Position numbers and translations under genes: made by a program. A stretch of DNA of 64,000 bases from Octopus vulgaris (taxonomy: Eukaryota). Below, in pieces: positions 1-64,000 of this stretch. The notes under the pieces were generated by a model. The model did no database searches and had not been told where the DNA came from. It saw only the letters and a list, made by a program, of their open reading frames with translations. How positions within the stretch are numbered: position 1 is the first letter of the stretch; each line of letters begins with the position of its first letter. The stretch covers positions 77,500,001 to 77,564,000 of the forward strand of contig OX597826.1 in NCBI GenBank assembly GCA_951406725.2, in the 5' to 3' direction.

Positions 1-1617
1 TTGGTGCAGAGGTGTTATATGTAACCCAGTGTATAACTGGTACTTCATTTTGGTGATGATGACAAAACTTCTATCAGTTTCAATGTTCAGCAGCCGACAT
101 GTTCAATCAACTGAACTCCCAACTTGTTAAATTAATGTCAAACTGGTTGAGTATTCCACAGGCATCTGTACTCTCTCTGAAATCCTCAAGCAGAAAGAAC
201 ATAATACTGTGTTTCACCTGGTCAGCTGTTTGCAATACAGGTACAATTTGTTGCTGCAATGCACCCAGGAGTACCCATAACCCAATTTATGGCAACCAAT
301 TCCACTTCGGAAAACCAGACTGACCTGAGCTTAAGGTCAGAAGACTCTTACTCCAAATTCCACAAAGTGGAATTGAACCTGGAACCTGACGATTGAGAGG
401 TGACTTTCTTAACTGCTTGGCCATGCCTGCATTTCACTGATTTATTTTACTGACCCTTGCCACCCTTGAAGGACAAAAGGAAAAGTTGACCACAGCAGGA
501 TTTGAACTCGGAACACAATAATATTCCTTAAATGATTTCTAATATTGGCACAGGGCTATAAATTTGACAAGAGGTGTGAGGGGCACAGGTGATTCAACTG
601 ACCCCTTCACAATTGTGGTACTTATTTTATCAACCCTCAACGCTGAACCCCAATGGGATTAGAACTTGGTAATGGGACATACCTAAATACCCCATGGCAC
701 ATTTTCTACCATGTTTTCGATTCTGCTGCTTCATTCTTCACCCCACCCACCCCTTCGCAAGGACACCGGATGAAAGGTCAGTGATAACTAACACAGACAC
801 AAAACCTTAAATTTTTCATTCCCAATTATTTATATATATTTTATTTTATTTTTATTTTATTTATTTTTATTTATTTTTTTTTAGTGGTGGTGCAGAAATT
901 TTTGATTATATCAAATGAATTCCTTGGTACTCTATCTTCTTGGTACTCTATTTCATTGACCCTTGGAAGGATGAACGGCAAAGTTAACTTTGGTAGGATT
1001 TGATCTCGGGATATAGAGGACCATAACACTAGCACAAGGCAGTTTGTTTGCCACTCTACCAATTGAGTTTTGCCTGCATCCTAAAAATGATAATAATAAT
1101 AATAATAATAATGGCCTTTACCATCGGCACACAACCACATTTTCGGAGATGGGGCAGAAAAGAGGGATTAGTATTCAATTAAAACACCCTTCCCCCAGTA
1201 TTTTACTGGTATTTATAATTGATAACAACAACAACAATTACAATAAAAACAACAATAATTACAATAACAACAACAAAGTGGCAGGACTTAACGAGAAGGG
1301 ATTTAATTATTTAATTATTTTGTGGGTTTAAATTTTCTTTTTGTGTTCTTAAAGGGTTTCTCAGTTTCTCTTGGGGGGATGGAAGAGGTGGATAAACAAC
1401 GGTGGGGGTTGCATTTTTTTTTTGTCAAGTGGGTGTTTGTCTGGGTGAGGTAGGGGGTTAGGGTAGGTGGTCATATTTAGATTTTGCTGGTTGTGGGCAT
1501 GGGTTAGAATTTAGAGAGGAAATGAGAGAAGGGGAGGGTGAAGGAAGAGGAAAAGAGTAAGGGAATAATGGTAGGAGGAGGAATTAGATATAAAGTGAGA
1601 CTGAGAGGAAAAAAGTA

Positions 1618-1655
<38 letters not shown>

Positions 1656-2540
1656 ATAGGAGGTGTGTGTGTGTCTGTGTAATGAAAAAAGAACTTCGTT
1701 TGTCTCAAGTCTACAGGCCCATTAGCCTGGAGCTTCTCCCATTTTCCATGGCATGTCAGCAACTATGAGTCCAAGTCTGCCCACCACAATGGGACACCTG
1801 TCTAACCCAGGGGCAACATTTTCAGCTGAGTGGACTGAAGTAACATGAAATGCAGAGCTTTGCTCAAGAAAACATGCAAACTGCTCTGAGAATTGAACCC
1901 ACAACTCATGTGCACGTGTGTCCATGAATGTGTAACGTAACAAGGGTAGATTACGAGTTACTATAAAACTGCAATAGAAGTACCTAAGAGTACATTCATA
2001 TCTTTGTTTCCTATTCGCGCGCGTGTGTGTGTGTGTGTACATATATGTATAAATATATGCATGTGTGTGTGTGTGTTTGCATTTTCCATTTCTGCTTTTA
2101 AACATGTCTATCCTTTTGTAGCAATGGGGGGAAAATGGACACAATAAATTCTAAGTAGCAGTGGTGAGAAGCCAGGACTTCACATATCAATCTATCAATC
2201 CGTGTGTGTGTGTGTGTGTGTGTGTGTTTATTAAATGAAACAAAGCACCTGTTGTTGGACTTAATGTTTGAAAGGAAAATGTTCACATGCAATATTAATA
2301 ATCCGAGTACTTTAATCTAACTGACTGCTTTATGTTCCCTTAAAACAGGTAACGCCTGGATATATGCAGGTATATACACACACACATACGTATGCATGTG
2401 TGTGTATATATATATATACATGAATACATGTTTGTGTGTCTGTGTATATATACATGTACACATACATACACACATGCATACATATTGATTTGTGTGTATA
2501 TATATTTGTATGTACACATACACATATACTTATATACGGA

Positions 2541-2792
2541 AGGAACCTTGGTTCAGATATGGTCACCTTACCTGCCACTTCATTAGACTAAACCCTACAC
2601 ACTTCTAAATCTACATTGTGTTCTGCTCAAAAGGAACAAGTACTATATATATAGTTAATCCAAACATGAACATATATATATATATATACATATAAACACA
2701 TATATAATGCTTGTTTATATATACACACACACATATATAGTGCTTGTTTATATATATATATACACACACACACATATAGTGCTTGCTTATAT

Positions 2793-2824
<32 letters not shown>

Positions 2825-3192
2825 TTCACACCACATCGCACCACCCTGCACACACTAGCACTGACCGCTTCCCAGCATCCACACGCACATACACACTCTC
2901 ACACACACACACTTCATTTTGGGATCACCACAACTTTACTATCTCCCCTTCTTCCTAGCTCTCCTGTGTGACCTCTCTGTCTGACATTCGCCATGATAAA
3001 TCACCAGCCACTAAACCTTTTTTATTTTCTCTCCTTGTTTATTTATGTGTTCCTTTCTGACGAAGAGCATAGGCTCAAAACATTAAAAGACATTTCTTTT
3101 AAGCAGAACACAATGTAGAGTTAAAAGTGTGTAGGATTTGACAAGTCTTATGAAGTGGAAGGTAAGGTGAACATATCTGAACCAAGGTTTCT
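2541..3192. repeat. Dispersed inverted repeat (about 95-bp arms at 2541-2636 and 3095-3192) enclosing microsatellites and a degenerate hammerhead element
   Basis: gaaccttggttcagatatggtcaccttacc... versus ...ggtaaggtgaacatatctgaaccaaggtttc. Confidence 0.65.
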
Positions 3193-3226
3193 TTTGTATA
3201 TATCAGCGTATGAGTGTGTGTATACA

Positions 3227-3263
<37 letters not shown>

Positions 3264-3287
3264 ATCCATGGGGTGATTATAATCAAA

Positions 3288-3406
3288 ATAAGCAACAAGT
3301 ATATTTTAGGTAATTTGGTACAATCGTTTCATATTACAATGTTTAATAAAATGAAGTAGCATGAAACAATTGTACCAAATTACCTAAGATATACTTGTTG
3401 CTTATT
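3288..3406. repeat. Inverted repeat (about 45-bp arms, short spacer)
   Basis: ataagcaacaagtatattttaggtaatttggtacaatcgtttcat ... atgaaacaattgtaccaaattacctaagatatacttgttgcttatt. Confidence 0.75.
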
Positions 3407-4028
3407 CATATATATATATATATACACACACAAACGTAAATATGTATATACATATATATTAATTCATGAATATTTGTGGTGTGTGTGTTGTGTACATGTG
3501 TGTTTAGAATCATGGTATGAGAGTGCATTATAGGTGATGTGTGTATAGTGTGTGTGTGTGTGTGTTGTGCATGTCTAGGCATCACATGCGTATGCATATG
3601 TGAAGGAGTAATATGTAAATTACTAGTTAATATAAAACTGCAAATATGCAGTAGATGTGCAACAAAATGCATTACTGAATGCTCATCACTGCATGTCATA
3701 CCACACACGGCAACAGCAGTCTCACAATAGGGTGGGGTTTCCACACGCATCACCTGCTGTTAAGGAATGCAACCGATGCATTGCACATGCATACAAACAC
3801 ATGCACACGAATATGAATAACAGAAATTCATGCACACACGAATATGCGTAACACTCTACGCAAACATTTACACAGAAATGTTCGCATGATGTAGACGCAT
3901 ACATACTTACACATGTACAAACGCTCTTGCAAAAATATATATTTACGTATACACATGCATACACACATGTATGTATACATAAGTATATCAGCACATGTTT
4001 AAATGTATGTATACATCTGTGTTTGTGT

Positions 4029-4061
<33 letters not shown>

Positions 4062-4661
4062 GGTTTACCTTTTTAAATTACCTGCTGCCATATACCTTAT
4101 ACTAAGGACCATACTTACTGAGGTAATTACCAGGAGTTCCTCTGGATAATTCCATCCCTTAAAGGCTTTATACCTCTAACTTATACCTTACACATATATA
4201 TATATATTCTTCCATAGCAGCCAACTCTGAAGAGTGCAAGTTTAATAATTGGGCCATTACTTAACATCCAGTTGAACCATCTAGTGCAAAACTGATTGCT
4301 AAGATCAGCCACAATGGATGAATAAAACAGTACACTTTGATTGATATATACATACATATATGTATATATATGTATGTATGTATTGAGTGTGTTTGTGTAC
4401 AGATATATACTTAAATGAACAAACAAGCAAAAAAAGGAAACAGACATGATCTCACACACATGTGTATATATGTATACATATACATATGTATAGAGACACA
4501 CACACACATGCATGCATGATCATCATCGTCCTCATTTCATGCGCTCTTAAAATGCCAGAATGTGCTGGACAGGTCATCTTGGTCTGAATCTGTTCATATT
4601 TGGAGTTATTTCTCTCCAAGACCAATTAAATACCCACATCTCACTTACACACACACATATA

Positions 4662-4704
<43 letters not shown>

Positions 4705-4898
4705 ACGGACTTTGTCAGTGAACAGGTCGCGGATTTTAGCGACGAAAATATTTTGACAAATTAAACTTAAATGTTGGAGTGAATCGAACGGCTTTTGTGT
4801 GTTTCTTAAATGGCTTATAAACACCTCCCACGCTGCAATTGTTTTCGTTTCAGCACACGATCTCAGATCAAATTACTTGCTATGCGAGTACATCTCCG

Positions 4899-4929
<31 letters not shown>

Positions 4930-4934
<5 letters not shown>

Positions 4935-5153
4935 TTAAAGCAGCAGAAAATTCAACAAAACTTGTTACTCTGAGTTTCCCGTTGCCGTTCATCGGACAGT
5001 TTTTGCTAGAATGTCCGATGAACGGCAACTGAAAACTCAGAGTAACAGGTTTTGTTGAATTTTCTGCTGCTTTAAATAAAGCATATTACTCTACCACTGG
5101 TATTTGAGTACTCTTTTTTCCACCTTGTTTCACATTTATGTGTTTACTCCGGT
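4930..5153 (+). mobile_element. Penelope-like terminal repeat with a 5' inversion and a hammerhead-like motif, inserted in (TA)n
   Basis: 4931-5000 is the reverse complement of 5012-5080. Core reads tgtc-CGATGA-acggcaac..GAAA-ctcagag-TA-acag. Flanked by (TA)n. Confidence 0.55.
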
Positions 5154-6463
5154 ATATACATACATATATATATATATATATGTTGTTATGAACACATACA
5201 CATGTGCTTAAGTACATGCAAACATTGAGACACATACAAAATACATGTCATACACACATGCATACAAATTAAAAAATAACAAACAAACAAACCAACACCG
5301 AAATATATGGAATAATGGTATTTTGGGATATTTTTTTCTTCAAGGGAAGAAATCTTTCGATGAAACTGTAATCGTTATAACATTATCATCAACATCATTA
5401 TTATAATTATTATTATCATAATTATTATTATTATTATAATTATTATTCATTTTTATCATATTTTTTTCGTATAACATTTGTTTCTTTGTAGTTTTTCTTG
5501 TTTCATTTTGTTAGGTTTTTTTTTTCTTTTCTTTTTTTTGTGTTTGTTTTCTTAAACAGTAAAGAAATGGTCAGTGTTTAAATGGCAACACCACATTGGT
5601 CTTGGGTCTGGTCACTAGGTCCTTGCAGACCACACACACACACACACACACGCACATACATACACACACATGTAACACACCAAAATATACACACATAACA
5701 TACTGGTTGTGGCCCTGTGACAAGTGTATGTGCGTGTGTAAGGGAGGGGCACAGATTTTTAGATCGAAGGGTCCAAAATGTAAGACCAAGAAAGAGATAA
5801 GGAGAGAGAGAGAGATAAAGAGAGGGGGATGGTTAGAGAAGAGAGATTTGTAGGGGTGCGGTGGTGGTGGTGATAGAGGCAGAAAGCCGAAATAGTCCCT
5901 AAAATCTTTCAGTTCAACCCCTCCTGCCCCTACACCTTGACTGAGGTCTGACAAGATGTTACTGTTGTTTCTTATTTGGGGGTGTCTGAAAGGGGCAGGG
6001 AGTTGTGGAGGTGGAAGATAAGGGTGGAGGATGGCAGGTGCATATTTGGGGTGGGATGGAGGGGTGGATAATTATTTTCTCTCTGGTTGGGGGGGGGGGC
6101 GATGAGGAGGAAGTGGGCCAGTGGAAAGGAATAAATGGGATTTCAAATAGAGGGGAGAAGATGATGGTCAAGGAAGGGCCATTAGGGACTCAGAGACTTT
6201 TCATTAGAGCTGGGGGTGGGTGGGGAGTAAGATGTAAGGGGGTATATAAAACTCAAAGATGAATGTTTGTGTGTGCGTATGTGTGTGTGAGTGTGGTTTG
6301 GTGTGGGTGGTTGTGTGGTGTGTAGCATGGCAGAGCCATAGCGCCAGGAATGAAGGAATTAGAAAAAAAAATTTTTTCAAGAGTGGGATAGAGAGAGAGG
6401 GAGAGAGGGAGAGACAGAGAGGGATAGAGAGACAGAGAGAGAGAGAGAAAAGCTGAAAGAGTT

Positions 6464-6603
6464 TCACAAAGCAACCAAGAGGAGAATGAACAACAGGGAA
6501 AGAAAAGAAGCACCATGGCAACAAGATGCGGAAATCGGTTCAATAGGTTTAATATCCTCCCCTGCACGGTTTGGGACGTGAACATTCTCTGCTTTGCGGG
6601 GAC
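6464..6603 (-). CDS. Avidin-like gene, terminal coding exon with GPI-type signal (GPRKAENVHVPNRAGEDIKPIEPISASCCHGASFLSLLFILLLVAL*)
   Basis: ttttttttcttgcag acceptor. GPRK....HVP.R matches the domain-1 tail GPRKEKDTHVPER. Small residues (SAS) and a spacer precede a 13-residue hydrophobic end and TGA. Confidence 0.85.
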
Positions 6604-8354
6604 CTGCAAGAAAAAAAAGAAAACAATTAATCATCATCATCATCGTTTAACGTCCACTTTCCATGCTGGCATGGGTTGGACGATTTTGACTGAGGGCTGG
6701 CAAACCAGGAGGCCACCCCAGGCTCCAATCTGATCTGGCAAAGTTGGATGCTACAGCTGGATGCCCTTCCTAATGCCAACCACTCCGAGAGTGTAGTGGG
6801 TGCTTTTATGTGCCACTGGCACGAGGGCCAGTAAGGCGGTTCAGGCAACGACCATGCTTAAAAGGTGTTTTTTACGTGCCACCTGCATGGGAGCCAGTCT
6901 GGCGACACTGGCAACAACCACACTCGAATGTTGTTTTTCGCATGCCACCAGCTCATGTGCCGCTAAGGCGACGCTGGCAATGATCACACTCGAATTAATG
7001 AAATAGAATAAATGATATAATTTAAACAATACATAACAGAAACACAAAAAAGGGGACAATATCAGATTCTCTCCTTCACCAAAAAAGCCAGTGACAAAAG
7101 AAGGGCCATTGAAAAGGTGATAACACTGGTGATGTCCCAGTAAGGCCACAGTCTTTGGAGCTGAAACACATGTACATATAGAAATAATGATCCAGCAAAA
7201 GCTGTATACCTGCACATCTTCAGGTGAGTAGATGTATAATATTTCTATAATAATATGTGAAACACTTTGTAACTAACAGCTGATTCTAATGCACAAAAAG
7301 CAATTGTTGTGATTTGGATGAAAGCTTGTTCATTCCTACTTTTTGTACTATGAATATTTTTTTGTATGAATTCCGCAGGAGTGGCTGTGTGGTAAGTGTC
7401 TTCTACTATAGTCTCTGGCAGACCAAAGCCTTGTGAGTGGATTTGGTAGATGGAAACTGAAAGAAGCCCGTCGTATATATGTGTGTATATCTTTCTTCCA
7501 TGGAATCTAATGTGCTTGGCTTAGATTTTCCTTTGGGGCTGGCCAGATTGGAGCAATCTCAAGATTAATCAGCCAAAATTGCGAGGATGATCCGGTTCTT
7601 GACTGAAGATTGAAGGCTTCGAATGTCCCGTCCGTGTTTTTTGTATCGTCTTCTAAATGTTTTGCTTTCTTGTCCCAGTTTGTATTTTTTTAGATATATA
7701 TATATATATGTGTGTGTGTTTGTGTATGTTTGTCCCCGCAACATCGCTTGACAACCTTCTGCTGGTGTGTTTACGTCCCCGTAACTTAGTGGTTCGGCAT
7801 AGGAGACCGACAGAATAAGTACTAGGCCTACAAAAAATAAGTCCTGGGGTTGATTTGCTCAACTAAAGGCAGTGCCCCAGCATGGCCACAATCAAATGAC
7901 TGAAATAAGTAAAGAGAATATGCTAATGCATTTCCACATGTAAATATATAGACGTAGGGGTGGCTGTGTGGTAAGTAGCTTGCTTACGAACCACATGGTT
8001 CTGGGTTCAGTCCCACTGCATGACACCTTAGGCAAGTGTCTTCTACTATAGCCTTGGGCCGACCAAAGCCTTGTGAGTGGATTCGGTCACCTTGGTCTGT
8101 TGGCTGTGGACAGCTGACACTTCCATCATACCCAGTAAAATTAGCTGTGAGTTTTCATATAATAATAATAATAATGATGATGATGATGATGATGGTACCT
8201 GCTGCCTGTTCATATCTTGTAAATGTATTTACTCCATATAACGTAGATCTCCAGTGGTCTTGACATTTGTCAATGGACTGCCACAGAATCCATCTCATCT
8301 CCAGTGTGTCCATTTGTTCCAATGCACATGTGGAGTGGCACTGACCTGTAAGCG

Positions 8355-8389
<35 letters not shown>

Positions 8390-9881
8390 GGGTCTGTTAG
8401 AACAAAAATACCATAAAACAGCAATTCAGGAACTCATACAAATTTCCCTATAATAATATTCTGATTGTCACATTATGTGTTCAAGTGTTATACCATAAAC
8501 AACCTTAACTATAGAACTAAAGACAAAAATCTTTAACCCTTTCTTTACTGTATTTATTTTGAGATGCTCTGTTTTTTCTTTCAATTATTTTAAATATAAC
8601 AAAGAATTTAGTAAAATAACTTAGTTATCATTCAGCTAGTGTTAGGAACGTAAATTGTGACTAAGGTTTGGTGGAAGATTTTAATTCAAAACTTATGAAA
8701 ACAAGACATTTGTACTCAGAGCCAGAGGCAGTTTCAGCCAGGTTGGTAATGAAAGGGTTAATAGAACAATGTTGAGAAGCACAGGCAAGAAATTGGCTCC
8801 ACAACCACATGGTTCCATGAAATACAAACTTAAATACAAGAATTCAATACATAACAGTGGTGCCATTCCAAATTTGTGGTCTGTTGCATCTATTTTAGAA
8901 ATCAATATTCATATTAATTAACAAGCAATAACTAATTAATCACATATATTTGTAATTCATATACTTCAAATGCAAGACAATTAAGCAAGATTTTTCTCTT
9001 GTTTTATGTAAAGAGGACCGGAATCTGTGGATTCTTTCAATTGTTGAAAGATTAAAGTGTGTGTGTGTGTGTGTGTGTGAGGCCCCACTGCTAGACAACT
9101 GGTGTTGCCTTGTTTACATCCTGTAATTTTGCAGTTTGAGTGAAAGAGACTGATGAAATAAGCACCTGGCTTAAAAATGAATACAGGAGCCAATCTTGAT
9201 TGACTAAACTCTTCAAGGCATTGCCCCAGCATGGCCAGAGTCCAGCACTTGAAATACAGGTAAGTAGTATTCAATGTACAGTTTTCAGAGGCAACAATCT
9301 GCAATCAGCAAGCCCTTTTTATACATTTGCCACCTTTTCCACCTTTTATCTATTAGTTTTCACTTTACATAAAAAAGTGCATAATCTTAAAGAAAGGAGA
9401 CATAACCAATCTATAATATTTTATTGCAACTGAACGACAAAAGGGAAGATTTAACATATTCATTTGTATCAGAGAAAACTTCCCTTGGCCCCACTTCCAC
9501 CTCCTTCTCATTCCATTAAGGCAGGGGGGTTCCAACCTTTTCACTATTAAGGACTCCTTTTATTTAAATGAATTTTCCCATGGTCCCCAGGATATTGAGA
9601 AGTCTGTCAGCTTAACATGCTCACAGACCCCCACCAGTACTACCATTGCAGACTGCCATGGGTCTGCAGGCCACAGGTCGGGAACCACCACATTAAGATA
9701 TGCTAAAGCTGTCAGTCAATCAATGAATAAAATATTAAGAGTTGTTATTTACATTTGACAGATATTTGTCCTCGTCTTGTTTGTTGTTAACACAGCGTTT
9801 CGGCTGATATACTCCCCAGCCTTCATCAGGTGTCTTGGGGAAATTTCAAACCTGGGTTCTCATTCCTAAGGTATTTTTCAA

Positions 9882-9918
<37 letters not shown>

Positions 9919-11754
9919 ATCACTGCCTGGAATCGAACTCGGAATCTTGGGGTTACTGGCCCACGCTCTTAACCATTATGTCATATGTCCTCTTAACCAC
10001 TATGCCTTATGGCGTAGTGGTTAAGAGGGCGGGCTACTAACCCCAAGATTCCGAGTTCGATTCCAGGCAGTGACCTGAATAATAATAATAATATCGAAAA
10101 ATACCTTAGGAATGAGAACCCAAGTTCGAAATTTCCCCAAGACTCCTGATGAAGGCTGGAGGGTATATCAACTGAAACGTTGTGTTAACAACAAACAAGA
10201 TGAGGACAAATATCCATCAAATGTAAATAATGTAAATAATTCCGCATCTCTTAAATATAGAACTGTATTATTAAGAGTTGTCTCCCCTAGTATAGATTTC
10301 AGATTTTATTCCATTCCAGTCTTTTAATGTTCCAAGTTCTGCCGTGGACTTTCAACAATCTGGACTAGTACCAGTTATGGTTTTAGCCCCAGGTTAACCT
10401 TTATCCAGCAGCTGGGCAATGGGGTCAATGTCAGTAACTTTAACTCCCCTATAAAATTCCTGGAAACTATGCCAAAATTTTAAACCATTATTATTATTAT
10501 CATTATGAAGGCAGCAAGCTGGCAGAATCGTTAGCATGACGAATGAAATGCTTAGAGGTATTTTGCCCATCGTTATGTTCTGAGTTCAAATTCCTCCCAT
10601 GTCGACTTTGCCTTTCATCTTTTCAGGGTCAATAAAATAAGTACCAGTTATGCACTGGGGTCAATGTAATCGATTTACTCTCCCACCACCCGCAAATTTC
10701 AAGTCTTATATGCCTATAATAGAAATTATTATTATTATTATTATGAAGGCACTCCAGGTATTTCATCCGTCTTCATGCTGTGAGTTCAAATTCTGCTGTG
10801 GTTGACTTTGATTTAAATCCTTTCAGATTAAAATAAGTACCAGTTATACACTCAGGTCAATGCAATTGACTTACATTACCTCCAAACACGCACACAAATT
10901 TCAGGCCTTGGGTCTTCAGTAGAAAAGATTATTATTATTATTATTATTATTATTACTACTACGGTGGCAAGATGGCAAAACTGTTAACACCAGAAACAAA
11001 ACGCTTAGTGGCATTCTGGGATCAAATTCTGCCAAGGACAACTTCGCCTGTCATCATTTCAGGGGTGATAAATAAGTACCAGTTATGCACTGAGGAGCAG
11101 TGTAATCGTCGAAGCCCCTCCCCCAAAATTGCTGGCCCTGGGTCAAAAATTTCAAATCATCATCATCAACATCATCGTTTCTGTTGCTATTGCAAGTGAA
11201 AGACATTCCAGTCGTGACTACCCCACCTTATTTTCAAACTCAGCATAACTAAGCTTGTGTCACAATACCAAAGAATTTTAGTGTTTTTCTTTTTTAACTT
11301 AGTAGGCTGTGATGTGAGGGAGACTTGGCTGTTATCTTTGGCATGCCAAGTGCCCTCATTTGTTCAGTACCCTACTATTATTCTAAGCGCAATCATCTTA
11401 TCCCCTGTATACGTTCCTTTTTGGTTTTTTACATCAATGTTTGTTCATGTAAACATGGATGAAGGAATGGTTTATTTCTTGCAGCATTTATTCCTGCAAC
11501 TGGATGCTGCATGGCTGTCCAACTATTAATAATTCGAAGATTACCATTTTTAAATCTCACAACGAGAGATATTCAACAACACCATTCTTTGGAGTAAAGC
11601 TTGTTTGCCAACATAACATGGCAGTCCTGGTTTAGGACGAACGTTGCCGTAATTTAGCCCCAGGAGACATCGTCACCTCTAGCCGAACAATTATTCTGTG
11701 CTGATGAAGAGAAATAACCCAGAAATCGTGATACACAGATATTGTTTTGAGCAA

Positions 11755-11792
<38 letters not shown>

Positions 11793-14552
11793 TCGAAAGA
11801 TACCTTAGGAATGAAAGCTCTGGTTTAGGACTAATGTTGCCGTAATTTAGCCCCAGGAGACATCGTCTCCAGCTAGCTATACAACACGATCTGTGTCCTT
11901 ATATTTTCAAACAAGGGAATCTAGCACCCCTACTCAGCCATCTGTGTGTAGCCCCTTGTGGGTAGTAAAGAAATATGTATTTCGTCTGTCTTTACGTTCT
12001 GGGTTCAAATTCTGCTGAGGTCGACTTTGCCTTTCATCCTTGCGGGGGTCGATAAATTAAGTACCAGTTACGCACTGGGGGTCGATTTAATCAACTGGCC
12101 TCCTCCCCCTAGAGTAGTAAACGTTATCTGTTTATCGTGATTTCCAGGTTATTTCCCTACATCAGCACGTTGTGAGATTTAAAAATAGTAATTTTCTAAT
12201 TCATAGATCAGTGACTAGTTGTCACTTTGGAAACTATATATTTCGAACGGGAATTTGGCAGCGCCACCTCTAGCCGAACAATTATTCTTTGCTGATGAAG
12301 GGAAATGACTCGGAAATCGCGATACACAGATATTGTTTTGAGCTGAGTGGGGGTGCTAGATTCCCTTGTTCAAAAATATAAGGACACAGATCGTGTCGTA
12401 TAGCCAGCTGGAGACGATGTCTCCTGGGGCTAAATTACAGCAACATTAGTCCTAAACCAGGACTGCCATGTTATGTTGGCAAACAATCTTTACTATTAAT
12501 AATTCACCTTAACCAAAGTTAAGTTACTTGCTCAAGAAGGATCACAAAATAGTTGTGAAGTAAAATCTTGAAATTTCCCACAAAAAAGGGGCAGAGACTG
12601 TGGTTGTGCAGTTAAGAAGTTCACATTGTAAGTATGTGGTTTCAGGTTCAGTCTCACTCTGCAGCACCTGCCAATACACCTCGTGAGTGAGTTTGGTAGA
12701 TGGAAACTGTTAGGAAGCCCATCATACACACACACATTTCATATACATATATATATGGGGGAAGGTTCTCTGTACCCCTCACCATCACTTGACAACTAGT
12801 GTTGGTTTGTTTACATCCCCATAAGTGGATGACCAAAAGAGACCAACAGAATAAGTCTTACAAAAATAAGTCCTGGGATCAATTTGTGGAGCTCCAGTAT
12901 GGCCACAGTCTAATGACTGAAATAAAAGATACAGATATGGTCAATAGCAGATCCCTGCAAACCTCAAGAGCCCCTGAGCCTCACATCTATTAACTAATGT
13001 TTACTCTGTATAAGACAGAAAACTGGCAGAAGCGTTAACACGCCGGACAAAATGCTTAGTGGTACTTTGTCTGTCTTTACATTTTGAGTTCAAATTCCAC
13101 CGAGGTCGACTTTGCCTTTCATCCTTTCAGGGTCGATTAAATAAGTACCAATTACGCACTGGGGTCGATATAATCGACTTAATCCGTTTGCCTGTCCTTG
13201 TTTGTCCCCTCTGTGTTTAGACCCTTGAGGGCAATAAAGAAATAGGTATTTCGTCTGTCTTTGCCTTTCATCCTTTGGGGGTCGATAAATTAAGCACCAC
13301 TTGTGTACTGAAGTCAATCTAATCGATTGGCCCCTCCCCTAAAATTTCAGGCCTTGTGCCTAGAGTAGAAAAGAATATTTACTGTGTCTATTGACCTGTA
13401 TTTAATAATATTAAGTGTTTACTCACCTACAAATCCAGTTACTGATTCACCATTTCTCCACACTACATGGAATCCAAATGTTGAGTTTGGTTCATGGAAA
13501 TTACCGATGCCATGGACGAGAGAGTGAGTATTTCCTGCAGCTCCTGGACTTTGTTCCACAGCAGTTCGGTACTCACCTAAAATAAATAAATATATCATTC
13601 TGTTTATCTTAAAATCATGGATATACAATAGAAAGCCACAAAACTGTGATATTCATCTCGAGAAAGCATCTCATTTAGATGGAGAGAGTTAAAGAATAAC
13701 AAAAGCAACAGTGAAAAGAATCCCAGGGTGGGAATTGTTAAATCTAAATTTCTGCATCTTTGAGTGCTATTAATGCATTCGTGCTGAAATTTTTCTATTG
13801 AATGAAATTGCCTGAAAATTCACAGATACCATTATTTTGACTTGAATAACAACTGAAAAAAATTTAATTGAAATCCGTTTGATACAGACTGCGTACGTGT
13901 TAAGAACAGGTTTCATTCTTTGATACAGATCATACACAAATCACAATTTGCATCAAGTATTTGTTTTACACCCTTATAAATTAAGGGTCAGTTTAAGCAG
14001 ACGATCGGCTTGAATGCGTTAATAGCAAATATCCACCAACAAATGCATGCCTTTGTCAAATTTAACCCAAACTGATATGGGCAAACAGTAATTGAGAAAT
14101 TACTCGTGTAGAAGATAACTGGTGAGCTGGATACAAATTTGAATTATCGTCATCATCATTGTTTAATGTCGATTTTCCATGCTGGCATGGGTTGGATGGC
14201 TTGACAGGAGCTGGCAAGTTGGAAGACTGCGAAGCTCTGCTGTCTGCTTGCCGTCCTTTCTACGGCTGGATGCCCCTTCGAATACCAACCACTTTACAGA
14301 GTGTGGACTGGGTGCTTTTTATGTGACACCAACAGCAGTATCACACACAAGAAAGCAGTGCAAAAAAAGTGGAAAAAAGAACAGTTGAGGCGCAGGAGTG
14401 GCTGTGTGTGGTAAGTAGCTTGCTAACCAACTACATGGTTCCGGGTTCAGTCCCACTGCGTGGCATCTTGGGCAAGTGTCTTCTACTATAACCTCGGGCC
14501 GACCAAAGCCTTGTGAGTGGATTTGGTAGACGGAAACTGAATGAAGCCCGTC

Positions 14553-14589
<37 letters not shown>

Positions 14590-17500
14590 TGTGTGTGTTT
14601 GTGTGTCTGTGTTTGTCCCCCTAGCATTGCTTGACAACTGATGCTGGTGTGTTTATGTCCCTGAAGTGACAGTTTTGTTCAACATTTTTGTCAGACAGTT
14701 CTGTCTGACAATATATTCACGCATAATACACATTAACACTACAGAAGGCACATAGGTGCAATCACACTAGAAAATATACGTTTGTTTAAAATAGGTGGGG
14801 ATGATTTGAAAGAGATTTAGCTAACGGTACAGGGGAGACAACTTTCTTATATAAATAAGAGTTATCTCCCTTGAAGTCTTTAAACGTTATGGACAGTTAA
14901 AAGGAGGTTTTAGACATTTCGCAGAAGCAAAAAGCGTTTACGGCAAACGGTTTGTGCATACCTGTCTGTGACCAACTTAAACATGAGGGCATAGTAAACT
15001 TATTCCATCGTCCCGTTTATCACAAGCACCTTCTCCTAAGCTGTCTTCAGTACCGCGGTTGCTATATTTAGATAGTATTTCTGGGACGCAAAATATTTTT
15101 TCCCCACGGGAGTTCCTGACCCCGGTTATGAACTCATTTGCATACAGCAAATCTGGGCTCAGCTATCAAACTAATTTATGAGCGCCCAACAAGTGATGGG
15201 AGATAAGGTAAGGTCACTTGGGTAAGGAATGACCATGCTTCTTTTCTCTTTTAAGAATGCTTGTTTTCTCTTTTAAGAATGCTTAAAAATAATAATAATG
15301 AAATTATTGTATACAGTGCTCAGGTGCACCACAACTTGTCAGAAAGTGCATATAAAGTACATGCAGTAATGTAGAAATGTCTGGAAAGCGAACAATGTAT
15401 GAGTCAGATACATGCTTGTGTGTGTATGGAGGGGAGAAAATCAAGTATAGTGTTGGCGAATCTCAGGAAGCATGGAAGTTTTGAAGGATGCAGTGCTCCG
15501 ACAACTAACAACTGATGCTGGCAGTTTGTTCCATGCTTCAGCAACTCTCAGCGTGAAAAAATGTTTCCTGAAGTCATGGGAGCTGTGCTGTTTTCTTACT
15601 TTGTAAATATGTCCACTGGTGTTAGATGGGTGGAGTTTGAAAAGGTGCTCAGTGTTATTGTTTGTGCGATGGTTGATAATTTTAAGGGTGTCTGCCAGGT
15701 CAGCTGCCAGACGTCGGAGTTTCAATCTATCCATGTTGTTCTTGTTCATGTTTTAACCATGGCTGCCTCTGAGTAGTTATTTGTGTTGTTGTTTACTTTG
15801 TAAGACAGCAAAGGGAGAGGGTTGCTAGCATATCACTCTCTACCCACATCTTTACCACATGGGGCCCTAACAAAATCCGATAATAGGTATGGATGAAAAT
15901 CTATCTAATTATTTGTCTCCTAACTTGGCCATCGGTCAACTTACAACTGTTCTTCGTCTTCAGTTTACTTGGTAGAGTGTGTCTGTTAAGTTGATAAGGT
16001 CATAGTGAGCTCTGATTGGCTGTATGCAAATGAGTTTATTACTGGGGTCCGGAACTTTCGTGGGAAAAAAAAAATTCGCTTCTGGGGACAGAGGATAGCT
16101 TCCACTTTTCTCTCTCTCCAAACAGATCTCAGGTTACTGAAACTTCAGAGATGCTATTAAAACAGGGACAAAAAAAAAGGGAGGTGGTATGCTGCTACAT
16201 TGTAGATCTGCCCAACCCACACGTTTATCCCCACCATAACCAAATATTAAGAATTAAGCCAAATATAGAAGAATAAATAAAACCAAAAATGAAATCAGCA
16301 ACTACGTTCAGAAAGCAAATACCCCCAGAAAGCAAATATAGAAAACCATGCATTGAAGACACCCAGCAGAGATTAGGAAGGGCTGGGTACCTCAACCACT
16401 TAGCCATGCACCTTCACCAAAAAAGTCACATCATGTTTTAATGCACAAAATCTCTGTTCCTGAATATGTGCAGCTGAAATTGGAATGCACTGAATATGCC
16501 AGGTGTTTGTTATGTCATCAAATATGGGACATTTATTTAAAAAAAACAAAAAAAAAACATTTGCATACAAATCCATTAAAAAATAATAAAAATAGGGGAA
16601 GAAAATGGAAACAATCATCATTATCATTATCACCACCACCACCACCACCACCATCATCAGTGGTGTCGGGCGTCAACGAAGAGCCCTCGACTGCAACAAG
16701 ATGACCAAAGTTTTTTTTGTTTTTTTTTTTCCTAAGGTCTGGGATCTCCTGCCCCTAAGCCCTAGACCATCACCTAATCACCCTTACTCGTCTTGTTGCT
16801 TAACAACAACAACCATCAGTAGCAGCAGTCACAGCGTTACGGAAACGAGGAAGAGACGTATGGGGAAGGAATTTGAAAGAAGAGCAATTTCAAATCGTTA
16901 AATTATTTACGAGGATAGAGAGAAGAAAAGAACAGAAAAGAGAAGAGTATGAAGCTGTTACCTTTGATTATACCGGCATTGTCTTGTTTGAGTATAACCT
17001 CTGAACCAAGCTCATTGTACCATGTTCCCTCTAGTTTACACGGCGGTGTGGCTGATTCTGAAAAGCAAGAACACATGAGTTGATAAGAATTTCTTAAACG
17101 GTAGGCTTTGATAATGCCACAGAGAAGTCTAGTCAAGGTTTTCTTCAATTCCAATATTTGTGGGGTGGCAATGGAACTACTGGAGAACGCTTTCATTCTC
17201 AACAACCTTTTGAGTATGAATGGGGTTTCTTCTTAAAACCAAAGATGAATGGTAAGAGCAGTTGTAGGAAATTGTACCGTAAACATTTTTGCCATAGGAA
17301 AATTCACCATAAAAAAATATATTCACTACCAAAAAGTATATTCACTGTCAAAAAATATATTTTCCGTTAAAAAATATATTCTCTGTCAAAAAATGTATTC
17401 TCTGTCAAAAAATATATTTACCATCAAAAAATATATTCTCCATCAAAAAATATATTCACTACAAAAAAATATATTTACCATCAAAAAATATATTCACCGT

Positions 17501-20500
17501 CAAAAAATATATTCTGTCAAAAAATATATTCACTGTCAAAAAATATATTGTCAAAAAATATATTCACCGTCAAAAAATATATTTATCATCAAAAAATATA
17601 TTCACTACAAAAAAATATATTTACCGTCAAAAAATATATTCTCCGTCAAAAAATATATTTACTGTCCAAAAAAGAAAAAAAAAGATTAGCCATTTTCTTA
17701 AAATGGTAACTTCAACTAATCTTCTAATTAGAGAAAGATAATTTTTTTTTTAAGTGAATCATTGAAGTTTGCAGTCAGCGACATTTGCTACAGCAAATTT
17801 TCCCACATGAAAAATGTTTACGATGAATTTTCTGGACATGAGTGAGAGCATAAGAACATGTGAAGACTTGTCTATATGCAGAAAAAGAATGAGATTTTGA
17901 AGTGATTTGAAACTGTGAAACAAGTTTACTTCGTGCCATTAAGCGCAGCGAGGTGGAAGTAAGGTGTTGTTGAACCCCATGTCTGCCATGACCAAGCAGG
18001 CTTGCAATCAAAAGCATTCCATTCATGACCATCCCATCTTTTTGCTTAGAGGTAATGCAGTACCATGGACTAAATTATCCAATATATTATTCTTAAGACA
18101 ACTGAAAGTGATTTAAAGGCTACGATTGGTGTGCAGAGCTAACAGAGAAGTGATGAGCAAAGGCTAAGGGGCAATAAATGAAGCTGAGTTAGTTATAGGG
18201 ACAACATTTCTATCCAGTTCCTATCGACACTATGTGCCACTCTGACACCCACATCTGCCAACCACACTGAGCAGGGCCACTTACTCATTGCTGCCGCTGG
18301 ACGGTGTTGTGGGTGGCGTTCTTTGCCAGCACTGGACAACCTGTTAGGTTTACGTTTGGCGAAATTCCTATAGAATCCATGTGAGTCATACTTCTTCCAT
18401 CGGGTGTCAGTGCTCTCCCGCAGCAGTGGTTCCCATGATTCTGCAACAAGAACCAGGTTATTCTGCATAGAGAAACTGACATCACAGAAATATCGGATTT
18501 TTTTTTTAAAAAAAAACAATTCAAATAAACTCTTTTATTTTTTTTTTTCAGAATTTCAGATCAGAGTTGGGGGTTTAAATATTAAAAATAAAAATAAAAG
18601 AAACAATTATATACAACAGGCTTCTTTCAGTTTCCATCAACCAAATCCACTCACAAGGTTTTGGTCGGCCTGAGGCTATTGAAGGGGACATCTGACCAAG
18701 GTGTTGTGCAATGACACTGAACCCAAGACCCCATGGTTGTGAAGCAAGATTCTCAACCACACAAACTGTGCCTATATTTTCCCAGTTAAAAGTTGATTGA
18801 TAAAGATTTCAAAGAGGTCAGTGTTACCAATGAGTTTGAGATGGTGTGTGTGTGTGTGTGCGTGTGTGTGTGTTAGATAGATAGATAGACAGAGAGACAG
18901 ATAGATGGATAGATAGACAGACAGACAGACAGACAGATAGATAGATATGTTTCTTTATTGGCCACATAGGGCTGAACACAGAGGGGACGAAATACAAAGT
19001 AGAGCTTTTCTTTTTGGGAAGAAGAGGAAAAAAATAAAAGTGGATCGAATTTCGATCAAAAGATAGATAGATTGATAGACGATAGTTAGATAGATAGATA
19101 GACGATAGATAGATAGACAGACGGATGGCTGGATAGATAGATACTACCTCAAAAGCACCCAGTACACTCTGTAAAGTGGCTGGGATTAGAAAGAGCATCC
19201 AGCAGTAGAAGCCATACCAAAGCAGACAATGGAACTTGGTACATTACTATGACTGACCAGTTCCTGTCAAACCAGCTGACCCAAGCGGTTTTATACGAGT
19301 ACCAGTGTGTGCATAGGTGTGTGTGTGTGTGTGTTTGTATATACACAGTCAAAAGTGATTAAGTTTACTACGAACGCAACTCTGTAAGCTGTTGCTGGTG
19401 CCACACACATCCAAAACTCCAACATTATATTATTGCAAAGATACAAATATGGAAAGCCCAGATCGAAAGGAATTGCTCAACCATGCAGCCACATTGAAAA
19501 ACAAAAAAACAAAAATAAAATGAGGATTATCTTTTAATCTTTAACTTGCTCCAGTCTTTAGACTGCGTCCATGCTGGAGCACAGCCTTAAAGAAATTTTA
19601 GTTGAATGAATGAACCCAATTGCTTACTTTTAAATCTGTTGCTTATTTTATCAGTTTCCTTTAGCCAAATTGTTAAGGCATGGAGATGTAAACACACCAA
19701 TGCCAGTTGTCAAGCAGTGGGGTGGAGGGCAAACAGACAGCCAGACAGACACCCCTTCCCACATATGGACAACGGGCTTCTTTCAGTTTCCTTGTGTCAA
19801 ACCCACTCACAAGAATTTGGTTGGATCAAGGCTACAGTAGAAGACACTTGCCCAAGATGCCATGCAGTGGGACTGAACCCAGAACCATGTGGTTGGGGAG
19901 CAAGCTTCTTATCACACAGCCATGCTTGCACCTATTGTGGCAAGGAAACTGAAATGATGTCCTGAAATCAATGCATTTCCTAATAATAATAAAAATAATA
20001 TTTGCCGGGTCAGAGTGCTTGTATTTTAATATAGCATTGAGTAGTTTGAGGGTGACTTTGATATTATTTCTAGCTTCCTCTGAAGGACTGACTTGGTAGG
20101 TTCCATAATGAAGATGGTGCTGTTCTAGAAGAGACTTACCTGGTAAATTTGACAGTTTCACTAATGGTTTCATAGATTTGTCACTTGAAGAAGAATAATT
20201 CTACAAGAAAATAAAATACACTTTAGTATATGTGTGTATATTTGTGATTATATATGTGTGTGTATATGTTGGAGGGGAGTAGTCATATGTGTACACAATA
20301 AATTTACACACAAATTACATTTGGAATGAGTAAAATATCTTTTAGTGCTAATGGCAATTATTGTCAAGAGGAGCAAGGGAGACAACCCAAAAATGTTAAT
20401 TCAAAAAAACCAATATGCAGTAAAAGAGTAAATTGAATTTTTGTCAGTCATTTTACTTAATTGTTAAATGAGTGAAAGATTGTCTCTCAAAAGACTAAAG

Positions 20501-23500
20501 ACTAATGCATGAAGAAAACTGTGTTGAATCCTTTAGGATTTAAACCGGTCATGTCCTGCTCAAATATTCTTGCTGTTTTATGTTCAAACTGGCCATATCC
20601 AGCCTCTCACACTTACTCTACAATGACATTCTAAAAATAAACAATTGAAATCTAAAAGCTATGAGATAATGGCAAGATTAATTCAAAACTATGTGAATAA
20701 ATGATCGTTACATTTGACAACAACCTGACTGTTATGGAGGTAAACCACAAGTGAAAAAATATCTCACTCGTCAAGGGAACATTCTATGAAAGTCAAACAA
20801 GTGCAGTACATGAAGCAGTGAAGTGGCAGCCATGAAAGCAGTGGACATATTTGTTCCAGCTCTCGGCTGTCTAGGTTCAAATCCAGCTAAGGCCAACTGT
20901 GTACTTTCGGCCTTTTGGGGCCAATGAGATAAAGAACCAGAACAGGGTGAGAGATTGGTAGGGGTTCTTTGGGTGCTAGAGTGAAAAAAAGAAAAAAAAC
21001 TAGAACTAATGCTGCAAGACATCTTGTGTAAGTTCTTGGGTGGTAGACTGATGCCATTCACCTGGTTTATTAGCGCCACCTGGTCCTTGACTATTTCCAG
21101 CAAAGTTTATTATGTTCCAAGTTTCTGATTTGAGGGCAACTTCTTCTCTCTGTCCCACCTATCATGGAGTCTCTAAAAAAATTAAAGATCAAGGCTACCA
21201 CCCTTCCTTACCTAACTAAATGGTTAAAACAAACATAAACACACTTGTTCAAAGGTGATTAGGGCTTGGGTTGCAACAACAGACTCTATTTTAAGCACAA
21301 TTGTGGCAATTTTGAGGAGTGGGGTAAGTTAATATCATTAACTTCTGGATTTGATTGGCACTTTATTTCACTGACCCCAGAGTGATGAAAGGGCAAGTTG
21401 TCACTTGTGTGATTTGAACTGAGAACATTAGAAAATTCATAATACCACAAGGCATTTGATCTCACTTTCCAAAGATTCTGCCAGTTTACTGTCAAATAAC
21501 AAAAATAATAAAATAATATTCATACTAATACTACAACTCTTTTCTACTCTAGGCCGGTGGGGGGGGAGTCAATTAGATCGACCCCAGTATGCAACTGGTG
21601 CTTAATTTATCACCCCCAAAAGGATGAAAGGCAAAGTCGACCACAGTGGAATTTGAACTCAGAATGTAAAGACGGACAAAATACAGCTAAGCATTTCGCC
21701 CGGCGTGCTGACATTTCTGCCAGCTTGCTGCCATTCTACTACTACTACTACTACTAATAATAATAATAATAATAATAATCCTTTGTACTATAGGCACAAG
21801 TCCTGGAATTTGGGGGGATGGGGATAGTCGATTACATCAACCCCATTACACAACTGGTACTTATTTTATCAACTTTGAAAGGATGACAGGCTAAGTCTAC
21901 CTTGGAAGAATTTGAACTCAGAGCACAAAGACAGACGAAACACTGCAAAGCATTTCGCCCAGCGTGCTAATGTCTTTGCCAGCTTGCAGCCTTGGAATAC
22001 TGTTTTCTACTCTAGGCACAAGGCCCGAAATTTGGGGGAAGGAGGCCGGTTGATTAGATTGACCCCAGTGTGCAACTGGTACTTAAATTATCCACCCCAA
22101 AAGGATGAAAGGCAAAGTCGACCTCGGCGGAATTTGAACTCAGAACATAAAGACAGACGAAATACATATTTCTTTACTACCCACAAGGGGCTAAACACAG
22201 AGAGGACAAACAAGGACAGACAAATGGATTAAGTCGATTACATCGACCCCAGTGCATAACTGGTACTTAATTTATTAACCCCGAAAGGATGAAAGGCAAA
22301 GTCGACCTCGGCGGAATTTGAACTCAGTACGTAACAGCAGACGTAATCCTGCTAAGCATTTCGCCCGGCGTGCTAACGTTTCTGCCAGCTCGCCACCTTT
22401 ATATAATAACAACAACAACACCAGTAATATATGTATGTCGGCTCCATAAAATGATTATACAAAAAAGAAGGAAATAAAGAGGATGAAAAGACAGTTGTTT
22501 ATACATACTGATGGTCGTTCCGGGACGTGTGTATCTTTTTCTTTTCGAGGACCAGGTTTCTGTTCATAACGTGTGAAAATGTCACGGCCTATTCTGTTTG
22601 ATTTCCATTTATCATCACAGCTACTTGCCTGAGAGTGTAAGAGCCAGGTGGTCAAAAGTTTCTCGTGCCCTCCGAGGCACACGACACACTGACCTGCAAC
22701 ACAAAAGAGAATCCAGGCACATGAGTATAGAAGGACAGATATAAATACATACATCTATATGTGTGCATACACACAAACATATATATCACATATACATACA
22801 TACATATATAAACATTCGTATATATATATATATAAACATACACACAAAAAATATACACATATCATCATCGTTTAACGTCCGTTCTCCATGCTAGCATATA
22901 TATACGAATATAAATATATACATATGTACATACACATATACACACACGTATATACATATGCACACATATGTACATACATGTGTACACATATATATATATA
23001 TATATACATTTTAAATGATGATGATGATTATATATATATATACATATGTACATACATATATATACATCCTATATTGTACATAAATGTAAATATATATATA
23101 TTATATACACACACAGATATGTACATGCATATACATACACATTATACATATATACACATATATATTTTTCATGGTTTCATTTAGACATAGCAATATTAAT
23201 AAGAAGCTGCTAGAACTCATCTGCTCCAGAATAAAGCAAGAGGCAAATACAGAGCATTATGGGAAATAATTGACGAACAACAACAAGAGAACAATAATCA
23301 AGTGATCGACTTCATAAGCTTACTGCTGTTTCTGCTATGACACACAACCACTCTGCTCTGAGAATTCACTGTACCTTAAAGCAGAAACAACTATAAGCCA
23401 ATGATTATATAATTCCTGTTTTCTTGCCTTTCAACCAATATATCATCACCATCATGATCACCACCACCACCACCACCACCACCACCACCATCATCATCAT

Positions 23501-24747
23501 CGTCATCATCTAACGACCATTTTCCATGCTGATATGGGTTGGACTGTTTGACAGAAGCTGGCAAGTCAGAAAGCTGCACTAAAGTCCAGTTTGTCTAACT
23601 TGGTACAGTTTCTATAACGGGACTGAACCTGGAACCATGTGGTTGGTAAGCAAAGCTACTTACCACACCCCACAACTCTCATATTGGATATTCCCAAACA
23701 CCCCCAGGGTGCACCCAAGCTATTTCCCTGTTCACCATCCAAAACAAGCAAAATGTTTCCAAGAAGTGTTCATAGAAGCTGAAGAAGTCAAGTTGGCCAA
23801 GGCTGTGAGGACGTAGAATGGATGGATACCTGTGTAAAAGGTGCAGCTACTGCCGCTGCGTCTGTTCCTATGCAGAACCACTAGGATACCATTCAACTGG
23901 TCAGAAAGGATACAAAGCAGCCCAGGTCAATTCAGGCGAAACGAAAGACAGGATGACCTTGTACACGCCAACGAATGTTTCTACCATACTTGCAGATCAG
24001 GTTTTTACGAAGTCATTGAAATACACACAAACGTGTGCGTTAATTAAGGTGTTATTTGTTAAATATGGAAATTAATTTTTATTTAATTAATGAAAACAAA
24101 GGAAAAGAACGATAAAGGTTGAGAGAGATTTAGTTTAGATATTGTATAAAAGATTTAGGAAGACGGAAAATGGGAGAGAGAGAGAGAGAGGATGAGGGGG
24201 AGATCTGGATGTAAGGGAGGCAACTGGGATTTGACAAATTTTTACAGATTTTATGCCTATGGCTTACACACACGCATTTATGCAAAGATGAACGTTTAGT
24301 CGGCAAAATGTTATAACAGTGATTGAAGGACCAAGAGATTCGTTTATAGAACTTATCAAACCTAAATTTGTAACTTTTTAATTAAATATACATACATTTA
24401 TATATACATATATATATATATATGTATAGAAGAATACAGTACATTCAAATACATAATTGCAACTATTAGTGGCTTGGAGTTTTAACTGCTCTTTCTAGTG
24501 AGTCAGATAGCCTATTTTTTGGTTATCTCTTATATGTTTGAATGTACAGTGTATTCTTCTATGAATAATGAATAGTCTATTGACTAAATTTTTCCATCTC
24601 GCTAGACCACTGGTAACTAAGAATTTTTCTATGAATATTCTTGCTACCCTAAGATTTTTAATTATATATATATATATGACTAGAAATATTTTTTGCTTCT
24701 TTTCATGGAGACAAAAGGGTTTATAGGACTGCAAAAAAGAAGTTTTT

Positions 24748-24794
<47 letters not shown>

Positions 24795-25654
24795 TCCAGT
24801 AGTTGAGCGTTCTGTTTATCCTATTTGTTCCACCAAATCTATACACATGTATTTACAAGTTCTCTTAAAATATAGTCAAAGAGTTTATGATCCGATACTC
24901 TTAGAACCGAAACAGAATTCAATCCTTGGAACTCAACTAAAAGTCTACAATATATTCTACAAGTTTTTTTTTTTTGGGGGGGGGGGTTATATTTATTTTC
25001 TAAATTATTAGAACTCTTCTTACAAGGAAGGATCTGTTTTCTAAGAATGGAATAAAATGCCACTGCTTAAAATTGGATAACAACAATAGGTGTTATGTAT
25101 TGAACTTTAGAAAAATCTTGCATATTTTTATTGTTCTACTTATTGTATTGGCAAAGAGTGAGTACACCAATCACTTTGTTTGAAAACATTCTAGCTTTCC
25201 CAGGTTGTTAATTATACATTTACTAACAAAGACTAGTTCACTATTATTGGTATAGTTTTGAAATTATAATTACAGTCAAGAAGCTGCCGTTTTCAAAGCA
25301 GATGTCCATAAATACTCTTCTTTTCAGTGACCTTGAAAGAGATGGTCATAACTGCTGGACAGCTGACCTCGGTGGCTCTGCATGGTCTTCCTTTCTCTCC
25401 CAAATAACAATGTCAGGCTTGTTTATGTTAGCACTTGATAGAAGTTTTGATAGCAATGTTCTGCCAACACAGCTTCTGCTTTTATGGAAGTATTTGACAG
25501 CAGAAGTTGTCATGCATGCACATAAATATGCAGGATACGTACATACGGATGCACACACATACATGCATATATACATATGCATACACACACATATATACAT
25601 ACACATACAATCACACACATACATACGTACATACGTACATGCATGCATGTATAG

Positions 25655-25686
<32 letters not shown>

Positions 25687-28262
25687 TGACCCACACACAT
25701 GCGCACAAACAAACAAAAAAAAGAAAAAAGGGAACGCAGCTCTTTTTCCAATACCTTCATGACAAAAGACACCTATTAATTGATGATAAATTAAAGAAAC
25801 TGAAAACGTAGTTTCCAATCTATCATTTTGAAATGTTTCCCCAGGTGTAAATATAATCCACGGCAATTTCCATCAAGTGTAAAAGACGGTAAAACCTGGG
25901 ACTCCATCAGTTATGATAACAAGGGTTCCAGTTGATCCCATCAACAGAACAGCCTGCTTGTGAAATTAAGGCACAAGTGGCTGAGTACTCCACAGACACT
26001 TGTGTACTCTTAATGTAGTTGTCGGAGAGATTCAGCTTGACACAGAATGTGACAAGGCTGGCCCCTTTCAAATACAGTTCGTTTTTGCCAGCCGAGTGGA
26101 CTGGGACAATATAAAGTAAAGCATCTTGCTCAAGGACACAATGCACAGCTGGGAATTGAACTCATGGCCTCGGGACCATGAGCTGAATTCCTGAACCACT
26201 GAGCCATGTGCCTTCAAATTGGTGTCTGGAGAGAGTTCTTGTATGATGGTGTAGTTTTGTTGGTCTCAAGGGTTAGTCTTTGTCTGGATGTGAATATATT
26301 TAGAAAGATGTCAAGCATTGCAGAAACTGGGGCAACAATTGCTCTTCGTAAGATGCCTGTTACCAAAGCTGTTTAGCAGTGAAGGGCTTGGATCATTCTT
26401 GTACCTTTTAACCACTTCATAGAGCCTTTTCATAACACTGGAGTACATTTCAGTTTAAATACAAAGACCATGTGAGATGAGAAGAAATACTGACATCCTC
26501 TGAGATATAAGAGAGCTCACAAATGTGACAAAACCATAGGCATCACCATTAGTGGAATTGCTGCTGTCAATGACAGCCATGATTGTAGAAGCGATTTCAC
26601 AGGCAGTAAAAAAAATTCTTCATTTTTTAAATCCAGTTTGAATGCAGACAAATTGGTGAGTAAAAGGTGTTTCTCTCAATTGTGAAAGAAGAAAAAAATA
26701 ATCAAAATACTGATACAGAGTTGGAATATGATAAAGGAAAATGTTGAGCAAGTTTGTTGTTAACAATACCACCATCATACGTGCATGTGTGTATGATGCA
26801 TACATTAGCAGGAAAACCTGTGCAAAGGAGACCAAAGTTTTAAGGCTTTCAATATACACCCACATCACCATCATCATCTTTGTTTTTAACATCCGCTTTT
26901 CCATGCTTCCATCTGTTGGATAGAATTTATTGAGGGGGATTACTTTCTACAGGTGGATGCTCTTCCTGACGCCAACCCTCACCTGTTTCCAAGTTAAGTA
27001 CTGTCCCCCCCGCCCCCCAGGCCAGACATGTCTTTAGAAAAGATTGGAAGTGAAGGCCACCACTTACAACTTGCTTACAACTATGAAATGATGTTAAGCC
27101 AAGGAGACAGATACATACATATTATGTGTGTACGCATGTGTGTGTGTGAACATACATATATATATATAAATAAATATATATATTTTTTTATTTCATCTAG
27201 TTTCAGCTCACGAGCTGTGGCCATGCTGGGGCACCGCCATTTATGAGAGAAAGTTGTGGCGAAAGAGTCAGCATTACTTTCTGCCGGGACTGCATGGAGC
27301 TTAGGTGTTTTGCTCATAAACACACACATCGCCTGGTCTATGATTCGAACTAGCGATCCCTCAACCACAAGTCCGCTGGGTGCAATGGTCAAATTGTCGC
27401 CATTTTCTATATTTTTAATTTTGCGCATGCACATTGTTTTCGATTTTGTTGACTACACTGTATAGTAGGGTCAGTTGGGCACCATCTGTGAGAAAAACAG
27501 CACCATGACACAATTCACTCTGCTAGAAATTTGGAAACGACATGCTGTACTGCTTGGGATTCATGCCAAAAGTTCTAATACAAACAGATGGTGAACACAG
27601 AGAACAACCGCTGGCTTGCCGTGTCCCCAAAACATATACCGAGAGTGATAAGAATCAAACAACCAGTCAACATCATGGTGTTTGGAGTGACCACTAGTGA
27701 TGGCAATGTTATGCTTCCATTCATCTTCCCACACAGCCTCAGACTTGACACGGAGGCCTTCATCAAGCACCTGGAGGAGGTAGTGCTGCCCTGGGTCAAG
27801 AGGGTGACTGCTGGAAGACCTTATCTCTGGCAACAGGATGCTGCACCATGCCACACAAGCAGGAGAACCCAGTTGTGGCTCTCAGACAATTTCTGCAACC
27901 ACATCACGCCTAAAATCTAACCACCTAACTCCCCAGACAGCAACCCCCTTGATTATTATGTGTGGGGTACAGTTGAGTGAGAGACTAATAAAAATCCTTG
28001 GAATACCAAAGATGAACAGAAGGCAAGGATTATGGCAGCATTCACCATCTTGAACAAGGAAACCACCCAGAAGAGTTCCAAGAGATTCCAAAATCATCTG
28101 GAGGCCATGGTTGAAGCCAGTGGTGATTTTATTGAATAAATTTACTCTTTAGTATTTCAAGATATTTTTATGTAATTTTGGTAAATATATCCGTTGAAAT
28201 GAGATGTCAGTGTTATTTTAATTTTTGCGTAATTTAGACAACAATATATTCACCACACCCTG

Positions 28263-28296
<34 letters not shown>

Positions 28297-30689
28297 CATT
28301 TGATAGGCTTCTTTCAGTCTCCATCAACCCAATCTACTCATAAGGCTTTGGGTTCGCTCAGTGCTGTAGTAGAAAGCACTTATCCAAAGTCCATACAATG
28401 GGGGACTGAATCGAAAAAAACCTGCATGGTTGAGAAGCAAAGTTTTCACTACAAAGCCACACCTGCCCCTTACACATACACACACACACACACCAATACA
28501 TCCTTTTAGTATATTCTTGAAATAGTTACTGCATGATCAACACTCCAAAGCAGAGTTAGGGTCAGCTAATAATACATGAAAAGATGTACAAGTGATATAA
28601 AATGAGAACAAAGATGGATGGAAGGACAAATAAACAACGTTTTCTTTTTGATACATCCCCTAAAACATCCCCCAGCACCCCCCCCCAAATTAGCAGTATT
28701 TAGAATCTTATACATGTTTACCTGGATACCCCTACTACCTACCCATAGAGCAAACTTTATATAAGAGGTGGTGAGTTTTATCTCCAGCATACAACATACA
28801 CATAAAAATATTCACTGAGAAACCAATGTTCATTTTTATTTCCATATATTCTTTGCGTCGCAATTTAAATTGCATAAATAAATTCCTCATTCAATGCTAG
28901 AATAATGCAAAAAACGGTGGCATTTCATTGTGGAATTTATAAGTCATTAACAGGAGACTGTGTAAAGCTTAGACATCTAAACTGACAGAAGAGGTCATTA
29001 TATGTATACAACACATATCTCTCTTTCACTGTTGCTCTCATTTATCTCCTGTTCACTAGCCTTTCCTTTCCATCTGGAATACCCTTGTAATCTGCTCTAC
29101 AACAAGACACCTATCACTGCTGCTCTAGACCCTTAATCTCTCAACTGGCACAAAGCCACCACCCCCTCATTACTACCCTCCCACCTCCTAGTTGAAACGT
29201 TTACATTTTTTTGACTTGCAATATACTTGGCGACCCAGCTGGTGATGGTGCCACATAAAGAGCACCCAATACACTCTGTAATGGGGCTTGGTGTTAGCAA
29301 AGGCATCCATCCACAGAAACATTATAGCAAAACAAACAATGGGGCCTGGTGCAAGGCCTTGGCTTTACCAGCTCCAATCAAACCATGCCAACATGGAAAT
29401 GAGGTGTGCATGTGTGTGTGTGTGCATGTGTATGCATGTGTGTGTGTGTGTGTGTGTACAGTTTGGTGTATAAATTCTTATTTATAGTCTCAGAAGAGTG
29501 ACAGAGTGAATCATCAGCTGTGTGTATATAGGCTTTGCTTCTGTGTGTACCTATGTCTGTGCGTTTGTGTGTACACGTGTGTGTGCAAGTTTGCATTTGT
29601 GTTTAAACCTCTGTGTGTGTGTGTATGAGCATATAGGCACATGCATGGGTGCATGTGTGTGTGTATTGATCTGAGCCAATCAAATAAAAATCATCAGAGT
29701 CGGAGTGAAGTAATGACAAGAGAAATATTACCAATAACTGTGCAGCCAGCGGGACACACATAAATATGGAAACAGAAGCATAAACACACACACATCTTGG
29801 TTCCATTACATATCACAACCTCTAAATGGTAAGTTTCAAGTCTGAACCAATATCAAGCTATTCCAACATCAGAGCAAACTTTATGATTTTCTCCTCCATC
29901 CTGTAGTGCTCCACCACCCTCAAGAAACCACGTTGGTTTCTGAGACTTGAGCTGCCAGCCATCCCACAGAATGCCTGGCTCTGGCTGATTCGGCACCATA
30001 GACTTGTTTGTTCGTGTAAAACTGTGAACAGCTTTGAAGACCAGAAGTGTTCTTATCATTGGTGCCAAACTCCCTGTCTGCTGCAGCTTCTAATGCTGAC
30101 GTTGTCATCAAAATGACAGACAAGATTCTATGGAGTGCTGACCTCTACACAATAGAGAAGAAATTGAAGCCAATTTTCTCACAAACCATATTGTACCATT
30201 TATTAAGAAAAGAACTGAGAGAAAACGAAGTTGAACTGGAGTAGTAGTGATAATCTTTCTTCACTTTCTCTCTCTCTCTCTCTCTTTGGAATAGACATAA
30301 AGAGCAAGTGTGTGTATGTGACACACATATGAAGTTAGACATAGCAAAAAAAGAGATGGTGATGACAGCAGTAGTATGTTTGTGAGAAATCAAACAGTTT
30401 GTTTTTCTCCTTCAGTCACTTTAATCTTTTTATATCTTCTTTGTCTCCCTCTTACAGGAGGGAGCAGCGTAAGACAGAGAATGAGAGACACAAATGAATG
30501 GAGGACAGATAAAGAGAGAAGAATGATGAAAACTCAATAATACATTCATTCACATAATTTGTGAGTACGAGACGTTTTGGCACAGCTGTTTCGGCACAGC
30601 TGATTCATTGGCAGAAGTTTTAATGGCCCTCACTTTCTCTCACCTTCTCTCTCTCTCTTTCTCTTTCCTCTCTCTCTTTCTCCCACACT

Positions 30690-30728
<39 letters not shown>

Positions 30729-32388
30729 GCATATTTCTCATTATGTGTATGGGGAGAGGGAAACAGTTGAAGTCAATTGTGTAAATAAATTGTAATGTCC
30801 CACTCTCTCACACTCTCTCTGTATATATATTCCTGCAGGCATGTACACAGGCATGCATGCATGTGAGTGTGTGTGTGTATGTGTGTGTATATGTTTACCT
30901 CCAGTGCCAAAAAAATTCTGTTGCCAAAATAGATCCAAAGTCCAGTCAACCATACTAAATTGTCAGAATCCAAACAACCACGCCACTTGTCTCATTCCAA
31001 TAACTTCTTTCCAAGTTCTTGCTGTTAATGTGATTCACATCGGATTCAAAATGACTCAAAATGCCTCCCTTCTTTTTTGTTACCTACCAATGACTATTCA
31101 AAAGGATTACAGTACAGTTCTATATTTAAGAGATGAGGAATTATGTACATTATTTATATTCGCCGGATATTTGTCCTCATCTTGTTTGTTGTTAACACAG
31201 TGTTTCAGCTGATATACCCTCCAGCCTTCATCAGGTGTCTTGAGGAAATTTCGAACATGGGTTCTCATTCCTAAGGTATTTTTTTGATATTATTATTATT
31301 ATTATTCAGGTCATTGCTTGGAATCAAACTCGAAATCTTGGGGTTAGTAGCCTGTGCTTGTAGTTGTTAAGAGTACAGGCTACTAACCCCAAGATTCCAA
31401 GTTCGATTCCAGGCAGAGACTTGAATAATAATAATAATAATGATAATAATAATAATAATAATAATAACATCAAAAAATAACTTAGGAATGAGAATCCAGG
31501 TTTGTAATTTCCCCAAGACACCTGATGAAGGCTGGAGGGTATATCAGCCGAAACATTGTGTTAACAAGAAAGAAGATGGGGACAAATATCAGTCAATTGT
31601 AAATAATGTAGGATTACAGTAGTTTCAGATTAAGAAAAACAGCTGAAAAAAATAAGGGGTTTTTCACTTCAAACATTTTAGTTAAACCAGTAACATCTTA
31701 ATAATAAGAAAAAAAGTCATCATACTCTGTTCCCAACCTGCGGTCTGTGGACCCCTGGTGGTCCCCTAAGGTAGTACAGGGGATCCATAGACTAAATTCA
31801 AAATTTCCTATGTAAGCAGTTTGCTTACCAACCACATGGTTCTGGGTTCAGTCCCACAACAAAACATGTTCTGATGCAACGCTTGTGCCTAAATTCCAAA
31901 CCCTATATGTGTATTGAAGGAGGGCAAGAACCAGTGGTCTATCCATTTCCATAGATCTGTTGCTATATGTATAGATATTCTTTCTACTCTAGGTTTGGAA
32001 TTTTGCAAGAAGGGGTTAGCTAATTACATCAAACCCAGAGCCCCATGATAAACAAAGTTATCCTGGTGGAATTTGAACTCAAAACATTGAAGAAGGAATC
32101 TCTCATAAGAGTGTCAGGTAGATCTCACCTTCAGAATCTCCTGTCTTTTACACTTCAATTAGTCCATTGTCAGGAATCATTATTATCATACAAAATATTG
32201 TCTGAATTTTATTCATTAAAGAATGACTTGTTAATCAGTTAATTAGTGAACTGTTAAAAAAACATATTACACACGTCTGTTTAGAGGTATTGTCATCAAG
32301 ACATTGAGGTGTTTTAGTACAATGATAAACGAGTTTCCGTTTACCTATACAGGTGTATCAACCTAGACACATTCATATGCTGGGTGTC

Positions 32389-32419
<31 letters not shown>

Positions 32420-35160
32420 ATAACAGGTACAGTCTCTTCAATAAGGTTAAAACTGTAACAAAGAAACTAGACCATCTTCAACAGATTCACCTTTTTAATT
32501 ATTTCTTATTGAATGTGATGGAATTCCAAGCAATAAACTACGAACGTATTCTTTATTCTTGCTTCTTCTTGTGACAGTGAAAACTTTTATTTATTTATTT
32601 TTCATAACTTTTTTTTTATTAAACCATTCTCTTCAATAATTTAATGGAACGAAACTGCCATATTCATCTGTAAAAAAAAAACCCCGCAAAACAAAATAAA
32701 CAATGAAAACCACTTCTACTCACAGTAATACAATTTGGCAGAACATTTTGGATTTTTGCACTATTTCTTTTTTTTTTTCTTTTTCTAAAGCAATTCAATT
32801 CACCAAAGTTGTCTAATTCAAGGGAACAAAACCAACATATTCTAGGAATTGTTTAAGTATTTTCTATTCCTCCTACCAATTTAAAGAACAACATTCAATA
32901 ACATGTTGTTGTTTTTTTATTTTTGGTTTTTGCAATTAACTCCACTTTAATACAATTGGAAGAACAGGCCCCATTATATTCATCAACAATTGTTTTAAAA
33001 TTCCTTCCACTCTCTCGCAAAACTGCTGCAAATAAACCAGCAGAATCATCAAATTTTTCTTCTTTTTTACAAAGAAATATACCAGCATAATGAGGAGAAT
33101 GATTAAATCCCTGTTAATTATATTTACGAATCATTTAAAATTAAAACCATTTTTTGCACCTTAATGGGAGAGTTCACCGAAATGAAATGGCAATAAGTTC
33201 AAATTCCATAAAGTACACTTCACTATTCACCGTTGCAAGGTCTTTAAAATAAATACCAATGACTACAGATGCCAGCATGCTAATGCTAAAAACAACAACA
33301 GAGTGGAGGTGCAATGGCCCAGTGGTTAGGGCAGTGGACTCGTAGTCGTAAAAACATGGTTTCGATTCCCAGACTGGGCATTGTGAGTGTTTATTGAGCA
33401 AAAACACCTAAGCTCCATGAGGCTCCAGCAGGGGTGGTCGTGATCCCTGCTGTACTCTTTCACCACAACTTTTCTCTCACTCTTTATTCCTACATCTGTC
33501 ACAAAGTACCACCACCATGGTGTAACCCACTATGGTGTGGTAAACTTTCATACCCTAGTCTAGATTGCGAATCCTCTGTACCCCACGATGGTTCATCTCT
33601 CCACCCGTTAAAAGCCACCGCTTACGGAATGATGATAACAACGTAGCTTTCGCACCCGTGCAACCGCCAGTCTATCGCGTGAGGTGGGTGGATCTTCAAG
33701 TTGCCCACATGCATTCTTAGTAGCTTAGAGTAGGCTCGAATTAGAGATCATTCTTTGTGGCTAATGGCATGAGTCCTGATTTTTTTGGTGAAGAAGAAGA
33801 AGACAACAACAACGGAGGAGTGAACCAAAGCAAACATTGAGGGGTTGATGGTTGTGGAGAGGGGTTGATGGTCGTGGAGAGGGGTTGAAGGCCTGACTGA
33901 TAAGTCGGTGGCTTGGTTGAGGGGTTGCTTTGTGTGAATGGGTAAGTAAATAGAAACTAATCAACAAATACCTGATAACACCTTGGGATCTTGATGTCTG
34001 TACCTCTAAACACACAGATTTTATCTTTCCCTTGTTTCAGACATTAGACTGTGGCCATACTGGAGCACGGCATCGAATCTTTTAGTCAAATGAGTTGACC
34101 CCAAGTACCTAAACCTGGTACTTATTGTATTGGTCTCTTTTTGCTGAAATGCTAAGTTATAGGGATGTAAACACACCAACACTGGTTGCCATGCAATGGC
34201 GGAGGACAAACACAGACACAAAGGTACGCACACACACACACACACAGATATGTAAATACATATAGAATGGGCTTCTTTCAGCTTCTGTCAACCAAATCCA
34301 TTCACAAGGCTTTGGTTGACCCGAGGCTATATCAGAAGACACTAGACCAAGGCGCCACACAGTGGAACTGAACCCAGAACCTTGTGGTTGGGAAGCAAGC
34401 TTCTTACCACATAGCCACACCTTCATCTATGTCCATCATGTTTTTAACAGCTCTCTAATTAACAGATAAATATGTTATTCTTAAAACCAGACATTTCATA
34501 ATTGGAATTGACAGTTTGGTTGCAGGTTCCTTGACAAGTCGATTCTTTGTTTTACAAGTTTGATGGTTTGGTTGAGGATTTGGCTTGACAGGTTAATGAT
34601 TTCATTAAGGACCTAGATATCTTGGTTGAGGGGTTTAATTGGAAGATTACTTGATTGGTTGTGGAGTCGATGATTTCGTGGCCGAGTTGATGGTTTGATA
34701 GCTGGATGATAGATTAGTTGATGGGTTGATCATTTCAAAGAAATCCTAATGATTTGGCTGCAGACTTGATGGCTAAGGTTGAAGTTTGGTGGTTCAGTTG
34801 AAAGGTTGATGGTTTGGTCGAGAGGCTGGTGGTTTTTGTAGATGGTTTAAAGGATTGGTCGATGGTGTGTGTCGGATAATGGTTGGCATTCATGTAGGTT
34901 GGCAATGTCTGCCAATAGCATCTCTCTCTTTTACTCTTTTACTTGTTTCAGTCATTTGACTGTGGCCATGCTGAAGCACCACCTTTAGTCGAGCAAATCG
35001 ACCCCAGGACTTATTCTTTGTAAGCCTAGTACTTATTCTATCAGTTCTCTTTTGCTGAACTGCTAAGTTACAGGGACGTAAACACACCATCATCGGTTGT
35101 CAAGTGATGTTGGGGGGACAAACAGACACACAAACATATACACACACGTACATAAGAGCC

Positions 35161-35203
<43 letters not shown>

Positions 35204-37485
35204 CCTGTGTTTGTCCCCCCAACATCGCTTGACATCTGATGCTGGTGTGTTTACGTCCCTGTAACTTAGCGGTTCAGCAAAAGAGAACTGATAGAATAAG
35301 TACTAGGCTTACAAAGAATAAGTACTGGGGTCGATTTGCTTGACTAAAGGCGGTGCTCCAGGATGGCTGCAGTAAAATGACTGAAACAAGTAAAACAGTA
35401 AAAGAATACATGTATGTATGTGTATGTATACTCACACCATCATTACCATCCACATCAATCAATCTTTATGCCACATGGCGCCTCTTCCACTCCTAGTACC
35501 AATGTTACTACCAGTGCCACTATCCCCACCTCACATGCCATCCATGGCCACCACCACCATACATCCACCACATCTCTGTAGCTAACAACGCTTTTCTTTT
35601 GATCTCTGCAGTGATTATGGTGATTATGGTGCCGAAATGCACTTTAAAATTTTAATAACAATATCCAGAGCTTTGATCATAATATGAGGATAACTCTTAA
35701 TTCATTTTAAATAAAGAGATTGGGACCAGCAATTTTGATAACAATAACAGGTTAATGAAATTATAAGCAGCTTCTAGTTCACACATACACAGATTCATGG
35801 GATGTTTGCAAGTGTAATTCTCATTTAATTATCAAAAATACAAAATGAATATCAGAAGAAAATATGAAAACTTGGTTAAAATTGGGATCCAGAAAAATTT
35901 TGCCACAAGGTAAAATAAATATTTGAGATACTTTGCCCAAAACACAAAGAGTAGAAGCTACTTGCAGGACTTTTTGTAAATTCTTTTAAATCCTATTTCT
36001 TTACTACCCACAAGGGGTTAAACACAGAGAGGATGAACAAGGTGAGACAAATGGATTAAATTGATTATATCGACCCCAGTGCATAACGGTTCTGCCAGCT
36101 CGCCGCCTTCTTTTAAATCCATTGCAATGTTGATAAGCAGGGATCTCAGGGTCACAAGCATTTCGCCCCTTACCCTGTACACTTTGTGTGGTGTTAGTGG
36201 TGTTATGGGCTGTGATGGAGCTATGTGGTGTTGGTGGAGGGGACTGCAGATGAGGTGGACGGAAGTAAGGACTGCAGGGGCCTGTGACACAGGCACAGAG
36301 CATGCGTGGTCAAGAAGCACGTGTGGTCAGTTCGAGCAGAGATGGCAGCGAGACAAGACGTGTTTAATTCGTGAGAGTGACCGCTGATTCTACCGAGGTC
36401 AACAGGTAAGGCCTTTCGTATTTCTTTCTCTCGTTTGCATCTTTTTCTGAATTAGTCTTTCCCTGCGGAAGAGTTCCATTTATGGTCTCTGGTCAACCAC
36501 AGCCAACTTGACCTGACTTCAGCTACTATTCTTATCTCCTTGTGGGCTATCTTCAGTTGTTTGGCTTCCAGACCAATCTTCTGCAGGAATAGCATGACAA
36601 TTTCATAAAACTAAAATAAATCTTTATATTCTAGAGCAAGGCACTAGAGATTGGTACTAGGGTAAAATAGAATGGAAATAAACTATGATTAAAGTGTGTC
36701 TAATGAGTAAATATAATTAATTAAGAGCTGTAGAAATATTGTTGTTAACAAGAGAGGTAAGCAAGGGAGATAATACACCTTATTACATGGATTTAACAGT
36801 TTAATTTCCGATGTTAAATTTTAAGTTTTGAAGTGAAATATTAAAGCAAATATTTTCAGTTTTTGTTGCTAGAATGTTTTTTTTTTAGCTGTTCTTCATT
36901 CATTTAATCAAAGTTATAGCTTTTAATAACTATTAGATCTTTCCAGATATGACTGTCTTGCTGATTGCATCATTATGACAACTCATTCAAAGATGAGAAA
37001 ATTAACTCAAACACAAATTTCACTATAAAATAAAATGACAGAAAAAGTTAATTTTTTCATTTCATTTCCTCCCAAAAATAAATGTGGAATTTTGTTAATA
37101 TTCGATAGTGGTTGTTCTCCATGAACACATATTTCATAAGTGTTCTGGTGAGCATGTTAACAGACTAACAAAACCAATTCCTCTATAAATGACCCTTTAA
37201 CCTTTTAGCATTTGAATCAGTAATATGAGGCCCAAATATTCTAAGGGCTTCAATTCCCAGACTAGCAACACATTTTGTTCTTGATCAAAACACTTCATTT
37301 CATGTTGCCCCAGTCCACTCAGCTGTCAATGTCTAACCCTGTGATGGAACAGCTTTCCAATCAGGGGAAATGTTGGCCTGCTCACCTAGTCAGTAGGATG
37401 GCATCGTTCAAAAGCTAAAATGATGCAAAACGCATTGTGACCAGCAATGTATAACAACATCTGATAGTCAGGTTAATCATGTGAG

Positions 37486-37545
<60 letters not shown>

Positions 37546-40089
37546 CACCACTCCATAAATAGTGCAGTTTTTTTTTTCAATTTCATGAACTTAAAGTCGG
37601 AGGTGAATGGAATAAACTACCTACATCAACTTGCTATAAAAAGCAGGTAGTAATTTTACCTTGCACTTATTCTTAGTGCAAGTTTGAAAGAGTGCAGTTC
37701 AATTTTAACAGTTATTTTTTCAAAGCCATAATGGAAGTGACAAAGGAGCATATTCGGCATATTTTGCTTTATGTGTTCAATAAAGGCAACAACGGAACGG
37801 TAAATGTGAGGAACATTAATGAAGTATATGGGGATCAGACAATAAGCGTAATCTTCAGAAATTCCAAGCTAGAAACTACAGCTTAGATGAGCCTCATCTT
37901 GGAAGATCTGTAGAGCTTACCGAAGATGCCCTGCAAACCCTGGTGGAGCAAAATCCCATTGTTAACTGTTGAGGAATTAGCAGAGTAGCTTGGACTTGGT
38001 CATTCAACTATTCATCAATTCATGCATGCCATCAGAAAAGTCAGAAAATTGCGTTAATGGGTTCCTCACAAACTTTCCAAGTCTAATCCCGTACAAAAAG
38101 TGAATGTGTGCTCTTCTTTGCTGTCATGTAGAATGAATGAATTGTGACTGGTGACGAGAAATGGGTTCTCTATAAAAATGTCAAGCACTGAAGCCAATGA
38201 GTTGGGAAAGGAGAAACACCAGCACCCTAGGTTAAAGAAGATCTTCACCCACGTAAGGTGTTGTTATCTGTTTGATGGTATATGAAAGGTTTAGTCTACT
38301 TTAAACTTTTAAACCCAAACCAAACGATAACAAAGGAGATCTACTGTAAGCAGCTAAAGTCAGCGCTAGAAGAAAAATGACCATCTTTGGTTTCAAGATG
38401 AAAGGTTTTCTTCCATCAGGATAATACTCGGCCACATACAGTGAGGATGACATTCCAAAGGCTGGAGCAGATTGGATGGGAAATGATGCCCCACCTACCA
38501 TATTCACCAGACATTGCCCCATCTGATTATCATTTATTCCACAGTGTTCAAAATGATTTGGATGGGAAAAATATGAATTCTGTAGACGAGGTGAGAACAA
38601 TACTGGAGGAGTATTTTTCACCACAGACAGGTGAATTTTTGGAGAGAGACCTTGGAAGTCTAGCAGATAGATTGAAGAGCATTGTAGAAAATAAAGGAGA
38701 GTATATTTTATATTAAAAAAGAATTTTATCTTAATTTTGAAAAATAAAAGAAGTATAAAAAAAACGCATTATTTATGGGAATACCCAATATGGCTTCACA
38801 ACCACAAGGTCTCAGGTTCAGTCTGGTTGTGTGGTACCCTGGGGCAGATGTTTGTAACAATAGCCTGGGACAAACTAAAGCCTTGTGAATGGATTTGGTA
38901 AACAGAAACTAAAAGAAGCCTGACATATATATACACGCACACACACATTGTGAGTGTGTCCATGTGTGTGTGCATGCATGTTTGTGTCTCCTTCTCTTGA
39001 GACTCTACAAAAGCCATATATAGTCATATACGGGGTCATTCATTTTCAGTCTTCTGAAGGAAACATGTCTGGCCACCAGAAATATTACGTTGCTTGGAAA
39101 GAGGCAAAAAGGGTTAGCTACAGAAAGGGCATCTGGCTGTTGAAAAACTACCTCAATCAACTCCATCTGACCCATGCCAGCATGAGAATGTGGACGTTAA
39201 AACAACAATGATGTTGATGCAATATACACCTTTCCTTTCACCACCACCCCACTCTCCAATTCTTCATTAGCATACCTGCCTACCATTCATCCATTCCTTT
39301 CTTAGAACTTCTTCCATCCCCGTCTCATTCTAGCCACTATCACCAAGTCTGATCGACTTTCTTCATTCAACAAACCTCCTTCATAACGATCTGCCTTCAC
39401 GCTTTTCCATTTCCATGCTTCCAGTTCACCGTTCTCCCAACTGCAGCAGCACCTTTCCTACACACACAAATTCACTTAAATTTAGATGCCACATTAGTTA
39501 ATAATCTTCCTACACAACTACAATTCCAATGAACCCACCCAGCAAATATTGCACATTTAATGGAGATCACTCCACCACCACCACCACCACCACCTTCCTA
39601 CACTCTCCATCAACAACTTCCTCCTCCTCCTCCTCCTCCTCTGCATCTCACCACATGCTTTACTACTTAACATCAATGCTAATGTCTTACCAATATTCAT
39701 CTTCGTATCATTCATTTCCATACATTACTTCCACAAAGGACTGAAGGCTACGGGAAATACATCTGTAGGAGGAGGAGGTGGAGGAGGAGGAGGTGGAGGA
39801 GGAGGAGGAAGAGGACGTACTGCATTATACACGTTATGTATGTGTGTGTGTAGTGTCTGCATGTGTGTGTGTACATATACACATTATTTTATTCTTTTAC
39901 TTGTTTCAGTCATTTGACTGTGGCCATGCTGGAGCACCGCCTTTAGTCGAGCAAATCGATCCCGGGATTTATTCTTTCTAAGCCTAGTACATGTTCTATC
40001 ATCCCCTTTTGCCGAACCGCTAAGTTACAGGGATGTAAACACACCAACATCAGTTGTCAAGCGATGTTGGGGGGACAAACACAGACACA

Positions 40090-40139
<50 letters not shown>

Positions 40140-41994
40140 CATATATATGAAAGGCTTCTTTCAGTTTCTGTCTAACAAATCCACTCATAAGACTTTGGTC
40201 AGTCCGAAGCTATAATAGAAGACACTTAACACAGAACCATGTGGTTTGTAAGCAAGCTACTTACCACACAGCCACTCCTGCGCGTATGTACATCTATTGT
40301 AGATGAGTACATTCTAAGTTTGTCATTGTCAACCTTTTCCTAACCAAAGTTAATTAATATGTACAGAAAAGTGTTGAATAATCCTTCAGTTTAATTCTAA
40401 ATTACTATATATAACTTCTTCACAAAAAAAAAAACGAACAATTATACACACAAACACACATACATAAATGCATACACACACACACTATAAAGTTTCACTT
40501 ATTTAATTTAAGGAATTGACAGAAACAAACCTCAATTCAAATTAGTAACACTACAAGACAAAGTTCCCTCTAGAGTAGATCAAAATAAAAAATTTCTGAG
40601 CTCAGTAATTAACTGAGCACAGTAATTAACTTGAATAATATTAATGAATACAAATAATGAGAAAACATGAATATATATATATAGTGGAGCGCTAAGAGCA
40701 CCATCCGAGCATGATCGTTGCCAGAGCAACAAACTGGCTTCCGTGTCGGTGGCACGTAAAAAGCACCATTCGAGCGTGATCATTACCTGCATCGCCTTAC
40801 TGGCACCTGTGAAAAAACATTCAAGTGAGGTTGTTGCCAGTGCCACTGGACTGGCTACTGTGCAGGTGGCACATAAAAAGCACCATTCGAGCGTGATCAT
40901 TACCTGCATCGCCTTACAGGCACCTGTGCTGGTGGCACGTATAAGCACCCACTACATTCTTGGAGTGGTTGGCATCAGGAAGGGCATCCAGTTGTAGAAA
41001 CTCGGCCAGATCAGATTGGAGCCTGGTGCAGCCATCTGGTTCGCCAGACCTCAGTCAAAACGTTCAACCCATGGAAAGTGGATGTTAAACGATGATGATG
41101 ATATATATATATATATGAGTACTAGAAGCTAAGCCCAAGTTTCATCCGGTCGGTTTGGATGATGTAGTTGTAAAACCTGCTCTGTGTGAGCATTCGACTT
41201 GTTTGGGAATGCTTACATTAAAAGACAATTTTAGAATTACTTTTTATCTGTCAAAACACTAAAAATAACTGACCAACAAAAAAAGAAAAACCAACCAAGA
41301 GTCAACCAAATCAAAAAATAAACCCAAATACTAAGCGAACAAAGATGAACCATCCCACTTCCATAGTGCACGCATATGCACACACATTCATATACCTTCC
41401 CCCTTTTACATACACACACATATATTCATACAGAGTTGAAATGCTGTTTGATTTATTTTTTCAGCGTACAATTTTCATCCTCCCACAACCAAGTATGACA
41501 TCACCCCTTCCTTTCTCATTCATCAACACAAGAGTATTATCATAGTAGATTATCCCAGTAAACATGGGAGCTATGAAAATAAAATACAAAGCCTAGCAAC
41601 ACCACATCTGCGTAATTTTTCTTGCAATTCCACCCAGCCGTTTGACCGTGAATCCCAAGGTCAAATTTATATGCATAGACAAATCTTTATTAGAACAAGA
41701 AGAAAGATATATTTTTTTTGTCAACATGTAAATACTGAACAGTATCTATAACAGACAATTTCTCTGCTCTTAAAAGGATTTTATGCTTTATGTATACTCT
41801 TTTACTTGTTTCAGTCATTTGGCTGTGGCCATGCTGGAGCACTGCCTTTAGTCAAGCAAACTGACCCCAGGACTTATTCTTTGTAGATTGAGTATTTATT
41901 CTACCGGTCTCTTTTGTCGAACCACTAAGCAACAGGGACATAAACACACCAACATCAGTTGTCAAGTGATGTTGGGGGGACAAGCACAGACACA

Positions 41995-42037
<43 letters not shown>

Positions 42038-42208
42038 GTATATACATATATATGACAGGCTTCTTTCAGTTTCTGTCTACCAAATCCACCCACAAGACCT
42101 TGGTTGGCCCAAGGCTATAGTAGAAGACACTTGCCCAAGGTGCCACACAGTGGGACTGAACCCGGAACCATGTGGTTGGTAAGCAAGCTATTTACCACAG
42201 CCACTCAA

Positions 42209-42250
<42 letters not shown>

Positions 42251-42955
42251 TTGGTCTTCATATATATACATTTGTTCTATGTGAACAATGTAGTAAAGTT
42301 TTCCCTGAAGAACTGTTGTGGATCTGCACACAACTGCATTATATACACCCACTGCAGAGAATGCAAATAACCACAAAGCACACAGGCAGGGACAAATGGT
42401 ATAAACGGTATGTTGTATTTCTCCTGCTTGGTTCTATTTTGACTCTGGATACCAAAACCAGTAAATACCATTAAGTACAGTTGTAACCACACCACTTAAC
42501 TGCAAACAGAATGGATGGTGATTATCTATGTGGTGCTCCAAACTCCACAGTAGCACTTGCACAGCTCACTGTACACACAAGGTATATACACAGACACACA
42601 CAGATATATACAACATATATAACATACACAGCAACTGTACTGAATGAACAAAAGCCAATACACTGCAAGAGAAACGGTCGGCAGTATTGATGTCCAGAAG
42701 AAAAGATTTCTCCTTACACAAATGTCCATTTCATATTTCATATTTTACGAGATCAATGAAATAAATGGTATTGGAGAAAATACAGGACTCGCTATCTTTG
42801 ATTAAAATATCCTTTGATGGTTGTAGCCATGTTGTGCCATGGTCCGACGAATAACTAAAGGAAAATTAGTTTACCTGTCCAAATTGTAGTTGACCGGCCA
42901 TGACTCCAAACCACTGAAAATCCAAAAGCTGCACCTGGACTTTTAGGAGCGGTAC
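6464..42955 (-). CDS. Tandem avidin-domain protein with a predicted GPI-anchor signal (spliced, 5'-incomplete). Exons: 42955-42875, 22693-22509, 20200-20140, 18440-18285, 17057-16962, 13576-13427, 8345-8199, 6603-6464
   Basis: Eight AG/GT-bounded exons (81, 185, 61, 156, 96, 150, 147, 140 nt) join with matching phases and no internal stop. Avidin motifs: CKLEGTWYNELGS, GEYRTAV, FGFxVVW, TxxFxGQC, WxL, W(K/R)S..G.(N/D).FTR. The C-terminal half of the domain occurs twice. The protein ends in a hydrophobic tail and TGA. Confidence 0.9.
6630..6995 (-). mobile_element. SINE family C with a (GAT)n tail (RTE-type 3' end)
   Basis: catcatcatcgtttaacgtccactttccatgc...ggatgcccttcctaatgccaac. Other copies at 40685-41102, 43400-43560, 56063-56215 and 61660-61955. 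Confidence 0.8.
7375..7917 (+). mobile_element. SINE family A copy with an about 200-bp insert in its internal microsatellite
   Basis: 5' part at 7375-7485 and 3' part at 7695-7917 match family A; unrelated sequence at 7490-7692. Confidence 0.75.
8199..8345 (-). CDS. Avidin-like gene, exon for the C-terminal half of domain 2 (GQCHSTCALEQMDTLEMRWILWQSIDKCQDHWRSTLYGVNTFTRYEQAA)
   Basis: (tctt)n polypyrimidine tract with cttacag acceptor and gtacc donor; 147 nt, phase 1/1. Paralogous to exon 22693-22509. Confidence 0.92.
8537..8757. mobile_element. piggyBac-type MITE
   Basis: TTAA TSDs at 8533-8536 and 8758-8761; termini CCCTTTC...GAAAGGG. Confidence 0.75.
9522..9690. mobile_element. hAT (Charlie-like) MITE
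   Basis: 8-bp TSD cattaagg/cattaaga; termini cagggggg-ttccaacct ... aggtcgggaaccacca. Confidence 0.6.
9746..10268 (+). mobile_element. Palindromic non-autonomous retroelement: tRNA-like head, (AAT)n, hammerhead-containing tail, preceded by an inverted copy
   Basis: Arms 9746-9990 and 10010-10230 are reverse complements. 13-bp TSD TATTAAGAGTTGT at 9733-9745 and 10269-10281. A box (tggcgtagtgg) and B box (gagttcgattcc). CTGATGA..GAAAC motif in each arm. Confidence 0.8.
9789..9834 (-). ncRNA. Minimal hammerhead ribozyme motif
   Basis: Reverse complement reads GACAC-CTGATGA-AGGCTG..CAGCC-GAAAC-GCT-GTGTT; the cleavage triplet is mutated. Confidence 0.55.
11536..12491. mobile_element. Mosaic retro-insertion of scrambled, bidirectional fragments with three hammerhead motifs
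   Basis: 14-bp TSD ACTATTAATAATTC at 11522-11535 and 12492-12505. 11595-11675 and 11820-11940 are inverted relative to 12345-12490. Hammerhead motifs at 11696-11738 (+), about 12130-12168 (-) and 12287-12329 (+). Confidence 0.75.
11696..11738 (+). ncRNA. Hammerhead ribozyme motif (second family)
   Basis: CTGTG-CTGATGA-...-GAAA-TCGTGA-TA-CACAG. The sister copy at 12292-12329 has the palindromic stem III ATCGCGAT. Confidence 0.6.
13020..13375 (+). mobile_element. SINE family B copies (MetaSINE-like)
   Basis: ctggcagaagcgttaacacgccgg...gagttcaaattcc...gactttgcctttcatcctttc. Confidence 0.8.
13427..13576 (-). CDS. Avidin-like gene, middle exon of domain 2 (GEYRTAVEQSPGAAGNTHSLVHGIGNFHEPNSTFGFHVVWRNGESVTGFV)
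   Basis: attttag acceptor and gtgagt donor; 150 nt, phase 1/1. Contains the GxYxTAV and TFGFxVxW motifs. Confidence 0.93.
14388..14662 (+). mobile_element. tRNA-derived SINE, family A (internal TA/GT microsatellite)
   Basis: A box tggctgtgtgg, B box ggttcagtccc, and a CORE-like cttgggcaagt. Many copies in the window. Confidence 0.85.
15081..16086. mobile_element. Non-autonomous TIR element (about 80-bp imperfect TIRs) carrying a nested LINE fragment
   Basis: 15090-15170 (ttttttccccacgggagttcctgaccccggttatgaactcatttgcatacagc) is the reverse complement of 16005-16075. Confidence 0.6.
15290..15750 (-). mobile_element. CR1/L2-like LINE 3' end (5'-truncated)
   Basis: ORF 15441-15749 carries LKLRRLAADL...GHIYKV...FRKHFFTLRVAEAWNKLPASVV, typical of the CR1-group ORF2 C-terminus. 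An (ATT)n tail follows. Confidence 0.8.
16962..17057 (-). CDS. Avidin-like gene, exon for the N-terminus of domain 2 (SATPPCKLEGTWYNELGSEVILKQDNAGIIK)
   Basis: ttttcag acceptor and gtaac donor. CxLxGxWxNxLGS is the canonical avidin N-terminal motif. Confidence 0.93.
17290..17670. repeat. Minisatellite, about 19-bp unit (aaaaaatatattcaccgtc), about 20 copies
   Basis: Visible tandem periodicity. It gives rise to the spurious ORF 17249-17689. Confidence 0.9.
18285..18440 (-). CDS. Avidin-like gene, linker exon (ESWEPLLRESTDTRWKKYDSHGFYRNFAKRKPNRLSSAGKERHPQHRPAAAM)
   Basis: cttgttgcag acceptor and gtaagt donor; 156 nt, open in phase 1/1. GC-richer than the surrounding intron. Confidence 0.72.
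   Translation of the reverse strand, partial: NHGNHCCGRALTPDGRSMTHMDSIGISPNVNLTGCPVLAKNATHNTVQRQQ
18874..19143. repeat. (GATA)n/(GACA)n tetranucleotide tracts with an about 110-bp insert
   Basis: Visible tetranucleotide repeats. Confidence 0.85.
20140..20200 (-). CDS. Avidin-like gene, linker exon (NYSSSSDKSMKPLVKLSNLP)
   Basis: tttcttgtag acceptor and gtaagt donor. At 61 nt and phase 0/1 it exactly bridges the phase of the flanking exons. No homology support. Confidence 0.65.
21540..22398 (-). mobile_element. Cluster of four or more SINE family B copies (MetaSINE-like central domain)
   Basis: Repeated gactttgcctttcatcctttcggggtcgataaattaagtaccag on the minus strand with a gagttcaaattcc B box. 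More copies at 10505-11150, 13020-13375 and 52455-52720. Confidence 0.8.
22509..22693 (-). CDS. Avidin-like gene, exon for the C-terminal half of domain 1 (GQCVVCLGGHEKLLTTWLLHSQASSCDDKWKSNRIGRDIFTRYEQKPGPRKEKDTHVPERPS)
   Basis: gttgcag acceptor and gtatgt donor; phase 1/0. Strong match to the avidin C-terminus (GQC...LKTMWLL...DDWKATRVGINIFTR). Confidence 0.92.
25912..26217 (-). mobile_element. tRNA-derived SINE, family D
   Basis: The minus strand begins tgaaggcacatggctcagtggttcagg...gagttcaattcccag (A and B boxes). A related head lies at 33303-33490 and a related fragment at 60-260. Confidence 0.7.
27378..28263 (+). mobile_element. Decayed, internally deleted Tc1/mariner-superfamily transposon (probably maT/DD37D-like)
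   Basis: Transposase remnants MVFGVTTSDG, YLWQQDAAPCHT and PPNSPDSNPLDYYVWG with an in-frame stop. Right end ...cacaccctg-TA. Confidence 0.8.
31115..31609 (-). mobile_element. Second copy of the palindromic tRNA-head/hammerhead element, in the opposite orientation
   Basis: Same sequence family as 9746-10268. TSD AGGATTACAGTA at 31103-31114 and 31610-31621. Confidence 0.8.
31517..31562 (+). ncRNA. Minimal type I hammerhead ribozyme motif (Penelope-like)
   Basis: GACAC-CTGATGA-A-GGCTG(gagggtatat)CAGCC-GAAAC-ATT-GTGTT: stem I and stem II pair. Family consensus from the four arms is GAAACGTT. Confidence 0.7.
34025..34425 (-). mobile_element. SINE family A copy
   Basis: Reverse complement of the family A consensus. 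Confidence 0.8.
34928..35405. repeat. Inverted pair of SINE family A 3' halves around (TA)n
   Basis: 34928-35125 is the reverse complement of 35205-35405. Confidence 0.85.
36440..36600 (-). mobile_element. Possible 3' end of an REL-endonuclease non-LTR element (HERO-like)
   Basis: KIGLEAKQLKIAHKEIRIVAEVRSSWLWLTRDHKW resembles the AE.AS.WLW..R...W C-terminal motif (recalled, not searched). Confidence 0.35.
37540..38790 (+). mobile_element. Decayed mariner (Mos1-like, DD34D) transposon, near full length
   Basis: MEVTKEHIRHILLY, WVPHKL, IVTGDEKWVLYKN and HLPYSPDIAPSDYHLF, with frameshifts and stops. Imperfect TIRs ccataaatagtgcagtttttt / aaaaaacgcattatttatgg. Confidence 0.88.
39890..40283 (-). 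mobile_element. SINE family A copy
   Basis: Reverse complement of the family A consensus. Confidence 0.85.
40685..41102 (+). mobile_element. SINE family C copy with an internal tandem duplication
   Basis: aaaagcaccattcgagcgtgatcattacctgcatcgccttac occurs twice; ends gttaaacgatgatgatg. Confidence 0.8.
41796..42207 (-). mobile_element. SINE family A copy
   Basis: Reverse complement of the family A consensus. Confidence 0.85.
42875..42955 (-). CDS. Avidin-like gene, exon in domain 1 (GTAPKSPGAAFGFSVVWSHGRSTTIWT)
   Basis: tttgcag acceptor and gtaaac donor; phase 1/1. FGFSVVW...STTIWTG aligns with avidin TFGFTVNW...STTVFTG. Confidence 0.88.
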
Positions 42956-43310
42956 CTGCAAACAATAAGAAAAAAAAAACCATGATTGGATAGTGACCTA
43001 ATAAACATATATTGTAACTAAATGTAAAATGGAATTGTCAAGATTTGTAGATAGATTCATCGCAAAGAAAATATTAATAACAATAATAATTAATTAATTT
43101 TATATATACATACATATTTATATATACATAGACAAACTACATGAAATCTTGCGTAGCTCTGCATTGGCAAGTCTTGAAAAAAAATTATAGAAAGAAGTGA
43201 AAAGAGTGAAGTTGTCGTGAGGAGTGGAATATCCATTGTTGCAGCCAGTTTTACAAGCTGAGAGGATGTAGACTCTGTTTGTCCTTCTTCAACTTCTCTT
43301 TTTCTCTACC

Positions 43311-43342
43311 TCCTGACGAAGGATTACATCCGAAACATTGGA
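43311..43342 (+). ncRNA. Minimal hammerhead ribozyme motif (third family) within a partially inverted repeat (43200-43380)
   Basis: TC-CTGACGA-A-GGAT(tac)ATCC-GAAAC-ATT-GGA. 43205-43240 is an inverted copy of the downstream sequence. Confidence 0.55.
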
Positions 43343-43557
43343 TATTCCACCCTTTACAGCAACTTCACTGAATCCCTTTCACTTTTATATATACATATAT
43401 ATCATCATCATCATCATTTAATGTCTGCTTTCCATGCTGGCATGGGTTGGACGATTTGACTGAGGTCTGGCGAACCAGATTACAATCTGATCTGGCAGAG
43501 TTTCTACAGCTGGATGCCCTTCCTAATGCCAACCACTCCGAGAGTGTAGTGGGTGCT

Positions 43558-43595
<38 letters not shown>

Positions 43596-43879
43596 AACAC
43601 ATATATATATCTACATTCACACACACACATATATATATATGTATATATATATATAAACATGCATAAGTGAACAAATGAAAGAAAGCAGCACTCAACACAT
43701 TTGGTTGGTGTAAACATATATTTTCAAATTTAGTTTAACCCAGCTCCACATGTCTTAATGCTTTATGGGTGCCTAAGACATGTCCATCACAGCCGATGGG
43801 GTGGGTGTAATTAGGAACTTCCATTAAGATGGACAGGTCTCACATGCCCATGAAACTTCAAATCGTGTAGAGCTGAGTC

Positions 43880-44033
<154 letters not shown>

Positions 44034-45514
44034 TCTGTATATGAAAGAGCAGAACAGCCCAGGAAGGCCGGCAGAGAAAAAAGAGAGGTACTTATTATGT
44101 ATTGCTTAATGCATTCTATAATAGAAGGAAGAAAAAAAATGAAAAACAGAGATGAGAGAATGAGATTAATTAGAGAAAGAAAAATGAAGAAGTGTGGAGA
44201 GAAGGAATGGAAGAAGAAAGGAAGGAGAAAAGAAGGATTAAAATGAACAAGAAAAATGCAGAAATGAACTTTTAATATTAATCCTTCATTCCTTCTGCAA
44301 GTAAAGAATCAAAAGAATTATAAATAATGGGATTTGAGGAATGGTTTAGTTTTGTTTTTGTTTTTTTACTTGACAATGGCGACAGGGAAAGGAGAAGAAT
44401 GGAATCTTGCAGGAAGTTTTGATTGAAATCGGAAGAAACTTTCCTTGCATTTCAACAGCTACAAAGATTCTTGTTTCCAGCCTCACACTCTCTCTTTCTC
44501 TCTCTCTCTCTGCTATCACCTTTAACGAACACAACAGAACCTTAATCCATGATGATCTTAAGGTTATTCTGGAGCTGTTCTGAGACAAATCCCACCAACA
44601 ACAACAAATACAAAATAGCACCCTTTACACCCTCAAAAGTTGCTGGCAGCAACCACAGACCACAGACACAATGAAATAGAAATACTTGAAATGGAAATGA
44701 AAATGAAAAAAAAAAAACCTCCTCGATATGCTGGAGACATTGATTGTTACTGCAGCAAAATCTAATTCAACAGAAATCCTACCATTACACGTAGGATCCC
44801 CTGCAAACACCCAGACAAGTCTACAACAGTCCATATAACCACTGGTCACTATATGGTCACTTACCCAGTTACTTCTATATGTACCTGAACAAGTATGAAG
44901 ACCCCCACACACAGAAGTAAGAGTAATATTATTATCACACAAGACAAGGATTTTTTTTCAGTATAATCAGGAAGGGAAGGGTAACACCCATGATCCATAA
45001 TGAAAATATCTTTTCAAAGCCTCCAAGACTTGTAGGAAGAAAGGAACAATTTATTCTTTACTTAACCAATTTCTTTACAAAACGTGTACCAGGTGTATCT
45101 GTCATAGTACCAACCCTAGTAGGGTCACCAAGTAACCCTAACCCCTTCACAACATGGGGAGGTGCAATATTGAGGGGAGTGGCACTGTGCCAGGTGTAGA
45201 GAGGCAACAGTAGGAAAGAGGGCCAGATGTCTCATTGTAGAAGAGGTACATGGGTACGCCATCAGGAAAGAGAGAAAGGATGATGAAGAGGTACCCTCAA
45301 AGTACAAACGGGTGGATAAAGAGAACAGGAGCAGAGAAGTGAGGAAGGCTGAGAGGGTATGTTTGGGATAAGGTGAAGCGTGGGTCAGACAGATGTAGGG
45401 TGACAGAGACAAAGATCACAATATCTATATTTATACAGTTGTTGCCAAAAGTTTGGAACACAGGTCTGAAAATTAGAACTGTTACATCAAATGCCCAAAT
45501 ATATATATAATATA

Positions 45515-45910
45515 ACTACCACCAACACAACCACCACCACCACCACCACCACCACCACCACCACCACCACCACCACCACCACTACCACCCTCACTACCAT
45601 CAGCACCATCACCATAACCATGATCACTGCACCCAGCACCAAAACCACTGCTGCAACAGCAAACACAATTACTACAAGACCTGCAACTACTACCCCCACC
45701 ACAGTTACAACAACCACAGTAACCACAAACACTTGCCATAACAAGACACACTGTCACTACTACCATAACAATCACTACCACCACCTGAACTACCACCACT
45801 ACAACTACTACTACTACTACAACCACTACTGCTACTACCACCATTACTACTACTACTACCACCACCACCACTACTACTACTACTACCACCACCACCACCA
45901 CCACTACCTG
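45515..45910. repeat. Compound (CAC)n/(TAC)n trinucleotide tract
   Basis: Visible triplet repeats. Confidence 0.9.
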
Positions 45911-46364
45911 TAGTACCAGCATCATACCTATGAAAAAACTGCTACCATCCTCCCCCCCTCCAACCACAACCATTATAATCCTATACCAAATCTGGAAACT
46001 TGTGGTTAATTAATCTAATTCCACATTGAAAAGACAATTAACCAGATAGGATTAAGGTTTCTGCTAATCCTGACAACAACAACAGTAATAACAAAAACAA
46101 GGACAATCACAGGAACAGCAACAGTAAAATAAGAAGAATAGTTATAACGAAAGTAAACACAACAACAACAACAACAACAGCAGCAGTAGCAGCAGCAGCA
46201 GACTTAATAATGGTTCATTCTTCTATAGGTACAAGGCTTGGAATTTTGGCAGTCAGGTAGGTTGTTTACATCGACCCCAGTGCATAACTGGTACTTATTT
46301 TATCAACCCCGAAAGGATGAAAGGCAATGTCAACCCCAGCAGAAAATAATAATAACAATAATAA

Positions 46365-46443
46365 TAATCATTATGATTTCTTTATTAGCCACAAAGGTTT
46401 ACATTAAGAAAAACGTTATGGACAGTACAGGACAAAACAAAGA

Positions 46444-46475
<32 letters not shown>

Positions 46476-47400
46476 ATGTGTTGTGAGGGTTTTGCATGTA
46501 AACAAGACCAACAAAATTATCAAAAACAGAAAGAAATCAATCAATAATGTGTATTCCTCAATAGGGAGGAGATGTTTGAGGGCTGCTATGGAAAAACCCC
46601 ATATAAAAACCATGGATACCCTGAGTTTTGGGACAGGTGTCTCTTTCCCTTTCTGTTTTTTCCAACTACAGGCATATGCTCAGGGTAGGCCCGTTCACTC
46701 GCACCATTCTTGCCACTTTCATCCACCTTTCAGCAAACTGGCCAGAAGACAACACTTCCCTCCCGACCCTTATTTTCCTCTTCAAGTTCATCAAGGGATT
46801 GACCAGAGAGAAAAGAGTTTGTCTTCAGCCCTCTTCAATCTCATCCACAATACAACCTCTTTTGCCATGACCACCAGGCATATAAAAACAGGCTTTCTTT
46901 CCTGGTTAAAGGAAGGTGGTGGAACGATCTTCACGATGGATTCAGTTGACAGCCGGACCCATCCCATAAGTGACAGCAAATGTTTGACATAAACCCATTG
47001 GTCAGCAATGCTCGGGCACTGGACGAGTGCATTGCAAGACTGTCTCATCATCCTGTGTGCATCTCGGACATGCTCGGTTGACAGCACTTCTGTGTCTGTA
47101 AAGTCTATCTTGAACAGGTAAAGCTCCTTAGTAGCACTGCCAGGCCAGAGAAATTTGGAAATTATCCATTGATCCCGGCTTGAGAGTTCTCCAGAAAAGA
47201 GTGACTAGCTGATCTTCAATGCCTTAGGTCTCCCCATGAACATCATCGCACTTTTCCTACTGCACTGTCCGATTGGATGAGAGCTGAGAGCGCTTGAAGT
47301 CCTTCCACTTTCCAAATGTTCCCCTTCGGTCTCTATTTTACCCAGGGCTGCAGCTCTGTTAAAGAGACAAGCTGTGGAAATACATGTCTGGCCAAGTCAA
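46365..47400 (-). mobile_element. Decayed L1/Tx1-like LINE 3' fragment
   Basis: Coding-like remnant (ALVQCPSIADQW...LVVMAKEVVLWMRLK) resembles the Tx1/L1 C-terminal region. It is followed by a UTR and an AATAAA/(ATT)n tail. Confidence 0.55.
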
Positions 47401-49747
47401 TTATATGAGAGGGTGTGGACAGTTGAGGCTAGACCAGTACTTTATTCTAATGACCCCGCCAAAAGGGTAAAAGACAAAAATTGATCTTGGCGCAGGATTT
47501 GAACTCGGTACCTGAAGAACAAGAAGAAATAACAACAACCGTAATAACAGCACTAAAAACAGAAATAGCAGCAGCACCCCACCAATATCACCACCATCAC
47601 AAAGAACAAGAGCCACAGAACAACAACAAGAACAACATTGACAGCATGTTACAACAACAACAACAACAAGAAGCACAGACAGCAACCACAAGAACACTGT
47701 CATTAGCAAGATTAACAATATTAACCATGAAACAACACAAAAACAACAACAGCAACAACAACAACAATTAAAACTATCACTAACACCACCACCACCACCA
47801 CCACCGACACCATAATCAATAACATCAGTAACAAGAGGGAACATTCTATGGAGATTAAAGGTAAAAAGCCATGGATTATCTTCAGTTTCAGTTCTGCTAT
47901 ACCCCTCCACTTCTCTTTCACCCACTTACCTCCCCTACTTACTACTAAAACTGCTACTATTACTACTACTACTACTGACATTACAATTGTTGTTACTACT
48001 ACTACTGCTACTACTATTGTTTCAATTGCAACAACATCTGTTGAAGTCATAGGCTGCACCTTGTGCACTTTTCAACAAAGCGAATGGCTTCTGCGAGTGT
48101 TCAGTGGTAATTAGATGGTGGGAGGTAAAGCAGCCCGATGGTGAAGGAGGGCTGCATAGGTTCAGTTTGTGACGCAGGCAATAGCTATGGGTGTTGTTGT
48201 TTGACACCCCATCAAGTTAGCTTCTTAGCGAGTAAACTTATCATCAAAGACATTCCATCCAACCATGGTCACTCCACCTTTTTGTATATTAAATTGATGC
48301 AGGTATAGCCGTGTGGTTAAGAAGCTGGCCTCTCAAACGATGTGGTCTAGGGTTCAGGCCCACTGCATGGCACCTTGGGAAAGTGTCTTCTACTATAGCC
48401 CTGATTCAACCAAAGCCTTGAGGATGGATTTGAAGTTGGTAGACGGAAAATTGAAAGCCCATCATCATCACATCTGAGTGAACCATATAGAATCCTTCTC
48501 ACCAACACAAAATGTTGTTGTAGCAAGTCATCCAGTTAACGTGAGGTACTCAATCAGATGGACTTTCAATGGGTTGGTTCCATCCAAAAATTGGTTTCTA
48601 TTTTCAACACAAAGCCAGCAGTTTCAAAGGAGGGGGTAGGTCAATTACATTGACCCCACAGTAACTAACTGATACTTATTCCATCAGCCCCAAATAAGAT
48701 GAAATGTAAAATCATTCTTGGCAGAATTTGAACTCAGAACAGTAAGATGGCAGAAAATGTTGTTAAGAATTTTACCTGTGTGTTACTGATTCTGCCAGCT
48801 TGCTGCCTTAAGTCCATCCAAATACTAAAGACAGATATCCAAAGTTAATTGTATTTATTGTATGATTTGACAATAGGGGCCCACCTAGCATGGCTGTGAT
48901 GTCTATCCTGACATACGTCAGAACATAACTTTGTGATTTTAATGTCGTTTTCCACTTAGTTCTTATTCGGGATTTCCTAATTTGCGATTAGTGCTTGTTA
49001 AAGCTGAAACAGTGATTAAATATATCCCACCTCACCTCCACTCCACACTTTGTATTATTATTAAGAGGCTTTCATTAGCTTTCTTGATCCATACTTAAAT
49101 GACAAGATTTCAAATAAACTACAAGATTTCAATGCATATATGTGTGTGTGTGTGTGAGAGAGAGAGAAAGAGAGAGAGAGAGAGCTACCATATATCAGTA
49201 ATGAGAAAGCAACACAGTGAAAAGAACTCAATACATGGTGTAGTGTTGAGATACTTTCTTTTTGTTAACAGTGACTCTAATTCCATTGTAAATTTTACTT
49301 GAAGCTTCTCAGCAACAATTACTCTTCAGATGGCATTTCCATGATGCCTCGTTGAATGTCAGGGAAAGAAAATATACATATAATCACATGTTTGCATAAC
49401 TGACCAGACTATCAGACATTGTTATACATCGCTGGTCACAATGCACTTTGCACTGTTTTAACTTTTGAATGACGCCGCCCCACTGGCTACTTGAGCAGGC
49501 CACCATTTGCCTTGATCAGACAAGGATATTCCATCACGGGGTTATCCATTTACAGCTGAGTGGACTGAGGCAACACAAAATGAAATATTTTGCTCAACAA
49601 CCAAACCACCTGCTCAGAAGGACAATCCTTTCTGTCAGATTTTTTGTAAGTTTTAACCATTAACTTTTTTGATAGGCGGCAAGCTGGGAGTAACGTTAGC
49701 ACACTGGACGAAATGCTTAGCAGTATTTGATCTGTCTCTATGCTTAT

Positions 49748-49950
49748 AGGTGTAGGAGTGTCTTCTACTATAGCCTCGGGCCAACCAAAGCCTTGTGAGT
49801 GGCTGTGTGGTAAGTAGCTTGCTTACCAACAACATGGTTTCAGGTTCAGTTCCACTCTGGAATCCTTGGGCAAGTGTCTTCTACTATAGCCTTGGGCCAA
49901 CCAAAGCCTTGTGAGTGAATTTGGTAGACAGAAACTGAAAGAAGCCAGTC

Positions 49951-50022
<72 letters not shown>

Positions 50023-50183
50023 GTGCAGGAGTGGATGTGTGGTAAGAAGCTTGCTTACCAACAACATGGTTTCAGGTTCAGTTCCACTCTGTAGCACCTT
50101 GGGCAATTGTCTTCTACTACAGCCTCGGGCCAACCAAAGCCTTGTGAGTGGATTTGGAAGATGGAAACTGAGAGAAGCTCATC

Positions 50184-50229
<46 letters not shown>

Positions 50230-50400
50230 ATGTGTATGTGTGTGTCCTTCCAAAATCGCTTGACAACCGATGCTGGTGTAGACCAATAGAATAAGTACTA
50301 GGCTTACAAAGAATAAGTCCTGGGGTTGATTTGCTCAACTAAAGCCGGTGCTCCAGAATGGCTGCAGTCAAAATGGCTGGAACAAGTAAAAGAATAAAGG
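49748..50400 (+). mobile_element. Tandem cluster of SINE family A (three heads, one tail)
   Basis: The block gtgtcttctactatagcc...ccaaagccttgtgagtg recurs at about 49760, 49875 and 50108. Confidence 0.8.
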
Positions 50401-52049
50401 AATAAGATACCCAATCACACCAAAACCAGACTCACTTTAACTCCTGGAACTGCTAAAAGATCCCATAACCACAGATTCACAGATTTGTGTGAATTTGGTC
50501 TAATTAAAATTTTAATTAATATTTTAATGAACAACTGCACTGCCACAGAAATGTATTGTGTGTGTGTGTGTGTGTTTAATATGAAAAAAAAAATATGTAA
50601 AATAAAGAGGGCTGATTGGCTTGACCCCAGTACATTACTGTAATGTCACCAATATTGGTTTCAAATTTTGGCACAGGGCCAGCAATCTTGGGGGAGGGGG
50701 TCAGTCGGTTACATTGACCCAAGTGTTTGACTGGTACTTATTTTATCAACTCTGAAAAAATGAAAGGCAAAGTCAACCTCCAAAATCAAAGAAAAATATC
50801 AGCTCTATGGGGTAGTTCTGGCTAGTAGTAGTAGTAGTAGTAACATCAGCAACAGTAGGAAGAAGAAGAAATAGAGAAGGAGGCCAAAGAGTGTGAGAGG
50901 ACCACGAAGAGGAAGTAAAAAGTGCCAACCAAAGTTAACAACATTAACAACACAGCCTCCTCCTCCTCCTCCATTGTCCCAGCTCCCACCCACCTCACTC
51001 TGGCCCCCAAGTCCCCATCCACAAAGCCATTCAGTGGAAACACCCCACCCCCCACCACTCATTCATTACTGCAATCTTTCTTCTGAACCCAAGGAGACGA
51101 TATCAAATGATATTAATTTTAAAAACAAAAAAAGAAACGAGCAAATAACCCCCCCTCACCACCCCTTCCACCATAAACAAACTGAATAAATAAATAAATA
51201 AATAAATAGATAAATAAATAAATAAATAAATACAAAGACAGCAAATGGAAATAAAAAGAAAAAAAAAAGATTGAAAAAGAAAAGACAAAGAAACTGCGAA
51301 AGATATTTTTTTTGGTATTTTAAATTCAGAAAAAGTTTTCTTTTTTTTTTAATTTGAATAAATATAAAGAATATAAAAAAAAATTATTAAAAAAAAATAT
51401 ACCCCCTTCCCTCCACCCCTTGCTATCCATTTTTTTGCTGTGATACATCATATCATTGCAGGAAGGGGAGGCACGGGGGGGGGGCACTTCCCCCCTCCCC
51501 TTAATTTTTATTCCAGTTATCAGTCTGATTCCATGTATTGATTAAGCCGACTGTCCAATTATAGAATTTTATTTCTAGAACTTGCCATTCAAATTAGCTT
51601 TAAATTTATTATTTTGCTGTTATTAATTATACTGTTGTTGTTGTTGTAGTGGTGGTGTTGGCGTTTGTTTTGTTTTTGCTTTTCGTTGTTTTATATTTAC
51701 ATTGATGATTTCTGGTTTTTTTTTTCTTTTTTTTTTAATGAAACCAAACCAAATCAAAGAAATTTGAGAACATTTATGAAAATCTTATCTAAAACAGAAC
51801 AGTAGGAGATAATATTAATTATAATGGTGTCATTATATAATCTTCAGCACAGTTGTTGCTGTCTGCACTAAGGATTAATAACAATAATAATAATAATCCT
51901 TTCTAATACAGGTACAGGACCTGAAATGTGAGGGTGGATTACATCAACTCCAGTGCTCAACTAGTCCTTATTTTGTCAACCCTGAAGGGATGCAAAAAAA
52001 ACTTAACTTCAGTAGCATTTGAACTCGGAATGTAAAGCCAGAAAAAATT

Positions 52050-52415
52050 TTGCTAACCAACCACATGGTTCCGGGTTCAGTCCCACTGCGTGGCATCTTG
52101 GGCAAGTGTCTTCTGCTATAGCCCCGGGCCGACCAATGCCTTGTGAGTGGATTTGGTAGATGGAAACTGAAAGAAGCCTGTCGTATATATGTATATATAT
52201 ATATGTATGTGTGTTTGTGTTTGTCCCCCAGCATTGCTTGACAACCGATGCTGGTGTGTTTACGTCCCCGTCACTTAGCGGTTCGGCAAAAGAGACCGAT
52301 AGAATAAGTACTGGGCTTACAAAGAATAAGTCCCGGGGTCAATTTGCTCGATTAAAGGCGGTGCTCCAGCATGGCCGCAGTCAAATGACTGAAACAAGTA
52401 AAAGAGTAAAAGAGT
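52050..52415 (+). mobile_element. SINE family A copy (well preserved)
   Basis: Matches the family consensus through the gtaaaagagtaaaagag tail. Confidence 0.85.
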
Positions 52416-52722
52416 ACTATGTTAACAATTCTGCAGTTTGTTGCAATAACAATAATGCTTTCTACTGAAGGCACAAAGCCTGAAATGTTGTAGGAAGGGA
52501 CTAGTTGATCACATCAACCCCAGTGTTTTACTGGTACTTAATCTATCAACCCTGAATGGATGAAAGGCAGAGCCAACCTTGGCAGAATTTGAACTTAGAA
52601 AGATGTAAAGACAAATGAAATACCACTAAGAATTTTGCCTGGCATAGGCAAAGTGGACCTCGTTGGAATTTGAACTCAGAATGTAAAGACAGTTACTGCT
52701 AAGTATTTCACCTGGCATGTGA

Positions 52723-53460
52723 AAGTATGTGGAACAAATAGGGGCTGCAATGACGGTGGAGCACTTGCAGAAAACAGCACTGCTTGGAACCACTCGAATA
52801 CTCCAGGAGGTGCCCGAAAAATAAGAGGTGTTACTTTAGTTCACTGGTAGTGAACAGCTGACACTGTGGTACATCTCCAGCATTAGAAGCTGTACAAAGG
52901 CAATAATAATAATAATAACAATAATAATAATAATAATAACAACAGCAACAATGGAATACTGGAGCTGCTGTCAGGCTCGAAGTGATCAAAAAGACAGCGC
53001 TGTTGGTTACAGCTCGCATTCTAAGGAGAGTATTGTCTCTTTGAGTCACAGGAGAAGGCATTACTTGAAACCTTTGGTGATTTGTTATTGCCTGCTTTCA
53101 AGTAAAGATCAACCACAAATAGAACAGTGAGAATCAAAATAATAATAATAATAATAATAATAATGATCAAGAAGGGAACCAAAAATTATATGAGAATGAT
53201 CCCTGGCTTACCATCCCTGCAAGAAGTGCAAAAGATTGTCTTAACTGGTACATCACACGTATTGAGAAGAGCATTGTCGATGTGAGAACTATTACTACCC
53301 ATGTATTTTAATTTAACTTTAAAAAAAAAAAAATGAACGAACTATTGAGTTTAATGGCCTACCAATGTATACTATGAGTTTCTTTGCCCTAGGAGTCGGG
53401 AAGACACTCGGCAAGAAATGGAAGCAAATTTGAAAGAAGAAAAAAAAAATAATAATAATA
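52723..53460 (+). mobile_element. Three tandem 5'-truncated R4/Dong-like non-LTR retrotransposon 3' ends in (AAT)n
   Basis: C-terminal peptides LQKTALLGTTRILQEV (52723-52824), IKKTALLVTARILRRVL (52958-53044) and VQKIVLTGTSHVLRRAL (53163-53285). Each is followed by a different UTR and by (AAT)n. Confidence 0.7.
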
Positions 53461-54263
53461 CAAAAACCCAAAAGAAAACAGCTCCCTTGCGTACAGTAAT
53501 AAAGAGATGGACTTTAAAACGGTAAAACGAAAAACGTCAGAAATATATTTGAAAGCAAAGGCATTTAGACTCTAGAGACTGACACTGAGACCAAGAAGGA
53601 ACTAGAACAAGAAGAATAAGTTTGGCAACAAAAGAAGAAGAAGAAGAAGAAGAAGAAGCTTTAAACTAAAACAAAAGAGGAATATCAAATAGAATAAAGC
53701 CAGGATGTGAAATTGAATAAATAAATTAGAAAATTTAAAAGTATGAATTGATCAAAACAAGATAGCCGCAGGCTGAAGCGAGGAAAATATACAAGTTTAG
53801 ATGGATGTAGATCAGGAGTAGTAGGGAGAGGAGGGGCGTGAATAGAGGTGGGAGTAGGGCAATGTACTTTAGTTCTGTGTGTGTGTTTGTATACATATGT
53901 GTGTGTATGTGTGTGCACATATGTATACGTAAACATACACATTTTTTTCTTCAAGCGGACACGACCAAGATGTGTTTCATCAAACCATGCCAAGAATCTT
54001 TGTTCCCTGTTAGCTTTGGCTTATCCTCAGCTTCATGTTGCATAGAGCTGCCAAATGTGACCGCGTGTGTATCATTGGCGATTTTTTTTCCTCCATCTTC
54101 CCTTCCTTGGATCTTTCCTTTTCCTATGTTTCTGACAAAGAGCTCCACTCGAAACGTTAAATCCTCCTTCTTTCCTTCTTTCCTGAGCGTCCAATAACAC
54201 TATACTTGTTCCACGTCCTCACGTTGTTGTGTTTTCTCTTTGTGTTTTCATGTTTGGATTAAC

Positions 54264-54294
<31 letters not shown>

Positions 54295-56003
54295 ATATAA
54301 ATATATCATCACCATCATTTAGATGGCATCAGTTAGATGATTTGACTGGGACAGGTATACCAGAAAGCTGTACCAACTTCCAGTCAGATTTGGCTTGGTT
54401 TCCACAACTTGATGGCCCTCCTCACACCAACCCCACCTTTTACGTGCCACCGCCACTGGCCACAACTACAATTTCATTCGGTTTGACATGTTTCCTAAAG
54501 CACAGCAAATTGCAATATTGTTATTGCTCCATGAGACTCAATATCCAAAGATCGTGTTTCGCAACCTCATCCTATGTCTTCCTGGGCCTACCTATTCCAC
54601 AGGTTCCCTCCACAGTTAGAAATCAAAGCTGTCCTTGCCCATGTGCAAGCTGTCCTCATATATACACAAGCTCATCCTACTGCTATCATACCATCCTGCA
54701 TTCTTCTTTTATTATTCATCCTCTTCTTCCTCTCTGCCACCTCCTTCTGTACTTTACTACAACTGCTGTTTAGAATAACACCTATGCAAATATTATAAAC
54801 AATACATTCAAAAGAGATATCTCAAGAATTCAATCACTACTACCATCTACAACAAGTCACTTTAAGGGCACTTGACCATTTAACATCCTAGTACTATCAT
54901 GGCACTCCCACATTCTTCTCCTCCTCCTCTCTACCTCCTCCTCCTTCTTCTTCCCTACCAAGAATTCACAACGACGTCAAACCCACAAGAGCAAACACGA
55001 GAGATAGAGACAGGCAGAAACAAGGAAAATGCCCCTAGTATTTGAATACTATGCAAATATTCTTTTAAGAAAACTTTTCTTTTAACTTTTCCAAAATTTA
55101 ATTGTTTTCCATACTTACTGTTGAAAAAGTCTCAATGACCAAAACCGGTACTGAAATGTTTTTTATAAAATTATTTTAGCATTTTCTACCTTGATGTTTT
55201 TTCCACATATATAGAGGTACAGATGTAGCTGTGTGATTAAGAAGTTTGCTTCCTGACCACTTGAATACTGCAATAAATATGTTTTTTCATGATGTATTTA
55301 CATTAGGTATGATACACAAATGACTGTTTTAATCTAATACTGCTTCTATACATTGCTTCATATAATGGAATTATATTCAGCTGGGAAGCTAATTGCACTT
55401 TTAAGTCATTATTTTCCCATATCAACATGTGATTGACAGGTGATTGACAGTGAGTACATGTTACTGACCAAAGCCCAATAAGGCAGAAGTAGTGCCTTGT
55501 TGGGGTCATCAGTGGCTGCTGAATGATTTTTATCTACCACTGATATATATTTTGCATTTTTAAACAGAGTATGTCAATAAGAAATATTATCTTTGGATGA
55601 ATATAGCAGTTAATTTGCTTTTGCTATTTCTTTTCTTTTTTGATATATTTACAATACAGAGCCAATTAAATATATACAGTTTGATTTTAAGCAATACCAT
55701 TGCTTAATTGTTCCCTTAAACATGGACAGCACAGATGAGATTTCCCAATATTGCCAGAGACCTACATGCTTCCATACAGATGTGGCAACGATGGGAAGCG
55801 TTTTGCAGCAGGTGTTCTGAGAGTCACCATCCATGTCGATGTGCTTTTATTCCATTATGAAACTTTGCGTTGACTATTTAGGCTTTTCCCCTACAACCAG
55901 CCATGATAGGGATGTTAAAAATCAAATGATACTGGCGCTTGAAGCTTTTTCAAGTGTGCAAAAGCTTAGCACAAGGCCAATTCCACTCTCTAAACAACTA
56001 GTG

Positions 56004-56061
<58 letters not shown>

Positions 56062-56339
56062 CATTGGCGTTAGGAAGGGCATCCAGCCGTAGAAACACTG
56101 CCAGATCTGACTGGGCCTGACGAAGCCTTCCAGCTTCACAGACCCCAGTTGACCCGTCCAACCCATGCTAGCATGGAAAGCGGACGCTAAACGATGATGA
56201 TGATGATGATGATGATACATATATACACATACATATATATACATATATATACACATATATATATATATATACACACACACACATATACACACACATATAC
56301 ACACACACACACACATATATACATGTATATGTATATATA

Positions 56340-57105
56340 TAGTATTTCACAGAAGTATGTACACACCTAAAAAATTTCAGTAAATTGCTATTACTCTGAT
56401 AATATTGAAGGAAATCAAACGAAATTTATACTGACTAAAATATATTATATATGCAAACATTATACAAATTTGGAACACAAAACAATAAATATTTTCAAAG
56501 ATATGAATGAAATATTAATTTTCAAACATTACAAAAATATGTACACCCTTATGGAAATTTGCTATATTCAATATTTTATCCACTTTTTTTTTTACTAAAT
56601 TCAGATATTGTTGATAATTTCAGTTCTAATAAAGTATTCCACCTGTCATTTTTGCACCGGTCATCGTTATTGCATCTGCAGGAATTCTTATTTGTGTACC
56701 GTGGTGAAAATCTTCATTGTGATTAAAATGGCACCAAAAGGAAAAGAATTGCCTGAAGATTTGAAGAAAATTATTTTTAATTTGCACAGGAATGGTTTAG
56801 GATACAAGTTAATTAGTAACCGAATACATGTTAACGTAAACACATTTGCCAAAGTAATTCAGAAGTACAAAGCTACCAGACAGCTAAGCAATAGACATCA
56901 TCCAGGTCATTCTATTTTAACTGCACGTGATATTCGTCACATCCAATGTTGCATGATGGATAACAGGTGTTGTACCGCTTCATCTTTGGCCCAAGAAGCG
57001 TCTTCAGTTAGTGGAAAGAATATATTCACCAAAACAGTTCACCGAAGTTTGAACTAGTGTGGTCTTCATGGACACATTCCTCGCAGGAAGCCTCTTTTTT
57101 GATTA
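56340..57105 (+). mobile_element. Tc1-family transposon, 5' portion (3'-truncated)
   Basis: ATG at about 56728: MAPKGKELPEDLKKIIFNLHRNGLGYKLIS...GLHGHIPRRKPL (Tc1 paired-like HTH and RKP motif). The motif aagtatgtacac is repeated at about 56354 and about 56538. Confidence 0.8.
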
Positions 57106-57239
57106 GACAAATACTCTGTTCAGATGGTATCTGAAGTATAGTTATATTTTACCCTGATGAAGCAACACTAGTAATTAACACCAAAATGCACATCAAGATG
57201 CTTAATTTGCAGCGTGCACTGGCTTGCAGAAGAATCACT

Positions 57240-57852
57240 TGTAGGTGCTGACATCAGCAATTTTGATTTCACTTGCCTCAACAGATCTTCGCAAGCAAAG
57301 ATTATTGTCCAACGAATGAAGGGTACTCATAAATGGGCTGGTTATACACCACTAGGCACTTAGCTTGTCGGGTCTTCCAAAATACAGCATATCTCCAAAG
57401 GTCTCGGTCACTAGTCATTGCCTTGGTGAGATCTAATGTTCGAAGGTAGTGCTTCACCACCTCATCCCAGGTCTTCCTGGGTCTACTTCTCCCACAGGTT
57501 CCCTCAACTGTTAGGGTGTGACACTTTTTCACACAACTGTCCTCATCCATTTGCAACACATGACCATACCAGCGCAGTCGTCTCTCTTGCACACCACATC
57601 TGATGCTTCTTAAGTCCAACTTTTTTTTCAGGGCACTTACACTCTGTCATGTATGCACACTGACATTACACATCCAGTGGAGCAAATTGGCTTCATTCCT
57701 TGCAAGTTTATGCATGTCCTCAGCAGTCACAGCCCATGTTTCACTGCCATGTAGCATGGCTGTTTGTACACATGCACCATACAGTCTACTTTTACTCTGA
57801 GTGAGAGGCCCTTTGTCACCAGCAGAGATAGGAGCTCTCTGAACTTTGCCCA
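57240..57852 (-). mobile_element. RTE-clade LINE 3' fragment
   Basis: RLYGACVQTAMLHGSETWA and RRLRWYGHVLQM...GRSRPRKTW, with frameshifts. A related decayed fragment lies at about 54470-54660. Confidence 0.85.
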
Positions 57853-58176
57853 GATATATATATATATATATATATATCCATACACAAGTGTGTGTGGGTG
57901 TGTGCAATGAAGACTAACAATGCAAACAGTATTAACACTGAATGGCAATCTTTATATCCTATTGCTGGAATGCTGAACACTTTGGTTTTCATCTTCCTAG
58001 AGAACCTCTCATATGGACGGCACACAATGCTGAGAATGAACATATATCATTAGCAGACAAGAATCATTTGGTATGGGTGCCAGAAAGGAAAGATCATGTG
58101 ATTTCAGCGTACTGTGCTTCATCAGTGACAGGTTCCCAATCGACACATACCAGCCAACTCTCACTGTCAATCATAA

Positions 58177-58390
58177 ACTCTTTTACTCTTTTACTTGTTT
58201 CAGTCATTTGACTGTGGCCATGCTGGAGCACCGCCTTTAGTTGAGCAAATCGACCCCAGGGCTTATTCTTTGTAAGCCTAGTACTTATTTTATCAGTCTC
58301 TCTTGCCGAACTGCTAAATGACGGGGACGTAAACACACCAGCATCGGCTGTCAAGCGATGTTGGAGGGACAAACACAGACACAAACATAT

Positions 58391-58451
<61 letters not shown>

Positions 58452-58615
58452 TGATGGGCTTCTTTCATTTTTCCACTATCAAATCCACTCACAAGGCTTT
58501 GGTCGGCCAGAGGTTATAGCAGAAGACACTTGGCCAAGGTGCCATGCAGTTGGACTGAACCCAGAACCATGTGGTTCGTAAGCAAGCTACTTACCATACA
58601 GTCACTCCTATGCCT
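58177..58615 (-). mobile_element. SINE family A copy
   Basis: Reverse complement of the family A consensus. Confidence 0.85.
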
Positions 58616-61029
58616 ATATAGAATAACAGTGACTTTTCACTAATTGATGTCAAAACTAACCTTCAGGTTTATCAAAAATTGAATGTTCGCATCCGAAGCA
58701 GTATTAATACTGAATCTCTGAGGAAGCAGAGTATTCTACATATTATTAGTAGAACAGTAGCAAGTGAAATGAAATGCCTTACCCGAGGATGGAACCCACA
58801 ATCTTAAGATCATTAGCTGAACACCTTAACCACTAGGCTACACAAACAGCTATTTTAATCTTGTTATTACAATAATGACAACATGTGTCTTCAGTAAATA
58901 AATGCATAACTTAGCAAACCCAGGATTTTAAGACATCACCTTTGTCTTCCAAATAACCTTTGTATATTGTTTGTTTATTTTTCTGTTAAAGTTTCACACT
59001 TGAATCAAACGGATGCCAGCAACAGATTCCGTTCAATTTGAGGGAATTTCAACACAAGTGGCAGAAGAAGCGAGTTTAAAATGCCACATGTTGGATAAAG
59101 TCAGATATTTCAATTTGTGGTTGTGATAGCAACTCTGACAGAAATATTGTCTGTGAAAATGAATTCATTCCAGAAATACAATGCAGTGGAAATCAAAATA
59201 TATTTCTCCTTGAAATGTTTTTGCGTTCCGTACTGAAATTGTGTCGGGTTCAAAAGTGATGCAACCGTTTGCAGTTCTGAGCAGATGTTGCAATGCAATT
59301 TATGACGGACTATTCATCCCCAAAAAATAAATAACAAAGAAGATGAATTACTGGCATAAAGGAAACATTACTGCTGTGTATGTTTGTGTATTTATCTGTG
59401 TGTCAATTGATTGCATTTTGTAGTTTTCTCCAAACAATTTGATAAATTCCTGTATTTTCTGCCATATTGCTTTTAAAATGTACCTGTTTTAGTTGTACAG
59501 AAATTCAATTGAAACTGCGTACAATTCAGGTTATATCTCAGCTGAATATTGTACAATAACTCGCTTTCATATGGTTACGTTTAAACCAAATTTAGATAAT
59601 TTTATGTTTCTCTCAGTTTATTTCTATTTACCTGTAATTAGAGTAAATTTGAGACCAAAATTCTACCTGATATTTTTGTAAGAACCCTTTGTTAAATCAT
59701 GTTCCTAACACCATTTTCATACACCAATAACCAAAAATGTTTGAGTTGCTTTACAAAATTAGTTGAAATTTGTAATTATTTTACAATTTAGTTAAAACGT
59801 TCATGGGATCTGCTTTATCTACAAATATCTAACAAAATACCTGAGCTTTGTTAGTAGGGTCAGTGAGATGAATGGACATATTTTCAGTTTTAGAGATTTT
59901 ATGATTGTGCTATTTTTTTATATATATTTCTTTTACAGCATCAGGCTGACCATTGCCTTGCAAGTGAATTTGGTAGAGAGAAACTATGAGGAAGCACATC
60001 AAATGTGTGTGTGTGCCTGCATGTGGTGTGTACCTGTGTGCATGTGGTGGGGAGAGGTGTGTGTGTGTGTGGTGATGGGGGAGGCATGTGTGTGTTTGCC
60101 CCCTCCCACCAAGCACTGCTTGATGACCAGAGTAGATTCATGTCTGCCTGCCCATAACTTAGCAGTTTGGCAAAAAGAGATTGATAGAATAAGTAGCAAA
60201 CTTTGAAGTCAGTACCGAGGTTGATTCGTTCAACAAAAACCTCTCAAGGCAGAGTCCCAGCATGGCCACAGACCAATGCGCGAAACAAGTAAAAGTTTTA
60301 AAAGACAAAGTGAATGCTAACACTGGAACGTGACCAAGGAACCCAAAGATCATCAGTTCAATACCCAGTTGAGTCGGCCAGTAGTGAAACCAAGAGCATC
60401 ATTATTAACTCTCTTTTAGTTCTACAAGACATTCAACATGAAGAATTCATGTTGCAGCAGCAATCATTCTCCATCAGGCAAAATATAAAAATGCTTTCAG
60501 ACTAACAGACTCAACCAGACAACACCAAACATCATAATCTTCAACTCTGGTTATAAATAATTTTACACTTATCTCTTTCTCTTCTATAGACATTGTATTC
60601 TAACTAATGGTTCCGCATATATTTATTTATTCCTATCAAATGTTTCTTCTTTGTATCTCATTTTTTTTTTGTTTTGTTTTGTTTTTTTATTGCATATTTA
60701 TAATACGTTTGTACTGATTGAAATATATATTTACAAGGTCACAATAACAGTCTGACCTAACAGAACGGATTCTATCATCCAAGAAGTCTCTCTTATTCTC
60801 CTTCAGTTAAACAGATCTGGAGTGTTGTAAGTTGCAAGCTGACCTCAATGATATTAATGTCATGAAAAAAAGCACCCACCACACAACGTAAAGTGGATGG
60901 CATTAGAAAGGGCCTCCAGCCATAGAAAGCATGACAGAACAGGCACTGGAGTGTGACTACAGTCTGCTGACTCACAAGATCCTGTCCAACCTTTCAAGCC
61001 ATACCATTATAAAAATACATCATCATCAC

Positions 61030-62540
61030 CCTTTGACCTACCTATGGTTGGTCGGAACTCCATTGATAATCCCTTTCCACATTACACAGTTCTGTAAAAA
61101 TACACAAACTGAGACCAGATTTAAAAATTTGGCTTATTTTCTCTAGTATTAACAGATCCTTCTAGAAAATCCCTTGGCTTCTATCTAATATATTCAAGCC
61201 ACTACTTGAAACCCTTCAAGGATATGTTGAAAAGTCCATCAAAGGCATAAACAAACTGAGAGATCTTAGAACAAATAACAACCCTTTTAGTTTAGACGCT
61301 GTTTTCCTACACACCTCTGTCCCTACAATCCCTTATTAACTATCAACTTACTAACTGAACACATTGCCCCCTCTCATAATCCTAACAGCTGTTGGCCCAT
61401 AGCACCAAATATCCACAAACTGTTAACGGCTATAATGGACAGACAACACCATCGTCCAGTTCAAGAGGTCCATTTACAAATAAATCTCTGAACTGCCAAA
61501 CTTGTTGAACTTGTCAGGCCAACTGGCCAACACTTATATGGACCAGTTAGAATCCAGGACACTCAACAAGGGTCACTCCAGTGCCAGTTTTGGCAAGTAT
61601 GTGGATGACATTCTCATGCTAATATCATCTCATGTGGAAGCTGTTAAAATACACAAAGTCATCATCATCATCGTTTAATATCCGCTTTCCATGCTACCAT
61701 GGGTTGGACGGTTCAACCGGGGTCTGGGAAGCCAGGAAGCTGCACCAGGCTCCAGTCTGATCTGGCAGTGCTTCTACAGCTGGATGCCCTTCCTAATGCC
61801 AACGACTCCGTGAGTGTAGTGAGTGCTTTTTACGTGCCACCGGCACAGGAGGCAGCGGAGGCAGGCAAACAGCCATGATTGGTCAGGTGGCACTGGCATC
61901 AGCCACATTTGGATGGTGCTTTTTACGTGCCACTGGCACGGGTATCATAACTACATGTTCAACAGTATTGATGAACATACAAAATTTGAAGTTGAGCATC
62001 CCAGTAACACTGGTTCCTTATTCCTGCTTGGTTTGTGATCCATAAGGAAGGATTGAATATACAACAACCACACATTGGACTTTCGATGAGGAGAGGAGCG
62101 TTAACAGAAAGCAGGCCCAAATAAAACAACACATTGCCTAGTTGCCAAATCAAAGATGAAAATATATGATAAAGTACCATCAGACAAGTACTTATGCAGA
62201 TTAAAGGACACCTCTAAACCAATGCTTCTTCTGTCAAAAGGAAAAACATACAGACATGCCATACCCAAGACATCCAGGTTTCCACTCATGCTGAAGAGAA
62301 AATCTTTAGTAACTTCAGGATAAAAGAAACTATTCTGATTACCAAGCACAGCCCACATGTTAATAACACATCTAAACTGCATGCAACTAATTGGATACTA
62401 TAGCAATGCCAAAAAACTTTCTCACACACATACACACACGACAGAACAAAGAAGTCACCTTTTCTCCAAAGATTTCCTAAAATACGGGTTCCAACCCTGA
62501 GATACTGGTATAACTGGCAAAAGAACAAAACATTGACCTG
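61030..62540 (+). mobile_element. Decayed Penelope-like reverse transcriptase remnant, interrupted by a SINE (61660-61955)
   Basis: KYVDDILML at about 61595 followed by KFEVEHPSNTGSLFLL, resembling the PLE FTxExE...LPFLD motif. Heavily frameshifted. Confidence 0.55.
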
Positions 62541-62576
62541 TATTATTCATTTTTTGTTTTGGCTTGAAAAATACAC

Positions 62577-62613
<37 letters not shown>

Positions 62614-62760
62614 CATGCATGTATATATGTGTGTGTGTGTGTGTGTGTGCACAGGGGCGCACACACATAGATATATATATATAAACACACATATATACAT
62701 ACCTGCGTGTGTGTATATATATATACACACACATACATACATACACATGTGCATGTGTGC

Positions 62761-62800
<40 letters not shown>

Positions 62801-62810
62801 ATATATATAG

Positions 62811-62842
<32 letters not shown>

Positions 62843-62847
62843 AATAT

Positions 62848-62884
<37 letters not shown>

Positions 62885-63207
62885 CGTGTGTGTGTGTATA
62901 GGTGTTTACATACATGCATATTTGTGTATATACGTTTTAATGTTAGTATGTAGACATGTATATATTGATTTATTCATGCAAACACACACCACACACACAC
63001 ATATATAATTACATATACATACTCATGTGTGTGTGTGTGTACATACTCATGTGTGTGTGTGTACATACAAACATACATACACACACACACACATACATAC
63101 ACACACGTACACTCACTTATAAATAGGCTGAAACACACAACAGAATATATCAATGGATTCACCTCATACATACATATGTATTGATGTTTACATACACACA
63201 CATGCAT

Positions 63208-63238
<31 letters not shown>

Positions 63239-63880
63239 CATTCTTCATTCCATCTCAAGTCACAGAAGCAGTAAATATACTGTTCGGTGCAATTACCTTA
63301 GAATTAATGAAAGCCAACAGCTTCCACCTATATTTGACCTGGTTACATTGCAGATCTTTGCCATACCTGTTACTAATCCACCATTAACCTCTTACAAAAT
63401 TCCAGAACATTCCTTCTCAATTTCTTCTTAACAATCCATATCCCCACCCCCACCCCCTTAACCCCCACCCTTCCGCCGCCCCAAATCCACCCACCTACTT
63501 TTAACATTCCTACTGCCACCGTTGTTAAGGTGTTTTTACACGGCTGTACTTAATTGTTATCAAATTAACAAAGAATCTTATGGAAATCAGTTCCAAATAT
63601 CTGATTCTTCTTTCCGCAACAACTCATTAACAACCCATCATTTCTTTACAAGATATTCCGAAGTTGTAATATGGATAAAGGGGAAACAAGAGAAATTCCT
63701 GGTTTTTCTTTTGTTTTTGTTTCGATAGTCTTTGATGTAACAACCAAACCATAAAGAAGGTTGAACTCAGAGCTGTTATTGTTATTAAAATATATGTGTG
63801 CATTTAAATATATATATATATATAAAATGCACGCATTTTTTTTCTCTCCTTGTTTCTCTCCGTGTTTCTTTTCTGTATAT

Positions 63881-63916
63881 CTTTCTGTTGAAGAGCGTAG
63901 GCTCGAAACGTAAAAG
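63881..63916 (+). ncRNA. Minimal hammerhead ribozyme motif (fourth family); related degenerate copies at 3053-3090 and 54129-54161
   Basis: CTTT-CTGTTGA-A-GAGC(gtag)GCTC-GAAAC-GTA-AAAG: stem I CTTT/AAAG, stem II GAGC/GCTC. Confidence 0.6.
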
Positions 63917-64000
63917 ACTTGTTTTATTTATATTCCTGAGCGCCATACTAATACAATTGTTTGTTTGTATTCCACCTGCCTTCATCTTTTGTTTATTTTC

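What the first reader, a model, noticed from the sequence alone, without database searches (positions are those of the whole stretch)
8199..17057. Domain 2 retains essentially the full avidin biotin-binding residue set
Manual alignment to chicken avidin finds equivalents of N12, L14 and S16 (WYNELGS), Y33, T35 and V37 (EYRTAV), W70, S75, T77 and F79 (VVWRNGESVTGF), W97 and L99 (RWIL), W110 (DHWRS) and N118 (GVNTF). Fibropellin avidin-like domains are reported not to bind biotin, so this conservation predicts a genuine high-affinity binder.
Basis: partly seen in the sequence, partly recalled or inferred. Interest (0 to 1): 0.7.

Follow-up and report, generated by a model that had tools for sequence, protein, structure and literature searches.

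The report
Natural two-barrel, cell-surface octopus avidin
This is the second half of a spliced octopus gene encoding two avidin-type barrels in one chain, predicted to be cross-linked to each other and anchored on the cell surface, where it likely traps the vitamin biotin with moderate rather than record strength, a natural counterpart of a design so far known from protein engineering.

Summary
Observation confirmed: three minus-strand exons encode an avidin barrel holding all 14 named residues. But these are 14 of 19 avidin pocket positions; T38, A39, T40, F72 and S73 differ. The loop and the best structural match are zebavidin's (Kd 2-5 nM), so biotin binding is likely but 'high affinity' should read nanomolar to picomolar, untested. 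Domain 1 keeps the same set (two common substitutions). The more interesting thing is the whole protein (identical to O. vulgaris/O. sinensis LOC115218420 records): signal peptide, two barrels, hydrophobic GPI-like tail, shared with anthozoans and annelids. The AlphaFold model superposes on engineered single-chain dimeric streptavidin (230 residues, 2.4 A). Two extra cysteines per barrel are lost in cross-domain pairs in two clades of relatives, pointing to D1-D2 disulfides. Interface residues suggest a two-chain pseudo-tetramer with D1 pockets on one face and D2 pockets on the other. My literature searches found no paper describing it. New variant of a known kind; binding, oligomer and anchor are inferred.

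The parts
42875..42955 (-). Exon: middle of avidin domain 1 (W70, S75, T77, F79>W equivalents). Exons for the signal peptide and the first half of domain 1 (P0002 residues 1-88) are not in the window.
22509..22693 (-). Exon: second half of domain 1 (C117, C120, W131, L133, C140, W144, R151, D152 of P0002) and first GPRK..HxP tail
20140..20200 (-). Exon: inter-domain linker
18285..18440 (-). Optional 156-nt linker exon (in P0001, absent from P0002)
   Evidence: separate 211-base contig in 3 of 4 runs
16962..17057 (-). Domain 2 exon 1 (C203; N12, L14, S16 equivalents)
13427..13576 (-). Domain 2 exon 2 (Y33, T35, V37, zebavidin-type L3,4 loop, W70, S75, T77, F79; F72 and S73 changed)
8199..8345 (-). 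Domain 2 exon 3 (C281, C285, W297, L299, C306, W310, N318)
6464..6603 (-).
5675..6463 (-). 3' untranslated region, covered in part by the same spliced contigs
   Evidence: table 8

Best explanation
The region encodes barrel 2 of a spliced two-barrel avidin-family protein that is likely secreted and GPI-anchored, and that is predicted to pair with a second chain into a four-pocket unit which likely binds biotin at the cell surface with nanomolar-to-picomolar, zebavidin-like strength. Shown: gene structure, splicing, two avidin domains, residue conservation, family range. Modelled: both barrels fold and pack like two subunits of a streptavidin tetramer. Inferred: (1) D1 and D2 form the large 1-4 interface, locked by two cross-domain disulfides, C120-C306 and C140-C285, besides the usual intra-barrel C39-C117 and C203-C281; (2) two chains meet so that the W110 equivalent closes the pocket of the same domain type (D1-D1', D2-D2') and the 1-3 contact is D1-D2', which would put both D2 pockets on one face and both D1 pockets on the other; (3) D2 is the pocket under stronger selection; (4) the purpose is most likely to hold free biotin at the surface and deny it to microbes, the role proposed for other animal avidins; uptake for the animal's own use is the main alternative.
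For: Exons and splicing. Fold: AlphaFold pTM 0.73 for the full chain; superposition on single-chain dimeric streptavidin 6S50 over both barrels, Z 27.1, 230 residues, rmsd 2.4 A; D2 alone matches zebavidin best, TM 0.86, 6 of the top 7 rows. Pocket: 11 of 11 ring residues kept; family cells matching at 14 positions: D2 716 of 728, D1 440 of 485; fibropellin controls lose W70 and W110 (5 of 5 EGF-repeat rows). Disulfides: of 44 rows with all four sites readable, 32 keep all, 6 lose D1-C106 with D2-C86, 4 lose D1-C86 with D2-C106, 2 lose one, 0 lose a within-domain pair; the two paired-loss sets are separate clades (support 100 and 99); in 80 further avidin domains the two Cys occur both (49) or neither (27), singly in 4. 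Topology: of 41 rows, all 4 losses of W110 are in D1 and come with D1 pocket damage; D2 W110 is never lost; position 117, a 1-3 contact (PMC1282572), is R/K in D1 in 41 of 53 and E/D in D2 in 36 of 53 rows. Anchor: hydrophobic C-end in 49 of 57 rows. Origin: all 16 D2 barrels from cnidarians, annelids, cephalopods and unnamed rows form one clade, SH-aLRT 99.
Against: No binding, oligomer or localisation was measured. The paired Cys losses are only two independent events, and 2 rows lose a single Cys. The W110 losses are about two events, and 9 further rows have D1 damage with W110 kept. Octopus itself has V, not E, at D2 position 117. No GPI or signal-peptide predictor was available; one annelid member has a transmembrane helix with a cytoplasmic tail instead, and two O. 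bimaculoides models end differently. That the model's pair is the 1-4 pair is inferred (TM 0.45 to dual-chain avidin 2C4I, more than one permuted half-barrel could give), not read from coordinates; that positions 86 and 106 face each other across 1-4 is recalled. A conserved tail (50 of 57 rows after D2) of unknown position could plug a pocket. Nothing here bears directly on the physiological role.
Confidence: 0.6

Rival explanations
1. Same architecture, but the pocket is normally filled by the protein's own conserved GPRK..HxP tail (as with the Brad-tag of bradavidin) or is tuned to another ligand such as a peptide or a biotinylated protein, so free-biotin affinity of the native protein is weak.
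For: The tail motif follows D2 in 50 of 57 rows and D1 in 11 of 57, and P132, R133, P141 are nearly invariant in the D2-plus-single-domain alignment. Bradavidin's tail lowers biotin affinity from under 1 nM to about 0.28 uM (PMC3344845 section 9).
Against: The tail is modelled with low confidence (block pLDDT 60-62 in the full chain, 66 and 53 in D2 alone) and no call placed it in a pocket. All ring-binding polar residues are kept, which a peptide ligand would not need.
Confidence: 0.18
2. One reading: domain 2 is an avidin-grade (femtomolar, practically irreversible) biotin binder.
For: 14 avidin-identical positions plus K111>R; xenavidin differs at T38, A39, F79 and still binds extremely tightly (PMC2761383); inter-barrel disulfides would stabilise the assembly, which in zebavidin is weak.
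Against: F72 and S73 lost and a zebavidin-type loop; zebavidin Kd 2-5 nM; single near-pocket changes shift release rates among AVR proteins (PMC1282572).
Confidence: 0.12
3. The barrels are only an oligomerisation or adhesion scaffold, as in fibropellin, and the pocket residues are a relic.
For: The extra Cys pair and the sequence around it are shared with fibropellins; single-barrel echinoderm relatives are auto-named 'fibropellin-3-like'; D1 pockets have decayed in some cnidarian relatives.
Against: D2 pocket positions are matched in 716 of 728 cells over three phyla while fibropellins have lost W70 and W110; there are no EGF or other domains to oligomerise.
Confidence: 0.07

Closest known systems
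Zebavidin (zebrafish, PDB 4BJ8)
   Same: Best structural match of D2 (TM 0.86); long L3,4 loop with E38 and GAAG, no F72, same ring residues.
   Different: Single-barrel secreted homotetramer, no inter-barrel disulfides, one-residue-shorter L5,6 loop, no anchor.
Chicken avidin (PF01382, 1AVD/2AVI)
   Same: Eight-stranded barrel (TM 0.82-0.83), C4-C83 disulfide positions, 14 of 19 pocket positions in D2.
   Different: T38, A39, T40, F72, S73 changed; two unlike barrels in one chain; extra Cys at 86 and 106; C-terminal tail and hydrophobic end.
Engineered single-chain dimeric streptavidin (6S50, 6S4Q) and dual-chain avidin (2C4I)
   Same: Two barrels in one chain; the model superposes on 6S50 over both barrels (Z 27.1, 2.4 A); two chains would give four pockets of two kinds.
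   Different: Those are laboratory constructs (26-residue linker plus H127C, or circular permutation). This one is natural, unpermuted, with a 25-64-residue linker in most relatives, its own predicted cross-domain disulfides and complementary 1-3 residues.
Sea-urchin fibropellin avidin-like domain
   Same: Same invertebrate branch of the family; shares the Cys at 86 and 106.
   Different: Fibropellins carry EGF repeats, one barrel, and have lost W70 and W110; reported not to bind biotin (seen only as cited in PMC8033661).
Lancelet avidins (Bjavd1/2; Branchiostoma P0007/P0008)
   Same: Same loop, Cys pattern and a similar tail; Bjavd are described as infection-induced opsonins (PMC8033661 passage).
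   Different: Single barrel, soluble, no hydrophobic C-end. Whether P0007/P0008 are the Bjavd orthologues was not tested.

Membership tests
Avidin family (PF01382) | Sequence match to the family profile | tested here: met
   5 of 5 exon peptides hit PF01382; P0002 matches 169 PDB sequences, E 2.3e-19 to avidin 1AVD
Avidin family (PF01382) | Eight-stranded antiparallel beta-barrel | tested here: met
   Predicted models; TM 0.82-0.87 to avidin and zebavidin chains
Avidin family (PF01382) | Ring-binding residues N12, L14, S16, Y33, T35, V37, T77, F79, W97, W110, N118 | tested here: met
   11 of 11 in D2; D1 9 identical plus F79W and N118D, both called common substitutions in PMC3811995
Avidin family (PF01382) | Oligomer in which W110 comes from a neighbouring barrel | tested here: inconclusive
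   Two-barrel packing modelled; two-chain assembly inferred only
Avidin family (PF01382) | Measured biotin binding | not testable with these tools
   needs a binding assay
Chicken-avidin-type femtomolar pocket | Valerate-side set T38, A39, T40, F72, S73 | tested here: not met
   E236, Q237, S238, N270, G271 in D2
Fibropellins | EGF repeats ahead of one avidin-like domain | tested here: not met
   P0002 has two barrels and only PF01382 on record
Fibropellins | Loss of W70 and W110 | tested here: not met
   Both kept in both domains; lost in 5 of 5 EGF-repeat rows
GPI-anchored proteins | N-terminal signal plus C-terminal spacer and hydrophobic end without cytoplasmic tail | tested here: inconclusive
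   Pattern present by hydropathy in 49 of 57 rows; no dedicated predictor; attachment not testable

The most novel reading that the evidence does not exclude
An ancient (cnidarian-to-cephalopod) GPI-anchored biotin receptor: a natural, disulfide-locked, two-faced avidin pseudo-tetramer with two pockets of one kind on each face, which captures vitamin B7 at the cell surface for uptake or for control of microbial partners, as the folate receptor (recalled) does for vitamin B9. It would be the first membrane-anchored avidin and the first natural dual-chain avidin that my searches could find.
Probability: 0.25. Interest if true: 0.8.

Novelty: new variant of a known kind. Interest (0 to 1): 0.55.

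Why it matters
Characterised animal avidins are soluble single-barrel tetramers, and two-barrel chains had to be engineered to let two pockets be changed independently. A natural, self-locking two-barrel scaffold with a set topology would be a ready template for asymmetric avidin reagents and artificial metalloenzymes. Biologically, a surface-anchored biotin binder kept by corals, anemones, annelids and cephalopods makes the open question of what avidins are for (defence versus vitamin handling) testable in Nematostella, which has the gene. It could also give background in biotin-based labelling of these animals' tissues. The residue-conservation point alone is ordinary.

Tried and rejected
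No genome is held for the window, so the 5' exons were read from database proteins only; they are not in the window. The look-up of sequencing runs: no RNA holder listed on record; the laid runs are 'RNA?' by guess, contigs give no level or tissue. Horizontal transfer from cnidarians to cephalopods (cephalopods nest weakly among cnidarians): not supported, cephalopod+annelid clade not rejected, p-AU 0.278 (15 rows). HPQ (streptavidin-tag-like, recalled motif) in the optional exon: absent from the Argonauta orthologue, taken as chance. Furin-type cleavage of the linker: R-x-K/R-R in only 6 of 57 rows, none in octopus. 'D1 is a dead domain': rejected for octopus, true for some cnidarian relatives. 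ESM Atlas gave only generic avidin clusters at 0.81. Earlier scan findings: none. Literature: searches found no description of a natural tandem or anchored avidin and none of the gene ids; the library lacks most subscription journals, and supplements were not searched. The engineered avidin D86C/I106C inter-subunit disulfide is recalled (Nordlund et al. 2003); searches did not retrieve it. The fibropellin and scdSav primary papers were not held. In one search three rows labelled D1 were D2 barrels and the Branchiostoma row was missed by the cutter. Rows dropped: one search counts 44 of 58; 41 of 58 for the W110 table and 52 of 58 for the cell counts; 53 of 58 (partial or misaligned rows). The tree is the quick one.
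Full report
What is there. The window is intron-rich animal DNA. The middle exon's peptide is 100% identical to Octopus sinensis LOC115218420 isoform X1 (P0001) and an O. vulgaris protein (P0002). Seven window exons from 42955 to 6464 translate to exactly the last 285 residues of P0002, and with an optional 156-nt exon at 18440-18285 to the last 337 of P0001. Residues 1-88 are not encoded in the window. Contigs from 4 of 4 laid runs (four studies; RNA by guess) join these exons with the introns missing: three show all four of the last coding exons on one contig, one shows three. The protein is a hydrophobic N-terminus, barrel 1, a tail and linker, barrel 2, a second tail, and a hydrophobic C-terminal end.

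Checking the residue claim. From PMC3811995 (passages and section 29) and PMC2761383 (passages) I compiled 19 avidin pocket positions. Domain 2 keeps 14: all 11 around the ring system and W70, S75, L99. Domain 1 keeps the same 14 positions with F79W and N118D, called common substitutions in PMC3811995. As a control, 5 of 5 EGF-repeat rows, one named fibropellin-3 of Lytechinus, lack W70 and W110; PMC8033661 (passages) reports that these two changes virtually abolish binding in avidin, and also warns that binding cannot be judged reliably from residue counts.

How tightly. The L3,4 loop of domain 2 aligns with zebavidin's, sharing E38 and GAAG; in zebavidin A44 fills the place of the missing F72. 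A model of domain 2 alone (pLDDT 83) finds zebavidin in 6 of the top 7 rows, TM 0.86. Zebavidin binds biotin with Kd 2-5 nM and releases it about 100,000 times faster than avidin. Against this, xenavidin differs at three pocket positions and still binds extremely tightly. I infer real binding in the nM-pM range.

The family. Searches gave 68 and 92 relatives and 572 at E up to 0.001 among cluster representatives. Named two-barrel members are cephalopods (Octopus, Argonauta, cuttlefish), annelids (Owenia, Ridgeia, Paralvinella) and anthozoans (Nematostella, Actinia, Acropora, Montipora, Porites, Desmophyllum, Xenia, Dendronephthya). All 16 second barrels in a domain tree form one clade (SH-aLRT 99; three rows were mislabelled D1), so the duplication is probably single and old; a cephalopod-plus-annelid clade is not rejected (p-AU 0.278). 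Pocket positions are matched in 716 of 728 cells for D2 and 440 of 485 for D1. A hydrophobic C-end is present in 49 of 57 rows, a GPRK..HxP tail after D2 in 50 of 57 and after D1 in 11 of 57.

Assembly. The full-chain model (pTM 0.73) superposes on engineered single-chain dimeric streptavidin 6S50 across both barrels: Z 27.1, 230 residues, 2.4 A, so the two barrels are predicted to pack as two subunits of a tetramer. Each barrel has two cysteines beyond avidin's pair, at or next to avidin positions 86 and 106. Of 44 rows with all four sites readable, 32 keep all; 6 lose D1-C106 together with D2-C86; 4 lose D1-C86 together with D2-C106; 2 lose one; none loses a within-domain pair. The paired losses are two separate clades, so this is two events, not ten, but they run in opposite directions and both cross the domains. 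Among 80 further avidin domains the two cysteines occur both or neither in 76. I recall that D86C/I106C was engineered into avidin as a disulfide across the 1-4 interface; my searches did not retrieve that paper. W110 and K111 come from subunit 2, and M96, V115 and I117 make the 1-3 contact (PMC1282572 passages). All 4 losses of W110 among 41 rows are in D1 and accompany D1 pocket damage while D2 stays intact, and position 117 is basic in D1 (41 of 53) and acidic in D2 (36 of 53), though V in octopus D2. Together these suggest 1-4 and 1-3 contacts between unlike barrels and 1-2 contacts between like barrels, that is, two chains giving a four-pocket unit with D2 pockets on one face. This was not modelled. 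Whether the disulfides are within or between chains is open; the single-chain model favours within.

Rivals. The conserved tail might plug a pocket, as bradavidin's does (PMC3344845 abstract and section 9); it is modelled with low confidence and could not be placed. Femtomolar binding and a fibropellin-like scaffold role are less likely for the reasons above. The physiological role is inferred only by analogy: PMC8033661 describes animal avidins as probable antimicrobial, secreted proteins and lancelet avidins as infection-induced.

Novelty. Two-barrel avidins appear in the papers I saw only as engineered constructs (PMC3105096 passages and section 7; PMC3029397 and PMC7411666 passages). PMC8033661 states that avidins had not been found with other functional parts apart from peptidase fusions and extensions, and has no occurrence of 'tandem', 'membrane' or 'anchor'. 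Ten searches found no account of this family; the one octopus paper mentions avidin only for fibropellin (PMC10336842 passages). The library lacks most subscription journals and I searched no supplements, so this is limited evidence. Verdict: observation right, affinity overstated, and the real interest lies in the natural two-barrel, probably anchored and disulfide-locked architecture. New variant of a known kind; interest 0.55.

Noticed in passing
window 17302-17672: 19-bp AT-rich minisatellite, 19.8 copies, just upstream of domain 2 exon 1; it accounts for the 146-aa plus-strand ORF at 17249-17689.
   Followed up: yes
window 57913-57305 and 15752-15444 (minus strand): Open stretches resembling C-terminal remnants of LINE reverse transcriptases (identification recalled, not tested). 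Introns also hold many high-copy SINE-like repeats (very high contig depth).
   Followed up: no
window 18440-18285: Optional linker exon, basic, contains HPQ; seen as a separate contig in 3 of 4 runs; Argonauta has a similar insert without HPQ.
   Followed up: partly
P0220 (O. bimaculoides LOC106867775) and P0076 (Argonauta LOC115218491): A second cephalopod two-barrel avidin gene, 533-536 aa, each barrel preceded by an unknown segment of about 140 residues, lacking the extra cysteines. Not in the window.
   Followed up: no
P0091 (Argiope) and similar rows P0094, P0113, P0116, P0122, P0163: Another two-part avidin form, named in spiders for P0091: an intact-looking first barrel and a strongly diverged second segment.
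   Followed up: no
P0027, P0037, P0045, P0047, P0049, P0056: Furin-type R-x-K/R-R sites in the inter-barrel linker in 6 of 57 rows; if cut, the barrels would be held by the predicted cross-domain disulfides.
   Followed up: partly
P0003, P0004 (O. bimaculoides): Both database models end in unrelated sequence after domain 2, probably missing the true last exon.
   Followed up: no
searches hit lists: No named bivalve or gastropod among the 68 and 92 hits; most rows are unnamed and the search is word-limited, so absence is not shown.
   Followed up: no

What the first reader, a model, noticed from the sequence alone, without database searches (positions are those of the whole stretch)
9733..10281. 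Palindromic, TSD-flanked retroelement combining a tRNA-like Pol III head with a hammerhead ribozyme
Seen: two independent insertions (9746-10268 and 31115-31609) with 13- and 12-bp TSDs. Each is a head-to-head inverted pair of [A/B-box tRNA-like head, (AAT)n, CTGATGA..GAAAC hammerhead, tail], with one arm about 30 nt longer (ending cttaaatatagaactgta). Established: Penelope-like elements carry minimal hammerheads and often insert with inverted terminal copies, and Schistosoma SM-alpha is a Pol III repeat with a hammerhead. Inference: a Penelope-mobilised, ribozyme-processed SINE or retrozyme that inserts as a fold-back, possibly undescribed in this lineage.
Basis: partly seen in the sequence, partly recalled or inferred. 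Interest (0 to 1): 0.72.

Follow-up and report, generated by a model that had tools for sequence, protein, structure and literature searches.

The report
Penelope end repeats with tRNA promoter
The two hairpin-shaped repeats are back-to-back, cut-short end pieces of a common Penelope-type jumping gene found at nearly full length elsewhere in this genome; unusually, its end repeat opens with a tRNA-like segment where most copies begin, so the element is likely read by RNA polymerase III, and its self-cutting RNA motif is predicted, not shown, to cut.

Summary
Head, (AAT)n, hammerhead and tail form the pseudo-LTR (pLTR) of an autonomous Penelope/Poseidon-type element (RT plus GIY-YIG-type endonuclease) in the same genome; the ~29-nt 'tail' is the start of its ORF. 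Fold-backs are its usual insertion form: 55 of 86 sampled loci, 52 of 55 with exactly one tailed arm, 37 of 55 with a 7-18-bp TSD (control 1 of 55). This architecture is published.

Two points I did not find in print. (1) The pLTR starts with a tRNA-like A/B box, and 87 of 149 head-bearing arms begin within -16..+5 of it (6.5 expected), suggesting Pol III launches the template RNA. (2) About 12% of arms carry a 2-5-nt deletion at the hammerhead's predicted cut, independently in the two arms of one insertion: a possible scar of in-vivo cleavage.

Against: short copies have no private variants; missing T-runs are not significant; a second PLE family shows no scar; no RNA evidence was available. 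None of the four window hammerheads is intact. The scan reached the same main reading on another piece of this genome (e1-8669850).

The parts
9733..9745 (.). Element 1 left TSD (13 bp)
   Evidence: exact match to 10269-10281
9746..9990 (-). Element 1 short (tail-less) arm: inverted, 5'-truncated pLTR copy starting at position 0 of the tRNA-like head
9789..9834 (-). Minimal hammerhead, helices I and II intact, U16.1 changed to C (predicted inactive)
9991..10006 (-). Extra 16-nt inverted fragment of the head (+8..+23) at the junction; likely a further template switch
   Evidence: sequence
10008..10077 (+). tRNA-like head of the long arm (starts at +5); A-box-like 10010-10020, B-box-like 10053-10064
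   Evidence: z up to 6.8 against host tRNAs; no single parent; not called by ARAGORN or Rfam
10078..10092 (+). (AAT)n spacer, length highly variable between copies
10112..10268 (+). First ~52 codons of the PLE ORF (ATG at 10112), overlapping hammerhead and tail
   Evidence: frame continues into the N-terminal ORF in locus L161
10141..10186 (+). Minimal type-I hammerhead; core intact, helices I and II mutated; predicted cut between 10181 and 10182
10240..10268 (+). PLE 'tail' (29 nt), the stretch between the two inferred reverse-transcription start sites
   Evidence: PMC11167929
10269..10281 (.). Element 1 right TSD
11756..11826 (+). Third, partial copy of the family: (AAT)n and the 5' part of the body, no hammerhead
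31103..31114 (.). Element 2 left TSD (12 bp)
31115..31357 (-). Element 2 long (tailed) arm, 5' end at about +24 of the head; hammerhead 31194-31239 with damaged helix III core
31360..31609 (+). Element 2 short arm, 5' end at about +11 of the head; hammerhead 31517-31562 with G16.2 changed to A
31610..31621 (.). Element 2 right TSD

Best explanation
Both elements are head-to-head pairs of 5'-truncated end repeats (pLTRs) of an autonomous Penelope/Poseidon-type retrotransposon of this genome, likely made by two reverse transcriptions primed on opposite target strands from an RNA that is likely started by RNA polymerase III at the tRNA-like head. Shown: identity with the PLE's pLTR, tail as ORF start, one-sided tail, TSDs, and the pile-up of 5' ends at the head. 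Inferred steps: (1) Pol III starts about 7-13 nt before the A box, so most templates begin there (odds about 0.55). (2) The PLE protein nicks both strands about 12-13 bp apart and primes one cDNA about 125 nt and one about 155 nt into the ORF, as shown in vitro for Poseidon_Ac (odds 0.65). (3) The two cDNAs join at their 3' ends by microhomology, often at the small palindrome at -7..+4. (4) The hammerhead is predicted to fold only as a dimer or with protein help; when it has cut, RT would jump the nick over a 2-3-nt microhomology and leave a short deletion (odds 0.45). The window copies are decayed relics.
For: PLE linkage: 23 of 29 loci found with the endonuclease region continue into the segment behind its stop codon, 20 of them on into the head; tail continues into the ORF in L160, L161, L169, L155; near-full-length copies L223/L257 and L253. 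RT: Pfam RVT_1, E 5.5e-10; C-terminus 39% identical to P0093, which carries GIY-YIG PF01541. Architecture: 55 of 86 loci fold back, TSD in 37 of 55, control 1 of 55; one tailed arm in 52 of 55, two in none. 5' ends: 87 of 149 in -16..+5 against 6.5 expected, and 62 of 111 (4.9 expected) when the junction partner is not an inverted head; exact 33-mer counts fall from 2168 (head) to 447 (just upstream). Two RT events from one master: subfamily marker 73A is shared by both arms in 8 of 60 pairs (2.2 expected if independent), whereas the cut-site deletion is independent (73/21/2 pairs with 0/1/2 deleted arms; 1.6 doubles expected). Deletion hotspot: 13 of the first 100 genome-order matches; 43 deletions of 2-6 nt in the cut-site bin against at most 10 in any other 11-nt bin.
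Against: No transcript start was observed. Published pLTRs without tRNA heads also have defined 5' ends with palindromes, so the pile-up need not mean Pol III. The sense strand has no run of 4 or more T, but that is not significant against dinucleotide shuffles (1.8 expected, P=0.14; P=0.018 against mononucleotide shuffles). ARAGORN and Rfam do not call the head a tRNA. A young second PLE family shows 0 deletions in 100 matches at its own cut site (that site has no microhomology). The cut site lies in GT-rich sequence next to a CpG, so slippage is possible. HHR cleavage was dispensable for Poseidon_Ac insertion in vitro. No unbroken ORF of this family was seen.
Confidence: 0.6

Rival explanations
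1. Same PLE end repeats, but the tRNA-like segment is a passive relic of an old tRNA or SINE insertion; the 5' boundary comes from an ordinary Pol II pLTR promoter or from self-priming at the -7..+4 palindrome.
For: Defined pLTR 5' ends with palindromes and Pol II-like motifs occur in rotifer PLEs (PMC3846280, passages). The commonest end is -7, the palindrome's edge (21 of 149). T-run absence is not significant. Pol III processivity is argued to limit such elements to about 1 kb (PMC10886601, passages).
Against: The boundary coincides with the expected Pol III start before canonically spaced A and B boxes whose majority state matches the textbook consensus (consensus recalled). RT stalls at a structure would fall at its 3' side, not its 5' edge. 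The pile-up persists without an inverted-head partner (62 of 111).
Confidence: 0.3
2. A separate non-autonomous SINE or retrozyme lineage (tRNA head plus PLE 3' end) that copies itself with the PLE's enzyme.
For: Short head-start copies outnumber ORF-linked ones roughly tenfold. A tailed short copy holds everything a template needs. A head-less tandem array exists (L011).
Against: The head is part of the autonomous element itself. Head-start arms (144) and ORF-linked arms (53) carry the same subfamily markers at like frequencies, with no private variant among 61 tests (best P 0.015). 30 of 30 head matches are followed by an (AAT/AAC)n run and none by a foreign body. 5' ends do not map to the ribozyme cut.
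Confidence: 0.08
3. A MITE-like DNA transposon whose long inverted arms are terminal inverted repeats.
For: Long inverted repeats flanked by TSDs.
Against: TSD length varies from 7 to 18 bp, arm ends are asymmetric by the tail, arm lengths vary, and the sequence is the end of an RT-encoding element.
Confidence: 0.01

Closest known systems
Poseidon_Ac (PAc) of Anolis carolinensis, Penelope/Poseidon clade (Frangieh et al. 2024, PMC11167929; parts 1-2 of 4 read)
   Same: Hammerhead overlapping the ORF start; two RT start sites inside the ORF with the tail between them; AT-rich targets; both strands cut and extended in vitro.
   Different: No tRNA-like head is described in the parts read. Here the cut lies 70 nt after the ATG (26 in PAc). 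They found no RNA-seq reads ending at the cut; here a deletion hotspot sits on it.
EN+ PLE insertions with inverted 5'-truncated pLTR and one-sided 30-40-bp tail (Arkhipova et al. 2013, PMC3846280; Craig et al. 2021, 10.1101/2021.04.23.441226; passages read)
   Same: Head-to-head inverted pLTR, optional tail on one end, pLTR including the first codons, variable TSD, palindrome at the pLTR 5' end.
   Different: Their pLTRs are described with TATA/Inr-like motifs, and the 2013 paper explains the inversion by self-priming on an antisense template; arm-independent deletions here fit two separate RT events better, if the deletions arise during RT.
Minimal hammerheads of metazoan PLEs (Cervera and De la Pena 2014, PMC4209133; parts 1-2 of 4 read)
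   Same: Short helix I, extra nucleotide between 9 and 10.1, G10.1-C11.1 pair, palindromic 15.2-16.2; opposite-strand pairs 100-700 bp apart were already noted there.
   Different: Helix II is 5 bp here (7-8 bp in Schistosoma); cleavage triplet is GUU; activity untested here.
TRIMp3 elements Cassandra, Helenus, Ajax (Kojima 2024, PMC10886601; passages read)
   Same: Small-RNA-derived Pol III promoter built into the terminal repeat of a retroelement.
   Different: Those are non-autonomous LTR elements; here the repeat belongs to a protein-coding PLE.
Animal non-LTR retrozymes (Li et al. 2026, 10.64898/2026.07.22.740005; part 1 of 5 and passages read) and Schistosoma SM-alpha (recalled, not read)
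   Same: Short hammerhead-bearing repeats related to pLTRs; one tandem array (L011) resembles them.
   Different: Retrozymes are defined by head-to-tail tandems; the window elements are inverted, so one transcript holds only one sense hammerhead.

Membership tests
EN+ Penelope-like element (Penelope/Poseidon type) | [quoted passage not shown] | tested here: met
   RVT_1 hits; DKG, CxC and two His visible in translations; 39% to P0093, which carries PF01541. Pfam GIY-YIG itself did not hit this family. The ORF is pieced together from broken copies.
EN+ Penelope-like element (Penelope/Poseidon type) | pLTR that includes the ORF start and a hammerhead | tested here: met
EN+ Penelope-like element (Penelope/Poseidon type) | Inverted 5'-truncated copy, ~30-40-bp tail at one end, variable TSD | tested here: met
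   55 of 86; 52 of 55; TSD 7-18 bp
EN+ Penelope-like element (Penelope/Poseidon type) | Clade placement by RT phylogeny | not tested
   No tree built; placement rests on domain order, motifs and ~40% identity to animal PLE-like proteins
Minimal type-I hammerhead ribozyme | Conserved core, helices I and II, palindromic helix III | tested here: met
   Majority state over 100 arms not chosen on this stretch; 41 of 358 arms match it exactly; 0 of 4 window arms intact
Minimal type-I hammerhead ribozyme | Self-cleavage | not testable with these tools
   Only the indirect deletion hotspot; core no better conserved than flanks among dead copies (0.942 vs 0.946), as expected for neutral decay
tRNA-derived SINE | tRNA-related head with A and B boxes at the 5' end | tested here: met
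   parent tRNA unresolved (35 distinct host tRNA sequences compared)
tRNA-derived SINE | Independent non-autonomous lineage distinct from the autonomous partner | tested here: not met
   Head is part of the autonomous element; no private variants
tRNA-derived SINE | Transcription by RNA polymerase III | tested here: inconclusive
   5'-end pile-up for; T-run test not significant; no transcript data
Non-LTR retrozyme | Head-to-tail tandem units, each with a hammerhead | tested here: not met
   Window elements are inverted pairs; one long tandem among 29 distinct top loci
Non-LTR retrozyme | Circular RNA formed by ribozyme cleavage | not testable with these tools
   needs circRNA or RNase R data
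MITE | Symmetric TIRs and fixed-length TSD | tested here: not met

The most novel reading that the evidence does not exclude
A protein-coding Penelope element has taken a tRNA promoter into its end repeat and is launched by RNA polymerase III, making it its own SINE; and its tens of thousands of fold-back copies record the insertion mechanism, with twin reverse transcriptions and a scar where RT jumped the ribozyme's cut, the first genomic trace of PLE hammerhead cleavage in vivo.
Probability: 0.33. Interest if true: 0.72.

Novelty: new variant of a known kind. Interest (0 to 1): 0.5.

Why it matters
How PLEs form their inverted repeats, which promoter makes their template and whether their hammerheads ever cut in vivo are open questions. 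This family supplies roughly 30,000 arms with a sharp 5' boundary at a tRNA-like promoter, and a deletion hotspot on the scissile bond, which turns each question into a simple assay. A Pol III promoter inside the repeat of an autonomous retroelement would blur the SINE/partner distinction; the nearest precedents I found are non-autonomous. For annotation, such copies will be mislabelled as SINEs or MITEs. Read-through of a fold-back would form a ~250-bp RNA duplex (83-85% paired), a possible editing or siRNA substrate (inference).

Tried and rejected
Rfam at gathering thresholds: 0 matches in the window; at E<=10 on 5 loci no tRNA or hammerhead family. ARAGORN: 0 genes in 16 loci. Parent tRNA: Arg, Cys and Thr scored alike; unresolved. 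Pol III terminator avoidance: 0 T4 runs in 2316 nt, significant only against mononucleotide shuffles; not used as support. Ribozyme-defined 5' ends: 1 of 74 arms at the cut; rejected. Cut-site deletion as a subfamily trait: no linked variant survives multiple testing, arms discordant; rejected. Generality of the scar in a second PLE family: 0 of 100. Energy of the named dimer fold could not be evaluated; the free cofold gave another pairing. Expression: no RNA holder listed; contigs of 4 runs coded as organisms B, C, D and E hold the body and head, and some contigs bridge head and endonuclease end, but contigs show no starts. Literature searches that found no PLE with a tRNA-type promoter. Repbase, Dfam and SINEBase could not be searched; Ohshima and Okada 1994 (three octopus tRNA-derived repeats) was seen only as a reference line, so the short form may already carry a SINE name there. 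bioRxiv supplements were closed and the TE library of PMC13282606 is not in its one held supplement.

Full report
1. Observation. Both elements are as described: exact 13- and 12-bp TSDs, head-to-head arms, one arm about 29 nt longer. The window lies in a 2.8-Gb genome; I infer an octopus from size and repeat content, which no call states. A 33-nt hammerhead stretch has 2166 exact matches and a 33-nt stretch behind it 6054 (reversed controls 0). Calibrated on ORF-anchored copies (4 of 54 and 10 of 57 exact) this gives roughly 30,000 arms, a coarse figure. Mean divergence from the majority state is 6.2% (5-95%: 3.4-8.9%), so the family looks inactive.

2. The parent. Locus L024 showed an endonuclease-like ORF end directly before the head. 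A search with that stretch gave 29 further loci; in 23 the segment after the stop codon follows, in 20 of these the head as well, and in most the hammerhead body. Walking upstream gave an RT (Pfam RVT_1) with the DKG motif and an N-terminal region. The C-terminal part aligns at 39% to P0093, which carries GIY-YIG; Pfam GIY-YIG did not hit this family directly. In L160, L161, L169 and L155 the tail continues without a break into the ORF; L223/L257 and L253 hold nearly the whole unit. The unit is about 2.6 kb with an ORF of roughly 830 codons (my sum of pieces; every copy seen is broken). The ATG lies 70 nt before the predicted cut; short arms end about 123-129 and long arms about 154-157 nt after it. 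This mirrors Poseidon_Ac, where RT starts at two sites inside the ORF and the tail is the stretch between them (PMC11167929, parts 1-2 of 4).

3. Architecture. I sampled the loci of the hammerhead pattern in genome order on contig C1 (L062-L151, leaving out the three non-sample loci L092-L094 and the duplicate L077). 55 of 86 have an inverted arm within 1.9 kb; 37 of 55 have a TSD of 7-18 bp (16 of 37 are 12-13 bp), against 1 of 55 when the right boundary is moved 300 nt. 52 of 55 have exactly one tailed arm, 3 none, 0 two. Arms range from tens of bases to over 1 kb and can include endonuclease or RT sequence. An inverted 5'-truncated copy with a one-sided tail is the described PLE form (Craig et al. 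2021, passages; Arkhipova et al. 2013, passages).

4. The tRNA-like head. It aligns to host tRNAs at z up to 6.8 without a clear parent and is not called by ARAGORN or Rfam. A- and B-box-like motifs are canonically spaced (consensus recalled). 30 of 30 head matches run into an (AAT/AAC)n stretch and 26 into the body within 700 nt; none into a foreign body. 5' ends are not random: of 149 distinct head-bearing arms pooled from three position-ordered samples, 87 end in -16..+5, against 6.5 expected from the truncation rate further upstream; 62 of 111 do so when the partner is not an inverted head. Genome-wide, the head 33-mer has 2168 matches and the 33-mer just upstream 447, although the latter is less mutable. 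A Pol III start 12-20 nt before the A box (recalled rule) would fall there. Against: other pLTRs have defined, palindromic 5' ends without a tRNA; the top single end, -7, is the edge of a small palindrome that alignment cannot tell from a self-made hairpin; and the lack of T4 runs is not significant under dinucleotide shuffling. Short copies share the markers of ORF-linked copies (73A: 23 of 141 against 7 of 49) with no private variant, so they come from the same masters and do not form a SINE lineage.

5. The hammerhead. The majority state over 100 arms not selected on this stretch is a complete minimal type-I hammerhead: 5-bp helix I, extra A before a 5-bp helix II, palindromic ACGU, GUU triplet, matching Cervera and De la Pena 2014 (parts 1-2 of 4). 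10 of 100 arms keep core and both helices; 0 of 4 window arms do. Inverted arms cannot supply a cis dimer. Only 1 of 74 arms starts at the cut. However, 44 of 358 distinct arms carry a deletion of up to 6 nt over the cut, 30 of them of 3 nt (the set leaves out the tRNA loci and the tandem array, and includes similarity-selected arms); 13 of the first 100 matches of a gapped pattern are 2, 3 or 5 nt short. Seven other 3-nt microhomology sites in the body show 0-5 deletions each. The deletion is unlinked to subfamily markers, occurs in all length classes and is independent between the arms of one insertion (73/21/2), whereas marker 73A is shared (45/7/8). Each size fits an RT jump across a nick using GU or GUU microhomology. 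Slippage in GT-rich DNA is the rival, and a young second PLE family has 0 of 100.

6. Mechanism. Shown: sections 2-3 and the two statistical patterns. Inferred: Pol III-started RNA; two nicks about 12-13 bp apart; two cDNAs from the two RT start sites, from templates of one master; joining by microhomology; occasional jump over a ribozyme cut. If the deletions arise during RT, their independence argues against copying the second arm from the first cDNA.

7. Novelty. Fold-back, tail, TSD and hammerhead are known PLE traits. Nine literature searches showed no PLE with a tRNA-type promoter and no cut-site scar. The nearest analogues are non-autonomous TRIMp3 elements (PMC10886601, passages). Passages of PMC13282606 (plus its one supplement), PMC8967140, PMC5786205, PMC6685494 and PMC4824008 do not describe the family; the 2026 retrozyme preprint has no mention of tRNA or Pol III. 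Repeat databases and the 1994 octopus SINE paper were out of reach, so the short form may already be named. Verdict: new variant of a known kind; interest 0.5.

Noticed in passing
window 34927-35405: A second inverted pair (228-nt arms, 89% complementary) of an unrelated SINE-like family around a (TA)n centre, with repeat tails pointing outward; no TSD seen by eye.
   Followed up: no
L011/L012 (G000:C2:2734199-2735868 and flanks): Head-to-tail array of nine ~220-bp head-less units ((AAT)n, body, tail), several sharing the cut-site deletion; retrozyme-like, and the one place where a cis hammerhead dimer could form.
   Followed up: partly
L250-L252 (e.g. G000:C2:59921500-59929500): A young, unrelated PLE family with near-identical 1008-codon open frames, a hammerhead upstream of the ORF (630 pattern matches) and many T-runs; probably recently active.
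   Followed up: partly
L002 901-1120: A fold-back copy sits just behind what reads like a protein-kinase exon with a GT donor (recalled likeness, not tested); intronic fold-backs would give long double-stranded RNA.
   Followed up: no
L029, L020, L288 and others: The (AAT)n spacer varies from about 4 to over 100 units and sometimes holds other inserted repeats.
   Followed up: no
window 17242-17710: 19-bp minisatellite, about 17 copies listed.
   Followed up: no
L031 minus strand 4691-5953: 421-codon open frame whose start resembles an innexin (recalled, not tested) near the L024 PLE copy.
   Followed up: no
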